Shown here: in pieces, positions 1-47,914 of the stretch
Layout of the letters: each line of letters begins with the position of its first letter
Position numbering within the stretch: the first letter of the stretch is position 1
Assembly: GCA_023246005.1 (NCBI GenBank)
Contig: JAHFJG010000009.1
Coordinates: 1 to 47,914, forward strand
Direction: 5' to 3'
Source of the DNA: Candidatus Doudnabacteria bacterium
GTDB lineage: Bacteria > Patescibacteriota > Doudnabacteria > UBA920 > O2-02-FULL-48-8
Length of the DNA: 47,914 nt
The notes under the pieces: model-generated
Databases searched by the model: none
What the model saw: the letters and a program-made list of their open reading frames with translations, nothing else
What the model was told of the DNA's origin: nothing
Made by a program: the position numbers and the translations under genes

Positions 1-1101
1 AACGTGTGTGCCTTCCATATCTTGATCCAAAGCCTTGCCCACATCATGCAGCAGCGCTCCTTTTTTGATTGTCTGGACATCAGCACCCAGCTCTTCTCCC
101 ATCAACGCTGCCAGTTTAGCCATTTCAACCGAATGCTTGAGCACGTTTTGGCCATAACTGGTTCGAAATTTTAAACGGCCAATCAGTTGGACTAATTTCG
201 GGGGAAAATCAGCAATCCCTAATTCATAAACTGCTGCCTCACCTGCCTCCCGGATCATTTCCGCCACTTCTTTTTTTGCTTTCTCCGTGGCTTCTTCAAT
301 TTTGGCCGGATGTATGCGTCCATCTTGAATCAATTTTTCCAAAGCAATCTTGGCAATGTGACGGCGAACCGAATTAAATCCCGAAATAACAACTGCGTCC
401 GGCGTGTCATCGACAATTACCTCAACGCCCAGCATCTGTTCAAAAGTCCGGATGTTCCGGCCTTCTTTGCCAATAATCCGTCCTTTCATTTCTTCGCTGG
501 GCAACGTCACAGCAGTCGTGGTCATCTCGCTCGTCACTTCAGAAGCGCAGCGCTGGATGGCTAAAGCCACAATCTCTCGAGCTTTTCTGTCAGCATCTTC
601 ACGAGCATTGTTTAAAAGTTTGTGAGTCAGCATGACCATCTCATCTTTTATGCTTTTTTCTGCGGCTTCAAGCAGCACTCGCTTGGCATCTTCTGTCGAA
701 AGCCCGCTGATCTTCTGCAATTGTTCCAGCTGTTTGCCTTTCAGCTCGCGTATCTCGTCTTTGGTTTTTTCAATCTCGGTTTTCTTGGCAGCCATTTCAT
801 CCTTAATCTTATCTGTTTCAACGATTTTGCGCTCCAAATCCGATTCCTTGCGATTTAGACGCTCTTCAACCTTCAGGATTTGATTGCGAAATTCCTGCTC
901 TGACTTTTTGCCCGTTTCGACAATCTCCAAAGCCTTGGATTTGGCTTCCAACAATATTTCTTTTTCTTTATTTTTGGCCTCTTCCAAACTTCGGGCAACT
1001 TTGGCTTCCACGGAATTAACTTGGTTTGCTATCTGGAGTTTACGAACAAAATAGCCGACAATTAAGCCAATTGTTGCTCCAATCATAACTTGAATAACCA
1101 T
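1..1101 (-). CDS. rny: Ribonuclease Y (5' part; runs off the window)
   Basis: Manual translation from ATG at 1101: N-terminal hydrophobic anchor, coiled coil, KH motif (MKGRIIGKEGRNIR), HD motif (LLHDVGKA). Absent from the ORF track because it is truncated by the window edge. Confidence 0.95.
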   Translation of the reverse strand, partial: MVIQVMIGATIGLIVGYFVRKLQIANQVNSVEAKVARSLEEAKNKEKEILLEAKSKALEIVETGKKSEQEFRNQILKVEERLNRKESDLERKIVETDKIKDEMAAKKTEIEKTKDEIRELKGKQLEQLQKISGLSTEDAKRVLLEAAEKSIKDEMVMLTHKLLNNAREDADRKAREIVALAIQRCASEVTSEMTTTAVTLPSEEMKGRIIGKEGRNIRTFEQMLGVEVIVDDTPDAVVISGFNSVRRHIAKIALEKLIQDGRIHPAKIEEATEKAKKEVAEMIREAGEAAVYELGIADFPPKLVQLIGRLKFRTSYGQNVLKHSVEMAKLAALMGEELGADVQTIKKGALLHDVGKALDQDMEGTHV

Positions 1102-1450
1102 AATAAAACCTTTCCAAGTTTAGATGGATGCATCTTTAGACCAGAACTATGTCTTTGTTTCAATTAAAAAACTGAAAATTCCCTTGTTAAAAAGGGTAGT
1201 GTGGTAATTCTTAAATAATTGGACAAAAAATCGTTCTTCATTGAATCTTCACAAGATGCAATCACTAAGCTAAACAAATACTTATCAATTTAAGCGGCTC
1301 CAAGAGCCCTGCGCCTACCGTCAGGTAGGCATTTCTAATATAACATATCGAGGTGCAAAGTCAATCCCCCGGTTTTGTTGATAGTTGATAGTTTATAGTT
1401 CTTGGTTTATGCTTTATCTATCATCAATTAACTATTATCTATCAACTTTT

Positions 1451-2032
1451 ATGAAACAAGCTTTACCAAAACTTGGGTATGCCTATGATGCTTTGGAACC
1501 ATATATTGATGCCAAGACTATGGAGATCCATTATACTAAGCATCATCAAACCTATGTTGATAAACTGAATGCCGCCTTGGAAAAGTATCCGGATTTGCAA
1601 GGTAGACCAGTCGATGAACTTTTAAAAAAGCTTGATTCTTTAAAAATTGAAGAAGCCGACCGCACAGCCATTCGAAACCATGGCGGCGGGCATGTCAATC
1701 ATTCACTATTTTGGACAATTCTTAATCCAACAAACAAAAAAGATGAGAAGCTTATGGCTGACTTAATCAAGGAATTTGGTTCAATCGACGAGTTTAAAAA
1801 ACAATTTACAGATACTGCGACAAAAATCTTTGGATCCGGCTGGGCTTGGCTGGCTCGAGATGAAAAAGGCAAACTGCATTTGCATGGCATGCCGAATCAA
1901 GACTCGCCGTATCTGCATGGACAGACTCCAGTAATTGGCCTCGATGTCTGGGAGCACGCATATTACCTTAAATATCAGAATAAAAGGCCGGAATACATTG
2001 AGAATTGGTGGAAGGTTTTGAAACTGATTTAA
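1451..2032 (+). CDS. sodA: Fe/Mn superoxide dismutase
   Basis: LPKLGYAYDALEP, HYTKHH, NHGGGHVNH and DVWEHAYY motifs; start moved to ATG 1451. Metal specificity not determined. Confidence 0.93.
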   Translation: MKQALPKLGYAYDALEPYIDAKTMEIHYTKHHQTYVDKLNAALEKYPDLQGRPVDELLKKLDSLKIEEADRTAIRNHGGGHVNHSLFWTILNPTNKKDEKLMADLIKEFGSIDEFKKQFTDTATKIFGSGWAWLARDEKGKLHLHGMPNQDSPYLHGQTPVIGLDVWEHAYYLKYQNKRPEYIENWWKVLKLI

Positions 2033-2082
2033 GATTGACAACGGAATTTGCGAGTATTAAAATAAGTATTACCTAAACTAAC

Positions 2083-2367
2083 GTGGCGGCAGAAAGAAAT
2101 ATGACAAAGATGTCGAAAAACGATGTATCTAATGAAGAATTGGCCCGAATGATCGCCAAAGGTTTTAATAGTGTTGAGATAAGAATGGCGACCAAAGAGG
2201 ATCTCAAAAATCTGGCAACAAAGGATGACTTAAAGCGAGAGGCAACAGAAATCAGGCAAGATTTAGAAAATCTGGAACTCCGCATTGGTAGTCTGGCATA
2301 CGCATTTGACGTAAAAGATTTAAAAAAACGTATGGATGTAGTTGAACGCAAAATCGGAGTAAAATAA
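2083..2367 (+). CDS. Small coiled-coil hypothetical protein with ATK(E/D)DLK repeats
   Basis: ORF with repeated ATKEDLK/ATKDDLK; TTGACA...TAAAAT promoter-like motif upstream. Confidence 0.7.
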   Translation: MAAERNMTKMSKNDVSNEELARMIAKGFNSVEIRMATKEDLKNLATKDDLKREATEIRQDLENLELRIGSLAYAFDVKDLKKRMDVVERKIGVK

Positions 2368-2530
2368 ATGTGGAAAACAATAGTTGATTTTACTGAAATT
2401 GAACCAGACGGAGTTGAGCTTAAAGAAATTTTAATCCGGCTTTAATTTATTGAGTTGTCTGTGTCTCATTTTTTGACCATATGGTCAATTTTTAAGACAT
2501 ATAAACCGCCTGACTTGAGGCGGTTTTGAT

Positions 2531-2944
2531 TTATAACAGATCTAATCCTTGACCCGTGCCAGCTTCATGGTAACCAGCGTTCACGCCGAAAGAATTTTGT
2601 AATTCTTCGGACTCTGTTCTTAACTTTTTAATAATTTCATTGGCCTCTTCGCGGCTTTGGGCTGCTTCTAGTTTTGGAATGGCACCTTCTAATGCTAGTC
2701 GCATCCCTATGTGAGCCCTTTGCTCTTTTGAACCTACTTTATATAACGGTTCTGTATTAATTTTATAAGATTCGACATCGGTACGGATGCCCTGAACGAG
2801 CCTATCGCGATCTTCTTTGAATTTCCGATCGGATTCCGCCTGAGATCCTTCTGGTTTTTTTTCAGTTGATTCGGGCTTAATGCCCATCATTGCTTGGTCT
2901 CTTTGGGACATTTCGCCCATTTCTTCAGGGCCTGGTCTAGACAT
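2531..2944 (-). CDS. Hypothetical protein
   Basis: 137-aa ORF with hairpins on both sides. Confidence 0.65.
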   Translation of the reverse strand: MSRPGPEEMGEMSQRDQAMMGIKPESTEKKPEGSQAESDRKFKEDRDRLVQGIRTDVESYKINTEPLYKVGSKEQRAHIGMRLALEGAIPKLEAAQSREEANEIIKKLRTESEELQNSFGVNAGYHEAGTGQGLDLL

Positions 2945-3026
2945 AAATTTTTGATTAATTGTTTAAATTCATAATATTATTATCTCATCAAATCGTCAAA
3001 TATTAAACCGCCTTTTGGCGGCTAAT

Positions 3027-3368
3027 TTATTCTCGAATTTTCGCTTCTTTGCCTTCTCTTGTGTAGTAAAGTTTGGCTTTTCGAGCTGGAGTTTCTTTTA
3101 CGACTTCAATCTTTTCAATATTGGGTGAATGGATCGGAAAAATTCGTTCCACCCCAACACCAGAAGAAATCTTGCGCACAGTGACTGTGCCGTTCATAGC
3201 CTTGCCGCCTTTGGTTGCAATAACCTGACCTTCGAAAATCTGAATGCGTTCCTTTTCCTTGCCATCAGGCGAGATGTCTTTGATTTTCTGGTAAACGCGG
3301 ACAGTGTAGCCAGCTTTGAGTACTGGTACAGTTTTCAAATCTGCTTGTCTAAATGTTTGAATCATCAT
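3027..3368 (-). CDS. rplS: 50S ribosomal protein L19
   Basis: [12 protein letters not shown]...[20 protein letters not shown]...KAKLYY. Confidence 0.97.
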
Positions 3369-4290
3369 AACTAATTTGCACTTGATTAAGAATATTTTTC
3401 AAATCAAGAGGTAGAGTGGAGAACAATTCCAGCCACGTCCCATCCATCAACTGAAACTTTAATTTATAAGCGTGTAGGAATTGCCTGGTCAAGATTGTTG
3501 AATCTTGCTTTAGTCCGTAAACTTGATCGCCAACTATCGGATAGCCGATATGGGCCAAGTGGGCTCGAATCTGATGTGTGCGGCCTGTATGCAATTTTAC
3601 ACGAAGCAGGGAGAATTGTCCAGAAGCATCTAAAACCCAATACTCTGTCAGCGCCGGCTTAACTTTTCCGCCTGAGGCGCCCGCCTGCCCGGCCGGCAGG
3701 GATCCGTCTCTGACGGACATCTTTTGCTTAAGCGGTTGTTTCTCAAGAGGCAGATCAATGACATCATGTTTCTTGCTGGGTGTCCCATGGACTAAGGCTA
3801 AATATTCTTTTTCTACTTTCCGATCCATGAAAAGTTGTTTGAAATAATCATAGCTACCGGGATTCTTGGCAACCAAAATTAATCCTGAAGTATCTTCGTC
3901 CAGCCTGTGGACTATTCCTGGCCGATGTGGCTGCCCGACTTTTTCAATTCCAGGATAGAGACTTATCAAAGCATTAGCCAAAGTATCTTCTGTATTGCCA
4001 GCTCCTGGATGCACAACTAATCCTGCCGGTTTGTCAATCACAACCACCTCCTCGTTTTCAAAAACTATTTTTAATTTGAGATCACTTGGTTTCAGATTAT
4101 CAGATTCAAACTCTGGTAATTCAATCGTATCGCCAACGATAACCATATAATCCGGTTCTAAAATTTCCATACCGTTAACTGAAACCAAACCATGCTTAAT
4201 AGCAGTTTGGACTTTGCCTCTGGAAACCTGAGTTTCGTGGGCCAAAAATTTGTCCAACCGGTCAGTTTGATCTGATGTAAATTTAAGCAT
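3349..4290 (-). CDS. rluD: RluA/RluD-family pseudouridine synthase
   Basis: S4 domain, [29 protein letters not shown]; carries an in-frame palindromic insertion. Confidence 0.92.
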
Positions 4291-5050
4291 TTTTGATTAA
4301 ATCTGGCCTTCGTTTTTTTGTTCGCTTCAAAGCTTCGGCTTTGCGCCATTGGTCAATCTTGGCATGGTTTCCAGAAAGCAAAACTTTCGGCACTTTTTGT
4401 TTGTCAAACACTTCGGGTCGCGTGTACTGAGGATATTCCAAAAGCCCATCACTGAAACTTTCATGCACCAAAGATTCTTCTTTTCCCACGACCCCTGGAA
4501 CCAAACGAGCAACTGTATCCAAAACAACTAAAGCGGGAATCTCGCCGCCGGTCAAAACAAAGTCGCCAATGGAAATTTCCATATCAACCAAGCTCCGAAT
4601 CCGTTCATCAAATCCTTCGTATCTGCCGCAAATCAAAACTATCGTTTTATATTTTGACAATTTAACGGCTAATTTCTGATCAAATTTCTGGCCCTGTGGC
4701 GTAAGCAAAATTATCTTTAATCTTTTATCTTTAACCTTTAACCTTAGATCGCGCAAGGCGCGATCAATTATGTCGACGCGCAAAACCATGCCGGCTCCCC
4801 CGCCATAAGGTCTGGCATCCACACTTTTATGCACGCCCTCTCCCCAGTCGCGCAGATTTTTTATTTCAAATGAAACCAACTTTTTCGCCACTGCACGCTT
4901 AAGCAAACTTACATTCAGGTAAGATTCAAAAGCTTCCGGGAATAAAGTTAAAATAATAAATTTTACCCCCACACCAATAGTGCGACGGCTTGGTACATTT
5001 ATTCGAACTTTATTAATTTTTTTACTAATCCCAACGATGGAAAATTTCAT
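4283..5050 (-). CDS. trmD: tRNA (guanine-N1)-methyltransferase
   Basis: PYGGGAGMV, CGRYEGFDER, SIGDFVLTGGE, LEYPQYTRP; start uncertain because an inverted-repeat element occupies the 5' end. Confidence 0.95.
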   Translation of the reverse strand: MKFSIVGISKKINKVRINVPSRRTIGVGVKFIILTLFPEAFESYLNVSLLKRAVAKKLVSFEIKNLRDWGEGVHKSVDARPYGGGAGMVLRVDIIDRALRDLRLKVKDKRLKIILLTPQGQKFDQKLAVKLSKYKTIVLICGRYEGFDERIRSLVDMEISIGDFVLTGGEIPALVVLDTVARLVPGVVGKEESLVHESFSDGLLEYPQYTRPEVFDKQKVPKVLLSGNHAKIDQWRKAEALKRTKKRRPDLIKNA

Positions 5051-5062
5051 TTGGTGTGGGGG
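4966..5062. mobile_element. MITE-like element, family A (CCCCCACACCAA...TTGGTGTGGGGG)
   Basis: Perfect 12-bp terminal inverted repeats around an AT-rich core; flanks TTTA/TGAA. Confidence 0.75.
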
Positions 5063-5102
5063 TGAATAATTTCAAAACCCGCCGATGAGGCGGGTTTAGA
5101 TT

Positions 5103-5444
5103 TTAGAGCTTGAATTCGTCGATATCAGATGCTAAATCGCGATCCATAGATGGTGCGCCTTGACCCATCGGTTCTCGGCGACCTCTGGTCGAACCTTCCG
5201 GTTCGTGGATCTTCAGGTTCACCCGAGACTTGCGCTTGGCTCCAACCACCCGCAGAAGCGTGCGAATTGATTTGGCGGTTTGACCTTGGCGTCCGATGAC
5301 CTGCCCCATATCTTCTGGATTAAGGTGGAGAGTAATTAAGACTCCCATCTCATCCACAGTACGCTCGGTTTTTACATCTGTCGGATGATCAACCAAAGCT
5401 TTGACGAGAAATTCTACAAATTCCTGATCTTGTTCTTGTGCCAT
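5103..5444 (-). CDS. khpA: KH-domain RNA-binding protein
   Basis: DMGQVIGRQGQTAKSIRTLL; position between rpsP and trmD; start set at MAQEQD. Confidence 0.92.
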   Translation of the reverse strand: MAQEQDQEFVEFLVKALVDHPTDVKTERTVDEMGVLITLHLNPEDMGQVIGRQGQTAKSIRTLLRVVGAKRKSRVNLKIHEPEGSTRGRREPMGQGAPSMDRDLASDIDEFKL

Positions 5445-5555
5445 ATCTGTATTATTAATTGCTACTGTTAAGAACTGAAAACTGGCTTTCGTTCGACCTA
5501 TTTTGAAGCAGTTTCTTATCTTTAAGATATCGAAATAATTCTCTATTGTCAAACT

Positions 5556-5948
5556 CTAGGCTACAACCGGGGCTTCTGGAGCTGCTTTTATGGCTGGAGC
5601 AAGGGCTTCATCTGGGGCGGCCTGGGGAACAGGAACAACCATTGCTGGAGAAACTAGCGCAGTTTCTTCTGCTTGTTTTTTCTTTGGCCGCCAAGCCTTG
5701 ATTTTCTTTTCAACTATGATTTTCTTTTCTACCAATAAATTATGAACTGTTGGGGAAACCGAAACATGTTGATTGATCCAATAATCCAATCTTTCCTTAT
5801 TCCTTATTCCTAATTCCTTATTCCTTGGATTATAATTGCCCAAAACTTCCAAAGCCCGCTTGCCCGCGGCGCGGTGGGCTTCGGCCAAAACAATCCTAAA
5901 ACTAGGTTTGTTTTTTGTGCCCATACGTTGTAGTCGGATAGTTAACAT
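5556..5948 (-). CDS. rpsP: 30S ribosomal protein S16
   Basis: MLTIRLQRMGTKNKPSFRIV...LGNYNP. Confidence 0.96.
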   Translation of the reverse strand: MLTIRLQRMGTKNKPSFRIVLAEAHRAAGKRALEVLGNYNPRNKELGIRNKERLDYWINQHVSVSPTVHNLLVEKKIIVEKKIKAWRPKKKQAEETALVSPAMVVPVPQAAPDEALAPAIKAAPEAPVVA

Positions 5949-5988
5949 AGTTAATGCTCGCAAAGTATAACAAAACTACTACGCTTGG

Positions 5989-6612
5989 TCAACCCTGCTT
6001 TCGACCAAACTTTAGATGCTTTCTTAGCCAATAAATCAAACCAAAAATTATTAATACCACGATAACTATATCAAATTTCCGAAAATAGATTTCCAGATCA
6101 TGCCAATGTTCGCCAAGGCGAAGTCCCAGCCAAGCCAAAAAATACGACCAAATGAAGGAACCAAAAAAAGCGTACCCTAAAAATGAACCAAGCGGCACTC
6201 GGGCTATTCCTGCAGGAATGGAAATAAAAGTTCTGATCACTGGCAGAATCCGACCGTAGAAAGTCGAGATCGCGCCAAACTTGGCAAAAAACTTTTCTGT
6301 GATCCCCAGCTCACCTTCTGATACGTGAACATAATGTTCATATTTTTTAATTAACCTGATCCCGCCATGGTAACCCAAATAATACGTGATGAAAGATCCA
6401 ATAGTTGATCCAATAGCGCCGGCCAGAGCAAGGCCGAACAAACCAAATCTGCCCGAAACAACTAAAAATCCAGCAAATGGCATAATAACTTCCGACGGTA
6501 GCGGAATGGCGGCTGATTCGATAGCCATTAAACAAGCAACGCCGAAATAACCCAAATGGCTGATGGTTGAAGTAATAAACTGGGTTAAAGCTACGAGGAT
6601 ATTTGTCAGCAT
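5989..6612 (-). CDS. DedA-family membrane protein
   Basis: ESAAIPLPSEVIMPFAG and GRILPVIRTFISIPAG motifs. Confidence 0.92.
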   Translation of the reverse strand: MLTNILVALTQFITSTISHLGYFGVACLMAIESAAIPLPSEVIMPFAGFLVVSGRFGLFGLALAGAIGSTIGSFITYYLGYHGGIRLIKKYEHYVHVSEGELGITEKFFAKFGAISTFYGRILPVIRTFISIPAGIARVPLGSFLGYAFFGSFIWSYFLAWLGLRLGEHWHDLEIYFRKFDIVIVVLIIFGLIYWLRKHLKFGRKQG

Positions 6613-6613
6613 A

Positions 6614-8740
6614 TTATTCGGCCATAGCCTCGGCCTTCTCTAGCTTAATCGACAAAATCTTTGAAATGCCTTCATCAGACATGGTCACGCCATAAAGCGT
6701 GTGAGCCTGACGCATGGTTTCCCGATTGTGAGTAATGGTGATAAATTGGGTTTGATGAACCAGAGTTCCCAAAATTTTTGCGAACCGGACGGAGTTGGCT
6801 TCATCTAATGCGGCATCAACTTCATCCAAAACCACGAAGGGCGACGGATATGCGGCTAGCATCGAACAAAGTAAGGCGATAGCGGTTAAAGCGCGTTCGC
6901 CTCCGGAGAGCGCTGCGATAGATGCTAACTTTTTGCCAGGTGGAGTGGCTTTAATTTCAATCCCAACAATTTCCGGCCCAGTCTTTTTGTTTCTTAGGCC
7001 ATCAATAGTCGGCATCTCCTTATCAGTCTCATCCGCGTCTGAATCCGCATCCGCTTGTGATTTCATAAGCGTCATCACAGAACGGCCGCCATTAAACAAA
7101 ATCCGAAAATATTCGACAAACTTGGAAGAAATCTTTTCAAATGCTTGGTCAAATTGTTTTTTTATAATCTGATCAAGTTCATCGATCACTGATTTAAGAT
7201 CAGCAACTGCGGAAGTTAAATCTTTTGATTGAGTGGTCAAATAATCGAACCGCTCTGCCGTTTCTTTATATTCATTCAAGGTCGATTCGTCTACTCCACC
7301 GGCAAGTTCTAGTTGATGTTTTAGTTTGGAAATTCGGTTCACCAAATCGGATGAAAATTGCACTTTCTTGTACTGACTAAGCTCATCAAACCTGCCCTTC
7401 AAAGCTTCTTTACTTTCCCGGATCAAATTTTCCAACCTAGTATCCAGTTTGGCCTTTTCAATCAAAATTAAGTTTAATTCATCCTTGATTGTGATCAATT
7501 CCAAATTTTTAGCCCGAAATTTCTTTTCTTCATCCGTCAAAAAACTCTTTTTCTGTTTTTCTTCTGCTAGCAGCTTGTTTCTAACGCTTTTCTGTTCCTC
7601 CATGTCCTTTATAATCTGTTCCAGCTCCAAAGTTAAAGCAAGTTTCTGCTTTGACAATTCATCATTTTTTGATTGCCCAAATTGAAAAACCAGATCTTTT
7701 AAGCGTTTTTTTACTTCCTCAATGTTATCTGACTGCAAGGCTGCTAGAATCTTTTCAAATTCATGTTGAAATTTTGAAAAATCTCTCACTACAGGGGATT
7801 CGACTCGAAGCTTACCTTTGATTTCCGCCAAACGCTCTGCTAACATCAATCTTTTTTCTTCTAAATCTTTAAGATGCTTGTCTAATTGATCCAAAAAATT
7901 ATCAGCGCTGCCTGATTGCTGTTCTTCTTTCTCCAAAGTTTTTTCAAAACTTAAAATCTCCTTTTCTAATTTGGCAATAATGCCAACCTTGATTCCTAGC
8001 CGGTCAGTCACAGCTTTCAAATCAGTTTCCAATACAAAAAATTGGCTACCATAAAATTCCAATTGCAACAAAGCAAGCTCCGCAGCCACAGCCTCGCGCT
8101 CCTCCATACGCTTGGCTTGCCGCTTAAGCGACCTTAATCTTGGTTCAATTTCAGCCGCCAACTCTGACACTCGAGCTAAATTTTCTTCCGTCTGCTCAAG
8201 CCTTCTTAGAGTTTTTTCTCTTTTTATATAATAAGGCTTAACACCCGAGGCTTCTTCAATTAAATTTTTTATCTCCGCCGGTCCTGCCATAATCATTTGA
8301 TCAATAGTTCCTTGACTGATAACCGCATAATTAGTCGCGCCAAATCCAGAGCGCATAAGTGCATCTGTGATATCAAGCAGTCTTGAATGCTGATTATTAA
8401 TCAAATATTCTGACTCGCCGTTGCGGAATAATCGGCGACGAAATTCGACCTCTGAATATTCAAGCGGGATTTTGTGGTCGCGATTGTCAAAAGTCAAAGA
8501 TACCTCTGCCAAGGACAGTTTGGATTTTTTATCTGAACCGGCGAAAATAACATCCTCGGATTTTTTTCCGCGCAACAGCTTGAGCGACTGCTCGCCCATG
8601 ACCCAACGGATAGCATCAGCAACATTTGATTTGCCACTGCCATTGGGCCCGACCACAGCCGTCATGCCAGGATCAAAATTCAAAACAGTTTTATGCGCAA
8701 ATGATTTGAAGCCATGTAGTTCGAGGCGTTTTAAATACAT
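6614..8740 (-). CDS. smc: SMC-family chromosome segregation ATPase (short form)
   Basis: GFKSF, GPNGSGKSN, LSGGE, LDEVDAALD, ITHN. Confidence 0.9.
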   Translation of the reverse strand: MYLKRLELHGFKSFAHKTVLNFDPGMTAVVGPNGSGKSNVADAIRWVMGEQSLKLLRGKKSEDVIFAGSDKKSKLSLAEVSLTFDNRDHKIPLEYSEVEFRRRLFRNGESEYLINNQHSRLLDITDALMRSGFGATNYAVISQGTIDQMIMAGPAEIKNLIEEASGVKPYYIKREKTLRRLEQTEENLARVSELAAEIEPRLRSLKRQAKRMEEREAVAAELALLQLEFYGSQFFVLETDLKAVTDRLGIKVGIIAKLEKEILSFEKTLEKEEQQSGSADNFLDQLDKHLKDLEEKRLMLAERLAEIKGKLRVESPVVRDFSKFQHEFEKILAALQSDNIEEVKKRLKDLVFQFGQSKNDELSKQKLALTLELEQIIKDMEEQKSVRNKLLAEEKQKKSFLTDEEKKFRAKNLELITIKDELNLILIEKAKLDTRLENLIRESKEALKGRFDELSQYKKVQFSSDLVNRISKLKHQLELAGGVDESTLNEYKETAERFDYLTTQSKDLTSAVADLKSVIDELDQIIKKQFDQAFEKISSKFVEYFRILFNGGRSVMTLMKSQADADSDADETDKEMPTIDGLRNKKTGPEIVGIEIKATPPGKKLASIAALSGGERALTAIALLCSMLAAYPSPFVVLDEVDAALDEANSVRFAKILGTLVHQTQFITITHNRETMRQAHTLYGVTMSDEGISKILSIKLEKAEAMAE

Positions 8741-8755
8741 GTAAAAAATTTTATT

Positions 8756-9439
8756 TCAAAAATCAGAAACTTTCAGCCCATTTTCAGCAGCAGAAATTTC
8801 TGCTTCCTGCTTGGAGGGCCCGGTTCCCTTGGCAATTTGTTTGTCATTGATAAACACGGCAACTTCGAAATTTTTATTATGATCCGGGCCCCATTCAGCT
8901 AAAACTTTATAGTGCGGTGTGACTCCCAATTTTTCTTGAGCTAGTTCTTGAAACTTGCTTTTTGGGTCCAAAGTTTTGCCGTTTGTCACAATGCTTTCTA
9001 AATGATTGATCACAAATTCGTAAATAAAAGTCTTGACAACATCAAATCCTCGATCCAAATAAATTGCGCCAATCAGCGCCTCGAACGCATTAGCCAAAAT
9101 GACTTGGCGGGCTCGACCCATATCTTTCGACTCGCCGCGGGAAAGCAAAATGTATTTATCCAACTCCATGCTACTGGCAATTTCTGACAGCATTTTATAA
9201 TTGACCAAAGCCGAGCGTAAATTAGTTAACTCTCCCTCTGGATTTGGAAAATTGCGGTACAAATATTCGGTCGTAATCAATTCCAAAACCGCATCCCCCA
9301 GAAACTCCAGTCGTTCATTATGCGGCATGGGCCAACGACGATTTTCATTTAAATAAGATCGATGCGTTAAGGCGCTTTGCAAAAAATTACGATCTGTAAA
9401 TTGTACTTTAATTTTAATCTCAAGCTTGTCTAAATCCAT
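8756..9439 (-). CDS. rnc: Ribonuclease III
   Basis: ALTHRSY, NERLEFLGDAVL, C-terminal dsRBD. Confidence 0.97.
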   Translation of the reverse strand: MDLDKLEIKIKVQFTDRNFLQSALTHRSYLNENRRWPMPHNERLEFLGDAVLELITTEYLYRNFPNPEGELTNLRSALVNYKMLSEIASSMELDKYILLSRGESKDMGRARQVILANAFEALIGAIYLDRGFDVVKTFIYEFVINHLESIVTNGKTLDPKSKFQELAQEKLGVTPHYKVLAEWGPDHNKNFEVAVFINDKQIAKGTGPSKQEAEISAAENGLKVSDF

Positions 9440-9514
9440 ATGTTAGTAAAAAGGCAAAAATCAAAAGTAAAAACCTTTATTTTTTACGTTTAACTTTTAA
9501 CTTTGGTTAATTAT

Positions 9515-9589
9515 TGGTGGACGGTAGTGGGTTCGAACCACTGACCCTCTCTACGTCAAAGAGATGCTCTACCACTGAGCTAACCGTCC
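9515..9589 (-). tRNA. tRNA-Val (GAC)
   Basis: Cloverleaf GGACGGTTAGCTCAG...TTGACGT...GGTTCGAACCC...CCA. Confidence 0.95.
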
Positions 9590-9604
9590 GCTACTAAATA
9601 AAAT

Positions 9605-10534
9605 TTATGAAACAATTTCCGGAGCTGGTAAAACTTCCTCTTGTTCAAATATTTGAGGTTTAATTAGTTGTAAAAAAGCCAAAATCCAAGCGGTTTGTTG
9701 AAACACTGCAACCACGGCTTGGGTAACAAAAAAAACAATTGAACCAAATACGATACTAAAAATTGTCAAACCCAAACCGACTGTCGAACCTCCCCTATGA
9801 TAAGCTAAATATGCTAAAAGTACAAATGGACTGACAGCTAATCCAGCCAAAAGTAAACTTAAAATAACAGACAAAATCATCAAACATAATAAGAGAAAAC
9901 TAAACACCAATAAAGTTGGCCAAGACTGGCTGATCAGTTCAAAACTGCGTTTAATCGCTTCGCCGATTTTAAAATCATACATAGTCACAAACATGGGAGA
10001 CAAAAAATTGATGAGGGTTGTAACAATCGATACTGGAATGAAAATTATCAAACCTAGAATGGATAAAATGATAGCTCGAATAAAAAATTTAAGGGAAAAC
10101 AGATAAAAAATTGGACTGACAATCAGGAAGGCCAAGACTAACAACAGTATCTGCATTAGCACCGTCACACCAAGCAGTCTTAGATTAAATAATCCACCGA
10201 CTCGTAGTGCCTTTATGAAAGAAGTTTCTTGCTTTTCCAAAATAGCTTTGACTGCGATAATATTTGCCGCCCTGGCTCGGAAAAAAAGTAATATTAATTG
10301 AAAAACCAAAAATAATATTAACAATAAAATGAAATTTCCTAAAAAGGGATGATTTTTGAAAATAATTAAATCAGTAGGCACTGGCAAAGACGACGAACTC
10401 TGTTGATTTTGAGAAACGTAACTGAAATTTAACAAATTACCCCAAACTAAAAACAGGCCGAAGATCCACAAGAACTTGTTGTTCTTGACTATCTCGTAAG
10501 CCTGCTTAAAAATTTTGCGATACTCCAGCTGCAT
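9605..10534 (-). CDS. Multi-pass membrane protein of unknown function
   Basis: 309 aa with several long hydrophobic segments; abuts ftsH. Confidence 0.8.
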   Translation of the reverse strand: MQLEYRKIFKQAYEIVKNNKFLWIFGLFLVWGNLLNFSYVSQNQQSSSSLPVPTDLIIFKNHPFLGNFILLLILFLVFQLILLFFRARAANIIAVKAILEKQETSFIKALRVGGLFNLRLLGVTVLMQILLLVLAFLIVSPIFYLFSLKFFIRAIILSILGLIIFIPVSIVTTLINFLSPMFVTMYDFKIGEAIKRSFELISQSWPTLLVFSFLLLCLMILSVILSLLLAGLAVSPFVLLAYLAYHRGGSTVGLGLTIFSIVFGSIVFFVTQAVVAVFQQTAWILAFLQLIKPQIFEQEEVLPAPEIVS

Positions 10535-10535
10535 T

Positions 10536-12419
10536 CTACACAGGAACTGATGCCAGTTGTCCGCTTGTGGTATTTTTAATTAATTTATCTTTTGGAATAA
10601 TGTCAGCAACCAAATTTTCGAATTCATCACGCTCCAAAGTTTCTTTTTCTACCAATTGGTTGGCGATTAAGGTCAGATGCTTGCGATATTTTTTGATAAC
10701 ATCCGAAGCTGTGCGGAAAGCCCGCTCTATGAACCCAGCGACTTCTTCGTCAATTTTTGCGGCAACTTTCTCGGAGTAATTTTTTTGTTCGGAAATCTCG
10801 CGGCCTAAAAAAATCATTTCATGACTCTCGCCAAAAGTCATAGGCCCCAAACTTTCTGACATGCCATAAGCCGTGACTAATTTGCGCGCCAAATTCGTCG
10901 CGACTTTTAAATCATTGGAAGCGCCTGTAGTTAATTCATTAAAAACTAACTTTTCCGTGGCATAACCACCCAAAGATACTGCCAAATCCGCCAAAAATTC
11001 TGATTTGGAATGTAAATTCTTATCTTCACTTGGCAACTTCATGGTAAAACCAGCGGCGCGGCCGCGGGAAACAATCGAAACTTTGTGCACCGGGTCAGCG
11101 TGCGGCAAGACAGTGGCAATTAGCGCATGCCCGGCTTCGTGCCAAGCTGCAATTTCTTTTTCTTTTTTCGAAAGTAAGTGGCTTTTCCGTTCAGGGCCTA
11201 ACATAACTTTTTCAATAGCAGAAATCAATTCAGTTTGACCCACTTCTTTCATATTTTTGCGCGCAGCCAAAATCGCGCCTTCATTCATAAGATTGGACAA
11301 ATCAGCTCCAGAAAATCCTGGCGTTCTTTCAGCAATGCTTCGCAAATTGACGCTCTTGGCCAGAGGCTTGCCTTTGGCATGGACTTGTAAAATTGCTTCC
11401 CGATCATTGATATCAGGCAGATCCAAAATCACCTGCCGGTCAAACCTGCCTGGTCGAAGCAGGGCCGGATCGAGTACATCTGGACGGTTAGTCGCGGCAA
11501 TGACAATGACATTGGTTTCATTTTCAAATCCATCCATCTCAACCAAAATTTGATTCAAGGTTTGCTCTCGTTCGTCATGCGATCCACCTAAACCCGCGCC
11601 TCGTTGTCGGCCAACGGCATCAATTTCATCTATAAACACGATGCACGGTGAGTTGCGCTTAGCTTTCTTAAATAAATCCCTGACGCGCGAAGCGCCCACA
11701 CCCACAAACATTTCTACGAACTCTGAACCCGAAATATGGAAAAAAGGAACATTAGCCTCCCCTGCCACTGCCCGGGCGACTAAAGTTTTGCCAACTCCTG
11801 GAGGACCAAGCAACAAAACACCCTTAGGAATTCTGGCGCCTAAAGAAAAGAATTTTTGCGGGAAGCGTAAAAATTCCACGATTTCTTTGAGTTCTTCTTT
11901 GGCTTCTTTCGCGCCGGCCACATCAACAAATGTCGCGCGCTTACGGCGATCTGATTGTTCCAAAACTTTTGCTCCTGATTGGCCAAATGACATAGCGCGA
12001 TTGTTTGAGCCTTGAACTTGGCGCATCAAAAACCAGATGAATGCTGCAATCAAAAGAAAAGGAATTAAAAACGGCAGTACAGTTGAGATAAGAAAAGATG
12101 AAGACGATGAAGCGTCGGAAACCTCAATTTTCAAATCTTTCTGTTTGCCAGAATCTACTCCAGCATCCTTCAGAGTTGTAAAAATAGACACCCCGTTCTC
12201 TTTTTCAGAAATTTGCTGGCTGCCATCTTTCAAATACACAGTCAGTTTGTCAATATTAACCACAATCCGATCAATCTTGCCGGCATTAGCTTCTCCTGCG
12301 ATTTGAGAAATCGAAACTGTATTTGCTGGACTGGTGTTATTGTTAAATAAAGTAAACGCGCCAGCAATCACGAGAAAGATGGCGAGAATGATTAATAAGT
12401 TCCGGATAAAATTCGACAT
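10536..12419 (-). CDS. ftsH: ATP-dependent zinc metalloprotease FtsH
   Basis: Two TM segments, [42 protein letters not shown]. Confidence 0.98.
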
Positions 12420-12422
12420 TTA

Positions 12423-12725
12423 CCCCCACACCAAACGAATTTAAAAGTCGATTGACTTCTTAATTCGTATTAATAGTTGTCTCCTGGCCCTTGCCCCAAG
12501 CTTGAGATTATGTTCTCTATGACGCGCATCTTGTTCTGAAGCGTAAGCTTCATAATAAACAAGTGTTAACGGTCTTCTATTTCTAGAAGATGGCACAAGT
12601 CCTGAATTATGTTTTTTATATCGTTCTATTAAATTCTTTGTAGATCCAATATATAACAGCTGATCCTTCAAACTTTTTAAGATATAAACGAAAAACATAA
12701 TTCAAAACTCGTTATGGTGTGAGGG
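12423..12725. mobile_element. Family A element carrying a GIY-YIG gene
   Basis: CCCCCACACCA at the left end and TGGTGTGAGGG at the right end bracket the ORF within about 20 bp; flanks TTTA/TGTA. Confidence 0.7.
12441..12698 (-). CDS. Small GIY-YIG nuclease family protein
   Basis: VYILKS...LYIGST...R...H...YYEAY...ARHRE..LK. Confidence 0.92.
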   Translation of the reverse strand: MFFVYILKSLKDQLLYIGSTKNLIERYKKHNSGLVPSSRNRRPLTLVYYEAYASEQDARHREHNLKLGARARRQLLIRIKKSIDF

Positions 12726-12767
12726 TGTAGCTTACAAATTTTACCTAATTTTGGAATAAAAGTCAAT

Positions 12768-12854
12768 TGGTGCCGACGGTCGGATTCGAACCGACATGCT
12801 CTTGCGAGTGCTGGGTCCTAAACCCAGTGCGTCTGCCAGTTTCGCCACGTCGGC
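12768..12854 (-). tRNA. tRNA-Leu (TAG)
   Basis: GCCGACGTGGCGAAACTGG...TTTAGGA...long variable arm...GGTTCGAATCC...CCA. Confidence 0.95.
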
Positions 12855-12860
12855 ATTAAC

Positions 12861-13100
12861 TTATTTTAGCTTTTTTAAGAATTCTTTACCAGTTCCCGAT
12901 TTCAAATATTTCTCTCTTTGTCTGGCAGAAACTCGATCTGAAAACTCTTCTGTATATATTAATTTAAAAGGCCTATATGCACGCGTTGTTCTTTCTTTAC
13001 CTAGATTATGCTGGACAATCCTCTTTTCAACATTAAATGCTAAACCTACGTAAATATAATTTCTTATCAAACTACTGATCGCATAGACTGAACATTTCAT
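12861..13100 (-). CDS. Small GIY-YIG nuclease family protein
   Basis: VYAISS...YIYVG...R...HN.G...AR.REKYLKSG.GKEF. Confidence 0.92.
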   Translation of the reverse strand: MKCSVYAISSLIRNYIYVGLAFNVEKRIVQHNLGKERTTRAYRPFKLIYTEEFSDRVSARQREKYLKSGTGKEFLKKLK

Positions 13101-13112
13101 AAGTTAATATCT

Positions 13113-13175
13113 TAGGTCCTAAACCTTGCATGCCTGCCTGCCGGCAGGCAGGTCTGCTGTTTCATCACCCCGGCA
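13113..13175 (-). pseudogene. Degenerate tRNA-Leu 5' half with an inserted palindrome
   Basis: ggtcctaaacc...tctgctgtttcatcaccccggca matches tRNA-Leu ggtcctaaacc...tctgccagtttcgccacgtcggca; interrupted by CCTGCCTGCCGGCAGGCAGG. Confidence 0.65.
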
Positions 13176-13212
13176 TAATATATTAACGAATTGCGGATTG
13201 CGAATTACGGAT

Positions 13213-13590
13213 TTATTTTTTGCCTTTTCTAAAATTGTCCAAATAGACCATAAAGCCACCGATCTGATTGCCTAATTCTTCAAGTTTCTTATTTGCGTCC
13301 TCAAATTCGTCTTCAGTAATATAACCAACAACTAATGCTATACGTAACTGATTACGAACTTCCCCTACAGAACCCTTCGACATCCTAAGAAACCGTATAA
13401 ATTCGTTATTATTATTCTTCTCGAAACCTTCAACTATACAAGAGCTAACTCCAATCATTGCACCTCTAATCTGATCCCTGAGTTTAAAATCCTTACTGAA
13501 TTTTAGATTATTGGATAAATCGTAAACTAACTTTGTCAGCTTCAACGATTCTTGCCAAATTGGCAGTTCTTCGAATCTTTTATATTTCAT
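13213..13590 (-). CDS. Four-helix-bundle protein (23S rRNA IVP-like family)
   Basis: FEELPIWQ...LRDQIRGA...IVEGFE...EFIRFLRMSKGSVGEVRNQL. Confidence 0.92.
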   Translation of the reverse strand: MKYKRFEELPIWQESLKLTKLVYDLSNNLKFSKDFKLRDQIRGAMIGVSSCIVEGFEKNNNNEFIRFLRMSKGSVGEVRNQLRIALVVGYITEDEFEDANKKLEELGNQIGGFMVYLDNFRKGKK

Positions 13591-13658
13591 AATCCGTTAA
13601 TTCGTTAATCCGTAAATCCGCCAATTATCTGTGAGAAGTATATCAAAAGCCCTTAACA

Positions 13659-13715
13659 TTGACAAAATTGACATTGACAAAATCTGTTGACAAAATCAAG
13701 CATTTTTGCTATACT
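13659..13715 (+). promoter_or_regulatory. Sigma70-type promoter preceded by stacked TTGACA boxes
   Basis: TTGACA(13687)-17 bp-TATACT(13710); extra TTGACA at 13659, 13668 and 13674. Confidence 0.75.
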
Positions 13716-13881
13716 TGGCCGTCATCATCATGATGATTTCGGCCTGCCCGCCGAAGACGAAAGTCAAAGGCGGGTTGCGGTCCGAAGCTCCTTAAAAACC
13801 GAATAATTCAAACTAAAATAACGGTCATCGAAAGGTGACCAAACAGTCAACAACTTAGCCGCCAACAGCGGGAGGTGTCAC

Positions 13882-15222
13882 ATGTCAGAACAAGGAAAAG
13901 TGAAGTGGTTTCAGAATGGCTACGGCAGGGTCTCCCGCCCAGACGGCAGTGAAGCGTTCCTGCCTCCGCGAACGTTCGCGAGAGGTGAGGATATCATCGG
14001 GGGCGATGAGTTGGAGTTTGACGTTGAACCTGATCCGGATCCCGCAAGGCCCGGAAAGTTTCTAGCAAAAAATGTGAAGATCATAAACAAGGTCTCACGC
14101 CCAACTCCTAGTCCCATCCCAATACCTGCACCTGCAGCGTCGCCGTTGGCTAAGGAAGAACCCGAGGCAAAAGTGTCGTGGAGATTTGATCCGCCAAAAG
14201 TGCAAGAAGGACTGATGCTGGTGCGAACCTTCATCGCTTTCAAATTCAACAACGACCCAGTGCCAGGAATCGACGTCTCGCTTTTCAAAGTCGACAGTCA
14301 AGCTGAGGAAACTCAAGTTCTAACCCCGACCAAGAAGGCGACGACGAACGAAGAAGGCGAAGTTTACTTCGCTCTGTATCTGGAACCTAGCATTGCTGCG
14401 TGCGATCTGTTTGCCAAAGTTGAAGGGAAGAAATATCCTTTCTTCTGGAGCAAGCCGATCACTGCGAGCGGTGCTGATGCTTCCAATGTTTACGACCTGG
14501 AACTCACCTCCAAACCGGTTAGGCCTGACGGCAAGTTCATGGTTCGCGCCATCACACGCAAAAATGGGGTCGCTCAATCTGATTCTTTTCACTTTTGTCC
14601 AACGTGGGAATGCAAAGTCACTCCCATTCTCGGACACATGGTGGAAATCACGGAAGTCTTTGTCAGAGGAGCTTACACGAGAGTAACTGGCCAACAGATC
14701 AATCTCAACACTCCGGACGGTCAGCTGGTAATTCAAGCTGACCAGACCGGACCTGCTGAAATGCGGATCCAATGGCCGGAGCCATGCCTGGAAATGCACA
14801 CCTCGAATGATGGCGTCGCTGAATTCCTGGTTGAATTCGAAGGGGACAACATGCCTATCGAAGGCCGATACCATGATAAGATTGTCAGCCTTAACCTGGA
14901 AAGGTCGATCGATGATGGCAAAAACTGGACCATTGAAGTACACAACCCGCCGCGCGACCTAGATCCAATCACGGGAATGTTTTTCATCAGCGTGATCACC
15001 CGGAAAGACGGCAAGCAAGCTGATTGCAAGTTCGTGACTATTTCTGAACCTGTCCCTGTTGAAATCAAACAGATGACAGCCGCAGGACCGGTTGCGGTTA
15101 TTGATCTTGCGTCAAAGAGTCCAGGAATTTACCAGCTCTATGTCGAATTCACTGGTCTCTATGCCAAGGTTACATTTCAACTCAACGACGGCACCGAAGC
15201 CGTCGTTCATCTGCGAAAATAG
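13882..15222 (+). CDS. Protein with N-terminal cold-shock/OB-like domain, Pro-rich linker and beta-rich (Ig-like?) domains
   Basis: GKVKWFQNGYGRV...GDELEFDV...AKNV; GGAGG RBS. The Ig-like assignment is inference. Confidence 0.7.
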   Translation: MSEQGKVKWFQNGYGRVSRPDGSEAFLPPRTFARGEDIIGGDELEFDVEPDPDPARPGKFLAKNVKIINKVSRPTPSPIPIPAPAASPLAKEEPEAKVSWRFDPPKVQEGLMLVRTFIAFKFNNDPVPGIDVSLFKVDSQAEETQVLTPTKKATTNEEGEVYFALYLEPSIAACDLFAKVEGKKYPFFWSKPITASGADASNVYDLELTSKPVRPDGKFMVRAITRKNGVAQSDSFHFCPTWECKVTPILGHMVEITEVFVRGAYTRVTGQQINLNTPDGQLVIQADQTGPAEMRIQWPEPCLEMHTSNDGVAEFLVEFEGDNMPIEGRYHDKIVSLNLERSIDDGKNWTIEVHNPPRDLDPITGMFFISVITRKDGKQADCKFVTISEPVPVEIKQMTAAGPVAVIDLASKSPGIYQLYVEFTGLYAKVTFQLNDGTEAVVHLRK

Positions 15223-15230
15223 AGGACATC

Positions 15231-16022
15231 ATGGATGCTTCCACCGAAGGAATAAGGACAATCAAACACTTCATATGGCACACGTTTGAGGAATTGCTGG
15301 AGTTCTTCACAGGGGTGACCATCGGAGCCGTCGGTCATTACTTCGTTAGTGATACCGGCGCCGACGGCAAGAAAAAATTCAGCATCAACCTAAGGAACTT
15401 CCGCCTCGACGCGCCGCACTTTGCCAAAACCGTGGAAGATGTGGCGGAGTTCAATGCGCTCTGTCTCAAACTCCAACCGGGGCAGATGAAACAGCTCGAA
15501 CCATGGATGGTAATCCTCGGCAATCATCAGCGTTCGCATATCGAGATCAATATCGCTGAAATGACTCGCCGACAGAATCTGTCGCCTGACGCAACCACGA
15601 ACAATACTCTGGCTCGACAAGAAGCCTTCACAGCACTGGAGCAATTGGCTAGAGTGGATGCTGCTACTGATCCGGCGAATCCGAATCAGCCTCATCCGGA
15701 TCCAGTGGAACGTTGGAGGGCCAGAAATGCTCACGCCGTGGCGTTCAAACTCATGAGAGCAAACGAGAACGACTACCCCGGCGCCCGCTGGCCAGCAGAA
15801 ATTGGACAAGTCTTGCACGAATTCTTAGTGGAGTTCCAAGCGGCGAAGATGACCTGGGATCAGTGGATGACGCAGCTGACTTCCACAATCGATGCGGATA
15901 CCAACCGTCTCGAACAGGCTCGCATCGCTCGCGAACAAGTTCGCGCGCAAGGTGGATTGCGCGGGGCATGGAACCGGTTCAATCAATCACGACGCCGCCT
16001 GTCGGCTTTTCCGTGGGAGTAG
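15231..16022 (+). CDS. Hypothetical protein
   Basis: RBS and tight operon spacing. Confidence 0.7.
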   Translation: MDASTEGIRTIKHFIWHTFEELLEFFTGVTIGAVGHYFVSDTGADGKKKFSINLRNFRLDAPHFAKTVEDVAEFNALCLKLQPGQMKQLEPWMVILGNHQRSHIEINIAEMTRRQNLSPDATTNNTLARQEAFTALEQLARVDAATDPANPNQPHPDPVERWRARNAHAVAFKLMRANENDYPGARWPAEIGQVLHEFLVEFQAAKMTWDQWMTQLTSTIDADTNRLEQARIAREQVRAQGGLRGAWNRFNQSRRRLSAFPWE

Positions 16023-16052
16023 GTTTAAGCCTACTTCCACAGAGGTACAATC

Positions 16053-16901
16053 ATGGAAGAAACACTCGGAACAGCACGTTCTGCCACGGCTTGGGGTATG
16101 CAAGCTGGTCGCAATGCCCTGGAAGAGACTCGCAATGGTCTCTACGACGTGATCGTACCAATCTACATTCTCGGGCTAGTCCTGCCGATTCCCATCGGCT
16201 GGATCGGCGACTTCATCGGTTGGCTGATTTTGCTCGTACCGACCGTCGTCCGACGAGCCAACATTGCACAGGGTTCCTGGTATGGCGATGCACTGGGATG
16301 GGTTCTTGCCCATATGGAAAATCTAGCAGGATTTTTCTACCACTTGGGGCATATTCCCGCCGCACTCGCGTTCGTTCTCGTCGGTTACTATTATTGGCAG
16401 ATTGTCGGTCGCGGCGTGATTGCGGAAGGAGCCGTGCACGCACTGCCAAATTGGCTACAAAACATCGTAGCCAAATGGAGTGTGCTAGCCGGGGTTCTCG
16501 GCCGAGATTTCCGCATCATGGCAAGCATTGGCATGTGGGGATCGGTTCTGCTCTGGGTACCGCTCGAATTCCCAGTGTGGCGACACGTCTACCACTACTC
16601 CGGAGCACTGGCCTTGACCATGGCTCTGACGTACGTGGTGGCGACGAGCAAGCACTTCGACACGTTCTGGCGAAAATTCTACGGCGGAAATTTGGTCTGG
16701 ATCGCAGCCAGACACGCTCTGGGACTTATGGGGTACGAGCTCGTCTCCCTATGGGCATACGTAAGCTCGACTTCGTTCGACTTCAGTGACCTCGACTCGT
16801 TCGAGATCATGCTTCTCTTTGTGGGACTGGCGCTGGTAGTTGCAATTGTGCTTCCAGCGTTGAGCAAATCAACATCAACGTCAACATCACCAAGCCACTA
16901 A
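16053..16901 (+). CDS. Hypothetical multi-pass membrane protein
   Basis: Multiple hydrophobic helices; GAGG RBS. Confidence 0.75.
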   Translation: MEETLGTARSATAWGMQAGRNALEETRNGLYDVIVPIYILGLVLPIPIGWIGDFIGWLILLVPTVVRRANIAQGSWYGDALGWVLAHMENLAGFFYHLGHIPAALAFVLVGYYYWQIVGRGVIAEGAVHALPNWLQNIVAKWSVLAGVLGRDFRIMASIGMWGSVLLWVPLEFPVWRHVYHYSGALALTMALTYVVATSKHFDTFWRKFYGGNLVWIAARHALGLMGYELVSLWAYVSSTSFDFSDLDSFEIMLLFVGLALVVAIVLPALSKSTSTSTSPSH

Positions 16902-16914
16902 CAGGAGACCAAAA

Positions 16915-17772
16915 ATGCGAAAAACGATCATTCTATTAGTGGTCCTGGTCTGCGCTGGGTATGCAATTCGCACTTGGCACGTTGGCAATCGTGCGAGTTA
17001 CTATCGAGAGGAAGCGAAAGTCGACCACAAGATCGGGCAGATGCATGTTGGCAATACCGCCAAGCTCGAAGACGAGACGAATCCAAAACTCATGAAGCAA
17101 TGGGTCAAAGACGTCGACGTCGCGAGCTTCACGGGGGCAATCCTGCCATCGGCAACCAGGTCTGCCGGCTTGGACAATGCCAAGGATGCCTGGCTGTCTA
17201 GAGCGCAGCGCAAAATTCCGTTGAGGCGCGATCCGTACGTCACTGGCGCTCAGAACGCCTGGAAAACGTTCTTTCCGGCGCACGAAGACATCCTCGTAAC
17301 AGTCGGGAAAGATGATCAGATCTGTAATGGGGAACGGATCAACGAATGCTACCATGCTGATGGGCCATACACAGGTTTCAAGCCCAGCATCATGGATGAG
17401 AAAAAAACGGTGATGCAGGATCCGGATCCCAAGCATGGCGGCAACCCATCATCACCGCCGGGAAACTATCGGGCTCTGATAGCCCGAATCAGCCAACGAG
17501 GCGGACACACCGCGATTGTCGAAACGGGTTTCCAATTCGCAATTTGCGGTGCAAGCGCTGGGGCTGGCGACACAGAACTCTGGACAAATGGGGCCACTAT
17601 AATTGGCCCATCGCACAATGTCCAGGATTTCTGGGGCGGTAGCGGCGGCTACAGCTTCGAAGCAAAACCTGATCGGTTGGCAATGACGGCATGCTTGCTT
17701 CGACCAGGCCAGCCGATCGTGCCACTCGATTCGCTGGCAACGCTGTCAACAATGGCAGCAAACAATCAATAG
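16915..17772 (+). CDS. Hypothetical secreted or membrane-anchored protein
   Basis: MRKTIILLVVLVCAG signal-like N-terminus; AGGAG RBS. Confidence 0.75.
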   Translation: MRKTIILLVVLVCAGYAIRTWHVGNRASYYREEAKVDHKIGQMHVGNTAKLEDETNPKLMKQWVKDVDVASFTGAILPSATRSAGLDNAKDAWLSRAQRKIPLRRDPYVTGAQNAWKTFFPAHEDILVTVGKDDQICNGERINECYHADGPYTGFKPSIMDEKKTVMQDPDPKHGGNPSSPPGNYRALIARISQRGGHTAIVETGFQFAICGASAGAGDTELWTNGATIIGPSHNVQDFWGGSGGYSFEAKPDRLAMTACLLRPGQPIVPLDSLATLSTMAANNQ

Positions 17773-17817
17773 GAGGGTATTGGAAAAACCGATTCAGGCT
17801 ATACGCCTAATCACATA

Positions 17818-17860
17818 CGGGTGTGCGAAGCTACCAAGCTTCCGCACCCGTTTTCTTTTT
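17818..17860 (+). terminator. Intrinsic terminator
   Basis: CGGGTG...CACCCG hairpin followed by a T-tract. Confidence 0.65.
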
Positions 17861-17861
17861 A

Positions 17862-18009
17862 CCCAGTATATCAACTTCGATAATGGTTTTTGAATTTGCT
17901 TTTGCCAAAAGTAGTAGTTATTAATTTTTATTTAACCCTAATCTATAGTTTTAAAATTTAACTAATCAAAAACCATTAAGGGCAAAAGCATCGAAGTTGT
18001 ATTACTGGG
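17862..18009. mobile_element. MITE-like element, family B (CCCAGTATATCAACTTC...GAAGTTGTATTACTGGG)
   Basis: Same two asymmetric ends as the element at 25784-26092; AT-rich core; flanks TTTA/TTTG. Confidence 0.85.
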
Positions 18010-18014
18010 TTTGC

Positions 18015-18365
18015 CTAAAAAATTATTGGTTTTCTATCAATAAAAATTGATTGTATAAATCTTTTTTTCAACTCTTGATCATCAGACCAAGTCACAATAA
18101 TCAGTCTGTTCCCAACATAAAAATAAAGTTCTTGCCATGACAATTTAGATTTTCTACCAAGCACTTTCTTCGATGATAATCTCGTTTCTATTTCCTGCAA
18201 GATAGTTAAATATAATTTTTCGGCACTGGCCTTATAATTTTGGATAATCAATGCCTCACTCCATACACCGCTGTCTTGGTATAATTCAAAAAAAGCCTCC
18301 TCATAATGGCGGATAAATCGCTGCAACTCAACCAAAGCCTGCTCGCTAAATTGCAAATCTATCAT
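18015..18365 (-). CDS. Hypothetical protein (possibly RelE/ParE-like)
   Basis: IDLQFSEQALVEL N-terminus and C-terminal beta pattern; overlaps a small upstream gene. Confidence 0.55.
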   Translation of the reverse strand: MIDLQFSEQALVELQRFIRHYEEAFFELYQDSGVWSEALIIQNYKASAEKLYLTILQEIETRLSSKKVLGRKSKLSWQELYFYVGNRLIIVTWSDDQELKKRFIQSIFIDRKPIIF

Positions 18366-18507
18366 GCTTCTGGGTTTTGAGCGGGACCTGTTTTTTCCAT
18401 TGAGACCGTAGGCGTGCGCGCAATCGCTGGGCTGAAAGTTCCAAGTACGTTTCCATTTCTGCTTTAATCTCATCTAAGGAATAGGTTGTTGTATTATTCT
18501 TCTTCAT
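18346..18507 (-). CDS. Small hypothetical protein (possible antitoxin partner)
   Basis: Short ORF overlapping the downstream gene. Confidence 0.45.
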   Translation of the reverse strand: MKKNNTTTYSLDEIKAEMETYLELSAQRLRARLRSQWKKQVPLKTQKHDRFAI

Positions 18508-18537
18508 ATAAATCAAGTATATCAAGACCAAAAACCA

Positions 18538-18566
18538 TTGACAAGATGGCTTTTTTGTGCTAATAT
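18538..18566 (+). promoter_or_regulatory. Sigma70-type promoter
   Basis: TTGACA-17 bp-TAATAT. Confidence 0.65.
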
Positions 18567-18639
18567 TGAGTGTTCTTTTTACAACGGCTCACTGTCTCAT
18601 TTCCGGCTCACAAAGCCGTGCCTGTAGGAGGGCACAACA

Positions 18640-19593
18640 ATGAAGCGTTTACTTTTCGCCGCACTGCTTGTGGTTCTCGTTTCGTCGTTCGCGTGGGCAC
18701 AAGACGGTCAAATCAGCCTGTCATTCGCCGACACGCCGGTCTACCAGATCGTCAACGCGATCGCCGCGGGCCAAGGCTACAAGCTCAAGCCTGCCGACAA
18801 CCTGCCTGGTGAGAAGGTCAGCATCAATATAGCTGACCAGACCATGGCGCAGGCACTAACGCAGTTGCTTAACCCGCGCGGTTTCGGCTTCCTGATCAAC
18901 TCCACTGATCACGTGATCGTGGTGTACAAGCAAGAAGGCGTGCCTAACGTTGCTAGTAGTATTGCGACTCCTTCACAACAGCCACGCACCGCAATTCAGG
19001 GCGCTCCTTGGGATTTGAGCGTAGCAGGATCATCATATGCGGCTGGAGTTCGAGGGTTCGATGCTCGGGCTTATGCCAGAGAGGCCATGGTAGCCGGAAC
19101 TTACTTGGAAGACCGAGCCTACCTTGAACAACGTCGATTTTCCGGCAGTGACTTGGCGTACTCTCCGGCGAGCTACGGTAGTTCTGGTTTCGGGCGGGTA
19201 TACGGCGGGTACTATGGTGGTAGCTATGGCTACGTCGATCCAGTGTATGGCGCGAGATTTCGAGGCGCGGCAACCACAGGATACATGAAGATCAACGCCA
19301 ACAAAGACACCCATTTTGCAAAGTACCTCCACGTACTACGCAAGGAGGGAAACAATTGGGTGTATGTGGGTGGGGGCGGCAAGTCGTTCCGCAGTTTCCA
19401 TGATCCGATGGAACTGCCAGTCGGACATCAGACCCTGCGATTCGAGCTACGGCGCGATGGCAAAACCCGCTACCTCACGGAGGAGTTTGATATCATGTCC
19501 AAATTCGACCGCCAACATGCGCTACAATACACGGTCGATGAAGATATGTTCAACTCCTTTGCAGATACAGAGGAGATTAAGCGCGAACAGTAA
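18640..19593 (+). CDS. Secreted protein with STN/secretin N0-like domain
   Basis: Signal peptide ending AWA; ISLSFADTPV...KVSINIADQTMAQALTQLL pattern; GY-rich linker. Confidence 0.7.
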   Translation: MKRLLFAALLVVLVSSFAWAQDGQISLSFADTPVYQIVNAIAAGQGYKLKPADNLPGEKVSINIADQTMAQALTQLLNPRGFGFLINSTDHVIVVYKQEGVPNVASSIATPSQQPRTAIQGAPWDLSVAGSSYAAGVRGFDARAYAREAMVAGTYLEDRAYLEQRRFSGSDLAYSPASYGSSGFGRVYGGYYGGSYGYVDPVYGARFRGAATTGYMKINANKDTHFAKYLHVLRKEGNNWVYVGGGGKSFRSFHDPMELPVGHQTLRFELRRDGKTRYLTEEFDIMSKFDRQHALQYTVDEDMFNSFADTEEIKREQ

Positions 19594-19664
19594 TAGAATA
19601 CCGACGCTTCAAAAACAAAACGGCTGGTCCCTTTCATGGGATCAGCCGTCTTATTATTTTTGAT

Positions 19665-20036
19665 CTATGCTCGGCCGAACAGGGCGTTAGAAATTACAGC
19701 AACAATGACGTATGACAAAATAACTACAACCAAACCAATAATGGCGTTTTGTATCGCTTTCTTTCCGGCTTCGGCCTGTTCTTCATTCCCCGCGGAGGTA
19801 ATATAACGGAAGCCACCATAAATAAGAAAGCCAACTGTGATAATACCTACCACTACAAGAAAAACATCGATATAGTACAAAACTACGTTGGTAAACGTAT
19901 CAGTTTCTTGTCCTGGCAGCCCAGCTGGTTTGGGTAAATCAAGAGCTGCGAATGCAGGTATCGCTAATAATGACCCAATTAGGAATGAACCTAATAGCAG
20001 TATTTTTCTTATCTGCCGCTTCATGAAATTGATCAT
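19665..20036 (-). CDS. TrbC/VirB2-like pilin
   Basis: YGGFRYITSAGNEEQAEAGKKAIQNAIIGLVVVILSY. Confidence 0.88.
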   Translation of the reverse strand: MINFMKRQIRKILLLGSFLIGSLLAIPAFAALDLPKPAGLPGQETDTFTNVVLYYIDVFLVVVGIITVGFLIYGGFRYITSAGNEEQAEAGKKAIQNAIIGLVVVILSYVIVAVISNALFGRA

Positions 20037-20037
20037 G

Positions 20038-20442
20038 TTATACCTGGTTGGAAACCAAAGCGTTGGAGATGACGCGCACGATCACGAACGACAGAATGAT
20101 TACCACGATACCAATAATGGCATTCGTAATAATTTTCTTAGCTTGTTCCGCAGTCTCTTCATTGCCGGCGGAAGTGATATAGCGGAAGCCGCCGATGATC
20201 AGGAACAAGACTGCAATCAAGCCGGCAACGGCTAAAGCAATGTTAATTATCTTAATAACGAACCCTGACACTGAAGTATCGTTTGGCAAGCCAGATCCAG
20301 CACCGCTTGGTGTTTGAAATTGAGCAAAAGCAAACGGAGCTAGAGCTAAAACACCAGTTAGCACTAAAACCGAAATTTGAGTTGCTTTTGCAATTGAACT
20401 TTGTTTTCCGCCAAAGGCGGACATATTCACTATTTGTTTCAT
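20038..20442 (-). CDS. TrbC/VirB2-like pilin
   Basis: GGFRYITSAGNEETAEQAKKIITNAIIG. Confidence 0.88.
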   Translation of the reverse strand: MKQIVNMSAFGGKQSSIAKATQISVLVLTGVLALAPFAFAQFQTPSGAGSGLPNDTSVSGFVIKIINIALAVAGLIAVLFLIIGGFRYITSAGNEETAEQAKKIITNAIIGIVVIILSFVIVRVISNALVSNQV

Positions 20443-20548
20443 ATACTTAATTCTTCATTAATTTTTGATATTGTTATTATACTACGATATTTATCATTAC
20501 GCAAAAACCTAATTTTCGACCTTTAACCCGTCTGACGGGTTTTAAATA

Positions 20549-20953
20549 TTAAATACTCCCATTTAAAGCATTAATAATTACGGCAACTATGATATAAGAC
20601 AAGATGACAATAACTAAGCCTATTATAGCATTAGTCAAGGTTTTCTTGCCAGCTTCGGCCTGTTCTTCGTTTCCATGAGAGGTAATGAATTGAAAACCGC
20701 CAATGATGATAAAAAGTATAGAGATTATGCCAACAATAGGCAGTAATATTTTTTCAATTACAAAAAGGATAATACCCTTAAAACTATTGTCGCCGATGTT
20801 AACAAAGTAATCCGTATTCGGGTTATTAATTTTAACAGCAAAAACTGGCCCAGCGACTATGAGCAACAAAATTATTAAATTAATTATAATTAGTGCTTTT
20901 TTCATATTTATCCTCTTACACTTGTGCTCCAAATAATTTAGCGGTGGCAACAA
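20549..20953 (-). CDS. TrbC/VirB2-like pilin (true start probably MKKAL at 20905)
   Basis: GGFQFITSHGNEEQAEAGKKTLTNAIIG. Confidence 0.88.
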   Translation of the reverse strand: MLPPLNYLEHKCKRINMKKALIIINLIILLLIVAGPVFAVKINNPNTDYFVNIGDNSFKGIILFVIEKILLPIVGIISILFIIIGGFQFITSHGNEEQAEAGKKTLTNAIIGLVIVILSYIIVAVIINALNGSI

Positions 20954-21560
20954 CTATGACATAAGCTAACAATGCTACCACTAATCCTATTATAGCCCAT
21001 TGCAAACTCTGCTTCGCTTGAGTTACTTGCTCCTCATTGCCTTGCGCGGTTATGTAACGAAAGCCAGCAATAATAATCATCAAAATCGCCAGCAAGCCCG
21101 CAACTTCCAAAAATCCCGTTATCATTTTTGTCAGTAAATCACCGAAGGTGTTGCTGGTCAAGGGGTTTTGGACTGGATTTGTTCCCTCTGGTATATCTTT
21201 TGTTCCGATATAATTGCCAATAGCGGAAATTATAACATAAGCAAATAAACTTAAAACAAAACCTGATAAAGTCCATTGCAGCGCAGCTTTAGATTTCGTG
21301 ATCTCTTCTTCGTTGCCCCCTGATGCGATCATTCTGAAACCAGAAAATACGACCATGATTATTACAGTCAATCCCATTAACAAACCAAAAGTTTTCGCGA
21401 GATAAGTCAGAGCCATTTGAAGAGTGTCAATGCCGGCTGCCGCTGGATTACAAAGCGCGACCTGATTTCCAGCCGAGTCGCTGCAACTCTGCAAATTTGC
21501 CATTGAAAAATTGGGGATCAATAAAGCACTCAAAAAAATAATGAATAACAAGCGCTTCAT
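20916..21560 (-). CDS. Tandem two-domain TrbC/VirB2-like pilin
   Basis: Two copies of GFR..(S/A).GNEE...K..LQW. Confidence 0.85.
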   Translation of the reverse strand: MKRLLFIIFLSALLIPNFSMANLQSCSDSAGNQVALCNPAAAGIDTLQMALTYLAKTFGLLMGLTVIIMVVFSGFRMIASGGNEEEITKSKAALQWTLSGFVLSLFAYVIISAIGNYIGTKDIPEGTNPVQNPLTSNTFGDLLTKMITGFLEVAGLLAILMIIIAGFRYITAQGNEEQVTQAKQSLQWAIIGLVVALLAYVIVVATAKLFGAQV

Positions 21561-22012
21561 TTATTTTTGGGCAAATTGTTTAAAACGCCAAAAGCATCTT
21601 TAACTGAATTTTGATAATCAAGCGTCTGACCTGTAGCAACCGAAATAATAAAATTCAACAATAAAAAAGACGCCATAACTAAAAAAAATCCAATTATCGC
21701 ATGCGTTAAAGCTGATTTAGCTTTAGTAATTGCCTCTTCATTTCCAGCGGCATTGATCATTTCCCATCCGGCCCAAACAATAAAAAACAAAGCCACTAAC
21801 CAAGCCCAGGCTAATAAATAATTTATTATGTTTACTACCACTTCTACCAAATCATGAATACTGCATTGATTGGCCGCAATTTCTTCAGGAGTTGGGTTGG
21901 GTCCTAAACCAGCGCTGCTGCCGCATTTAACAAGACCTGCCTGCGCTATATTAACTGATACAAATAGCAATAAACATGAAATAATAAATATTATTTTTAA
22001 TTTTAGTTTCAT
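21557..22012 (-). CDS. TrbC/VirB2-like pilin with Cys pair
   Basis: GLVKCG...C and AAGNEEAITKAKSALTHAIIG. Confidence 0.85.
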   Translation of the reverse strand: MKLKLKIIFIISCLLLFVSVNIAQAGLVKCGSSAGLGPNPTPEEIAANQCSIHDLVEVVVNIINYLLAWAWLVALFFIVWAGWEMINAAGNEEAITKAKSALTHAIIGFFLVMASFLLLNFIISVATGQTLDYQNSVKDAFGVLNNLPKNK

Positions 22013-22051
22013 CGAATTTTAAATCAAAAGTGAATATACTATACCACAAAT

Positions 22052-23365
22052 CTACCGTTGCTGCAAATTAAGATTAATCTGCTGAACTGCATTGCGCAAT
22101 GCGTCATCAGGGCTGAAATTATGCAAGACCACATCATCAATCATCTTGGTAAACACGCCTTCAAACAAGTTAGCGTCTTTTTTATACACACTGCGCGCAG
22201 TCAGAGCGCTTTCGGCAAATGAACCAATCTGCGTATCTGATGCTTGATCTGGCAACATATCTTTCCTGGAAGCCACAAGCTTGTGTTTGGCATAATATTT
22301 GGTAAGCTCCGGTTTGCTGCTGATAAAGTTTAAAAAATCCCAAGCCGCGGCAGGGCTTTTGGAAGATTTAGAGACAGCTTCCCCCCAATAATTGGCAAAA
22401 TTGACTTTAGTCGTCTGTTCGCTGATTTGGGGCGCGGCTGCTACTCCCCAATTCAAATTCGGGGCTTTACTGCTAATCACAGGTGCGGTATAAGCATAGT
22501 TTAATATCATGGCGACTTTGCCTTGAGTAAATGCATCAATGCTGGCATCGGACTTGGAATTCCAAGTGTAGGAAGTTTTGGCCGGATCAGTAAATTGGGT
22601 ATAAAAAGTTAGAGCCGTGGAGCCGGGATTAAATGATTGGTTAGTAGTCGGATCATTCTGTGTCTGGTCAAACACTGCGGTATTCAAATCATTGGAATAA
22701 AACTTAGTGCCATTTTGCAGCATTAAAAGACTGATAATATCTACAGCTCTGTTAACATTATTGGAAGTACCCAGAGCCACGCCTGAACGAGCAAACTTAC
22801 CAGGATTTGATACTTTGGTAATTTTTTGAACATCACTGACTAGTTCTGGCCAAGTGGTCGGCGGTTGGGCGATACCTGCTGAATTTAAAAGGTCTTTATT
22901 ATAATAAAGACCTAAAACATCAACTGATACAGGAATAGCATAAATTTTATTATTATTGACAAAATCTGAAGTCGCTACGTCCACAAAAGTCTGCTGATAA
23001 GTTCGGAGACTCATAAGAGTATCTGGGATTGGAAACATCTTGTCAGAGTGTTTGGCCAGCCAATCATTGTGAATAGTGAAGATATCAGGACCGGTTCCTG
23101 CGGCAATGGCATTAACCAGATCCTGTTCATAAGTCGTCACGTCTTTTTTCACAAAGTTAATCGTGACGTTTTTGTGAATCTTTTGATAGTCGTTAATTAG
23201 ATCCTGGACATTTTCAGAATCTTCAAATGTTTTCCACCAAATAAGCGTTACCCTGCCATTATTGCCAGATTTGGGTGATGTGCCGGACGAAAAAAATAAA
23301 ACTCCAGCCAAAATTAGAAGCAGAACTATTACACCACCGATAATATAATATTTTTTGTTTTCCAT
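22052..23365 (-). CDS. Extracellular solute-binding protein (sugar ABC type)
   Basis: N-terminal anchor, GPDIF, LYYNKDL, PTTW, AAWDFLNF. Confidence 0.88.
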   Translation of the reverse strand: MENKKYYIIGGVIVLLLILAGVLFFSSGTSPKSGNNGRVTLIWWKTFEDSENVQDLINDYQKIHKNVTINFVKKDVTTYEQDLVNAIAAGTGPDIFTIHNDWLAKHSDKMFPIPDTLMSLRTYQQTFVDVATSDFVNNNKIYAIPVSVDVLGLYYNKDLLNSAGIAQPPTTWPELVSDVQKITKVSNPGKFARSGVALGTSNNVNRAVDIISLLMLQNGTKFYSNDLNTAVFDQTQNDPTTNQSFNPGSTALTFYTQFTDPAKTSYTWNSKSDASIDAFTQGKVAMILNYAYTAPVISSKAPNLNWGVAAAPQISEQTTKVNFANYWGEAVSKSSKSPAAAWDFLNFISSKPELTKYYAKHKLVASRKDMLPDQASDTQIGSFAESALTARSVYKKDANLFEGVFTKMIDDVVLHNFSPDDALRNAVQQINLNLQQR

Positions 23366-23370
23366 TACTT

Positions 23371-24249
23371 TTATTTTACTATATTTTTCAAATATTCGGC
23401 AAATTCTGATTTGAGATCATCATGCTTGAGCCCAAACTCTACTACAGCCTTAAGATACTCTAGCTTATTGCCGCAGTCATAGTATTTTGCATTCTTAAGT
23501 TCCAAAGCGAAAACATCCCTTTTTTTAATCAACCTATCAATCGCTTCTGGCAGCCAAATCTCGCCTCCGCGGCTAGGCGGCATGGTTTCTAAAATTTTAA
23601 AAATATCCGGAGTCAACAAATAATTTCCGTGCGTGGCGAGATTAGAGGGAGCTTTCCCAGTCTCGGGCTTTTCTACAATCCTGTTAATTTTATAAACATT
23701 ATCTTTAACAGCCGTCACGTCCGCAATTCCATAGCGACTAACTTCAGCCTCGCCCACGCGAACTCCCGCGATCATTGGTCCTTGATATTGCTCATAAGCT
23801 TGAATCAGTTGTTTAACGGCAGATGGCTGGGCATGAAAGAACTCATCACCCCACATCACGATAAACGGTTCGTCTCCCACCACGTCTTTGGCCATCAGTA
23901 CGGCATGTCCATTACCTAAAGCTTCTTTTTGCCGGACATAGACAAAATTGGCCAATTCCGAAATTTTTCTGACTGCTTCAAGTTCTTCTTTTTTGTTGGC
24001 TTGAGCCAGATGAGCTTCTAATTCAAAATGTCGATCGAAATGATCTTCAATCGCTCGTTTATGCCAACCAGTAACTATAATAATTTGTTCAATTCCGGCT
24101 TCAACTGCTTGCTCCACGACATATTGTATCACTGGCTTATCAACGATCGGTAGCATCTCCTTGGGTTGGGCTTTCGTGGCTGGCAAAAATCTCGTGCCGA
24201 ATCCGGCTGCTGGAATTACTGCTTTACGAACTTTTTTGAGTGTAGACAT
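23371..24249 (-). CDS. galU: UTP--glucose-1-phosphate uridylyltransferase
   Basis: KAVIPAAGFGTRFLPATKAQPKEMLPIVDKP, VEKP. Confidence 0.95.
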   Translation of the reverse strand: MSTLKKVRKAVIPAAGFGTRFLPATKAQPKEMLPIVDKPVIQYVVEQAVEAGIEQIIIVTGWHKRAIEDHFDRHFELEAHLAQANKKEELEAVRKISELANFVYVRQKEALGNGHAVLMAKDVVGDEPFIVMWGDEFFHAQPSAVKQLIQAYEQYQGPMIAGVRVGEAEVSRYGIADVTAVKDNVYKINRIVEKPETGKAPSNLATHGNYLLTPDIFKILETMPPSRGGEIWLPEAIDRLIKKRDVFALELKNAKYYDCGNKLEYLKAVVEFGLKHDDLKSEFAEYLKNIVK

Positions 24250-24261
24250 AGCCCATATATT

Positions 24262-25782
24262 CTACTCTACTTTCGGTCTGTATTGCAACGCTTCGGCTAA
24301 ATGATTAATGGCTATGTCTGGAATTCCTTCAAGATCAGCAATGGTCCTGGCTAACTTTAAAATCCGATGATAAGATCGAGCGGATAAATACATTTTTACC
24401 ACAGCAGTTTTCATAAAATTTTGCTCATCGCTGCCAAGCTGGCAAAATTCTTTAATCTCTTTAATGCCCATTTCAGAATTAGTTTTTATTCCTTTTAAAT
24501 TCGTAAATCTTTCGGTTTGAATGTCCCTGGCTTTCTGGACTCTAACCTGAATATTTTCTGAAGATTCTCCGGGTGATTCTGAAGATAATTTTTCATATTC
24601 CAAACGGCCGACCTCGACATGCAAATCAATGCGATCGAGCAATGGCCCTGAAATCTTTTTTTGATACTTCATGATTTGACCAGGAGTACAAATACAGCTT
24701 TTGGTTGGATCTGAATAATAGCCGCAGGGACAAGGGTTCTGAGCTGCAACCAAAGTAAACTGGGCTGGAAATGTGGCTGTGGAATGCACACGCGCAACTG
24801 TCACAATACCATCTTCCAAGGGCTGTCTTAGATTCTCAAGTACCGATCGGGAGAATTCCGGAAATTCATCCAAGAACAAAACACCTCGATGGGCCAGAGA
24901 AATTTCACCTGGTTTCGGGTTGCTTCCTCCCCCGACTAAAGCAATTCCAGAGGTTGTGTGGTGCGGACTCCGAAAAGGTCTGGCTGTAACTAAAGTTTTA
25001 TTTATGTTCAATAACCCTGCTACACTATAAACTTTCGTAATTTCTAAAACCTCATCTGCAGTCAGTTTAGGCAAAATTGAAGGCAAGGCTTTGGCGAGCA
25101 ATGTTTTGCCAGTGCCAGGAGGACCAGACAAAAGTAAATTATGTCCTCCAGAAGCTGCGATTTCAAGCGCGCGTTTGGCTGCCTCTTGGCCTTTGATCAG
25201 CTGCATATCAAAGACCGTTTCAGGCGTTTGTAAAATTCTATTCCAATCAGCAGATTCAACCATTTCAACTTTAATCAAGCCTTGTAAATAACCTATAACT
25301 TCATACAAACTTTTAACAGGGATAATTTCTATGCCAGTAACCAAGCTCGCTTCCTTGGTGTTGCCTTTGGGTATAAACACTTGTTTAAATCCCCGCTCCT
25401 TAGCCATGAGCAAAATTGACAAAACGCCAGAAACTGTCCTTAGATTTCCATCTAAGGCTAATTCTCCAACAAACAATTTATCTTTTGGTTCAAAAAATAT
25501 CTGACCGGAATTATGTAAAATAGATAACGCAATTGGCAAATCATAGTATGTCCCATTTTTAGGCAAGTCAGCAGGCGCTAGATTTACAGCAATGTGGGTG
25601 GGTGGAAAGATAGCACTGGAATTTCTGATTGCTGACTTGACTCGTTCTTTCGCTTCTTGGACAGCTGCGTCTGGCAAACCGACAATAATAGTTTTGGGCA
25701 AACCTCCTGAAATATCAACTTCGACCTCGATGAGTGCGGCATTCAAACCTATTAGAGACGCGGAATAAATTTTTGCGGGCAT
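24262..25782 (-). CDS. comM: YifB/ComM Mg-chelatase-like AAA+ ATPase
   Basis: VGLPDAAVQEAKERV, GPPGTGKT, PFRSPHH, PGEISLAHRGVLFLDE, NPCPCG; start set at MPAKIYS. Confidence 0.95.
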   Translation of the reverse strand: MPAKIYSASLIGLNAALIEVEVDISGGLPKTIIVGLPDAAVQEAKERVKSAIRNSSAIFPPTHIAVNLAPADLPKNGTYYDLPIALSILHNSGQIFFEPKDKLFVGELALDGNLRTVSGVLSILLMAKERGFKQVFIPKGNTKEASLVTGIEIIPVKSLYEVIGYLQGLIKVEMVESADWNRILQTPETVFDMQLIKGQEAAKRALEIAASGGHNLLLSGPPGTGKTLLAKALPSILPKLTADEVLEITKVYSVAGLLNINKTLVTARPFRSPHHTTSGIALVGGGSNPKPGEISLAHRGVLFLDEFPEFSRSVLENLRQPLEDGIVTVARVHSTATFPAQFTLVAAQNPCPCGYYSDPTKSCICTPGQIMKYQKKISGPLLDRIDLHVEVGRLEYEKLSSESPGESSENIQVRVQKARDIQTERFTNLKGIKTNSEMGIKEIKEFCQLGSDEQNFMKTAVVKMYLSARSYHRILKLARTIADLEGIPDIAINHLAEALQYRPKVE

Positions 25783-25783
25783 A

Positions 25784-26092
25784 CCCAGTATATCAACTTC
25801 CCGTGCCAAACGCCGATTGGCGTTGGTACTCTAATAATCTTAGTCCGGTAAATCTTCTGCCTTGGGTTGTTTTAAGATACTTCTCACGGCGTTTGGCATC
25901 TTTCTCTGATAAACAAGCTTCATAGTAAATAAGCTTAAAAGGCAGTCTAAACTTGGAGGAAAAGTTATAGCCATGCTCGTGTTCTTTTATTCGTCTAGTT
26001 AAATTGTTCGTATGCCCGATGTAGTTCTTACCGTCTGTTAAACTCTCAAGAATGTAGACATAAAAGAACACGTGGGAAGTTGTATTACTGGG
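25784..26092. mobile_element. Family B element carrying a GIY-YIG gene, with 4-bp target duplication
   Basis: CCCAGTATATCAACTTCCC...GGGAAGTTGTATTACTGGG flanked on both sides by CATA. Confidence 0.85.
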
Positions 26093-26095
26093 CAT
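25793..26095 (-). CDS. Small GIY-YIG nuclease family protein
   Basis: FYVYILES...YIGHT...RR..EH...YYEA...AKRREKYLK; stop codon lies in the inverted repeat; alternative GTG start at 26071. Confidence 0.92.
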   Translation of the reverse strand: MPSNTTSHVFFYVYILESLTDGKNYIGHTNNLTRRIKEHEHGYNFSSKFRLPFKLIYYEACLSEKDAKRREKYLKTTQGRRFTGLRLLEYQRQSAFGTGS

Positions 26096-26143
26096 AAAAA
26101 TCTTTATAATAAAAGCCCCAACTCCTATTGTCAGGGCTTCTCG

Positions 26144-26374
26144 TTATTTGCTACTTTGTTTGATAAAGCTTACTGCTTCATTTAAAGCTTGATTGAAGTC
26201 GCTGACTTCAGAATCAAAAATATTAATATAGCTTTTCTTTTTCTCATCCCCGTTGATTTCAGACTGTGTAATCTTCAAAAACGGTTTAGTATTTTTTGCA
26301 GACTTGACGTCAAAGAAATAAGTTCGGCGTCCGGCTGTTACTCTGGTTGAGAAAAGTGCTGGTGCAAATTCCAT
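26144..26374 (-). CDS. PUR-family (DUF3276-like) nucleic-acid-binding protein
   Basis: FSTRVTAGRRTYFFDVK...FLKITQS. Confidence 0.85.
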   Translation of the reverse strand: MEFAPALFSTRVTAGRRTYFFDVKSAKNTKPFLKITQSEINGDEKKKSYINIFDSEVSDFNQALNEAVSFIKQSSK

Positions 26375-26377
26375 ATT

Positions 26378-26581
26378 TTACCTCGTCCTACCTGCCGACC
26401 AGGCAGGCATTAATAATCCATTGAATCTGGCATTGACAATCAGCGGGACTCCGGACAGGCTGGCAACCTCACGGGCAATTGATTGCAACTTGCAATTATG
26501 GTGAACATTATTCGCACAATGTGCGCACAAATTTTTCAATTGACTGATGATGGTATGCTTTTGTTTTTCAAATTCGCTCAT
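26378..26581 (-). CDS. Small Cys/His-rich hypothetical protein
   Basis: CAHC...HHNC; directly coupled to lexA. Confidence 0.6.
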   Translation of the reverse strand: MSEFEKQKHTIISQLKNLCAHCANNVHHNCKLQSIAREVASLSGVPLIVNARFNGLLMPAWSAGRTR

Positions 26582-26582
26582 A

Positions 26583-27227
26583 TTACTCTAATCTTCTAAT
26601 TACTCCGATTACTTTACCCTGAATCGACCATTCATTTTCAGGGTAGATATTTGGATAATCCTTATTCTCGGCTTTCAAATAAAATTTATTGTCTTTTCCG
26701 CCAGAGGCGGATCCGCCTCCGGCGGATTTCACTAAACGCTTAACCGTAGCTTCATCTTCAAGCAATGCTACCACTATATCGTTGATATCTGCAATCTTTT
26801 GTTGCTTCACAATCACCAGATCCCCATTCAAGATTCCTGCATCCTTCATACTCATGCCTTGGACTTTTAGGAGAAAAACATCTTTGCGGCCTCGAATCAA
26901 ACTGGTTGGTAGATTCAGCCAATCTTCAATCTGTTCTTCAGCTAGCATGGGAAGTCCTGCTGTGATTCGGCCAAGTAATGGAACACTAATCAATCCTCGT
27001 CCTACAGGTTCACCTTCTGGATTTAAGACTTCAATGCCTCGAGCCTTACTTGATCTGCGGATGTAACCTTTAGTTTCCAAAACCCGGAGTAATTTTGCCA
27101 CAGCGTTTTTAGATTTAACTCTAAGGCCTTTGGCGATTTCTGAAATTGAAGGTGGAAGCCCTTTTTTTTGGATTTCATCAGTTAATAGTTCTAATAATTG
27201 TTTTTGCTTGGACGTTAGTTCATTCAT
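26583..27227 (-). CDS. lexA: SOS repressor LexA
   Basis: LTSKQ..., PPSISEI, AG cleavage site (ITAGLP), GMSM, ATVKR; start set at MNEL. Confidence 0.95.
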   Translation of the reverse strand: MNELTSKQKQLLELLTDEIQKKGLPPSISEIAKGLRVKSKNAVAKLLRVLETKGYIRRSSKARGIEVLNPEGEPVGRGLISVPLLGRITAGLPMLAEEQIEDWLNLPTSLIRGRKDVFLLKVQGMSMKDAGILNGDLVIVKQQKIADINDIVVALLEDEATVKRLVKSAGGGSASGGKDNKFYLKAENKDYPNIYPENEWSIQGKVIGVIRRLE

Positions 27228-27311
27228 ATGTTTGGAGGTTTTCGAAGGAACTAGTAGATTCGGGGCGGCTCCTAGCTTACCGGTTCCTTCGTTTTTACCT
27301 TCCATGATTAT

Positions 27312-27340
27312 ATGGTATACGATCGTTCACCTAGTGTCAA
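27312..27340 (-). promoter_or_regulatory. lexA promoter with possible SOS box in the spacer
   Basis: TTGACA-17 bp-TACCAT; GAAC-N4-GTAT resembles Gram-positive GAAC-N4-GTTC. Confidence 0.4.
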
Positions 27341-27364
27341 GAAGCTTAATTTATTAGCAAAATT

Positions 27365-27421
27365 AAAAAGCCTTTCGACTTTATCCCCACACCAAAATTT
27401 TGGTGTGGGGATTTATCCACA
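27365..27421. repeat. Direct repeat copy 1: terminator plus minimal family A palindrome
   Basis: aaaaagcctttcgacTTTA-tccccacaccaaaattttggtgtgggga-TTTA. Confidence 0.85.
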
Positions 27422-27463
27422 AAAGAAAAAAGCCTCACCGCAAGAAACGGCAAAGCTAGTGAC

Positions 27464-28519
27464 TTATTGGCCCTCTGGCCAATAAAGAGGTACGCTTTCG
27501 GGCGCGTACAAATCCGTCAGGCTTTGATCGAGCACCGTGCGTTTGATCGCTTCGGCCAACAGGTGCGCCACGGTCAGAACCGTAAACTTGGAGATGTTGG
27601 CAACTTTGTCAGCCACGGGGACACTGTCAGTGATGACGACCCGATGAATCATCGAGTCAGCCAAGAGCTCCACCACGTACATCGGCTTTTGGCCGTTCTT
27701 GTTCAAAACCCCATGTACTACGGCAGAGACCACGAACGCGGCCCCGGCATGCATGAGCGCGTTGGTGTCGCCAATCATAGTCCCGGCTGAAAGTATTTCG
27801 TCGTCGACTGTCAGGCAGCACTTGCCCGACACATCTCCGATCACTCCGTGTACCTCCGATGTCCCGCTATCGTCGGGCCTGCCCTTGTCGATGTAGGCCA
27901 CTGGCAGCCTCAGCCACGTGGGAAAGGTGTGGAATCGTTTTGCGGCGCCACCATCGCCATTCACGAACACCCAGTCTCCGCCGGTCGGATCAATCACTTC
28001 TTTCCGCAACCAGTGGGCCAGCATTGGGCCGGCCGAAACTTCGTCTGCCGCTGGTTCGAAGTAGTGCTTGGTGTGAGTATCGTGAGGGTCAAGAAGCAGT
28101 ACTCTTTTGACTCCGAGAGAGTGAGAAATGATCTTCGCCAGTGTACAAGCCATGGTGGAAATGCGCGGCTTGTTCTTGCGATCTGAACGGGCATACGGAT
28201 AGCACGGGAAGACCAACAGGATGTCCTGGGGGCGAGCATTACGAATCGCGTCGAGCAAGGCAATCAGCTCGACGATGTGGTCGTTCACCGGCGGCACCAT
28301 GGTATGGATCACCACAACGAAGCAGCCGCGAACATTGCTCACTTGGACCTGTAAGTTGTCATTGTCGAACCGAGTCACGGTAACCGAACCATTCAGACCA
28401 TCCCCGGGGATGTTCTCTTTAGGAAGCCGAGCAGCAAGCGAGCCGCTGATCGCGTAGGCCAAGCTTTCTGAGCCGGTCGTCGCAAACAACTTCACCGGAT
28501 AGCTCATCTCTTTCTCCAA
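27464..28519 (-). CDS. prs: Ribose-phosphate pyrophosphokinase (divergent)
   Basis: PCYPYARSDRK, LLDPH, IGDVSGK, VDDEILSAGT, HGV, ITDSVP. Confidence 0.9.
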   Translation of the reverse strand: MEKEMSYPVKLFATTGSESLAYAISGSLAARLPKENIPGDGLNGSVTVTRFDNDNLQVQVSNVRGCFVVVIHTMVPPVNDHIVELIALLDAIRNARPQDILLVFPCYPYARSDRKNKPRISTMACTLAKIISHSLGVKRVLLLDPHDTHTKHYFEPAADEVSAGPMLAHWLRKEVIDPTGGDWVFVNGDGGAAKRFHTFPTWLRLPVAYIDKGRPDDSGTSEVHGVIGDVSGKCCLTVDDEILSAGTMIGDTNALMHAGAAFVVSAVVHGVLNKNGQKPMYVVELLADSMIHRVVITDSVPVADKVANISKFTVLTVAHLLAEAIKRTVLDQSLTDLYAPESVPLYWPEGQ

Positions 28520-28625
28520 TCAAGAAAGCCCTGTGTTTGTTCAAAATTCATCTGCCTCTTTATAGTTCGAAAAGGACATCTGTCTTAACTCTAACCTAAC
28601 ATAAGTAAAAAACCTAAGCAAAACA

Positions 28626-28681
28626 AAAAAGCCTTTCGGCTTTATCTCCACACCAAATTTTGGTGTGGGGATTTATCCCCA
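28626..28681. repeat. Direct repeat copy 2: terminator plus minimal family A palindrome
   Basis: aaaaagcctttcggcTTTA-tctccacaccaaattttggtgtgggga-TTTA. Confidence 0.85.
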
Positions 28682-28739
28682 ATTGGTGCGCGCACTAGCT
28701 TGTCCGCCGAAGCTTTAGCGAAGGCGGAGATTCAGATTC

Positions 28740-28816
28740 TGGTGGGCCAGGATGGACTCGAACCATCGACCGCGACTTTATAAGTGTCGTGCTCTAACCA
28801 GCTGAGCTACTGGCCC
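28740..28816 (-). tRNA. tRNA-Ile (TAT anticodon)
   Basis: GGGCCAGTAGCTCAGCTGGTTAGAGC-ACGACA-CTTATAA-AGTCG...GGTTCGAGTCC...CCA. Confidence 0.88.
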
Positions 28817-28840
28817 TAAACTTCTTTAGATTATAACATT

Positions 28841-29509
28841 TTAAGCTTTAGCAGAATAGTAACCGGCTATCGCTTTTAGGCTCATTAAAACCCGTTCCTT
28901 AATTCTGGTATCGCTGACATATAAATTACACGTCCCATGTCCGAAGCTTTTATAAGTTAAGTCGGTTCTATTGCTCGATTTAAAATAAGACTTGCCGAAG
29001 CTCTTCAAAGCCAAATTTATCTGAGAACTCCAAAAGTTAATTTCGGATTTTTCATGCAAATCTTTATATAGATGTAATCGAGCATTAACTTTCTTCTTAG
29101 GGATTCCTAGAGCGTGAGTAAACCAATATAAGGCAAATTTAATCAATTTCGGATCGGAATTACTGACAGATAAAGCTCCTGGCAAATTTTTACTCCCTTC
29201 TCCCCAATAAAGAGCAACGCCCGCAATTAATAACTCTCGTTTTGAAAGAGGAAATATTTCGTCCTTGGCTTTAATATACTCCTGATCAAGTCTGCTTTGT
29301 TTCTTCAACTGCATTGTCTGCCTGAATCTTTCTATACGAATTTCACTAAAATCCCTTAAAAGTCTCATCTGTTTTTTACTCAATGGATATGGTCGCAACC
29401 AAAGACTCAAGGTGCTTTTGCTTACACTCAAAAGGCCTTTAATTTCAGAGTAGCTTTTGCCTTGTTTTCTTAATTTTAAGGCTTGTTCACGAATCTCTAT
29501 CTTTGACAT
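28841..29509 (-). CDS. tRNA-adjacent HTH protein with LAGLIDADG-like segment
   Basis: LRKQGKSYSEI...SKSTLSLW HTH; GVALYWGEGSK...VSNSDPKLI. Confidence 0.7.
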   Translation of the reverse strand: MSKIEIREQALKLRKQGKSYSEIKGLLSVSKSTLSLWLRPYPLSKKQMRLLRDFSEIRIERFRQTMQLKKQSRLDQEYIKAKDEIFPLSKRELLIAGVALYWGEGSKNLPGALSVSNSDPKLIKFALYWFTHALGIPKKKVNARLHLYKDLHEKSEINFWSSQINLALKSFGKSYFKSSNRTDLTYKSFGHGTCNLYVSDTRIKERVLMSLKAIAGYYSAKA

Positions 29510-29582
29510 AAAAAAACGAACCTTTAAAATGATATCTAGTAACTCTAGATCAATAATATAAAGATTCTATTCATACTGTCAA

Positions 29583-30332
29583 CTACTTTTTCAATAGTGG
29601 CAACGCTGCCCCGATTATTCCGGCATATTTCAGTTTAGAAATCTTAACTGGAGTTTTATTTATGTAATTACCAACATTTTTTGTCAATTGATTCGCTAAT
29701 TTCTCCATGCCTGAAAGTTTGGACCACGCGCCGCCCAAAATAATAATGTCGGGATTAAAACTTAACACGATCATATCCAGAAGAGTTTTTAAATATTTAT
29801 TCGTATTGGCGGCCTGTTTAAAAGTCCCGGTCGAATGTCTGTGATCGCGGAACATCTTACTGTCCAACAAAACAGTATGTTCATATTCTCCCGCAATTCC
29901 GTCTTTGCCAAAATAAATTTTTTTATCCATTATGATTCCAACACCAATGCCTGTGCCTAAAATTACTCCGGCAACGGTTTTGTATGCTCTACCCACTCCG
30001 ATTGAGGCTTCGGCCAAAGCAAATGCTTTGGCATCGTTTAAAATATTTACTGGCACCTTAAATTTATCTTCTAATATCTTCTTAAAATTTATGGATTTAA
30101 AATTATTCACATTAGGAAGTCTGGTTATCATGCCATTGGCCAAAACTTGCCCTGGCATCCCTAAACCAATGGCCGAAAAACTCTCATAAGATCTAATTAA
30201 ATTGACCAATTGCTTGACCAAATCAGTTTGAGAGGTTGATAAAACAGCAAGTTTGGTTACTCTAAATGACTTATCTATCAATCCTGCCGCGATTTTGGTC
30301 CCGCCCACATCAATCCCCAAGATTTGCTTCAT
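29583..30332 (-). CDS. ROK-family sugar kinase
   Basis: GIDVGGTK, NDAKAFALAE, LGTGIGVG, AGEYEH. Confidence 0.92.
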   Translation of the reverse strand: MKQILGIDVGGTKIAAGLIDKSFRVTKLAVLSTSQTDLVKQLVNLIRSYESFSAIGLGMPGQVLANGMITRLPNVNNFKSINFKKILEDKFKVPVNILNDAKAFALAEASIGVGRAYKTVAGVILGTGIGVGIIMDKKIYFGKDGIAGEYEHTVLLDSKMFRDHRHSTGTFKQAANTNKYLKTLLDMIVLSFNPDIIILGGAWSKLSGMEKLANQLTKNVGNYINKTPVKISKLKYAGIIGAALPLLKK

Positions 30333-30747
30333 ACTTTTGTGAAAAAATAATCATTATTAAACCTATGATAATCATGACATCAGCGAGATTAAAAGTAAAC
30401 CCTAATCCTAGATCCAAAAAATCACGGACATACCCTAAATACAACCGATCGATAATATTTGAAATAGCGCCGGCTAAAATTAAAACAACCATGATCTTGC
30501 CGGTCCAAGATAAATCTTTCCGATGAGAAAAATAATAATAAATAAAAAATATTAATGCAGTCGCGATGATAATTAAATTTGCCGGTAATCCGAAATTGAA
30601 TGAAAATCCCAAACCGAAATTTCTGACCAGATGAATATGAATTAAACCAATAAAAAAATCACGAGGGCTAAAAATCAGCTTCGTGATTTGATCTAGAACC
30701 ACAAGAACAGAAATCAGATAACAGTTAACACAAATTTTTTGTTCCAT
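30310..30747 (-). CDS. lspA: Signal peptidase II
   Basis: DQITK, N.G.GFS, GAISNIIDR, VRDF, FNLAD; start uncertain. Confidence 0.88.
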   Translation of the reverse strand: MEQKICVNCYLISVLVVLDQITKLIFSPRDFFIGLIHIHLVRNFGLGFSFNFGLPANLIIIATALIFFIYYYFSHRKDLSWTGKIMVVLILAGAISNIIDRLYLGYVRDFLDLGLGFTFNLADVMIIIGLIMIIFSQKYEANLGD

Positions 30748-30764
30748 GTTATCTGTTAACTGAT

Positions 30765-31121
30765 CTATGACTTTGCGTGCTTGATACATGCTTCCGCCGC
30801 AGGTTCTGCTCGAAGTCTGGCTTCCTCAATTTCCTCTCCGCCAATTAGACACTTGCCATAGGTGCTGTCTTCAATTCTTTTTAAAGCCGCTTCAACTTTA
30901 GTCAGACGCATTTCTAGATCTTCTATTACAGAAAGATCATTGCCGAACTGTTCCGACTCAAAAGCATTTTCGCCTTCTTCAGATCCGACTTCGTCAAATT
31001 TTGGTTTGTGTCCGCCCGGGATTTCGGAATCAAGATTTGTATCACGCTTAAGAATCGAATTGAGTTTTTTCTGTTCAGCCACAAGCTTGGTCTTGTTTTC
31101 TTCGATGAGTTGTTTATTCAT
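30765..31121 (-). CDS. TraR/DksA-family protein (degenerate C4 finger)
   Basis: ALKRIEDSTYGKC...IEEARLRAEPAAEACIKH. Confidence 0.85.
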   Translation of the reverse strand: MNKQLIEENKTKLVAEQKKLNSILKRDTNLDSEIPGGHKPKFDEVGSEEGENAFESEQFGNDLSVIEDLEMRLTKVEAALKRIEDSTYGKCLIGGEEIEEARLRAEPAAEACIKHAKS

Positions 31122-31223
31122 CCCGTTAGAAATTGTGCTTAGTTAATAATAAATATTAATTGCAATTTGTCCCGCAGAATCTTATTTTAAAGATAATTAT
31201 GCTACTCAATATTTCTAACGGGA
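31121..31223. mobile_element. MITE-like element, family C (TCCCGTTAGAAAT...ATTTCTAACGGGA)
   Basis: 13-bp perfect inverted repeats; TTCA duplicated on both sides. Confidence 0.85.
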
Positions 31224-31256
31224 TTCATAGATCAAGTATACACGAATTTGGATAAC

Positions 31257-31820
31257 AAAAAAAGCCTCATTCTTTCTGGGCTCTGTCTCGCGTAGCGAGA
31301 TCCCGCTCCGCGGGATAATCAACAACTTTTAAGTTAGTGGTTACAGAGCGGATCATACCGCCCGCAAATATTATATATGTGGCGAGATCCGCCCTGTGGG
31401 CGGCCTCTACTGAAGCTCATCTCCGCTCGCACGCTTGCGCGTAAAGCAGAGGTCAACATTCGTATGTAGAAACCGAAAAGGAACAACTTATATATCTAAC
31501 CAATCTATAAGAGAAGTTCTTCACTGTTCTTGTGGTGCGAACACCATAACAATTTTTGTTTTATGTTTGTTTTATTTTTATACAAACGATTTTTATTTTT
31601 GTTTTACAAGCAGCTGGGTTAGAACAGCTATGACGAATAGTGGAGAACGTCAAAGTCTCAAATTTTAAGGCCTTGGCTTTCTCCGCTTTTCGAAAATATT
31701 CAATTTTCAAGGTTCATCCCGTTTAGAAATTACATTTCTGTTTTCTAAATCAATTAATCTATCCAAATTGGCTTATTTTGAAGATAAACTGAGTTACTAA
31801 AATTTCTAACGGGATTCAAT
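31257..31820 (-). ncRNA. Candidate large structured non-coding RNA
   Basis: Consensus promoter upstream, no sense-strand ORF in the track, many GC hairpins, terminator-like end. Confidence 0.45.
31717..31814. mobile_element. MITE-like element, family C
   Basis: TCCCGTTTAGAAATT...AATTTCTAACGGGA; TTCA duplicated on both sides. Confidence 0.85.
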
Positions 31821-31826
31821 ATGACT

Positions 31827-31855
31827 ATTCTAGCAGATTTTTTAAGCCTTGTCAA
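31827..31855 (-). promoter_or_regulatory. Sigma70-type promoter
   Basis: TTGACA-17 bp-TAGAAT with TG at the extended -10 position. Confidence 0.75.
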
Positions 31856-31968
31856 TAATTTGTACTGCAAACTTAAAAAATTGCGAATTTATTAAGCATT
31901 TTTGAATTTTAAAACCGGCTTCAGATGATTTATACACATCTAAAACCGACAAAAACTAAAAAATTTAT

Positions 31969-32997
31969 TTATTCAGCCACAACCAAGGCCAGATCAGACT
32001 CTTTAGCTTTGCTCAGAGTGGATTTTTCTATGTCAGAAGCAATTTTTGGGTTGTCCTTAAGGAAAATTTTGGCATTTTCCCGGCCGACCCCTAGTTTCAC
32101 ATCCCCAAAACTATAAGTATTCCCTGATTTGATTATAAGACCATATTTAACTGCAGTATCAAGTAAATCTCCAGTATAGGAAATGCCGCCTTCACTGAAC
32201 ATAATATCGAATTCAGTAGTCTTAAATGGCGGGGCAACTTTATTTTTAACAATTTTAGCCTTTACTCGATTACCGACAATGGCCTCACCTTGCTTAATCT
32301 GGGCCAGCTTGCGCACTTCAATCCGAACTGATGAATAAAACTTGAGAGCCTGGCCGCCGGTCGTAGTTTCGGGATTTCCAAACATAACGCCAATCTTCAT
32401 CCGAATCTGATTTATAAAAATTACTGTTGATTTAGATTTAGAAATGATTGCCGTTAGTTTGCGCAAAGCCTGGCTCATGAGTCTGGCATGCAAACCCATA
32501 TGTGAATCGCCCATGTCGCCTTCGATCTCAGCGCGCGGAGTGAGGGCTGCTACAGAATCAACTACAATAATGTCAACGCTATTGGACCGTACTAAAGCCT
32601 CGACAATATCCAATGCTTGCTCACCATTATCCGGCTGTGAAATTAAAAGTTTATCAATCTTAACTCCAATAGCTTTTGCTCGATCTGGATCTAAAGCATG
32701 CTCCGCATCCACGAATGCTGCCACCCCACCATCCTTCTGAACCTCTGCCACAATGTGTTCGGCCAAAGTAGTTTTGCCGGATCCTTCGGGTCCATAAATT
32801 TCAATGATGCGGCCAACCGGTATTCCTCCAGCCCCCAATGCAATGTCAAGGGATAAACAACCAGTCGGAATAACTTTAACATTCATGGCCTTGGCTTTTT
32901 GCAATGTCATGATTGAGCCCTCGCCAAACTTCTCACGAATTGATGTGAGTGTTTCTTCCAAACTGCCGCCCATACTTTTCGGATTACTTTTTGACAT
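31969..32997 (-). CDS. recA: Recombinase A
   Basis: [44 protein letters not shown]. Confidence 0.98.
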
Positions 32998-33043
32998 ATA
33001 TTTTCTTACCTGACTGTCTATAATTAATAGACTTAATTATAAA

Positions 33044-33967
33044 TCAAAGAGATGAAAATTGCACGTTGCGAATGACTTCTCCTTCGCGACCGAGTTTTCC
33101 TAAATCTTTACCATTATAAACTACTGTGGTAGAACCTGCATCAGCTGAAGTTAAAATAATTTCATGTTTTGCAGAAATAACTTTGGATGATCCGGCCAGC
33201 ATAGTGCCTCGTTGAATTACAATTCCGTCTGCCTCCAAATATACCCACGCACTGTTAGGCCCGATTTGGACTGTTAAATTTACAGCTTGCGGGAGCACCA
33301 CGGCTGTTTGCTTGGGCTGACTGGTGATCTGCCTTGTAATTTTACTGATTTTATTAAACTTGTTTTTCTCCGTAATCTCAACAATATTAATACCAGGGCT
33401 AAGCAGCAGATTTTCTGTAAATTCGCCGATAGGATCAGTTAATACTGGCTGATTATTGATAAATACTTCAGCTCCTGCTTCGGCTTTGCCTGAAACTACA
33501 ACACTATTATCTGTCACAATTAAGTCAGAAGCAGGATCAATAACTGCCAAATAAGGTGGCGCTAGCACGGAACGAATTTCACTGACCACATAGCCAAACG
33601 CAACTAAAGCGACGAGCAAACTCGAGCCAATCACAACTGTTTTTGGGGTAAATGAAAACTTAGATCTCTTAATTCGGCCAGCAGGTTTATCTATTTCAAA
33701 TCCTCGCTCCTTTTCGTATTGATCGATCAATATTTGTTCTTTGATTCGATAGAAAGAAGCTAAACTTTTTAAGAAGCCCCTGATATAAACTTCAGATGGC
33801 AATTCATGGTAATTTCCAGCTTCCAACTGCTCAATGTAAAGAGCTTTGATCTGTGTGAGTAAACTGACTGTTTTAATATCCAAATTAAATTGGTTGCGTA
33901 TTGAAGATAAATACTCACCCAAGGTATCTATCTTCACCGTTTTAGTTTTGAAAAGCGCTTGGGACAT
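33044..33967 (-). CDS. RodZ-like HTH membrane protein
   Basis: LGEYL..IR HTH, YIRGFLK, one TM segment, Ig-like region, DUF4115-like C-terminus. Confidence 0.8.
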   Translation of the reverse strand: MSQALFKTKTVKIDTLGEYLSSIRNQFNLDIKTVSLLTQIKALYIEQLEAGNYHELPSEVYIRGFLKSLASFYRIKEQILIDQYEKERGFEIDKPAGRIKRSKFSFTPKTVVIGSSLLVALVAFGYVVSEIRSVLAPPYLAVIDPASDLIVTDNSVVVSGKAEAGAEVFINNQPVLTDPIGEFTENLLLSPGINIVEITEKNKFNKISKITRQITSQPKQTAVVLPQAVNLTVQIGPNSAWVYLEADGIVIQRGTMLAGSSKVISAKHEIILTSADAGSTTVVYNGKDLGKLGREGEVIRNVQFSSL

Positions 33968-34977
33968 TATTTTTTATTAATCAAATTTACAATTAATTTT
34001 ACCATCACATTTTTCTGCGAAGGTTTAGATTCGGCCACAAGCAAAGTCAAAGCTGTCAATGCCGCGTCATTGATTTTTCTCTCGCCTCTTTTGTTGAGCA
34101 AATAATTATTTTGGATCAGAAACAAAATAAATAATAATGCGCCGATCCGTTTGTTACCATCCACAAACGGATGATCTTTCACGGCAAAATATAAAAGATG
34201 CGCGGCTTTTTCATCCAAGCTAGGATAAACATCTTTGCCCCCATAAGTCTGCCTCGTGCTGGCCAACACTGAAGATAATTTATTGTTAACTTCTGATCCA
34301 AACAAATTAGAAGCCTCTTTGTCTTTAATCAATCGCGTCTTAAATCGTTCAATGGCTTTTTTTATTTCTTCATAATCTAAGTGCAGTGCTGATTTGTGAT
34401 TGACTTGATCCAAAGTCAGATTGCCAGAATCAAATTGATTCAAAGTAATCCAAGTATTGGTATAGTCAGTAATAATATGCAGTAATTCTTTTTCATAACC
34501 TTCCAAGCGTTTAGCTTCCAAAGCGTGCTGCATCAACCCCACGGCTTGTTGCAATTCTTTGAGTTTCAATTCCTGATTTTCTTTTAATCGTTTCTCATTG
34601 ACCAAATAGCCTTTAAGCAAATAGTCGCGCAAATGCTTCGTGGCCCAAATGCGGAATTGAGTGCCACGCTTGGAATTAACCCGATAGCCCACTGAGATAA
34701 TCATGTCGAGGTTATAAAAAGTAATATCTCTTTTAACCTGTTTTTCGCCTTCGGTTTGAACTACCGTAAATTTTGCGGTAGTTTGATTTTGGCTAAGCTC
34801 TGCGGTTTTATAGACGTTTTTGATGTGTTTTCCAATAGTATCAGAATCCCTGCCAAATAATTCAGCCATTTGGGCTTGGTTAAGCCAAACGGTATCGTCC
34901 ACCAAGTTTACTTGGATTTCTGGAGTATTGTCGTCCTTATAGATAACTATTTCCCCTTTGTTTTCTTGATTTTCCAT
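33967..34977 (-). CDS. RhuM/Fic-Doc fusion protein
   Basis: TVWLNQAQMAELF, YNLDMIISVGYRVNSKRGTQFRIWAT, HPFVDGNKR. Confidence 0.92.
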   Translation of the reverse strand: MENQENKGEIVIYKDDNTPEIQVNLVDDTVWLNQAQMAELFGRDSDTIGKHIKNVYKTAELSQNQTTAKFTVVQTEGEKQVKRDITFYNLDMIISVGYRVNSKRGTQFRIWATKHLRDYLLKGYLVNEKRLKENQELKLKELQQAVGLMQHALEAKRLEGYEKELLHIITDYTNTWITLNQFDSGNLTLDQVNHKSALHLDYEEIKKAIERFKTRLIKDKEASNLFGSEVNNKLSSVLASTRQTYGGKDVYPSLDEKAAHLLYFAVKDHPFVDGNKRIGALLFILFLIQNNYLLNKRGERKINDAALTALTLLVAESKPSQKNVMVKLIVNLINKK

Positions 34978-35080
34978 AGATTTTGAGTTACCCGGAATTT
35001 CTAGGTAACTCAATTAGTCCCTAAATAATACCCCGCCTCGACTCGCCCGTCTAGCTTATCATCGAGGCGAGGCAGGCATA

Positions 35081-35150
35081 AAACACAAAAACGGCTCTTT
35101 CGAAGCCGCCTTCAAAACAATCTTAAACCTAAGCTTAAAAATTGTCAAAT
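35081..35150 (-). repeat. Promoter-plus-hairpin repeat, copy 1
   Basis: TTGACA-17-TAAGAT...GGCGGCTTCGAAAGAGCCGTTTTTG. Confidence 0.75.
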
Positions 35151-35154
35151 TTAT

Positions 35155-36708
35155 CTACATTTTTATCAAGCCAAGTTTAACTAAGCGGGATCTAATAGCT
35201 CCTGGTTTTCTTCCAAATATATCAGCTAAATGTGTAGTTGATAAATTCTGACTAAACAACTCTCGCAATTTCTTATCTTGATCTTGATCCCAAGGCCTGT
35301 AGGCATTCGGGTGTATTTCTCTGATTTTTTCAAAAGTTTTTTTATCTATTTTGTTCTCAACTACACCTTGAACATTAAGCTTACCACCGCAACTTAGAAT
35401 AAAATTTTTCTGAATCTTTTGACATTCTTCGTTCGAAAGTTTGATCAAAGCCGCTTCAGTGAAGCTAGAATTTTCTCGAAAGATTTGATCTTGTTGTAAA
35501 ATTTCCGGATGAACCTGAAATGTCCGAGCGTTCCACCCAAACAAATGCAAGCCAGTTAGTCTACGGACACGCGAGAGCGCTACGTATCCTTGGCCGAATT
35601 CGAAAACATCCGATAAATCCATGGCCGCGGCATCCATGCTCATGCCCTGTGATTTGTGAACCGTAATGGCCCAAGCCAACCGCAATGGAAGCTGGGTGAT
35701 ACGGGCCCTGACGCTACCACCTTCTTCCGTTGTCCACTCCATAGGACCAACTTCCACTCTTCTGCCATTTCGGATTTTGACCACGGGATAGCCGCTGTCA
35801 TTATTAAATTTTTCCACAATCCCGAGTGTGCCGTTGACAAATCCTTCTTTGGGATTATTTTTCGTAAACATGACAACTGCGCCGACCTTTAACAATAATT
35901 TTTCCGGCGACAAACAGCCTTTTTTCAAGGCCTCAACCAAGGCTTTGCGGCCACGCGTGGACATTTGATAATCTTTCGACTGCCCCGATAAACGAGCCAG
36001 CATTTGGTCATTAACTCGATCAACTTCGGCGTTATGAGTAAAAAATCGCGGGATAGAATCGTCTACGTCGGCTCTGTTTGTTTTTCGATTTTTGATGTGA
36101 ACAAAGTGTTCTTCCCCAAAACTATTGCTTCGTATAGCTGAAAGTACTTTCAAAAAATCCGCATCGTCTTGGCGGTATTGTTCTGTCAGATAACAAACGA
36201 CTGCTTTAGACGACTCCCAAGCCACAGAATTATATGCAAACAAACCTAAAGATTGTTCCTGGGATTTGACAACAATAGGCGGCAACTGAAAAAAATCACC
36301 AACCAAAATCACCTGCAAGCCGCCAAAAGGTCTGGATTTATCTTTAACTTCTCGACAAACCGCCTCCACCATAGAAAGTGTTGAACCTGCAAGCATGGAA
36401 ATTTCATCAATCAAAAGCACAGAGGTACGTTCGATTCTTCTCACAATCCGTTCTGTAGACGAAATTCTATCCAAATCATATTTATCTAATCTCTCTTTGA
36501 TCCCGATCCCGCTCCAAGAATGAATGGTCATGCCGCCAATATGCGTGGCTGCAATGCCAGTGGAGGCTGTGATTGCCGGTTCAATACCGTGGCTGCGCAA
36601 GTATGCGATGTACTGATTGATCAGATAAGTTTTGCCAGCTCCCGGCTCGCCAGTTAAGAACACATTGGCGCCGGTTTTGAGAATTTCTAAGGCTTGAGTT
36701 TGGGTCAT
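35155..36708 (-). CDS. PIF1/RecD-like SF1 helicase with C-terminal HTH-like domain
   Basis: GEPGAGKT, DEISM, GDFFQLPP, AWAITVHKSQG, YVALSR. Confidence 0.92.
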   Translation of the reverse strand: MTQTQALEILKTGANVFLTGEPGAGKTYLINQYIAYLRSHGIEPAITASTGIAATHIGGMTIHSWSGIGIKERLDKYDLDRISSTERIVRRIERTSVLLIDEISMLAGSTLSMVEAVCREVKDKSRPFGGLQVILVGDFFQLPPIVVKSQEQSLGLFAYNSVAWESSKAVVCYLTEQYRQDDADFLKVLSAIRSNSFGEEHFVHIKNRKTNRADVDDSIPRFFTHNAEVDRVNDQMLARLSGQSKDYQMSTRGRKALVEALKKGCLSPEKLLLKVGAVVMFTKNNPKEGFVNGTLGIVEKFNNDSGYPVVKIRNGRRVEVGPMEWTTEEGGSVRARITQLPLRLAWAITVHKSQGMSMDAAAMDLSDVFEFGQGYVALSRVRRLTGLHLFGWNARTFQVHPEILQQDQIFRENSSFTEAALIKLSNEECQKIQKNFILSCGGKLNVQGVVENKIDKKTFEKIREIHPNAYRPWDQDQDKKLRELFSQNLSTTHLADIFGRKPGAIRSRLVKLGLIKM

Positions 36709-36715
36709 AAAAAAA

Positions 36716-37009
36716 TTAATGAGAAGATTTATCAATCGAAACTCGAAGTCTCGTATTGAGGCCAATAGCAACCCGATTAAGAAATTTCAGTGTCGGATTA
36801 TACGTGCCTTGTTCCAATCGAGAAATAACTGGTTGCTTGGTTCCGATTTTTTTGGCTAATTGCGTTTGGGTCAATCCCTGCTCTAATCTTTTTCTAATTA
36901 ACATTTCTACCAAAGCAAATTCTGGACCCAATTCATCATAGGCTTTCTTAAATGCCCCGTCTTTGAGCATTTCCTTTTTGAAACTTCTGTAATTTCTATA
37001 ACTTTGCAT
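36716..37009 (-). CDS. HTH-XRE antitoxin (HigA-like)
   Basis: LTQTQLAKKIGTKQPVISRLEQG. Confidence 0.88.
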   Translation of the reverse strand: MQSYRNYRSFKKEMLKDGAFKKAYDELGPEFALVEMLIRKRLEQGLTQTQLAKKIGTKQPVISRLEQGTYNPTLKFLNRVAIGLNTRLRVSIDKSSH

Positions 37010-37032
37010 ATATAATATATATAACTTATAAG

Positions 37033-37344
37033 TTATATTCTGTCAAGCTCTTTTATTTTACTGATTGCCTTTTCTATTTCTCTCTTCGGTGTTTGCTGGG
37101 ATTTCTTGACAAATCCGCTCAACAGATAAATTTGATTTCGATAAAAACAATAAAAAATCCTGACTTCTTGCCGGCCGCTAATTCTTAATTCAAATAGCCG
37201 ATCCAAAATCTTTTTAGAATGCGGCGTCCTTAATCTATAGCCAAATTCTTCTAAAAGCTCAAGCGTCCTAGCGACCTTAGCCCTAGTCCCTGCCTCAAGA
37301 CTCAAAATGAAAACTTCAACTTCCCTACCAATATTTATTTGCAT
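37033..37344 (-). CDS. RelE/HigB (Gp49-like) toxin
   Basis: PHSKK...LFELR...RIFY...LLSGFVKKSQQTP. Confidence 0.88.
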   Translation of the reverse strand: MQINIGREVEVFILSLEAGTRAKVARTLELLEEFGYRLRTPHSKKILDRLFELRISGRQEVRIFYCFYRNQIYLLSGFVKKSQQTPKREIEKAISKIKELDRI

Positions 37345-37356
37345 GACTTTGTTGCT

Positions 37357-37448
37357 AAATACAAAAACGGCTTATTAAAAACTCGTCAAACGAGTCTTAT
37401 AGCCGCTCTTGGAGATATTATGCTCCCGCTCTAATTATTTTGTCAAAT
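37357..37448 (-). repeat. Promoter-plus-hairpin repeat, copy 2 (longer hairpin loop)
   Basis: TTGACA...CATAAT...GCGGCT...AGCCGTTTTTGTATTTA. Confidence 0.6.
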
Positions 37449-37747
37449 TACACAAATTCAATTTTAAGATTTCGCTTATAAGCCTTGGCGAATTTTTCCA
37501 AAGTTTGAACAGTCACGTTTTCATTGCCGGCCTCAATTCGCGCGATATTGCTTTGCGAAGTGCCCAATTTTTTGGCAACTTGGGCTTGGGATAGCTTGGA
37601 CTTTTTCCTCATTTGCAAAAGCGCATAAGCAATTTCGAATTGGCGACCAAACTCGTCATAATATTTCTTAAAAGTTGGATCTTTCAGTTGCTCGTCCAGA
37701 TATGGTTGGAAGTCTACTAAATTTGGATGATTTTTATCGTCGTTCAT
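37448..37747 (-). CDS. HTH-XRE antitoxin (HigA-like)
   Basis: LSQAQVAKKLGTSQSNIARIEAG. Confidence 0.88.
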   Translation of the reverse strand: MNDDKNHPNLVDFQPYLDEQLKDPTFKKYYDEFGRQFEIAYALLQMRKKSKLSQAQVAKKLGTSQSNIARIEAGNENVTVQTLEKFAKAYKRNLKIEFV

Positions 37748-37751
37748 ATGA

Positions 37752-38117
37752 TTACTTACGATTTAATATTTTGATTAGATTATTTTCGGCTTTAATAATT
37801 TCTGATTCTGGGATTGCTGGGGTATTTTTGAGAAAAGCGTGCAATAAGACAATATTTCTATTGATAAAAGTAAAATAAAAAATCCTGTGGCGATTGCGAG
37901 CAAAATCAACTCTCAGCTCCCTTAACTTTCCTCGAATATGCTTAGTATATGGTTCATCTAAAACGCCGTTATGCTGTCTTAAAACTTCAATATACTTTGC
38001 GACTTTAACTCGATCTTTCTCTGAAATCTGATCCAAATATTCCTGGACAGGAATTCGACCCGTCAAAATATCTTTATAAAATACTATCTTATACTCTTCA
38101 TTTTCATTATATATCAT
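37752..38117 (-). CDS. RelE/HigB (Gp49-like) toxin
   Basis: PYTKHIRGKLRELR...RIFYF...LLHAFLKNT. Confidence 0.88.
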   Translation of the reverse strand: MIYNENEEYKIVFYKDILTGRIPVQEYLDQISEKDRVKVAKYIEVLRQHNGVLDEPYTKHIRGKLRELRVDFARNRHRIFYFTFINRNIVLLHAFLKNTPAIPESEIIKAENNLIKILNRK

Positions 38118-38134
38118 ATATGATATGGTGTCAA

Positions 38135-38180
38135 TCCCTCACCTTTTGTTTTGAGGATTCTTAAGGAAAAAGGTGAGGGA
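38135..38180. repeat. Short inverted-repeat element related to family A
   Basis: TCCCTCACCTTTT...AAAAGGTGAGGGA; flanks TCAA/TAAA. Confidence 0.55.
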
Positions 38181-38250
38181 TAAATACAAAAACGGCTCTT
38201 GTGAAGCCGCCTTCGGAATTATCCTAAACCCAAGCTATAAATTTGTCAAC
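38181..38250 (-). repeat. Promoter-plus-hairpin repeat, copy 3
   Basis: TTGACA-17-TAGGAT...GGCGGCTTCACAAGAGCCGTTTTTG. Confidence 0.75.
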
Positions 38251-38315
38251 TTTTGTTTAGAAATTAGATCAATTAGGTAATTAGAAATTTTCTCGCTCCC
38301 GCTAAAATTATTTTG

Positions 38316-38822
38316 TCAAACTGAAATTTCTGATTCTTCTATTAATTTTATGGCAAGCTCGGCTGATTCTATAGTTTTTGGAATAGTATTTCTTGGATGC
38401 ATCATTTGATAATGTTCTCCGCTCCCGTCCCAAGCTCCACCAAGATCAATTTGATCAATGGCACCTTGCAGATAATCTCTTGCTTGAATTAAGGCTTTAT
38501 GAAAAGATCCGATACCGCGGAGATTCTCGATGCCGCTCAGATCATGAGTAGACAAAAAATCTTCAATTCTTTTTATTGCCACTTCAGCATTTTGGCGGAG
38601 CTGACTCAACTCACCTTCTGCTTTAGGATTATAAGGTTCAACTCTATCCTCGCCAGCCTTTCTCGCCAAAGCATTCCAAGTAGCTTCGTCACCAGTATTA
38701 CCTGTTCTTTCATTTAAACTTCGTTTGGCATCGGGAATTATCTTTGATCTCATAGCTTGCTCTGCTCTGGCGGCAGTCCAAGCTTTATCAACATCTGGAA
38801 TTCGTGTTTCTTCTTCGTTCAT
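38316..38822 (-). CDS. Hypothetical protein
   Basis: 168-aa ORF, co-oriented with neighbours. Confidence 0.65.
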   Translation of the reverse strand: MNEEETRIPDVDKAWTAARAEQAMRSKIIPDAKRSLNERTGNTGDEATWNALARKAGEDRVEPYNPKAEGELSQLRQNAEVAIKRIEDFLSTHDLSGIENLRGIGSFHKALIQARDYLQGAIDQIDLGGAWDGSGEHYQMMHPRNTIPKTIESAELAIKLIEESEISV

Positions 38823-38875
38823 AAATTAATCATACTCTCCCTTTTGCGCTTCGTCAAAGTCCTGCGCGTCTTTAC

Positions 38876-39409
38876 TCAAATCCGGATATTTTTTAATATT
38901 TGGTTGGCGATATTTTTTGCCGATTGCTCATGGGACCAAAAAGTCTTCTCTGGCTGATACTTATTTTTCTTCCACATTCTAATATTTCGTAAAAGTCGGC
39001 TGGGTGCGATCGGCGTTCGTATCAGGGCTGATGGCTTTCGATTTTTTATCCTTCCCAACAAAACTTCTTTTGGCGCATCTAACTGGTAAAAATAAAATCT
39101 GACTTTGTATTTTTTTGCCAAAGCAGCAAAGTCAGATGGCGCAACAAAAGGCGAGCCTTTCTGTTTCCAAAATCCTTGCGTGACAATCAAATCGATACCT
39201 TGTTTAAGATACTCTTCATACATCTTAAATAAGACGGCATTTGTAATTGCATTATCCTTTTTACTGCGTTTGAAATCGGAGATAAACCATTTAATTCTAT
39301 CCATACTTAACAAAGCGGTGCGCTTTAGTTTTTTATGTACCAAATCGCCCACTGTACTTTTGCCTGATCCCATCGGACCGTCAAGGATTAAAATAAAATT
39401 CTTACTCAT
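38876..39409 (-). CDS. P-loop nucleotide-kinase-like (AAA) protein
   Basis: ILILDGPMGSGKST; start set at MSKNF, overlapping the ftsK stop. Confidence 0.8.
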   Translation of the reverse strand: MSKNFILILDGPMGSGKSTVGDLVHKKLKRTALLSMDRIKWFISDFKRSKKDNAITNAVLFKMYEEYLKQGIDLIVTQGFWKQKGSPFVAPSDFAALAKKYKVRFYFYQLDAPKEVLLGRIKNRKPSALIRTPIAPSRLLRNIRMWKKNKYQPEKTFWSHEQSAKNIANQILKNIRI

Positions 39410-41594
39410 ACTCTCCCTTTTGGGCTTTTTCAAATTCTTCTTCTTCACTCGTTTCTGATTTTTCCGCAGCGCCATAAACTTCCCGCGGCTTAGCACCTTC
39501 GCCAGGACCAATTATTCCTTTGTCTTCCATAATGTCCAAAAGTCTGGCTGCGCGGGCGTATCCTACTCGCAAGCGGCGTTGCAAAAGTGAGGCTGAAGCT
39601 TTGCCTGCATTTCGCACAATCTCAATAGCTTCTTTCACTAATATATCATCTTCGTCGTCTGAATTTTCAAACCCAGGAACATTCACTCCGCGCTGCGGTT
39701 TTTCTACAATCTGTTCATCATAAATCACGGAGCCTGATTGCTGTTTAATAAAATCAACCACGCGCTTGATTTCTTTCTCTCCGACAAATGTGCCTTGAAC
39801 GCGCTTGGGCTTAGTTAGTTCAGCTGTAACATACAACATATCGCCCATGCCCAGGAGTTTTTCAGCTCCGGCTGAATCGAGAATTGTGCGCGAATCAACT
39901 TGGCTGGCTACGGCGAATGCCATTCTGGCCGTGATATTGGCTTTAATCAAACCTGTAATAACATCCACTGATGGCCGCTGGGTAGCCACAACCAAATGAA
40001 TACCTACTGCCCGGGCCATTTGCGCCAAACGGACGATTGCTGCTTCAACATCATTTTGCGCCACGCTCATTAGGTCCGCCAGCTCGTCCACGACAACGAC
40101 CAAATATGGCAACCTCATTAAAGCGGCATTATTATATTCGCCAATGTTGCGTTTGTGCACTTCAGACAAAAGTTTGTATCGCCGATCCATTTCCGCCACA
40201 GCCCATTTGAGCGCATTCACCGCTTTTTGATGATCAATAATCACACCAGTCATCAAATGCGGCAAGCCATTATACAAATTTAGTTCCACGCGTTTCGGAT
40301 CAATAATAATAAATTTTAATTCCGAAGGAGCGGCCCGATACAGAAGACTGATTAATACAGAATTAATTGCCACTGATTTGCCAGTGCCTGTAGCGCCTGC
40401 GATCAGCAAATGCGGCATGCGGGATAAATCCGCAATCATGGGATGTCCGGCTACATCACGGCCCAAGGCAAACGCCAATTTTGATGGCTGCTCCATAAAA
40501 TTGTTGTGTCCTAGAATTTCTTTAATCCGCACGATCGCAGTTGACTTGTTCGGAATTTCAATCCCGACCAAAGCCTTGCCCGGGATTGGCAGTTCCATAC
40601 GCAAGGAGCTGGCAGCTAAGCTTAGGGCCAAATCGTTTTGCAATGATGCAATTTGAGAAAGCTTAACCCCAACCGCAGGCCGGAAAGTATATTGCGTAAC
40701 AGTCGGCCCGACATTGACTTCACCCATCTCAACTTCTATGCCAAAGTCATTCAATGTTTTTTGAATAATTGCAACGTTAGCCTCGATGTTGCCTGAATCA
40801 ACTTTGGTTTTAGAATCATCCAACAGATCCAATGGCGGGAACTTCCAGTTTTTTTCAGCCGGAGAAACCATTTTGGTTTTTTTGGCCGGAGTCAAATCGT
40901 CCATATCATTGATGAAAACTTCTGGCTTGTCTTTGGCCACAACTTTGTTTGGTTCTCCCACTGTTTCTTTCGTAAAGCCAGCATTAGCTGCGTTATTGAT
41001 CTTGAGCTTGCCAGGCCTGTTTACTGTTTCCTGATTACTGTTTACTGATCTTCTGAACAAATCAGAAAAAGAAATATTGAATGTGACTAAAAATGAAATA
41101 ATAATGCCTGCCAATAGCACCACTAAACTTGCGACAAAGCCCATCAAATGCATTAAAGGATAAGAAGCCAAAACTCCCAAATATCCCCCACCTCGCCCAT
41201 CTTTGACTAATTGAAATGCTTGGTTAACATCGCTTCGTAAAACCCACAGATGCAGAAGGCCTGTCAAAGTTAAGATCAAAAGTACGGCGCCAACATAAGC
41301 ATGGGTTGAAACCGTGGACGCTTCTTCTTCGGGTTTTTGGCGAAACAAAGCAATGGCCACAAATAAAAAAATCAAGGGCACTAAATAAACGACCCAGCCA
41401 AACGCTAATTTTAAGACTTCATTGGCCACTGCGCCAAATGGCCCGGCTAATCCAATGAGGCTTAAGGTAAATAAAATTGCTAAAACAACAAAAAACACCA
41501 TAGCCACGGTTTTTCTGGTGTCGCGTTTAAGATTCAACTGCGGGCGCTTGAATTGTGGGTAATCGTATTCGTCTTGATTTTTCTTTCGAGCCAT
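39402..41594 (-). CDS. ftsK: DNA translocase FtsK/SpoIIIE
   Basis: N-terminal TM segments, PHLLIAGATGTGKS, DELADLM, ATQRPS, gamma domain (LQRRLRVGYARAAR). Confidence 0.97.
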   Translation of the reverse strand: MARKKNQDEYDYPQFKRPQLNLKRDTRKTVAMVFFVVLAILFTLSLIGLAGPFGAVANEVLKLAFGWVVYLVPLIFLFVAIALFRQKPEEEASTVSTHAYVGAVLLILTLTGLLHLWVLRSDVNQAFQLVKDGRGGGYLGVLASYPLMHLMGFVASLVVLLAGIIISFLVTFNISFSDLFRRSVNSNQETVNRPGKLKINNAANAGFTKETVGEPNKVVAKDKPEVFINDMDDLTPAKKTKMVSPAEKNWKFPPLDLLDDSKTKVDSGNIEANVAIIQKTLNDFGIEVEMGEVNVGPTVTQYTFRPAVGVKLSQIASLQNDLALSLAASSLRMELPIPGKALVGIEIPNKSTAIVRIKEILGHNNFMEQPSKLAFALGRDVAGHPMIADLSRMPHLLIAGATGTGKSVAINSVLISLLYRAAPSELKFIIIDPKRVELNLYNGLPHLMTGVIIDHQKAVNALKWAVAEMDRRYKLLSEVHKRNIGEYNNAALMRLPYLVVVVDELADLMSVAQNDVEAAIVRLAQMARAVGIHLVVATQRPSVDVITGLIKANITARMAFAVASQVDSRTILDSAGAEKLLGMGDMLYVTAELTKPKRVQGTFVGEKEIKRVVDFIKQQSGSVIYDEQIVEKPQRGVNVPGFENSDDEDDILVKEAIEIVRNAGKASASLLQRRLRVGYARAARLLDIMEDKGIIGPGEGAKPREVYGAAEKSETSEEEEFEKAQKGEYE

Positions 41595-41749
41595 GTTATC
41601 AGTGATCAGTTAACAGATATCAGATAACAAGCCTGTTAACTGTTCGCTGTTATCTATTTTATGACTTTTGCTTGTTTATTTTAGCACAAAAACGCTCAAA
41701 ACCAAAAGGCAAAAATATGATATAATTTATGCAATTAAGGAGGATCCCT

Positions 41750-41983
41750 ATGACTCGCAGACGAATCATGGTTCTCGTCGTACTTCTGGTCGTGTTGGTT
41801 CTGCTTGCCATCCCTACCGTCAATAGCTACCCTGCGGCCAGAAGCGGCCTGCTCGTAGCACTAGCTCTCTTCTTCGTCGACGCGATCGGCGACTGGATGG
41901 AATATCAGGACCTGACTGATCATCAGATCCCGTTCTGGTTTTTCCTGATCCACAAGTACTGGCAATACCAACCAGTCGGTTGA
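41750..41983 (+). CDS. Small two-TM hypothetical protein
   Basis: AGGAGG RBS before ATG 41750; two hydrophobic stretches; GC-richer than its neighbours. Confidence 0.6.
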   Translation: MTRRRIMVLVVLLVVLVLLAIPTVNSYPAARSGLLVALALFFVDAIGDWMEYQDLTDHQIPFWFFLIHKYWQYQPVG

Positions 41984-42078
41984 CGGCGGCAATCCGCGAC
42001 TTCTGCCTCAACCAGACCTCGCGGCTTTTTTTATTTCAACGAAGTTGAAATAACTCCGACCGCAGCGTCGGAGTATCT

Positions 42079-42204
42079 TTGTCATCCCGAGCGAGCTTAT
42101 AAGGTTAAGCCAAAGCCGCGAGTCGAGGGATCCCTCTTCCAAGCTTTAGGAGGGATTCCTCCACTCCCACTCTCGAAAACCAATGAGGTCGGTCGGAATG
42201 ACAA
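42079..42204. repeat. REP-like inverted repeat (GTCATCCCGAGCG...TCGGAATGAC)
   Basis: TTGTCATCCCGA / TCGGAATGACAA termini with internal GAGGGATC / GATTCCTC. Confidence 0.7.
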
Positions 42205-42333
42205 GAGGTTAGACCTTCTAGCGATGCAATGATGATATTATACATTTTCCGCGCGGCCGCGTGGTTTTGAATACTATCTTATTTTGGGATTTGTACTTGA
42301 TATTTATTTAGAAATTAGAGCAACTAGAAATTT

Positions 42334-43332
42334 TTACTTGATCCGCCACGCCTCTCCATCCTTCACTAGTTTACCTTTGATTTTAAACCCCGAGGCCAGT
42401 TTGTGTCCGCCACCGCCGAATGATTTGGCGATTTTCGACACATCAACTTTTTTTTGCGGCTCGCTGCGCAAACTGCCTTTCACCACTTCCCCGTCCTGGC
42501 GCAGAAGCAGAGCAAATTTGGCTTGCGGCATATTGTTAAGCAACTCGACAAATCCGTCAAGATCAGCGTCAGTGGCACCAATTTCTTTTAAATCTTCTTC
42601 AGTTAGAATCGAGAACACCATTTTCTTATCAGGATCAAACCGGGCGTTTTCCAAACCCTTGGCCCAAGCTTTAATAGCCTGGGGTCGTTTCTTGCCCATG
42701 GTCTGAAGCGCGATCTTGTCAATCCTGGCGCCTTTTTTTAAAAGTTCGGACGCGACCTTAAATGCGGCGGCTGAAGTATTGGCATGCTTGAATCCACCGG
42801 TGTCAGTAAAGATTCCGGTTAGCAGACAAGTGGCGATATCCTTAGTGATCTCGGCATCAGCAAAAGTTAAAAAATAATAAACCAATTCAGCCACAGCAGA
42901 GGTCTCGGCGTCCACGATATTGACTGTGCCAAAATTCGTGTTGTCCGGATGATGGTCAAAATTAATTATTGGCACTTTCAAGTTTTGCAGCCGTCCGCCA
43001 AAGTCGCCCGCCTGCCCGGCCGGCAGGGATCCGCCTCCGGCGGAAAATCCTGTTCGCTCGAGTTTGTTGCAACCAAAAAAAATCGCCAAATCAAAATCAA
43101 GTTCTGGAATTGTTTGCAGAACGCTTTCTGAACCAGGCAAAAAGCTTAGATTATCCGGAACAACGCCTTTAATTACCGATGTTGGATCTTTTTTTAATTG
43201 CTTCAAAAAGGACTGCATGGCTAAAACCGAACCCAAATCATCACCGTCCGGTCCTTCGTGCATGGTTAAAAATATTTTTCGGGAAGAATTGATGAGCTCT
43301 AATGTTTTTTTGAATTGTAATCTATTCTTCAT
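42334..43332 (-). CDS. nrnA: DHH-family oligoribonuclease / pAp phosphatase
   Basis: HEGPDGD, DHH, TDTGGF, GGGGHKLASG; downstream of rbfA; carries an in-frame palindromic insertion. Confidence 0.92.
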   Translation of the reverse strand: MKNRLQFKKTLELINSSRKIFLTMHEGPDGDDLGSVLAMQSFLKQLKKDPTSVIKGVVPDNLSFLPGSESVLQTIPELDFDLAIFFGCNKLERTGFSAGGGSLPAGQAGDFGGRLQNLKVPIINFDHHPDNTNFGTVNIVDAETSAVAELVYYFLTFADAEITKDIATCLLTGIFTDTGGFKHANTSAAAFKVASELLKKGARIDKIALQTMGKKRPQAIKAWAKGLENARFDPDKKMVFSILTEEDLKEIGATDADLDGFVELLNNMPQAKFALLLRQDGEVVKGSLRSEPQKKVDVSKIAKSFGGGGHKLASGFKIKGKLVKDGEAWRIK

Positions 43333-43654
43333 AAGTCTTACGAAGCAGTTCACTAATATGCGAGGCGTATTCTTCACCGTGGTCAATCATAAATTTGACT
43401 CTTGGCACAAACTTCATAACCAACTTGCGGTTAAGCGAGCCTTGTAAATCAAAGAGGGTTTTTTGTAATTCAGCCAAAACCTCTTTCTGTCTGTCATCTT
43501 CGCCCATAACCGTGATCCAGACTTTGCACCATTTTAAATCCGGCGTGACTTCGACTTTGCTAATCGTGGTCAAGCTCGGCAGTTCCATTTGATTTATATA
43601 GTCTCCAACTTCCTCATGCAACAAAGCGGCAACTTTTTCTGTCCTACGACTCAT
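43322..43654 (-). CDS. rbfA: Ribosome-binding factor A
   Basis: TISKVEVTPDLK...KFVPRVKFMID; follows infB. Confidence 0.93.
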   Translation of the reverse strand: MSRRTEKVAALLHEEVGDYINQMELPSLTTISKVEVTPDLKWCKVWITVMGEDDRQKEVLAELQKTLFDLQGSLNRKLVMKFVPRVKFMIDHGEEYASHISELLRKTYEE

Positions 43655-43657
43655 AAA

Positions 43658-45580
43658 CTATAAACTTCTGTTCCTAACCGTTTCTTCAAACACGACCAGC
43701 ACATCTCCTTCCTCAACCTTATTTGAAACCTTGACGCTTGATCCAAATTCAGTCCCGCGCAAAACTTCCTTGGCTTTGACTTTGTTCTGTTGTAATTCCA
43801 AAACTTGTCCTTTCCCCACTATTTCTTCCCCGCGTTTAATTTCAAACTGGGCATTATCCTTAATCTTTCCTTCAGCCACAATGCCGCCAATAATCATCCG
43901 GTCTTTTTCTGTGCGGAACACTCCTAAAATTTTTACTCGTCCCAAATCCGTCCTAAGAACTTCTGGCGTCAGCATCTCCACCACTTGGCGGGTTAGATCT
44001 TCAATTAACTCATAAATAATGTCATACATTTGAACTGTGACATTCTTGGCTTGGGCCAGTTTAGTCGCTTGAACGCTCATGCGCGTATGAAATCCGACAA
44101 TGACAGCATTCGCACCTGCAGCACGCAAGACATCATTCTCATTAATCTCACCCGCTTCTTCTGTTAAAATATTTAATTTCACCTCGGTATTCTTAAGCTT
44201 GGCCAAAGCTTCATTGATAGCCTCAAGGCTTCCGAGCACGTCAACTTTGATAATCAAATTTAAATCTTTACCATACAAATTCAAAGATTTTTTCACTGCC
44301 ATTTTCTTAGCTCGCTCAGACTTGACTATGGCTGAAGCATAAGCCTTGGCCTCATCCAAAGTCACATAAGTTTTCAGCACATCGCCAGCGCTAGGCACAT
44401 CAGATAAACCTGTGATCTGAACCGCCATAGACGGCTCAGCAGATTTAACTTTGGCTCCCCTGGCATCAGTCATGGATCGGACTTTGCCAAATGCTCTGCC
44501 AACTGCGACAAAGTCTGACAAATTTAATGTTCCATTTTGAACTAAAATAGTGGCCACAAAACCCAAGGTTCTTGAGACATGCGATTCAATTACAGTCCCT
44601 AAAGTTGTTCCATTAGCATTAGCTTTTAAATCCAAGACTTCTGACTGAAGCAAAATCAAATCTAACAGCTCATCCACCCCCTGGCCTGAAAGTCCGGAAA
44701 TTTTCGCCACAGGCACAGTTCCGCCCCACTCTTCTACTGTCACACCATAGTCGGCTAATTCTTTTTTTACCCGCTCAATGTTGGCGTCTGGCTTATCAAC
44801 TTTGTTTATGGCCACAATCAGTGGCGTGCCAGTCAACTTTGCCCGATTAATTACTTCAATTGTTTGTGGCTTGACCCCATCATCAGCCGCGACCACCAAA
44901 ACAATAATATCAGTGATATTCGCCCCCCGAGCCCGCATAGCAGCAAACGCTTCGTGGCCAGGAGTGTCCAAGAAAGTAATCAACTTGCCATTACGGCTGA
45001 CTTGATACGCGCCGATATGCTGGGTAATCCGGCCGGCTTCCGTGTCCACGATTTTAGTCGAGCGGATAGTATCAAGGAGTGTGGTTTTGCCGTGGTCCAC
45101 ATGTCCCATAATCGCCACAATTGGCGGCCGGATCAGATGTTCATCTGGTTTGGCTGTTTGTTCTTTCTTAACTTCATCCGCTACATAACCCAAACCTAGT
45201 CTGGTGGTAGATTCTTGAGTTTCTGAAACATTAAATCCTAAGTCAGCTGCGACAATTGCGGCGGTATCATAATCAATTTCTTCATTGATCGTGGCCATGA
45301 CCCCGTTTTGGATAAGCTTCTTAATCACAGTAGTCACATCCAAACCAAGTTTGACAGCTAATTCTTTCACGCTTAAAACTTTAGGCAAAATGACTTCTTT
45401 TGGCTGATCAGTCTTAACAGCAGTTTGGACTTTTTGACTTAAGGAATTTAAAATCTGTTTGGCTAATTGATTGTCAATCTTATTGGCGCGCGGCGAGACA
45501 TGAAAACCCACGGCCGCAATCTTTGCCCGCAGTTGAGTAGTTGGAATATTTAATTGCTTGCTGAGTGTTGAAATATCCAT
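43658..45580 (-). CDS. infB: Translation initiation factor IF-2
   Basis: [32 protein letters not shown]. Confidence 0.98.
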
Positions 45581-45718
45581 GGATTACAAATTATTATGCG
45601 GTAATTTGCCAAAAAAATCAAGTGCTCATAATTCCTCGCAGCTCACCAAGAAATATTTTATGCTTGATTATTAGCTTGTACTTTCTATTAAGTCCAGGAG
45701 ACTTACTTTTTTGTTAAC

Positions 45719-45747
45719 AAAAATCCCGCAACTTTGCGGGATTTTTG
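45719..45747. terminator. Bidirectional-type intrinsic terminator
   Basis: AAAAATCCCGCAActTTGCGGGATTTTT. Confidence 0.7.
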
Positions 45748-45766
45748 CTTCTTAGATAAATTGTTA

Positions 45767-46240
45767 TTAAACTCTCGCGCCGACTCTGATTTTCTTGGCT
45801 TTGGCTTTCGCAGCCTTAGGCAAAATCACGGTTAGTATGCCGTCTTTCAAATCAGCGCCCACGTTATCGATATCAACATCAACTGGCAAAACTACTGAAC
45901 GGGAGAAACTGCCCCAATAACATTCCTGATAAAAATAATCTTCACTCGAAGCGTCGAAATCTCGCTTGCGCTCACCGCGGATGGTGACCATGTCATTAGC
46001 AATCGTGACATCGATATCTTCCGGCTTAACCCCGGCAATTGTCGATTTAATGATGACATTATCCTTGGTCTGAAACATATCAATCGTTAACTGGCCTTCG
46101 TATTCTGACAGCCAATCTTCCTGTGAACTAGCCGGAGCAGTTGATGTGCCTTCTAATTCATTTGTTTCTTCCGTATCTTGGTCCTCCGTCATGGTTTGTG
46201 TTCCCATAAGTTTGTTGATCAAATTCTTATCTTTTGGCAT
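45767..46240 (-). CDS. Hsp20/alpha-crystallin small heat-shock protein
   Basis: GVKPEDIDV...TIRGER...GSFSRSVVLP...DGILTVILPK. Confidence 0.93.
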   Translation of the reverse strand: MPKDKNLINKLMGTQTMTEDQDTEETNELEGTSTAPASSQEDWLSEYEGQLTIDMFQTKDNVIIKSTIAGVKPEDIDVTIANDMVTIRGERKRDFDASSEDYFYQECYWGSFSRSVVLPVDVDIDNVGADLKDGILTVILPKAAKAKAKKIRVGARV

Positions 46241-46294
46241 AAATTCTATTTAATCGTGTAGTTAGATATTAGTTTATCAGGTTTATGTTGTCAA

Positions 46295-46434
46295 CCCAGT
46301 AATACAACTTCGATGCTTTTGCCTTAAATGGCTACTAATTACCAAAAAAAATAAAAGATTAGCTTAAATCTATTAGTAATATTTTATTTTTTTGCAAAAG
46401 CAATTAAGCCATTTATCGAAGTTGATATACTGGG
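46295..46434. mobile_element. MITE-like element, family B, with 4-bp target duplication
   Basis: CCCAGTAATACAACTTCGAT...ATCGAAGTTGATATACTGGG flanked by TCAA on both sides; inverted relative to the copy at 17862. Confidence 0.88.
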
Positions 46435-46483
46435 TCAAATGACCACGCAGTGGTCAGCCCGGACTCGAGTCCGGGATCCACTT

Positions 46484-47647
46484 CTAATTTTCCTGATAGT
46501 TTTTAACTTTCAAACTGCCGGTTTTTTCCAGCTCACCGGGTCGAATTCTATCAATTACTTCAACAAGAGAAACTGCTGCTTTGGACTTAACTATTGTTTC
46601 AAAATTTTTGTTATGATCAGTCATCATTTTACCATCTAGAATTTGCTCAACCATGAATACTGCCTCTCTAGGAATTCTGCCGTATTGTCCGATTCCATGG
46701 GATAGCAAATAATTCAAATTCGCTTCTTCATGTCCGGCTCGCACATCGACAAACACGATCGGCAATTTTTTCACTACTGCTTCGGCCATGGATGGTCCGC
46801 CGGTTTTGTATACCAGCACATTGGCCACACTCATCCAAATCTCCATGTTATCCACGTATCCCAAAATTTTGACCGGGTGTGGAGCTGGAGCGGAAATTTG
46901 CATTAGTTCTTGTTTTAATTCTTCATTGTGTCCACAAATCACAGCCACTTGAAATGATTTGGGGCTTCGAAGCAGTTGCAAAAAAATTTCTTTAGTTGAG
47001 GCGCGCGCTCTGCCTGCTCCTCCGACCAAAACCACTGGCATACTGCTCAAAAGTCCCAGTTCGCCCAAGGCTTGCTCGCGATTTATAGGCGAAAAAAACT
47101 TTTCAGCGATGATTGTGCCTACTAATACAATTTTAGATTCGTCCACTCCCAAGCGTTTCAGCTCTTCGCGCTGATCTTCGATATTGCAAAGGTACAAATC
47201 AGCTTCGTCATACAGCCAAAATTGATGCAAATGATAATCAGAAAAGACAATTACGAATTTCCCGCGATACAAACCTTTGGATTTAAGATATGCCATGATT
47301 GCGGATGGCACCACGCCAGTGGAGATGACAATTGGCGGCTGAAATTCCCTCAAAATTTGTAAAACGTTTTTAGATTTAAATGATGCGGCAAATTTTCTAA
47401 GCGGCAAAGTCAGAAACAAAACAATTTTAGAAAAATATAAAAATCCCCACAGAGAAGAAATATGATCTAAAAGCAAAAGATATACTTTTCGAATCAGAGA
47501 CGAATAAGCGCCGGTTTCAACTTGCTCAATATCAAAATTCCGCACTTCAAATTCACCTGACTTTTCCAGCTGCTCCATGATATTGGCAGCAGTGGCTTGA
47601 ATGCCGCCGCCAACTGATGTATGTAATATTAAAACTTTTGTTTTCAT
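46484..47647 (-). CDS. MGDG synthase/UgtP-like glycosyltransferase
   Basis: TSVGGG, SDYHLHQFW, ICGHNEEL, KTGGPSMAEA, GHEEAN. Confidence 0.85.
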   Translation of the reverse strand: MKTKVLILHTSVGGGIQATAANIMEQLEKSGEFEVRNFDIEQVETGAYSSLIRKVYLLLLDHISSLWGFLYFSKIVLFLTLPLRKFAASFKSKNVLQILREFQPPIVISTGVVPSAIMAYLKSKGLYRGKFVIVFSDYHLHQFWLYDEADLYLCNIEDQREELKRLGVDESKIVLVGTIIAEKFFSPINREQALGELGLLSSMPVVLVGGAGRARASTKEIFLQLLRSPKSFQVAVICGHNEELKQELMQISAPAPHPVKILGYVDNMEIWMSVANVLVYKTGGPSMAEAVVKKLPIVFVDVRAGHEEANLNYLLSHGIGQYGRIPREAVFMVEQILDGKMMTDHNKNFETIVKSKAAVSLVEVIDRIRPGELEKTGSLKVKNYQEN

Positions 47648-47656
47648 GCTTTGGTT

Positions 47657-47914
47657 TCAATGCATTGTGTGTTCCGCCGAATTTTGAAGAATACTTTTAA
47701 ACACATCCGGATTTTCATTTCCAGTCACTTCAAGCACGGCCCAAGCGCCCTTGTTCATTCGAGCGAGCGCGTGATCAACTAAAAGATACTTGCCCGGAAC
47801 ATTTACGGTAAATTCTACTATGCTTGCGCCGCCTGGAAGCACAGCGGTTGTCTGCACGTTATGCTCGAGTAAACCGCCCATGCTTGCCTCCGGATATACC
47901 GTATCAAATATTTC
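47657..47914 (-). CDS. nirK: Copper-containing nitrite reductase, C-terminal end (partial)
   Basis: Frame open to the window edge: EIFDTVYPEA...NVQTTAVLPGGASIVEF...PGKYLLVDHALAR..KGA. Confidence 0.8.
   Translation of the reverse strand, partial: EIFDTVYPEASMGGLLEHNVQTTAVLPGGASIVEFTVNVPGKYLLVDHALARMNKGAWAVLEVTGNENPDVFKSILQNSAEHTMH

Follow-up and report, generated by a model that had tools for sequence, protein, structure and literature searches.

Four genes of the window, the 47,914-nucleotide stretch of DNA analyzed here, carry short palindromes that comparison with orthologous genes confirmed as genuine lineage-specific in-frame insertions. They probably belong to a selfish, non-autonomous, ultra-short palindromic element that would be mobilized in trans and would itself host a nested second-order element. 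The preliminary description had already claimed mobile palindromes of this kind, a proposal favored by the gaps in orthologues, the repeat family, and the patchy spread between genomes; the sequence of its 15-bp module stood, but the recurring unit is refined to a 30-bp doublet rather than a single module. By its appearance, the doublet ranks among the smallest mobile DNA elements found to date. Below, A denotes the 15-nt hairpin, B the 21-nt element, AA the 30-bp doublet, and ABA the 51-bp composite.

In-frame insertions in four genes of the window

Across the whole window, exact matches to module A (TCCGCCNNNGGCGGA) were found at 20407-20421, 26697-26711, 26712-26726, and 43030-43044, four occurrences against an expectation of 0.00 from 100 dinucleotide shuffles. 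Element B (CCCGCCTGCCCGGCCGGCAGG) was present exactly at 3680-3700 and 43007-43027 (0 expected, 100 shuffles), and no further copy appeared in the window when up to three mismatches were allowed. The isolated module (20407..20421) is located directly after the ancestral start of a T4SS pilin paralogue gene (20038..20442, minus strand) and encodes SAFGG on the coding (minus) strand. The AA doublet (26697..26726) consists of TCCGCCNNNGGCGGA twice, head-to-tail, and contributes the peptide SAGGGSASGG, read from the same strand, to the S24 peptidase domain of LexA (26583..27305, minus strand).

The two ABA composites were found in an rluD-like gene for an RluD-type pseudouridine synthase with S4 and PseudoU_synth_2 domains (3349..4290, minus strand; RluA below) and in the gene of a DHH/DHHA1 phosphoesterase (NrnA-like; 42334..43386, minus strand). 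Both are built from the first 13 nt of A, the 21 nt of B, the dinucleotide GA, and a 15-nt A, and each encodes 17 amino acids on the minus strand. Read on the plus strand, the first (3667..3717) is TCCGCCTGAGGCG-CCCGCCTGCCCGGCCGGCAGG-GA-TCCGTCTCTGACGGA, with the 13 nt of A at 3667-3679, B following, GA at 3701-3702, and the second A at 3703-3717; this uninterrupted module is a stem-compensated variant (TCCGTCTCTGACGGA). In the second composite (42994..43044), B is followed by the intact A, and the interrupted module has one stem mismatch (GTCG). The module positions at all four sites, the identical 21-bp element at the same CG^GATCC point of both composites, and insert lengths that are all multiples of 3 (15, 30, 51, and 51) had been claimed from the sequence, and each was recovered with a shuffle expectation of 0 for the exact matches. 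In a fold prediction for single-stranded DNA, the LexA doublet formed one 13-bp hairpin (-16.2 kcal/mol, z -6.2), in which the GATC at the center of the palindrome GGCGGATCCGCC forms the loop. Rfam returned only three tRNAs for the window and no match at the elements.

Orthologue alignments showed additions of 10 residues in LexA, 17 in the NrnA-like protein, 17 in RluA, and 5 in the pilin, all of them in frame. The cleanest case was LexA: 20 of 21 orthologues lacked the insert and read GTGAAR|AAAGAC without a gap, whereas exactly 30 bp separate the two halves in the genome of the window (G000). The one exception is LexA of G012, where another copy, TCCACCAAAGGTGGA-TCCGCCTCTGGCGGA, with a compensated stem, occupies this very point. 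None of five pilin orthologues contained SAFGG, and the 17-residue insert of the NrnA-like protein was absent from all 24 family orthologues, RTGF-K-QLQN having become RTGF-[17 aa]-R-LQN in G000. In RluA, 17 of 19 orthologues have a short turn, KM-K[VI]GxG-K, instead of the insert; G022 carries at this site a doublet without B (TCCGTCAGAGACGGA-TCCGCCTCCGGCGGA), and G014 a decayed copy that differs from the intact one of G022 at 7 of 30 positions. The insertions expected by the preliminary description were obtained, but those of RluA and the NrnA-like protein were imperfectly clean, with 1-3 adjacent codons also changed.

The AlphaFold model of RluA from G000 (18 sequences, two orthologues with internal stops excluded) had a mean pLDDT of 87.6; in it the insert forms a coil that links strand E191-193 to strand E209-211, and the block pLDDT values there are 63 and 59. 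Together with the SAxGG peptides, this low-confidence loop agrees with the earlier proposal that the palindromes add Gly/Ser/Ala-rich loops. When the comparison was turned around, using 38 element sites sampled from five relatives (G001, G010, G008, G016, and G012), 26 were spanned by an orthologue in G000; this genome lacked the element at 22 of them, seven with exact gaps of 10 or 17 amino acids, and shared it at three, one being ambiguous.

Genome-wide copies, insertion sites, and the nested element

The genome of the window, of which the window is contig C27, comprises 672,938 bp in 43 contigs (41.9% G+C, ~80% complete). The genome-wide count recommended earlier gave 31 exact A modules in 673 kb, compared with 0 in five order-3 Markov shuffles, and 12 copies of B; with up to two mismatches, A was found 81 times versus 13-28 in the shuffles. 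Fifteen of the 45 two-mismatch copies kept all six stem pairs, where ~3% would be expected by chance (an arithmetic estimate), and twelve others were halves interrupted by B. The copies merged into 40 loci, about one per 17 kb, and 35 of these were inside stop-to-stop ORFs of at least 100 codons.

Among these 35 loci, 31 were read in the TCC-GCC frame, which gives SAxGG from either strand. The same frame (frame 0) held 32 of 36 doublets in five relatives, as well as both of their B-bearing composites; three doublets were in frame 2 (PPxADPPxAE) and one in frame 1. A copy at a codon boundary only adds a flexible, linker-like loop, because its length is divisible by three and Ser-Ala-x-Gly-Gly is encoded in one frame on either strand. 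The frame bias may reflect purifying selection on the encoded peptide. The host genes in G000 include those for a class I aminoacyl-tRNA synthetase, ArgRS, RecG, RuvB, RpoB, RpoD, GyrA, SecA, both halves of Pol I, S19, L17, GatC, two PBP2s, and Sua5. Many copies in this genome are close to an end of their ORF, in its first or its last 12%, and the surviving copies were shown to be located at protein termini, turns, and inter-domain linkers. One composite whose length is not a multiple of three (50 bp) was found in G106; the search patterns fixed the length.

The elements are inserted between TTN and NAA in either orientation. Comparison of filled and empty sites, for example TTC|GAA, TTG|GAA, CTC|AAA, and AAG|AAA, revealed no target-site duplication, and the empty sites read TTY|RAA beforehand. 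In 100 symmetrized flanks from 50 elements (genome T frequency 0.29), position -2 was T in 82 and A in 18, position -3 was T in 64 and A in 26, and position -1 was T in 56, C in 22, G in 21, and A in one; in the wide scans (82 loci), T occupied position -2 in 134 of 164 flanks. The loop pair was AAA/TCC in 19 of 43 doublets from six genomes, and this was also the most frequent pair in the wide scans (12/82). The copies therefore have a well-defined master sequence, which is asymmetric and has entered its sites either way round; the commonest form was TCCGCCAAAGGCGGA-TCCGCCTCCGGCGGA.

Element B is itself a 21-bp hairpin and reads SLPAGQAG or RLPGRQG depending on its orientation. Ten of its 12 copies in G000 were exact, one had 1 mismatch, and one had 3, and all 12 had the setting A(13 nt)-B-GA-A, that is, the GGCG^GATCC point of an A-A doublet, where B splits the palindrome GGCGGATCCGCC. 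Both copies in G008 occupied the same point, bringing the two genomes to 14 of 14. In the single-hairpin fold of the doublet, this point corresponds to the 5' stem/loop junction. The B copies are mostly identical while the loops 4 and 8 nt from them are unlike, a pattern that speaks for exact insertion and not for long conversion tracts.

Within the family, B with at most one mismatch was found in only two of 25 genomes (11 copies in G000, 2 in G008). Three ABA sites of G000 had a plain AA at the orthologous position elsewhere: RluA in G022, L17 in G008, and the Pol I linker in G008, G006, G012, and G022. At a Fmt-like site, AA in G010 and ABA in G008 corresponded to nothing in G000. These doublets without B, together with the constant insertion point in G000 and G008, support the earlier suggestion that one palindrome targets the other. 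A gapped pattern for the GGCG^GATCC point recovered, elsewhere in the order, identical B in G104 and variants of B in G044, G100, and G102, one of them with a flipped hairpin loop; G044 also has two other 30-bp inserts at this point. Among 57 exact B copies in metagenome contigs, 7 belonged to exact ABA composites, 4 to ABA copies with up to 3 mismatches, and 3 adjoined variant hairpins. Some 12 stood alone between flanks of <50% G+C, so B is not confined to A; the other 31 had flanks of at least 50% G+C, mostly >60%, and are likely to be matches by chance or within genes.

The same sites were filled in separate lineages. In a FastTree phylogeny of RluA, NrnA, and LexA (831 columns, midpoint root), G000 grouped with G001, G010, and G021 (support 0.99), far from G012/G006/G020 and G022/G014/G024. 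Across 24 informative genomes, the Pol I linker was filled in G000, G008, G006, G012, and G022 and empty in the sister genomes G001, G010, G016, G020, and G014; the LexA site was filled in the non-sisters G000 and G012, and the TrmD site in G016 and G012. Since synonymous sites in the flanks track each lineage, repeated hits are favored, on a narrow hot spot made up of the TTN|NAA preference and tolerated loops. An old insertion followed by many exact losses, or short-patch exchange between lineages, fits the shared sites equally well. In RluA, G000 and G022 have a rare stem variant in common, and their two copies agree at 29 of 30 positions in genes with only 64% DNA identity, which would be unexpected of neutral junk, and sliding identity showed no recombination tract beyond the element at this site. 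The hot-spot reading does not explain these near-identical copies, nor an extra AGTTTG at the Pol I linker common to G008 and G006.

Distribution across genomes and candidate mobilizers

The exact doublet was found in 14 of 25 genomes of the family and in 54 of 146 of the order, with up to 19 copies in genus g65 and none in genus g21 or family f2. In an evenly drawn phylum sample it was present in 22 of 401 genomes (14/376 outside the order), and a search of all species genomes gave at least 125 stretches, while a reversed-pattern control gave 0 in every genome searched. Among the matches listed (80 stretches), many candidate-phyla-radiation groups were represented, along with records titled Kiritimatiellae, Omnitrophota, Verrucomicrobiota, Ignavibacteria, Lentisphaerae, Planctomycetales, Chloroflexota, Desulfotomaculaceae, and 'Gammaproteobacteria'. 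Of these genomes, G522 (4.1 Mb) has 41 copies and G526 (1.4 Mb) has 32. Carriage by phages was considered and rejected; the doublet was present in just two viral contigs, and B was found in none.

The preliminary description had named GIY-YIG genes as candidate mobilizers and called for their copy number to be compared with element abundance. Across the 146 genomes of the order, which have 0 to 18 GIY-YIG matches each, the two were correlated (Spearman 0.56), a value that relatedness inflates; the same holds for the subsets, with coefficients of 0.55 in family f1, 0.53 in f3, 0.72 in f4, 0.56 for genus means, and 0.35 without g65, g21, and f2. All genomes with at least four doublets have at least five GIY-YIG matches. 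Counter-cases were G070, with 18 matches and no doublet, and G525, which has a doublet and just a UvrC-sized GIY-YIG match; contrasts within genera were mixed.

Nine small GIY-YIG genes were found in G000, three of them in the window and all three on the minus strand. The candidate at 25793..26095 is a stand-alone gene ~630 bp from the LexA doublet and belongs to a 322-bp cassette that is 100% identical on contigs C27 and C30; a second stand-alone gene (12441..12698) lies beside a tRNA gene, and the third (12885..13094) has a CCTGCC..GGCAGG hairpin 29-49 nt upstream. No A module was found in the flanks of any of the nine. Over six family genomes, a small GIY-YIG gene and a doublet were within 1 kb of each other in only 3 of 45 cases, with ~1 expected by an arithmetic estimate, an unconvincing excess; in G522, A modules stood beside 3 of 14 GIY-YIG neighborhoods inspected, 28-250 bp upstream or at most 500 bp downstream. 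The small stand-alone GIY-YIG nucleases are the best candidate for the mobilizer, but a weak one, and the association is correlative and confounded by relatedness; the copy-number correlation speaks for the earlier proposal.

A Y1/RAYT transposase (PF01797) was considered as a mobilizer and rejected. It was matched in 74 of 146 order genomes; doublet and Y1 occurred together in 36 genomes, the doublet alone in 18, Y1 alone in 38, and neither in 54, and the resulting odds ratio of 2.8 dropped to 1.4 without genus g65, leaving no association. The 18 of 54 doublet-bearing genomes without a PF01797 match include G012 (9 copies) and G008 (8 copies), both 96-97% complete; with G010 and G016 they form a set of four genomes with 6-9 doublet copies and no Y1 match, and G043, doublet-rich and, like G010, nearly complete, also lacks one. 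HNH, taken as a control nuclease, showed no association with the doublet among the order genomes (odds ratio 0.65).

Related elements and competing explanations

In the mechanism we propose, the working unit would be the 30-bp doublet of two 15-bp G+C-rich hairpins, which would spread by copy-and-paste. A nuclease acting in trans would produce the intermediate, a hairpin of single-stranded DNA; the best candidates for its source, though still weak ones, are the small stand-alone GIY-YIG genes. Stem pairing could be kept by quasi-palindrome correction, by gene conversion, or by a need for recognition.

Elements of the IS200/IS605 group have hairpin ends, insert next to a short specific sequence, and leave no target-site duplication. 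The resemblance is one of mechanism only; there is no Y1 association here once g65 is removed (odds ratio 1.4), and no room for guide sequences. The small dispersed repeats (SDRs) of Nostoc and relatives (Elhai et al. 2008) are reportedly elements of 21-27 nt with a hairpin in common, one family being found only inside another short palindrome, HIP1, with nested self-insertions, and reportedly were proposed as the smallest mobile elements. The 21-bp hairpin B at a fixed point of another palindrome (14/14 copies) is similar to these, whereas SDRs are cyanobacterial (Nostocales), probably unrelated in sequence, and not known to have been described as in-frame additions to core proteins. The mobile G+C clusters of yeast mitochondria and the double-hairpin elements are also G+C-rich hairpins that spread in A+T-rich genomes, single or in tandem and sometimes in coding regions. 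Other short organellar palindromes are described for Volvox (PMC2670323) and, within coding sequences, for Nematomorpha (PMC6649704). The organellar palindromes differ from the present ones in their location, in being mostly non-coding or not multiples of three, and in belonging to other sequence families.

Rickettsia palindromic elements (RPEs) are in-frame palindromic repeats in many unrelated, often essential genes, with a mobilizer given as unknown (PMC10969869). As in RPEs, a palindromic repeat is found here in frame in protein-coding genes and its peptide is tolerated by the fold. RPEs, however, are ~100-150 bp long, form ten families, encode a conserved peptide of tens of residues, and are limited to one genus, whereas the units described here measure 15, 30, and 51 bp, give the same benign peptide from both strands, host a nested second element, and cross phyla. 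REPs and REPINs are short G+C-rich palindromes that replicate as a non-autonomous doublet, form one long or two small hairpins, and occur clustered or nested (PMC3116915); one of their ends is marked by a GTAG or CGTC tag (PMC3733652). Short palindromes arranged as doublets able to form one long hairpin are found here too. In contrast to the extragenic REPs, 35 of 40 loci in G000 lie in ORFs of at least 100 codons; no such tag is visible, the modules starting with TCCGCC between TTN flanks; and REPs adjoin RAYT genes, whereas a third of the doublet-bearing genomes (18/54) have no PF01797 match. MITEs are defined by terminal inverted repeats and a target-site duplication, and there is no duplication here. 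Our verdict is that the element works like RPEs, REPINs, and SDRs, but is separated from RPEs by its size, from REPs and REPINs by its intragenic position, the missing tag, and the missing RAYT, and from MITEs by the missing duplication.

No description of such elements in these bacteria was found in the literature; the search reached few subscription journals, so their absence is unproven, and the string GGCGGATCCGCC was returned only from cloning primers. If the proposed reading is correct, the lower size limit of bacterial mobile DNA would be pushed to 15-30 bp, and a selfish element would prove to have been shaped for harmless translation from either strand. Such an element would also explain part of the many small lineage-specific insertions in core proteins of the candidate phyla radiation, allow horizontal exchange between uncultured lineages in groundwater to be traced with a simple marker, and suggest a role that can be tested for the abundant small GIY-YIG genes of these genomes.

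A more far-reaching version, which we regard as rather doubtful, takes the palindromes as cross-phylum, linker-coding units, the smallest autonomous-looking mobile unit in bacteria, mobilized in trans by GIY-YIG and burdened with a hyper-parasite of its own. Evolution would then have given the doublet a sequence that specifies a harmless Ser/Ala/Gly loop in one frame, whichever strand is read; multi-copy, free-standing small GIY-YIG nucleases would nick structure-specifically at TTN|NAA, followed by hairpin-templated repair; and the hyper-parasite would be the 21-bp and 30-bp hairpins landing exactly at the stem/loop junction of the doublet. In ultra-small bacteria, the palindromes would thereby supply core proteins with a steady flow of new loops.

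Selection for a nucleic-acid signal is unlikely as a substitute for the preferred selfish element, even though several observations suit it. The hairpins would serve as a protein-binding or processing site, an mRNA-stability or pausing element, or a DNA-uptake or recombination tag, and would lie inside genes as tiny genomes have almost no intergenic space. Conserved stems with variable loops, full compensation in a third of the two-mismatch variants (15/45), near-identical RluA copies in the much less similar genes of G000 and G022, the palindromic center with GATC in its loop, and the filling of the same sites in distant lineages are all consistent with such a role. Quasi-palindrome correction, however, can maintain stem pairing without selection. 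The distribution is also patchy even within genera (all of g21 is negative, there are differences between sister genomes, and the doublet is absent from 92 of the 146 genomes of the order), different genes carry the element in different genomes, the copy in G014 has decayed, and the density in G000 is low for a signal.

It is still less probable that host repair or replication makes the inserts locally and repeatedly, by template switching at TTN|NAA palindromes or by hairpin-primed synthesis. The lack of a target-site duplication would be in keeping with this, as would doublets that are perfect 30-bp palindromes, a module followed by its own reverse complement (for example at G000:C26:5997), and the occurrence of the B loop in both orientations across genomes, as expected of hairpin intermediates. 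Local synthesis would not explain why the same 24 fixed bases, frequently with AAA/TCC, recur at hundreds of unrelated sites across phyla, nor the identity of B in most G000 copies and in G008 and G104.

We consider it very improbable that the peptide itself is what matters, the palindrome being a by-product of selection for Ser-Ala-x-Gly-Gly loops as flexible linkers or as recognition or modification motifs. The frame bias (31/35 and 32/36) and the position of inserts at turns and linkers would fit. Against it, the SAxGG frame was open over all 150 bases at 50 of the 82 loci of the wide scans, but 20 had no frame open over that length and 12 were open only in other frames; copies in frame 2 exist, the host proteins are unrelated, and identical codons are used everywhere despite the many synonymous codons for Ser, Ala, and Gly.

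Contigs break at the inserts, so these can mislead assembly, and orthologue alignments and structure prediction can be misled as well. The stretch was matched in four groundwater-metagenome runs from a single study, one of which may be where this DNA comes from, and in no RNA run among those listed. An assembly or sequencing artefact, which the ending of Logan contigs at the repeats might suggest, is nevertheless hardly credible in view of in-frame, codon-boundary copies at orthologous sites of separately assembled genomes, of positive genomes throughout the order (54/146) and records from many projects and assemblers, and of the many contigs of these four runs that carry the doublet between unlike flanks.

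Orientation of B and the GIY-YIG cassette

The inner hairpin of B, the 21-bp element located at the GGCG^GATCC point of the doublet of A modules, was found both ways round at this point (…TGCCCGGCCGGCA… and …TGCCGGCCGGGCA…; genome G044 versus G000, the Doudnabacteria genome under study). This flip/flop of the inner hairpin hints at hairpin replication intermediates. A 322-bp cassette of GIY-YIG, the small stand-alone gene considered a candidate mobiliser of the doublet, occupied two loci, window 25770-26095 and G000:C30:31580-31900, with 100% identity. It begins with TTTATGCCC and ends with TATGCCC, of which the final ATGCCC forms the start of the downstream gene, ComM/Mg-chelatase-like in the window. 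Judging from these boundaries, the cassette sits as if ATGCCC start codons were its insertion sites.

Doublets in other genomes

In three genomes (Ignavibacteria-titled records L143, L156, and L187), the doublet was observed at one common place, …SVQF-[insert]-…SGVYFYRL, within a host domain that may be a T9SS C-terminal sorting domain. In the larger genome G522 (L239, G522:C23:35800-39300), it lies within a repeat of about 185 bp, which also contains GTCATTCCGAGCG…GAGGAATCTC, a motif located directly upstream of several GIY-YIG genes of that genome.

Split DNA polymerase I and unrelated inserts

Pol I of G000 was encoded by two ORFs, a 5'-3' exonuclease (315 aa) and a polymerase (476 aa), at G000:C30:1543-3880, and the 51-bp A-B-A composite was inserted about 90-120 bp ahead of the break. 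A stop was also present in Pol I of G012; in most relatives, a single ORF of about 760-1000 aa spanned both parts. In the pseudouridine synthase RluA of another compared genome (G010:C7, L082:932-1070), the next variable loop was extended by an insert (about 21 aa) that is unrelated to the A and B elements. Longer repeats with other G+C-rich hairpins, including GCCTGCCTGCGGCAGGCAGGG (G000 C7:1088, 6338, and 7211) and GTCCCGCGAAGCGGGAC, and with the recurring flank attccgttcgag, were located at G000:C7:1-8200 and C5:8050-8130; they are a repeat family separate from the doublet.

Other genes of the window

The window had a G+C content of about 0.40 and was minus-strand almost throughout, except for a run of five plus-strand ORFs (446, 263, 282, 285, and 317 aa; G+C 0.47-0.52) at 13882-19593, none of which matched Pfam at E<=1e-5. 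This segment looks like a foreign island. Rfam detected no rRNA in the window, despite a 23S-rRNA-intervening-sequence protein gene at 13213-13590. Two Gp49/HTH (HigB/HigA-like) pairs were located at 36716-38117, where their neighbours include a Fic/RhuM gene as well as a Pif1-like helicase.

Follow-up and report, generated by a model that had tools for sequence, protein, structure and literature searches.

A short GIY-YIG nuclease gene lies between inverted repeats just ahead of ftsH in a groundwater Candidatus Doudnabacteria bacterium (GCA_023246005.1; genome of 0.67 Mb, ~80% complete), and the locus raises the question of whether gene and repeats together make up a mobile unit. The window, meaning the whole stretch of DNA analysed, covers positions 1-47,914 of contig JAHFJG010000009.1 (47,914 nucleotides); in comparisons the genome under study is called G000, and two related genomes G010 and G021. 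The full member of the repeat family, family A, is 303 bp long (12423-12725), and its sole gene encodes an 85-aa GIY-YIG protein between the inverted ends (Table 1). The end arms at 12423-12433 (CCCCCACACCA) and 12715-12725 (TGGTGTGAGGG) differ at one position, and family-A ends as a whole extend to 13-17 nt, (A)CCCCCACACCA[A/T]AACGAG. The initial annotation had described a GIY-YIG gene enclosed by its own distinct ends; its coordinates and sequences were all correct, as was its remark that the flanks of this copy are inexact (TTTA vs TGTA). In relatives with an empty site, the distance from the ftsH -10 box to the ATG is 9-10 nt (four genomes) up to some 35 nt.

Table 1. Features of family A in the window and at the ftsH junction
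Feature	Position	Strand	Remarks
Flank TTTA	12419..12422	.	minus-strand TAAA; overlaps A of ftsH start codon (GGGGG-TAA-ATG)
Inverted end CCCCCACACCAAACGAA	12423..12439	.	right end in gene orientation, 5 nt past GIY-YIG stop codon
GIY-YIG nuclease gene, single-domain, 85 aa	12441..12698	-	Pfam PF01541, E 4.6e-14
Inverted end CTCGTTATGGTGTGAGGG	12709..12725	.	left end in gene orientation (CCCTCACACCATAACGAG), 17 nt 5' of ATG
Flank TGTA	12726..12729	.	
ftsH promoter-like TTGACT-17-TAAAAT	12738..12766	-	element now sits between promoter and ftsH ATG
Gene-less copy, 97 bp, before trmD	4966..5062	.	flanks TTTA|TGAA; trmD frame open through copy
Minimal palindrome, 28 bp	27384..27411	.	flanks TTTA|TTTA; 3' of prs-like gene
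Minimal palindrome, 27 bp	28645..28671	.	flanks TTTA|TTTA; adjoins terminator-like hairpin 28628-28643
Variant, 46 bp, TCCCTCACCTTTT...AAAAGGTGAGGGA	38135..38180	.	abuts -35 box (TTGACA) of 12/12 promoter match

PF01541 is the only Pfam match of the 85-aa protein above the curated cut-off and spans residues 1-68. The nearest solved structure is 1zg2 (UPF0213 protein BH0048; E 3e-6), with SLX1 at E 0.016, and the catalytic residues Y5, Y16, R26, H30 and E50 show no variation among 17 homologues. The NCBIfam model for group I intron endonucleases aligned with residues 3-33 only, scoring 19 bits vs a cut-off of 56. A second, DNA-binding domain of the kind found in homing enzymes was absent from the Pfam search results, and the length of the protein leaves no room for one.

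A motif scan of the kind suggested with the initial annotation put the ends far above chance: CCCYCACACC, with at most one mismatch, occurs 11 times in the window vs 1.76 +/- 1.20 times in shuffled sequence, and 0 of 100 shuffles reach 11. Throughout the genome, the exact 13-mer CCCCCACACCAAA is present 16 times (reversed control, 0) and family-A ends form 15 inverted pairs of 27-303 bp, namely the gene-bearing unit and 14 gene-less units of 27-175 bp. The end 13-mer was also found exactly in 20 of 60 relatives across five families, frequently as close inverted pairs (reversed control, 2 in total). Miniatures of 134-140 bp retain the polarity and the asymmetric subterminal sequence of the gene-bearing copy, and those of G010 are closer to each other than to their positional counterparts in G000. 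Minimal perfect palindromes are present in this genome and four others; for the one at 27384-27411, the computed fold as ssDNA has an energy of -14.6 kcal/mol (z -7.1). Some copies without the nuclease carry a tRNA gene.

Within the window, the gene-less copies listed in the initial annotation were all recovered: the copy before trmD, with inexact flanks, the variant at 38135-38180, whose ends read TCCCTCACC...GGTGAGGGA, and the two minimal palindromes with their exact TTTA duplications. However, the palindromes share longer flanks, AAAAAGCCTTTCGRCTTTA on one side and TTTATCC on the other, and therefore do not count as two clean independent events; they may be one duplicated unit, or two insertions beside similar terminator hairpins. 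They lie on both sides of the prs-like gene.

Comparison with relatives revealed that the occupied positions are frequently empty elsewhere. The tRNA-Leu/ftsH junction is empty in 19 of 21 related genomes and filled in 2; at codon 4 of dnaE, 5 of 24 genomes carry an insertion and the other 19 have none. The dnaE insertions belong to two different end families and are flanked by the duplications TTCA|TTCA and TTTA|TTTA. Ten additional residues are found in dinB only in this genome, vs three relatives; the net gain there amounts to 10 codons (30 bp) instead of 28 + 4 bp. A tRNA-Thr(CGT) gene is interrupted here at the TAAA within its anticodon loop, and the interruption recurs, with the nesting reversed, in G010; an interrupted tRNA-Arg is called as a tRNA after removal of the insert. 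Conservation of the palindromes at orthologous positions, which the initial annotation had named as the finding that would speak against it, is thus contradicted by the empty ftsH and dnaE sites, and by these comparisons the family-A units are insertions.

At 17 of 35 copies the flanks are exact 4-bp repeats of each other, vs 8.3 +/- 2.1 expected when right flanks are shuffled (P 0.00025); duplications at gene-bearing copies read TCAA, TTGA, TGAA and TAAA. The other flank pairs (18/35) are inexact, which we attribute to drift after insertion because one and the same ftsH site reads TACA|TAAA in G000 and TACA|TTAA in G010. The 4-bp duplication proposed earlier is general, except that some subfamilies appear to duplicate 5 bp, and the T-N-N-A target stands as a bias of the flanks but not as a fixed sequence, since CTTG, TTGA and TAGA are among the duplications. 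When population polymorphism at a family-A element was sought in contigs from four groundwater metagenome runs of one study that contain the region, there was no joining contig among those listed. Metagenome joints at the ends of family B, a sister family, were cross-matches among repeat copies.

Four of the nine GIY-YIG genes of this genome lie in G/C-ended inverted-repeat brackets of 284-305 bp, which represent three end families, and in the order a bracket was found at 23 of 30 homologue loci. In a species-representative collection with many candidate-phyla lineages, an inverted-repeat bracket of ~290 bp encloses the gene at 46 of 76 loci, compared with 28 of 225 mismatched controls. The enrichment around GIY-YIG genes was thereby borne out, and the general architecture inferred in the initial annotation (C-run/G-run ends, a small GIY-YIG gene and gene-less miniatures) holds here and well beyond this genome. 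End sequence tracks protein similarity, changing stepwise with identity, and genomes whose best GIY-YIG homologue is more similar tend to have more copies of the end motif (Spearman 0.52, n=60, the related genomes not being independent). Small GIY-YIG genes are multi-copy in 105 of 146 genomes of this candidate-phyla order; the A-type gene is single-copy in each genome, and in two genomes it stands beside a miniature, not within one. Two gene-bearing copies of family B are 100% identical and have unrelated flanks, and this family appears to have moved recently. Taken together, nuclease gene and ends belong to each other. No other mobilising gene with family-A ends, and no DDE_Tnp_1 or DDE_3 gene (PF01609, PF13358), was found in this ~80% complete genome, which also has one rve-type and one Y1_Tnp-like ORF.

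The gene and the ribosomal-operon miniatures have kept the same sites in G000 and G010. Between these two genomes, the GIY-YIG gene has a pN of 0.18 and a pS of 0.83, synonymous sites being saturated, and the ends match at 12/13 and 13/13 positions, the latter at the end 12423..12439. Protein and ends are, on this sequence evidence, under purifying selection. The neighbouring gene gave a mixed picture. A tree of FtsH residues 1-120 pairs G000 with G010 as sisters (100/100), and a pairing of G010 with G021 is rejected (p-AU 4e-5), whereas the tree of residues 201 to the end pairs G010 with G021 (99/94), and G000 with G010 is not significantly rejected (p-AU 0.12), the groupings having been named after a tree had been seen. 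Quartet-informative sites number 17-21 vs 1 in the first part of ftsH and 3 vs 7-9 in the second. By two other markers, G010 is no nearer to G000 than further relatives are, and the one readable in G021 places G010 nearer to G021, so that the ftsH similarity is not mere species-tree signal. The mosaic 5' end of ftsH suggests spread by recombination.

We consider it probable, on balance, that family A consists of very small, hairpin-ended selfish elements whose nuclease recognises its own ends and whose copying is carried out by host repair and recombination. The nuclease would bind the hairpin or cruciform formed by its ends and cut beside it, by analogy with the biochemistry of the Ssn nucleases discussed below, and host repair, ligation and recombination would then copy the unit. 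Copying could take two routes: into the same site of genomes that do not have the unit, with co-conversion of the flanks in a homing-like manner, or into new sites. Each new copy would duplicate 4 bp on entering an A/T-rich, T-N-N-A-like site, frequently a TAA(A) stop, a TAAATG gene junction, a promoter hexamer, a tRNA anticodon loop or first codons, and the other copies would be gene-less miniatures or carriers of tRNA genes. A hydrolytic GIY-YIG nuclease is unable by itself to join DNA, which counts against the integration with a 4-bp duplication in this account; the inexact flank pairs, the two genomes with an A-type gene beside a miniature and the FtsH grouping with p-AU 0.12 likewise weigh against it. 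Given the rve-type and Y1_Tnp-like ORFs and the incompleteness of the genome, another mobilising enzyme may be behind family A.

A bolder reading, which we put forward tentatively and think rather unlikely, is that the units are autonomous transposons of ~300 bp whose sole protein is a bare 85-aa GIY-YIG domain and whose chemistry falls outside the DDE, HUH, serine and tyrosine types; they would then be the smallest self-sufficient mobile elements in cells. Once extruded as a hairpin or cruciform, the element would be severed at the base by the structure-specific nuclease that it encodes, and host ligation and repair would paste it in, leaving a 4-bp duplication. Certain lineages would have specialised on tRNA anticodon loops, bringing a replacement tRNA gene with them, and others on the opening codons of essential genes, where they preserve the reading frame or provide a new start.

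It is improbable, in our estimate, that homing explains the gene on its own. The palindrome would then be a pre-existing repeat spread by another agent, which a free-standing GIY-YIG homing endonuclease cuts and into whose centre it was copied, and the gene-less copies would be empty or decayed targets, not derivatives. SegB of phage T4, which is encoded in a tRNA gene cluster and is a homing enzyme of the GIY-YIG type, offers a precedent (PMC2330249), and family A resembles such enzymes in its possible spread with flanks, its association with tRNA genes and its co-conversion-like mosaic. The mosaic ftsH flank is what co-conversion predicts, the ends vary together with the protein, as expected of a recognition site, and minimal perfect palindromes would be the targets. 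However, the gene-bearing units have exact and varied 4-bp duplications, and their sites in relatives, as at the ftsH junction, are without a palindrome. The 134-140-bp miniatures share asymmetric subterminal sequence with the gene-bearing unit, and the search for another mobilising gene with these ends found none. Moreover, homing enzymes have extra DNA-binding modules and are without inverted ends, target duplications or miniatures, whereas the family-A protein is a bare domain.

A domesticated host system, as proposed for Ssn and its NTS repeats and for REP/RAYT, appears doubtful to us. The nuclease would in that case be a host gene that maintains or uses hairpins serving the cell, for example in the control of recombination with incoming ssDNA or in mRNA processing, and movement would be rare or past. 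One A-type gene per genome, at the same site in two genera and under purifying selection that persists across saturated synonymous divergence, would fit a domesticated gene equally with an active parasite. The ribosomal-operon miniatures at shared sites point the same way, the palindromes on either side of the prs-like gene resemble the NTS-gene-NTS layout, and Ssn modulates transformation in Neisseria (PMC11893778). Against such a role, presence at the ftsH, dnaE and dinB sites is patchy, insertions within essential and tRNA genes are hard to see as host design, family B is identical at two loci and the G010 miniatures resemble one another more than their positional counterparts. Finally, that these are fixed regulatory hairpins (terminators or operators) lying near GIY-YIG genes by chance is scarcely credible: many copies are at intergenic junctions and two adjoin terminator-like hairpins, but no family-A palindrome scores as terminator-like, positions are not orthologous in relatives and empty sites contradict the reading, copies lie within tRNA genes and ORFs, and duplications exceed chance.

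Among known systems, the Ssn GIY-YIG/hairpin-repeat family appears the closest published analogue, and a nuclease-hairpin association as such is not new (PMC11893778). Ssn proteins are single-domain GIY-YIG nucleases which bind the hairpin repeats on either side of their genes and cleave ssDNA next to these (Chenal et al. 2025, PMC11893778); the authors remark on the insertion-sequence-like layout and the analogy with REP/RAYT, and list Rickettsia among repeat-rich genomes. The likeness extends to a catalytic-domain-only protein of ~90 aa and a repeat sequence particular to each protein clade, and may extend to a gene bracketed by hairpin repeats that are also scattered genome-wide (PMC11893778). 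Target duplications, empty sites, cargo miniatures and candidate-phyla genomes have no mention in the text and 10 of the 11 supplements of that paper. With 85 aa, the family-A protein is of Ssn size (single-domain, ~90-100 aa), and its nearest solved relative is UPF0213/SLX1-like. In Ssn, whole hairpins of the ATTCCC-N8-GGGAAT type are described on both sides of the gene, whereas in family A the gene lies between the two arms of one hairpin, and these ends recur in 15 inverted pairs of the genome, this unit included.

REP/REPIN sequences with their RAYTs comprise a single Y1 HUH nuclease gene between inverted short repeats, intergenic hairpins, and co-evolution of enzyme and repeat. Family A is alike in its single nuclease gene, inverted short repeats, dispersed hairpins and co-varying enzyme and repeat; the RAYT enzyme has the HUH fold, whereas the gene bracketed here is GIY-YIG, and to our knowledge REPs have not been reported to make 4-bp duplications. 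A direct RAYT link was rejected, as the Y1_Tnp-like ORF (C33) is without family-A ends and the palindrome beside it occurs nowhere else in the genome. Bacterial MITEs such as Correia elements are deletion derivatives of DDE-transposase insertion sequences. Family-A miniatures resemble them in a length of 27-175 bp, terminal inverted repeats, short target duplication, insertion at gene junctions and copies within transcripts, but a GIY-YIG nuclease gene is the only one ever found between family-A ends. Family A thus has the terminal inverted repeats (ends of 13-17 nt) and target duplication of an insertion sequence, and its sole ORF encodes GIY-YIG instead of a DDE, HUH, serine or tyrosine transposase. 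Palindromic repeats within protein-coding and RNA genes also recall the palindromic elements of Rickettsia, reportedly found by Ogata et al. in 2000 to be inserted in frame in protein-coding genes and in RNA genes; we know of no element-encoded gene described for them. In the passages of a 2006 survey of the GIY-YIG superfamily that concern them, stand-alone Slx1-like domains are treated as vertically inherited (PMC1564403). A literature search on GIY-YIG with inverted repeats and on mobile elements of candidate phyla yielded no publication describing elements of this kind.

In 2025, the Ssn study established that a GIY-YIG domain on its own is able to read a hairpin repeat, and left the mobility of the gene-plus-repeat unit open (PMC11893778). 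Family A displays footprints of movement, namely empty sites, varied 4-bp duplications, a miniature series, cargo tRNA genes and a mosaic neighbour gene. Should mobilisation prove to be the work of the nuclease, family A would represent an additional class of transposable element, and both the multi-copy small GIY-YIG genes in most genomes of the order and the short palindromes at gene starts, in tRNA genes and in the first dnaE codons would be explained. Every nuclease/end pair is a candidate sequence-specific DNA tool. In practice, gene callers can be expected to misplace start codons (trmD, dnaE) and tRNA finders to miss or miscount genes, and assemblies break at these repeats.

Several readings of individual sites were set aside. 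The intron reading of the tRNA interruptions was dropped since the outer tRNA-Thr, whose T arm is degenerate, is not accepted by ARAGORN after removal of the insert, even at a lowered threshold; a predicted 'intron-bearing tRNA-Thr' on C30 looks spurious, with an intron of 2,166 nt in a G+C-rich stretch. As intrinsic terminators (G+C-rich hairpin, 3-8-nt loop, T run) were searched for, no family-A palindrome was among the terminator-like sites. A role of the terminal G-run with TAA-ATG as a Shine-Dalgarno sequence was likewise dropped: GGGG is not enriched (2.2% vs 2.0% background), and the genome uses such sites weakly, GGAG being upstream of 8% of 492 ORFs vs 3% in the background. The proximity to start codons is better explained by the TAAA/TAAATG target together with survival of harmless insertions.

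Re-reading of the sequence showed that the initial annotation had accurately described a GIY-YIG gene between inverted ends ahead of ftsH (family A; see the table). The encoded 85-aa protein has the GIY-YIG catalytic domain as its sole Pfam match above the curated cut-off (E 4.6e-14), and the unit is flanked by TTTA and TGTA. The other copies named there were likewise found (4966-5062, 27384-27411, 28645-28671 and a variant at 38135-38180). With up to one mismatch, CCCYCACACC occurs 11 times in the window versus 1.76 +/- 1.20 in shuffles. A genome-wide motif scan with pairing, run on the source assembly (672,938 bp, 43 contigs, rated ~80% complete; the window is its contig C27), yielded 15 inverted pairs with family-A ends, of 27, 27, 28, 28, 49, 97, 98, 98, 99, 102, 134, 134, 140, 175 and 303 bp, besides a 46-bp variant and a unit of 1,186 bp whose ends are related. 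Among these pairs the GIY-YIG gene is present in the 303-bp unit only. Three units of 134-140 bp have the same asymmetric subterminal sequence as the 303-bp unit (CCATAACGAG on one side, CTCGTTTGG on the other) and share an inner hairpin whose stem varies through paired changes. Folded as ssDNA, minimal units are predicted to form hairpins with 13-bp stems (-14.6 and -11.2 kcal/mol, z ~ -7). Because the flanks of the minimal palindromes at 27384-27411 and 28645-28671 agree over ~19 nt on the left and 7 nt on the right, these copies were not scored as two clean independent events. The trmD reading frame (window 4283-5062) is open across its 97-bp element; ATG-AAA-TTT just inside the far end imitates the usual TrmD start (MKF), and the conserved KFIILTLFPE directly follows the near end without an ATG of its own. 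A separate palindrome at window 26694-26726 (TCCGCCAGAGGCGGAT/ATCCGCCTCCGGCGGA), with a summed contig depth of 232 versus ~12 in one run and many loose ends, is apparently a further element that is repeated many times in the community.

Locations of GIY-YIG units in the source genome (C-numbers, contigs; L166, fetched locus)
Feature	Location	Strand	Size	Ends and remarks
Family-A gene-bearing unit	window 12423-12725		303 bp	starts CCCCCACACCA, finishes TGGTGTGAGGG; one mismatch between arms
GIY-YIG gene, sole ORF between family-A ends	window 12441..12698	minus	85 aa	
Family-B locations	window 25781-26095, 17861-18010, 46294-46435; C30 ~31540-31860			ends ACCCAGTATATCAACTTC...; GIY-YIG gene bracketed
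Family-C unit	C24 ~2671-2952 (L166)			ACCCCCGCACTAATCC...GGATTGGTGCGGGGGT; exact TAAA duplication

The source genome contains nine GIY-YIG matches, four of which are surrounded by G/C-ended brackets 284-305 bp across: one of family A, two of family B and one of family C, the last two families having other end sequences. Two further weak, A/T-rich matches look like chance. The gene-bearing family-B unit has two genome copies that are 100% identical over ~320 bp and have unrelated flanks. Homologues (E <= 1e-8) were detected in 105 of 146 genomes of the order, mostly in multiple copies, and a bracket was present at 23 of 30 fetched homologue loci. At these loci the ends shift stepwise with protein identity to the window protein, reading (A/T)CCCCACACCA at identities of at least 70%, ACCCCCTCACCAAAT and ACACCAATCAAG at 55-64%, and ACCCCGTTAGAGA and CCCCGTGAGATA near 50%. 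In a one-genome-per-species collection, at least 600 stretches encode relatives of the nuclease, spread over many lineages of Patescibacteria and also present in some records under the labels Elusimicrobia, Omnitrophota, Margulisiibacteriota and others. The initial annotation had proposed that related nucleases paired with different ends reflect a general architecture. The finding is real and that inference holds. A bracket score of at least 10 was obtained at 46 of 76 loci with enough flank, typically 285-310 bp across, versus 28 of 225 mismatched controls in which one locus's upstream was paired with another's downstream, and the control hits arise largely because CCCCCACAC ends are common to many loci. 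Across 60 relatives, the exact end 13-mer count correlated positively with similarity of the best GIY-YIG homologue (Spearman 0.52), a correlation treated as descriptive, since genomes that share ancestry are not independent; the highest counts (12, 7, 5 and 3 copies) came from four genomes that were among the seven with the closest homologues. Family B also has two gene-less copies in the window, and its ends enclose many other cores on metagenome contigs. The family-C unit lies between one gene's TAA stop and the ATG of a ruvX-like gene, and the stop codon of its GIY-YIG gene is made by the duplicated TAAA.

The region upstream of ftsH was compared in 21 genomes of the same family, each with tRNA-Leu(TAG) upstream of ftsH. 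The element proved patchy, filling this site in 2 of the 21, the source genome and the relative G010, in both immediately 5' of the ftsH ATG (GGGGG-TAA/TTA-ATG). In the other 19 the element-free spacer contains a promoter-like TTGACA-N17-TAAAAT, whose -10 box lies 9-10 nt from the ATG in four genomes and up to ~35 nt in others. At the relatives' loci L033, L037, L039 and L043, where the ATG is 9-10 nt past the TAAAAT -10 box, ftsH may be translated from leaderless mRNA; Shine-Dalgarno motifs are rare upstream of ORFs genome-wide. A second GIY-YIG gene (window 12861-13100, 79 aa) abuts tRNA-Leu and adjoins a gene at 13213-13590 whose 125-aa product matches the 23S rRNA intervening-sequence protein family (PF05635, E 1e-29), so that a cluster of small genes, possibly selfish, lies upstream of ftsH.

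Coding sequences have also been entered. DnaE starts M-x-x-F-T-H-L-H in 19 of 24 relatives; in the source genome codon 4 is followed by 34 additional codons, made up of a 98-bp unit and 4 bp, with the frame preserved, and this site is empty in G010, G008 and G024, which are near the source genome by the FtsH tree. This site, of sequence TTYA, is also occupied in four relatives (G007, G014, G015 and G022), by units whose ends belong to another family (CCCCGTACCAC-like). Two of the units have exact duplications (TTCA/TTCA and TTTA/TTTA), and these units contain internal ATGs that could supply a new N-terminus. A 28-bp palindrome encodes 10 extra DinB residues in the source genome alone, compared with three aligned relatives. 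Among the dinB loci of relatives (L204-L210, L213-L216), several gave two-piece matches that stay within a single open frame; the gaps, at residues ~136-143 or ~274, measure ~87-183 bp. In G013 the gap contains a unit of 163 bp whose 17-nt inverted ends are different. The dinB gene may be targeted repeatedly.

Insertions into tRNA genes were found as well. On contig C13 (2265-2520, L165), tRNA-Thr(CGT) is split at the anticodon-loop TAAA by a 175-bp unit whose cargo is the 5' half of a second, split tRNA-Thr together with a third tRNA-Thr that is intact. The nesting is reversed in G010 (L073), where it is the source genome's intact allele that is interrupted at TAAA, and the interrupting unit carries the one split in the source; host and cargo roles of the two alleles are thus swapped. 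The T arm of tRNA-Arg(TCG) (C2 7375-8599 joined to C36 1-165, with a contig overlap of at least 100 bp) is interrupted by the 1,186-bp unit, which has CCCCCACACC ends and carries another tRNA-Arg(TCG) and a ~280-aa ORF. Taking out this insert makes the outer gene recognisable as a tRNA. At C3 ~8980-9460 a GIY-YIG gene has on one side the 5' half of a tRNA-Gln(TTG) whose break falls in the anticodon loop, and on the other a complete tRNA-Gln; each is followed by a CCGCCACAA motif. In relatives (L026, L028-L030 and L021), GIY-YIG genes likewise stand beside tRNA pieces.

The 4-bp duplication noted initially was exact at 17 of 35 copies, versus 8.3 +/- 2.1 with right flanks shuffled (P 0.00025): 5 of 15 in the source genome and 12 of 20 from seven other genomes, including CTTG/CTTG and TTGA/TTGA. 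At L004 and L006, taken as orthologous loci, an A-type GIY-YIG gene has at its stop codon a miniature (gene-less copy) flanked by TAGA/TAGA. TTTA and TAAA are the most frequent flanks; where TAAA is duplicated, it often consists of the preceding gene's TAA stop and one further A, or else represents a TAAATG junction, as at rpsH/rplF, rplX/rplE and the family-C unit before the ruvX-like gene. At the same ftsH site the flanks are TACA and TAAA in the source genome and TACA and TTAA in G010; inexact pairs are accordingly explained by post-insertion drift of the flanks. Some subfamilies of other phyla show 5-bp repeats (GGTTA, CGCCA).

Between the source genome (G000) and G010, the nuclease gave pN 0.18 and pS 0.83 (saturated), similar to the adjacent FtsH N-terminus (0.13 and 0.82), and the element ends match at 12/13 and 13/13 positions. 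Y5, Y16, R26, H30 and E50, the counterparts of the I-TevI and UvrC catalytic residues, are invariant among 17 homologues. For FtsH residues 1-120, G000 and G010 were sisters (100/100), and grouping G010 with G021, its partner in the reference-taxonomy genus, was rejected (p-AU 4e-5). For residues 201-end, G010 and G021 were sisters (99/94), and G000+G010 was 12.6 log-likelihood units worse (p 0.12). When G016, G009 and G004 served as outgroups, quartet-informative sites ran 17-21 to 1 for G000+G010 in the first part; in the second they ran 7-9 to 3-7 for G010+G021. First-part splits were weaker with outgroups G001 and G007 (8 to 1 and 6 to 2), and with G001 the rest of FtsH tied G010+G021 and G000+G021 at 7 each. 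Of two other markers, the one readable in G021 puts G010 nearer G021. By these sequence comparisons FtsH is a mosaic, and we read this as an exchange between lineages in which ~0.4 kb of 5' ftsH sequence travelled with the element, a reading for which groups were picked after a tree was seen and which concerns a fast-evolving N-terminus. G010 miniatures are closer to one another than to their positional counterparts in G000.

Among published systems the Ssn family (PMC11893778) comes closest. Its ~94-aa single-domain GIY-YIG proteins are encoded by genes flanked by genome-recurrent hairpin repeats, bind the hairpin and cleave only ssDNA, beside it; the authors of the paper liken the layout to an insertion sequence and to REP/RAYT. 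The Ssn gene lies between two hairpins (PMC11893778), whereas the family-A gene lies within one. The paper describes no duplications, empty sites or cargo-bearing miniatures, and candidate-phyla names are absent from its text and 10 of 11 supplementary files (PMC11893778). Family A is a variant form of a recently described kind of system, to which clear evidence of mobility is added here.

The best-supported account is that family A is a hairpin-ended selfish element kept and moved through its own nuclease. On the strength of the Ssn precedent and of the co-variation between gene and ends, the nuclease would recognise the ends and cut. Two outcomes of movement are visible, recombination-driven re-entry at the same site and entry into new T-N-N-A-like sites with a 4-bp duplication. 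A domesticated family-A system is possible, as is a homing-only origin; both are compatible with the selfish-element account. For that account, a joining step is beyond a hydrolytic nuclease acting alone. The source genome gave no DDE_Tnp_1 or DDE_3 match at ~80% completeness, and, because it is incomplete, this search is no proof of absence. It contains one rve ORF and one Y1_Tnp-like ORF, neither with family-A ends. The nearest solved structures to the family-A nuclease are UPF0213 protein 1zg2 (E 3e-6) and SLX1 (0.016), structure-specific nucleases. At C33 6836-7863, the Y1_Tnp-like (IS200-type) ORF precedes a 32-nt palindrome that is unique, CTCTGGTGTGGTGCATTCACACCACACCAGAG, and the core of this palindrome loosely resembles family-A ends.

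Follow-up and report, generated by a model that had tools for sequence, protein, structure and literature searches.

A candidate class of hairpin-ended mobile elements with a GIY-YIG nuclease gene, located on start codons in Patescibacteria

Introduction

IS elements and MITEs, such as the Correia elements of Neisseria, are DDE transposons with inverted repeats and a short target duplication. REPINs with their RAYT proteins and the IS200/IS605 elements are moved by HUH single-strand transposition and leave no target duplication. Integron attC sites and attP(+) of the CTX phage are folded single-strand sites that serve as substrates of tyrosine recombinases. GIY-YIG enzymes are hydrolytic nucleases; I-TevI and the Seg proteins are intron-borne or free-standing homing endonucleases of this type. 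We know of no GIY-YIG transposase.

Homing enzymes of the GIY-YIG superfamily are described as cutting the uninterrupted site and not their own element, and prokaryotic Slx1-like proteins as a minimal form of the domain (PMC1564403, excerpt). Branched DNA is cut by Slx1 according to published abstracts, and the GIY-YIG nuclease of Penelope-like retroelements is stated to open the target (PMC8557442, excerpt).

Here, we describe a 309-bp unit with a GIY-YIG gene in a 47,914-nucleotide stretch (the window; contig JAHFJG010000009.1 of assembly GCA_023246005.1) of a Candidatus Doudnabacteria bacterium, together with its relatives. With IS elements and MITEs of the Correia kind, the family shares inverted terminal repeats, short target duplications, numerous copies that lack a gene, and a location next to genes. 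However, among the matches listed no DDE transposase accompanies the ends, the sole gene encodes a GIY-YIG nuclease, the inner repeat positions show helix-like covariation and not a fixed sequence for protein binding, and docking is on start codons and in one orientation. Hairpin ends, one small protein and many non-coding copies presumably moved in trans recall REPIN-RAYT and IS200/IS605, and a folded single-stranded intermediate is likely. Unlike in these systems, there is a true 3-4-bp duplication, the protein is GIY-YIG and not HUH, the element gene is itself multi-copy and mobile, and Y1 proteins do not co-occur with the arms.

As with GIY-YIG homing endonucleases, a selfish nuclease gene is wedged between host genes and relies on host expression signals. 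Homing endonucleases, however, have DNA-binding domains, one cognate site and neither inverted ends nor a duplication, whereas the element protein is a bare catalytic domain found at 57 distinct host sites. Its best sequence and structure matches are Slx1 and stand-alone domains of the UPF0213/YhbQ type, which have been described as repair or recombination proteins or as proteins of unknown function, not as parts of mobile elements with cognate arms. As in attC and attP(+), the stem sequence may vary as long as pairing and a few unpaired bases are kept, but those sites give no target duplication and no tyrosine recombinase is linked to the arms here. Penelope-like retroelements are likewise mobile elements with a GIY-YIG nuclease, but they are eukaryotic and need a reverse transcriptase, which is absent from the whole element of about 310 bp.

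A search of largely open-access literature gave no description of such an element, and it is not mentioned in the excerpts of PMC12455944, PMC8565304 and PMC1564403. Apparently, this is an undescribed, large family in the ultra-small bacteria of the Patescibacteria.

Results

A GIY-YIG gene between inverted ends at comM

The unit occupies window positions 25784-26092, with two asymmetric 19-nt inverted ends around a single GIY-YIG ORF (Table 1). The first-pass annotation had described imperfect 19-bp inverted ends, an exact CATA duplication and a small GIY-YIG gene with its stop codon inside the left repeat, and all these sequence statements hold: the stop is a TGA at 25795-25793, within the 3' arm, and the protein has a Pfam GIY-YIG match. 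It had missed that the unit docks on the start codon of comM, and the covarying stem formed by the ends was likewise found only on follow-up. The host ATG lies 10 nt downstream of the nuclease stop, and ORF calling on the window runs comM into the element. Codon 9 of the nuclease ORF is a start-capable GTG (26071-26069). With ATG, GTG or TTG at this position in 11 of 11 copies, a start internal to the gene may be used as well. No Shine-Dalgarno-like sequence is present between the promoter-like site and the borrowed ATG. We read the unit as intact and as having moved recently, one representative of a family of very small mobile elements.

Table 1 Features of the comM unit and of the two gene-less copies (positions in the window)
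Feature	Position	Strand	Remark
Gene-less 148-bp copy, flanks TTTA/TTTG	17862..18009	+	between two convergent genes
comM, Mg-chelatase-like ATPase, host gene	24262..25782	-	start codon is the docking site
Left CATA flank	25780-25783		window sequence
Downstream duplication copy, TATG	25780..25783	-	ATG 25782-25780 is the comM start codon
Left end CCCAGTATATCAACTTCCC	25784-25802		window sequence
3' arm of terminal stem ('A end'), GGGAAGTTGATATACTGGG on minus strand	25784..25802	-	contains the ORF stop codon
GIY-YIG nuclease ORF, 100 aa, Slx1/UPF0213 type	25793..26095	-	profile and fold searches
Right end GGGAAGTTGTATTACTGGG	26074-26092		window sequence
5' arm of terminal stem (gene sense, 'B end'), CCCAGTAATACAACTTCCC	26074..26092	-	codes residues 2-8 (PSNTTSH)
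Right CATA flank	26093-26096		window sequence
Upstream target-duplication copy, TATG on minus strand	26093..26096	-	ATG 26095-26093 in frame with nuclease ORF
Promoter-like site CTGACA-17-TATTAT	26106..26134	-	consensus match only; ends 10 nt before borrowed ATG
Gene-less 140-bp copy, flanks TCAA/TCAA	46295..46434	-	same two ends, orientation opposite to 17862-18009

Copies, target duplications and empty sites

The earlier reading that the same two ends, with shared sub-terminal sequence, surround two gene-less cores in the window was confirmed. On the minus strand, the duplication of the 140-bp copy reads TTGA, the beginning of a -35-like TTGACA that lies upstream of hsp20. A degenerate 17-mer (at most one mismatch) matches the window six times, compared to a mean of 0.01 in 100 shuffles, none of which reached six. 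The source genome (G000, 80% complete) contains ten paired copies, two of them identical GIY-YIG copies and eight short; the flanking 4-bp repeat is exact in seven of the ten and matches in three of four bases in the remaining three. The second GIY-YIG copy (G000:C30:31540-31848) is identical to the window copy over 309/309 bases, which marks both as recent, and the two are located at different genes. The short copies in the window have only about 17 nt of each end in common with the GIY-YIG copy and are therefore not simple deletion derivatives of it.

Wide scans yielded at least 118 stretches with ends and at least 600 matches. On genome contigs, the flanking 4-mers are exact in 68 of 87 elements, and one short copy is nested within a GIY-YIG gene with an exact CAAG duplication. 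Within one subfamily the 4-mers that match on both sides vary (CTTG, TCAA, TTGA, CCTA, TGTG, ATGA, CAAG); thus, the flanking repeats are true duplications. A duplication of 3-4 bp accompanies the elements at many different sites, and the claim of a real compact mobile family with inverted ends, target duplication and gene-less relatives is supported. The earlier expectation of a single TATG at empty comM sites also agrees with the relatives: comM starts at a plain (T)ATG without element in 13 of 13 relatives read, several of which share the upstream gene and a hairpin. Four DNA runs of one study contain the stretch in their assembled contigs; no contig joined across the element, hence no empty allele was seen there; the stretch is not listed in any RNA run. 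Phage records searched with the 309 bp gave no match, and 25 exact 16-mer matches in viral contigs included none with a partner end.

The nuclease and its arms

The 100-aa ORF matches PF01541 (GIY-YIG) above the curated cut-off (E 5.4e-16; 59.1 bits, cut-off 22.6). Residues Y12, Y14, Y25, R35, H39 and E59 are invariant in 11 of 11 nuclease copies, and we take them to be the catalytic residues of GIY-YIG enzymes (the two Tyr of GIY/YIG, Arg, His and Glu). Foldseek searches with the predicted structure (pLDDT 76) gave 1zg2, Slx1 and At-HIGLE as best matches (E 2e-4 to 2e-2) and E > 1 for UvrC and I-TevI. With the UPF0213 protein BH0048, Slx1 and At-HIGLE as best structural matches, the modelled fold appears nearer to Slx1/UPF0213 than to UvrC/I-TevI. 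The score for TIGR01453 is below the cut-off (22.6 versus 56); the protein consists of the catalytic core, and no DNA-binding domain beyond it was found in the 100 aa. For the closest nuclease pair dN/dS is 0.11; synonymous sites have reached saturation in the seven remaining pairs (pS 0.76-0.93), in which the 16-nt arms are nearly unchanged.

Pairing of the arms was compared position by position with shuffled pairs in 87 distinct end pairs. Nearly all have positions 1-7 and 11-16 paired, and none has paired positions 8-10 (A.A, T.T, A.A). Positions 17-20 covary, each with three to four types of Watson-Crick pair; the 348 cells hold 337 Watson-Crick pairs, 4 G.T and 7 others. From position 21 on, pairing is at the shuffled level. 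The arms thus maintain a stem of 20 bp in which the 3x3 internal loop is invariant, and this terminal stem closes the DNA folds of both window copies (z = -7.7). We infer that the stem forms in DNA, as single strand or cruciform, the scarcity of G.T pairs being the sole basis for preferring DNA over RNA. An Rfam search of window positions 17700-26300 gave no match at E up to 1.

Close homologues of the nuclease in relatives, which fall into three families with 57-88% protein identity, have arms in 8 of 8 cases. In 80 metagenome loci picked by protein profile only, both arms were present with at most three mismatches in 61; eight more are truncated at a contig or locus end and have an arm on the side that can be seen. 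The 11 loci left over are the most diverged (54-63%); their arms, located at (T)ATG, are variants, most of them with the build of 7-9 bp, 3 nt and 8-10 bp and two fully paired. Hence, arms bracket the nuclease in 80 of 80 loci wherever the flank is visible. Two other GIY-YIG families carry arms of their own. The ORF spans from arm to arm, and a remnant of the short-copy interior is found on neither side. The arms remain with this nuclease clade and diverge along with it, as expected if the protein reads the arms. All coding cargo among the matches listed belongs to this GIY-YIG clade, intact or decayed. The nuclease is not random cargo, and the idea of an end-pair that captures single genes finds no support.

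Location on start codons

Most copies sit exactly on a host start codon, in sense orientation. The first in-frame ATG of an ORF (at least 60 codons) hosts 58 of 81 non-tandem elements, compared to 385 of 3424 control TATG sites at the same loci. Purging of coding insertions alone would leave an expected 26% of copies at starts (236 start and 680 intergenic TATG sites), but 63 of 64 were observed; the significance of such counts is overstated, since the elements are mutually related and some loci are the same element assembled twice. At 57 distinct sites of GIY-YIG-bearing copies, the downstream 4-mer contains ATG in 52, and the borrowed ATG opens a reading frame that continues to the distal-arm stop in 45. 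One TGTG duplication lies on the GTG start of a ParA-like gene, both identical copies of the source genome are on TTTATG|CCC, and two loci (L042, L100) have tandem arrays on one start codon. Between the stem and the preceding AUG there is no gap, and 0-1 nt separate it from the host AUG that follows. Docked genes include ribosomal protein genes, metK, murA and GAPDH-like genes.

Docking is not universal. None of 7 elements in the smallest class (62-82 bp) and none of the 8 short copies of the source genome are at ATG, and insertions off ATG with exact duplications also exist. Where the flanks are unequal, the downstream one is usually TATG. The gap to the upstream gene is 10 nt or less in 27 of 51 docked genes versus 97 of 227 controls, and ATGA duplications fit stop/start overlaps. 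Of 50 gene-less copies, 18 have an ATG frame that remains open as far as the last 24 nt, compared to 2 for the +1 frame, and 26 have a length divisible by three.

Several explanations for the choice of target were rejected. Targeting of transcription start sites of leaderless genes explains part of the pattern at best, docked genes being no more promoter-proximal than controls; a TANNNT box with a 4-9-nt spacer precedes 25 of 59 docked sites and 67 of 319 controls, with a peak at spacer 6 (14 of 59 versus about 4 per 59 in scaled controls), and Shine-Dalgarno-like 4-mers precede 42 of 319 control starts. An extended DNA motif is not apparent, the composition from -21 to +15 at 35 TATG/TATG sites resembling that of 207 ordinary TATG gene starts. 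Guidance by the unpaired ATA loops does not fit either, since the loops are invariant while the duplications vary, and the nested copy with other loops has CAAG. Cutting and ligation via cohesive 4-nt ends is not supported, as TTGA-flanked copies of the source genome are found in both orientations.

Search for another enzyme

The first-pass annotation saw no transposase, and among the stretches listed no DDE transposase carries the same ends; the source genome, at 80% completeness, is without a DDE_Tnp_1 or TnpB match. Paired ends enclosing more than 336 bp were not found among the 118 stretches listed, tandem composites excepted. Of 15 genomes with ends, 6 have Y1_Tnp matches and 4 have rve matches; of 26 genomes that lack the ends, 9 and 6 do, respectively. 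The nine genomes with ends that are devoid of Y1_Tnp include G007 (10 matches to the ends) and G016 (8). The source genome encodes one rve integrase (C21:173-1210) and one RAYT-like Y1 protein (C33:6836-7714), and no arm match was found on the contigs of these two genes.

Near-complete relatives without this nuclease clade are G009 (12 end matches, 98% complete), G010 (7) and G013 (7, 100% complete). The end matches examined in these genomes are short copies, and their best GIY-YIG matches are 48-54% identical. The interiors of the 11 short copies in G009 have a median identity of 81%, one pair reaching 97%; some movement may therefore have taken place in the absence of the clade's nuclease, unless this has since been lost or another GIY-YIG family serves.

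Discussion

Every element is made up of two mutually pairing arms that enclose a GIY-YIG gene of 100-105 aa or non-coding or decayed sequence. We propose that the stem of the arms is probably the substrate of the element's own structure-specific nuclease of the Slx1/UPF0213 type. The nuclease would cut the base of the stem, thereby freeing or copying the element, and a staggered cut of about 4 nt would be made at the target. Because a hydrolytic nuclease cannot transfer strands, host repair and ligation would be needed to complete the insertion. The upstream copy of the duplication would lend host transcription and start signals to the element ORF, and the downstream copy would preserve the start of the host gene. 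Since the ORF ends at the distal-arm TGA 10 nt before the host ATG, ribosomes could start again on the host gene. Movement of gene-less copies would occur in trans. Judged from sequence data, the proposition that these mobile elements form a new hairpin-ended class, with their own nuclease as the probable cutting enzyme, is evenly poised between right and wrong. We put forward only tentatively the wider claim that this is the first prokaryotic transposable class mobilised by a GIY-YIG nuclease acting on its own folded-DNA stem, actively aimed at start codons, taking its start codon from the duplication in place of promoter or ribosome-binding signals of its own, passing ribosomes on to the host gene by termination-reinitiation, and widespread across the Patescibacteria. 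The earlier suggestion of a compact class mobilised by its GIY-YIG nuclease thus stands as regards the mobile family; the nuclease as mobiliser is plausible rather than proven, with co-varying arms on the one side and the short copies of G009, G010 and G013 on the other.

These three genomes, rich in short copies without the clade, could also mean that another enzyme, of the host or a lost transposase or recombinase, moves the arms in trans, the GIY-YIG gene being a selfish passenger that, for example, encodes a homing-type nuclease with gene-less copies as targets and is copied into place between the arms. We consider this unlikely. It would suit the fact that nothing but the arms is common to the GIY-YIG copy and the short copies of the window and that members of the superfamily are known as homing enzymes (PMC1564403, excerpt), and the rve integrase and the RAYT-like Y1 protein of the source genome are at hand as candidates. 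However, neither Y1_Tnp nor rve tracks the arms across genomes, the contigs of the two candidate genes are free of arm matches, the ORF runs from arm to arm without a remnant of a short-copy interior, and the arms shift as the nuclease diverges. A homing-type passenger is further disfavoured by a 100-aa protein that has no DNA-binding domain and stays below the TIGR01453 cut-off. Movement by an HUH (Y1) protein as in REPINs or IS200/IS605, with the flanking TATG as a carried cleavage site, would account for the hairpins at the ends, the RAYT-like protein and the frequent downstream TATG next to unequal flanks. It is nevertheless highly improbable: the many different 4-mers that match on both sides within one subfamily are true duplications, and together with the absence of Y1_Tnp from 9 of 15 genomes with ends, G007 and G016 among them, they led us to reject TATG as an IS200-like cleavage site.

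As to docking, a preference of the enzyme for a short motif (TATG/ATGA) followed by selection has a little less than an even chance of being the explanation; on this view only a duplicated start codon would spare both neighbouring genes, and translating ribosomes would keep a harmful RNA hairpin unfolded. About half of the docked genes abut the upstream gene, ATGA duplications suit stop/start overlaps, docked sites have no extended motif compared to ordinary TATG starts, gene-less copies keep the ATG frame open more often than the +1 frame and include many with lengths divisible by three, and insertions off ATG, the smallest class and the short copies of the source genome are also in line with selection. 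On the other hand, purging predicts far fewer copies at starts than observed, the two identical and recent copies are both on the same start context, and tandem arrays have formed on one start codon. The position of the stem, directly after one AUG and just before the next, and the strong folds of both window copies could moreover suggest an RNA structure that serves the host as regulator or processing site at the 5' ends of coding regions and has no role in mobility. This idea is very improbable, since the stem is equally conserved, with compensatory changes, in copies off gene starts (between convergent genes; upstream of a -35 box), G.T pairs do not exceed other mismatches in number, Rfam gave no match, and presence at a given gene varies among relatives.

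If the nuclease does move the element, this would be a new transposition chemistry beside those of the DDE, HUH, serine, tyrosine and Cas1 enzymes, and some of the very numerous stand-alone bacterial GIY-YIG (UPF0213-like) proteins of unknown role would gain a function. A stem of about 20 bp that suffices in cis might also serve as a tool for insertion at gene starts. Docking alters the 5' ends of essential genes, such as those for ribosomal proteins, metK, murA and GAPDH-like proteins, and misleads gene callers on start sites, as for comM, which is extended into the element. It also offers a natural system for the study of reinitiation in organisms that seldom use Shine-Dalgarno sequences. 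For a selfish gene, docking on start codons is a way to live in genomes that have nearly no spare DNA.

A GIY-YIG element and its gene-less copies

The unit described in the first-pass annotation is real: two 19-nt inverted ends, flanked by CATA on either side, enclose a single GIY-YIG ORF whose stop codon lies inside the left end (100 aa; Pfam GIY-YIG, 59.1 bits, cut-off 22.6). The ends, here called arms (B, 5′ in gene sense; A, distal), differ from each other in three central bases, and they also bound the two gene-less units that had been reported from the window. A degenerate 17-mer has six matches in the window versus 0.01 expected. The source assembly G000 (673 kb, 43 contigs, 80% complete; the window is contig C27) contains ten paired copies, eight gene-less ones of 140-149 bp and two GIY-YIG units of 309 bp, which are identical in 309/309 bases and sit at different genes. 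The 4-bp flanking repeats are exact in seven of the ten copies and match in three of four bases in the other three. About 45 nt per end are common to the short copies, and only the outer ~17 nt are shared with the GIY-YIG copy.

Features of the window, of other G000 contigs and of loci from the scans (L)
Feature	Location	Strand	Remark
CATA repeats	window 25780-25783, 26093-26096		flank the element
19-nt ends	window 25784-25802, 26074-26092
GIY-YIG ORF	window 25793-26095	-
Hairpin AAACGC...GCGTTT	window 25803-25830		inside coding sequence, just interior to 3′ arm
Gene-less copy	window 17862-18009
Gene-less copy	window 46295-46434		in TTGAC, hsp20 promoter-like site
Short copies in TTGAC	G000:C5:1276-1419, C7:88135-88279, C25:3194-3340, C30:41642-41787
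comM, as called	window 24262-25809	-
DUF3276 gene	window 26144-26374	-	just upstream of docked element
67-aa ORF without family	within window 26144-27305	-	just upstream of docked element
lexA	window 26583-27305	-	upstream of docked element
tRNA-Ile	window 28740-28816	-	anticodon TAT, an unusual means of reading AUA in bacteria
GIY-YIG gene, another family	window 12480-12704	-	one side of tRNA-Leu 12768-12854; in-frame TGA
GIY-YIG gene, another family	window 12876-13088	-	other side of tRNA-Leu 12768-12854
GIY-YIG gene, ACCCCC arm type	G000:C24:2709-2960
RAYT-like Y1 (HUH) protein	G000:C33:6836-7714		single-copy, no arms nearby
rve-type integrase	G000:C21:173-1210		single-copy, no arms nearby
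Nested short copy	L008 1736-1881		inside GIY-YIG gene; exact CAAG duplication
Tandem arrays	L042 4040-4576, 7049-7475; L100 5912-7096		two to three elements each
139-bp element	L032 3974-4112	-	both ends B type

A protein search gave GIY-YIG matches in 34 of 41 relatives, up to 13 per genome; all eight close homologues in relatives (57-88% identity, three families) have the same arms and adjoin a host start codon. Scanning genome contigs with an exact 16-mer of one arm returned at least 118 stretches, from which pairing with the other arm left 87 elements. Among the matches listed, nearly all elements are in Patescibacteria-titled records (Doudna-, Kerfeld-, Sacchari-, Lipton-, Terry-, Azam-, Yanofsky- and Nealsonbacteria); unpaired matches are mostly from unrelated bacteria, where they look like chance matches, and the few in Patescibacteria records lie mostly at locus ends. 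Element lengths in this set of listed matches cluster at 62-82, 114-166, 208-254 and 284-336 bp, and the only coding cargo is the GIY-YIG gene or its internally deleted remains. The tabulation of flanking 4-mers proposed earlier bore out a target duplication among the matches listed: the 4-mers are identical in 68 of the 87 elements (TATG 44, ATGA 8, CATG 3, and scattered others, e.g. TAAA, CTTG, TTGA and CCTA). The element is mobile and widespread. Its anatomy, with a covarying stem, a bare arm-to-arm GIY-YIG gene, a 3-4-bp duplication and start-codon docking, fits no known class tested, and no description of such an element was found in the literature searched.

Some single loci are unusual. 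The nested copy in L008 has central unpaired triplets unlike the invariant ones of the family. TATG separates the elements in the arrays of L042 and L100, and each array sits on a single host start codon; one of the hosts is rpmJ-like. One complete element (L077) occurs in a Gammaproteobacteria-titled record and may reflect a binning error.

The two ends form a stem

In 87 distinct end pairs, positions 1-7 and 11-16 are Watson-Crick paired nearly throughout, whereas positions 8-10 (A.A, T.T, A.A) are never paired and almost invariant. Positions 17-20 each show three to four different Watson-Crick pairs (337 of 348 cells paired), and from position 21 onward pairing drops to the shuffled level. 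Such covariation at inner positions points to a stem in which the two ends pair with each other, since a protein reading duplex ends would not need it. The protein's two terminal tails (N and C) are encoded at these positions and change in such a way that the pairing is kept; they have low confidence in the structure model and are probably disordered. G.T pairs are not commoner than other mismatches (4 versus 7), which weakly favours a DNA rather than an RNA stem. When folded as single-stranded DNA, both window copies are closed by this stem (z = -7.7). The small putative AAACGC...GCGTTT hairpin recurs at the same place in ten other copies; compensatory change in two of its five pairs is weak evidence for it and could reflect a coding constraint.

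Nuclease, arms and the question of the mover

A metagenome scan by protein profile, blind to the arms, yielded at least 585 relatives, of which the best 80 were kept. Both arms, with at most three mismatches, bracket 61 of these best 80 loci; in eight more, truncated at a contig or locus end, the one visible arm is present. The remaining 11, which are the most diverged (54-63% identity), carry other arms, at (T)ATG. Most of these variant arms keep the build of C-rich tip, 7-9 bp, 3-nt mismatch and 8-10 bp, and one type pairs along its full length. Of 57 distinct sites, 52 have an ATG within the downstream 4-mer, and in 45 the borrowed ATG shares its frame with an ORF that remains open as far as the arm stop. 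Nearly every length is divisible by three (312 in 30 cases, 309 in 13, 315 in eight). Purifying selection acts on the gene: no catalytic residue varies among 11 copies, and dN/dS of the closest pair is 0.11. The seven other pairs that were compared have saturated synonymous sites, and their arms are barely altered. Among solved structures, UPF0213 BH0048, Slx1 and At-HIGLE come closest, and UvrC and I-TevI are more distant. Slx1 is reported to cut branched DNA; PMC1564403 presents prokaryotic Slx1-like proteins as the domain in its minimal form.

The best-supported candidate for the mover is the element's own nuclease. Being hydrolytic, such an enzyme cannot join DNA, and host functions must be assumed. 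Against this candidate, the relatives G009, G010 and G013 lack a nuclease of this clade and carry 12, 7 and 7 end matches, respectively; the interiors of the 11 short copies of G009 are 0.81 identical at the median, with one pair at 0.97. G000 itself has single genes for an rve integrase and a RAYT-like Y1 protein. Neither tracks the arms among 41 genomes: Y1 is present in 6/15 genomes with ends and 9/26 without, rve in 4/15 and 6/26. DDE_Tnp_1 and TnpB were not found in the 80% complete G000 assembly.

Two further GIY-YIG families in these genomes bear arms of their own. The gene at window 12480-12704 has the ends ACCCTCACACCA / TGGTGTGGGGGT, followed by AAATG. Arms of the type ACCCCC.CAC...GTG.GGGGGT also bracket GIY-YIG genes on contig C24 of G000 and at L014, L020 and L021, always where a stop codon meets a start codon (TAA|ATG), with TAAA apparently duplicated. 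Sister families with other arm sequences and TATG docking (L016, L286; L277, L281-L284; L270, L274; L280) mostly have arms of the same build (7-9 bp, 3-nt mismatch, 8-10 bp). In the CCCCGTAGT type the nuclease starts at its own ATG, out of frame with the borrowed one, and the arms of the CCCGGTGTCACAAATT type are fully paired.

Short copies of the CGATGCTTTTGC subfamily lie repeatedly, in either orientation, in TTGAC, which resembles a -35 hexamer, and have TTGA or CTTG duplicated at their flanks: five of the eight short copies of G000 and three more in relatives (L174, L175, L180). In G009 this subfamily is mostly on ATGA/ATG starts.

Docking on start codons

Among the matches listed, 58 of 81 non-tandem elements occupy the first in-frame ATG of an ORF 60 or more codons long, versus 385 of 3424 control TATG sites in the same loci (Fisher 1.7e-35; P values are overstated because the elements are related to one another). 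The effect is large despite this kinship. If all coding insertions were purged, 236 start versus 680 intergenic TATG sites would give 26% expected at starts; the observed share among ATG-flanked elements is 63 of 64. Read from their N-termini, docked host genes include rpsL-, rplF-, rpmJ-, rpmE-, rpsB-, metK-, murA- and GAPDH-like ones; all but two ATG-linked cases are in sense orientation, and at a ParA-like gene the GTG start is covered by a TGTG duplication.

Targeting and selection have about even odds as the cause. No extended DNA motif distinguishes docked sites from ordinary TATG starts. A -10-like box at leaderless spacing precedes 25/59 docked starts versus 67/319 controls, and Shine-Dalgarno-like 4-mers precede 7/59 versus 42/319; half of the docked genes adjoin the upstream gene directly, as in controls. 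In the controls, too, -10-like boxes show a small peak at this spacing. Of 50 gene-less copies, 18 have an ATG frame that stays open into the last 24 nt (+1 frame, 2/50) and 26 have a length divisible by three, both signs of translation-linked selection. Neither the smallest copies (0/7) nor the short copies of G000 (0/8) are at an ATG.

At the window locus the minus strand reads ...TTTT-TATG-[arm-ORF-arm]-TATG-CCCGCA..., the downstream ATG being the start codon of comM and the upstream one in frame with the nuclease ORF (MPSNTTSH-V-FFYVYILES...), whose TGA lies inside the distal arm, 10 nt ahead of the comM ATG. A promoter-like site ends 10 nt ahead of the borrowed ATG. The second GIY-YIG copy of G000 is likewise placed, ahead of a gene starting MPQQYY, and the target of both is TTTATG|CCC. 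The empty site predicted upstream of comM was recovered: in 13 of 13 relatives read, comM has a plain start and no element, and several keep the same upstream gene and hairpin (e.g. ...aaatttATGCCAGCG). Since the distal arm continues the comM reading frame, ORF calling lengthened comM by nine codons and placed its start at a TTG within the element. The starts of docked genes may be set wrongly by gene callers.
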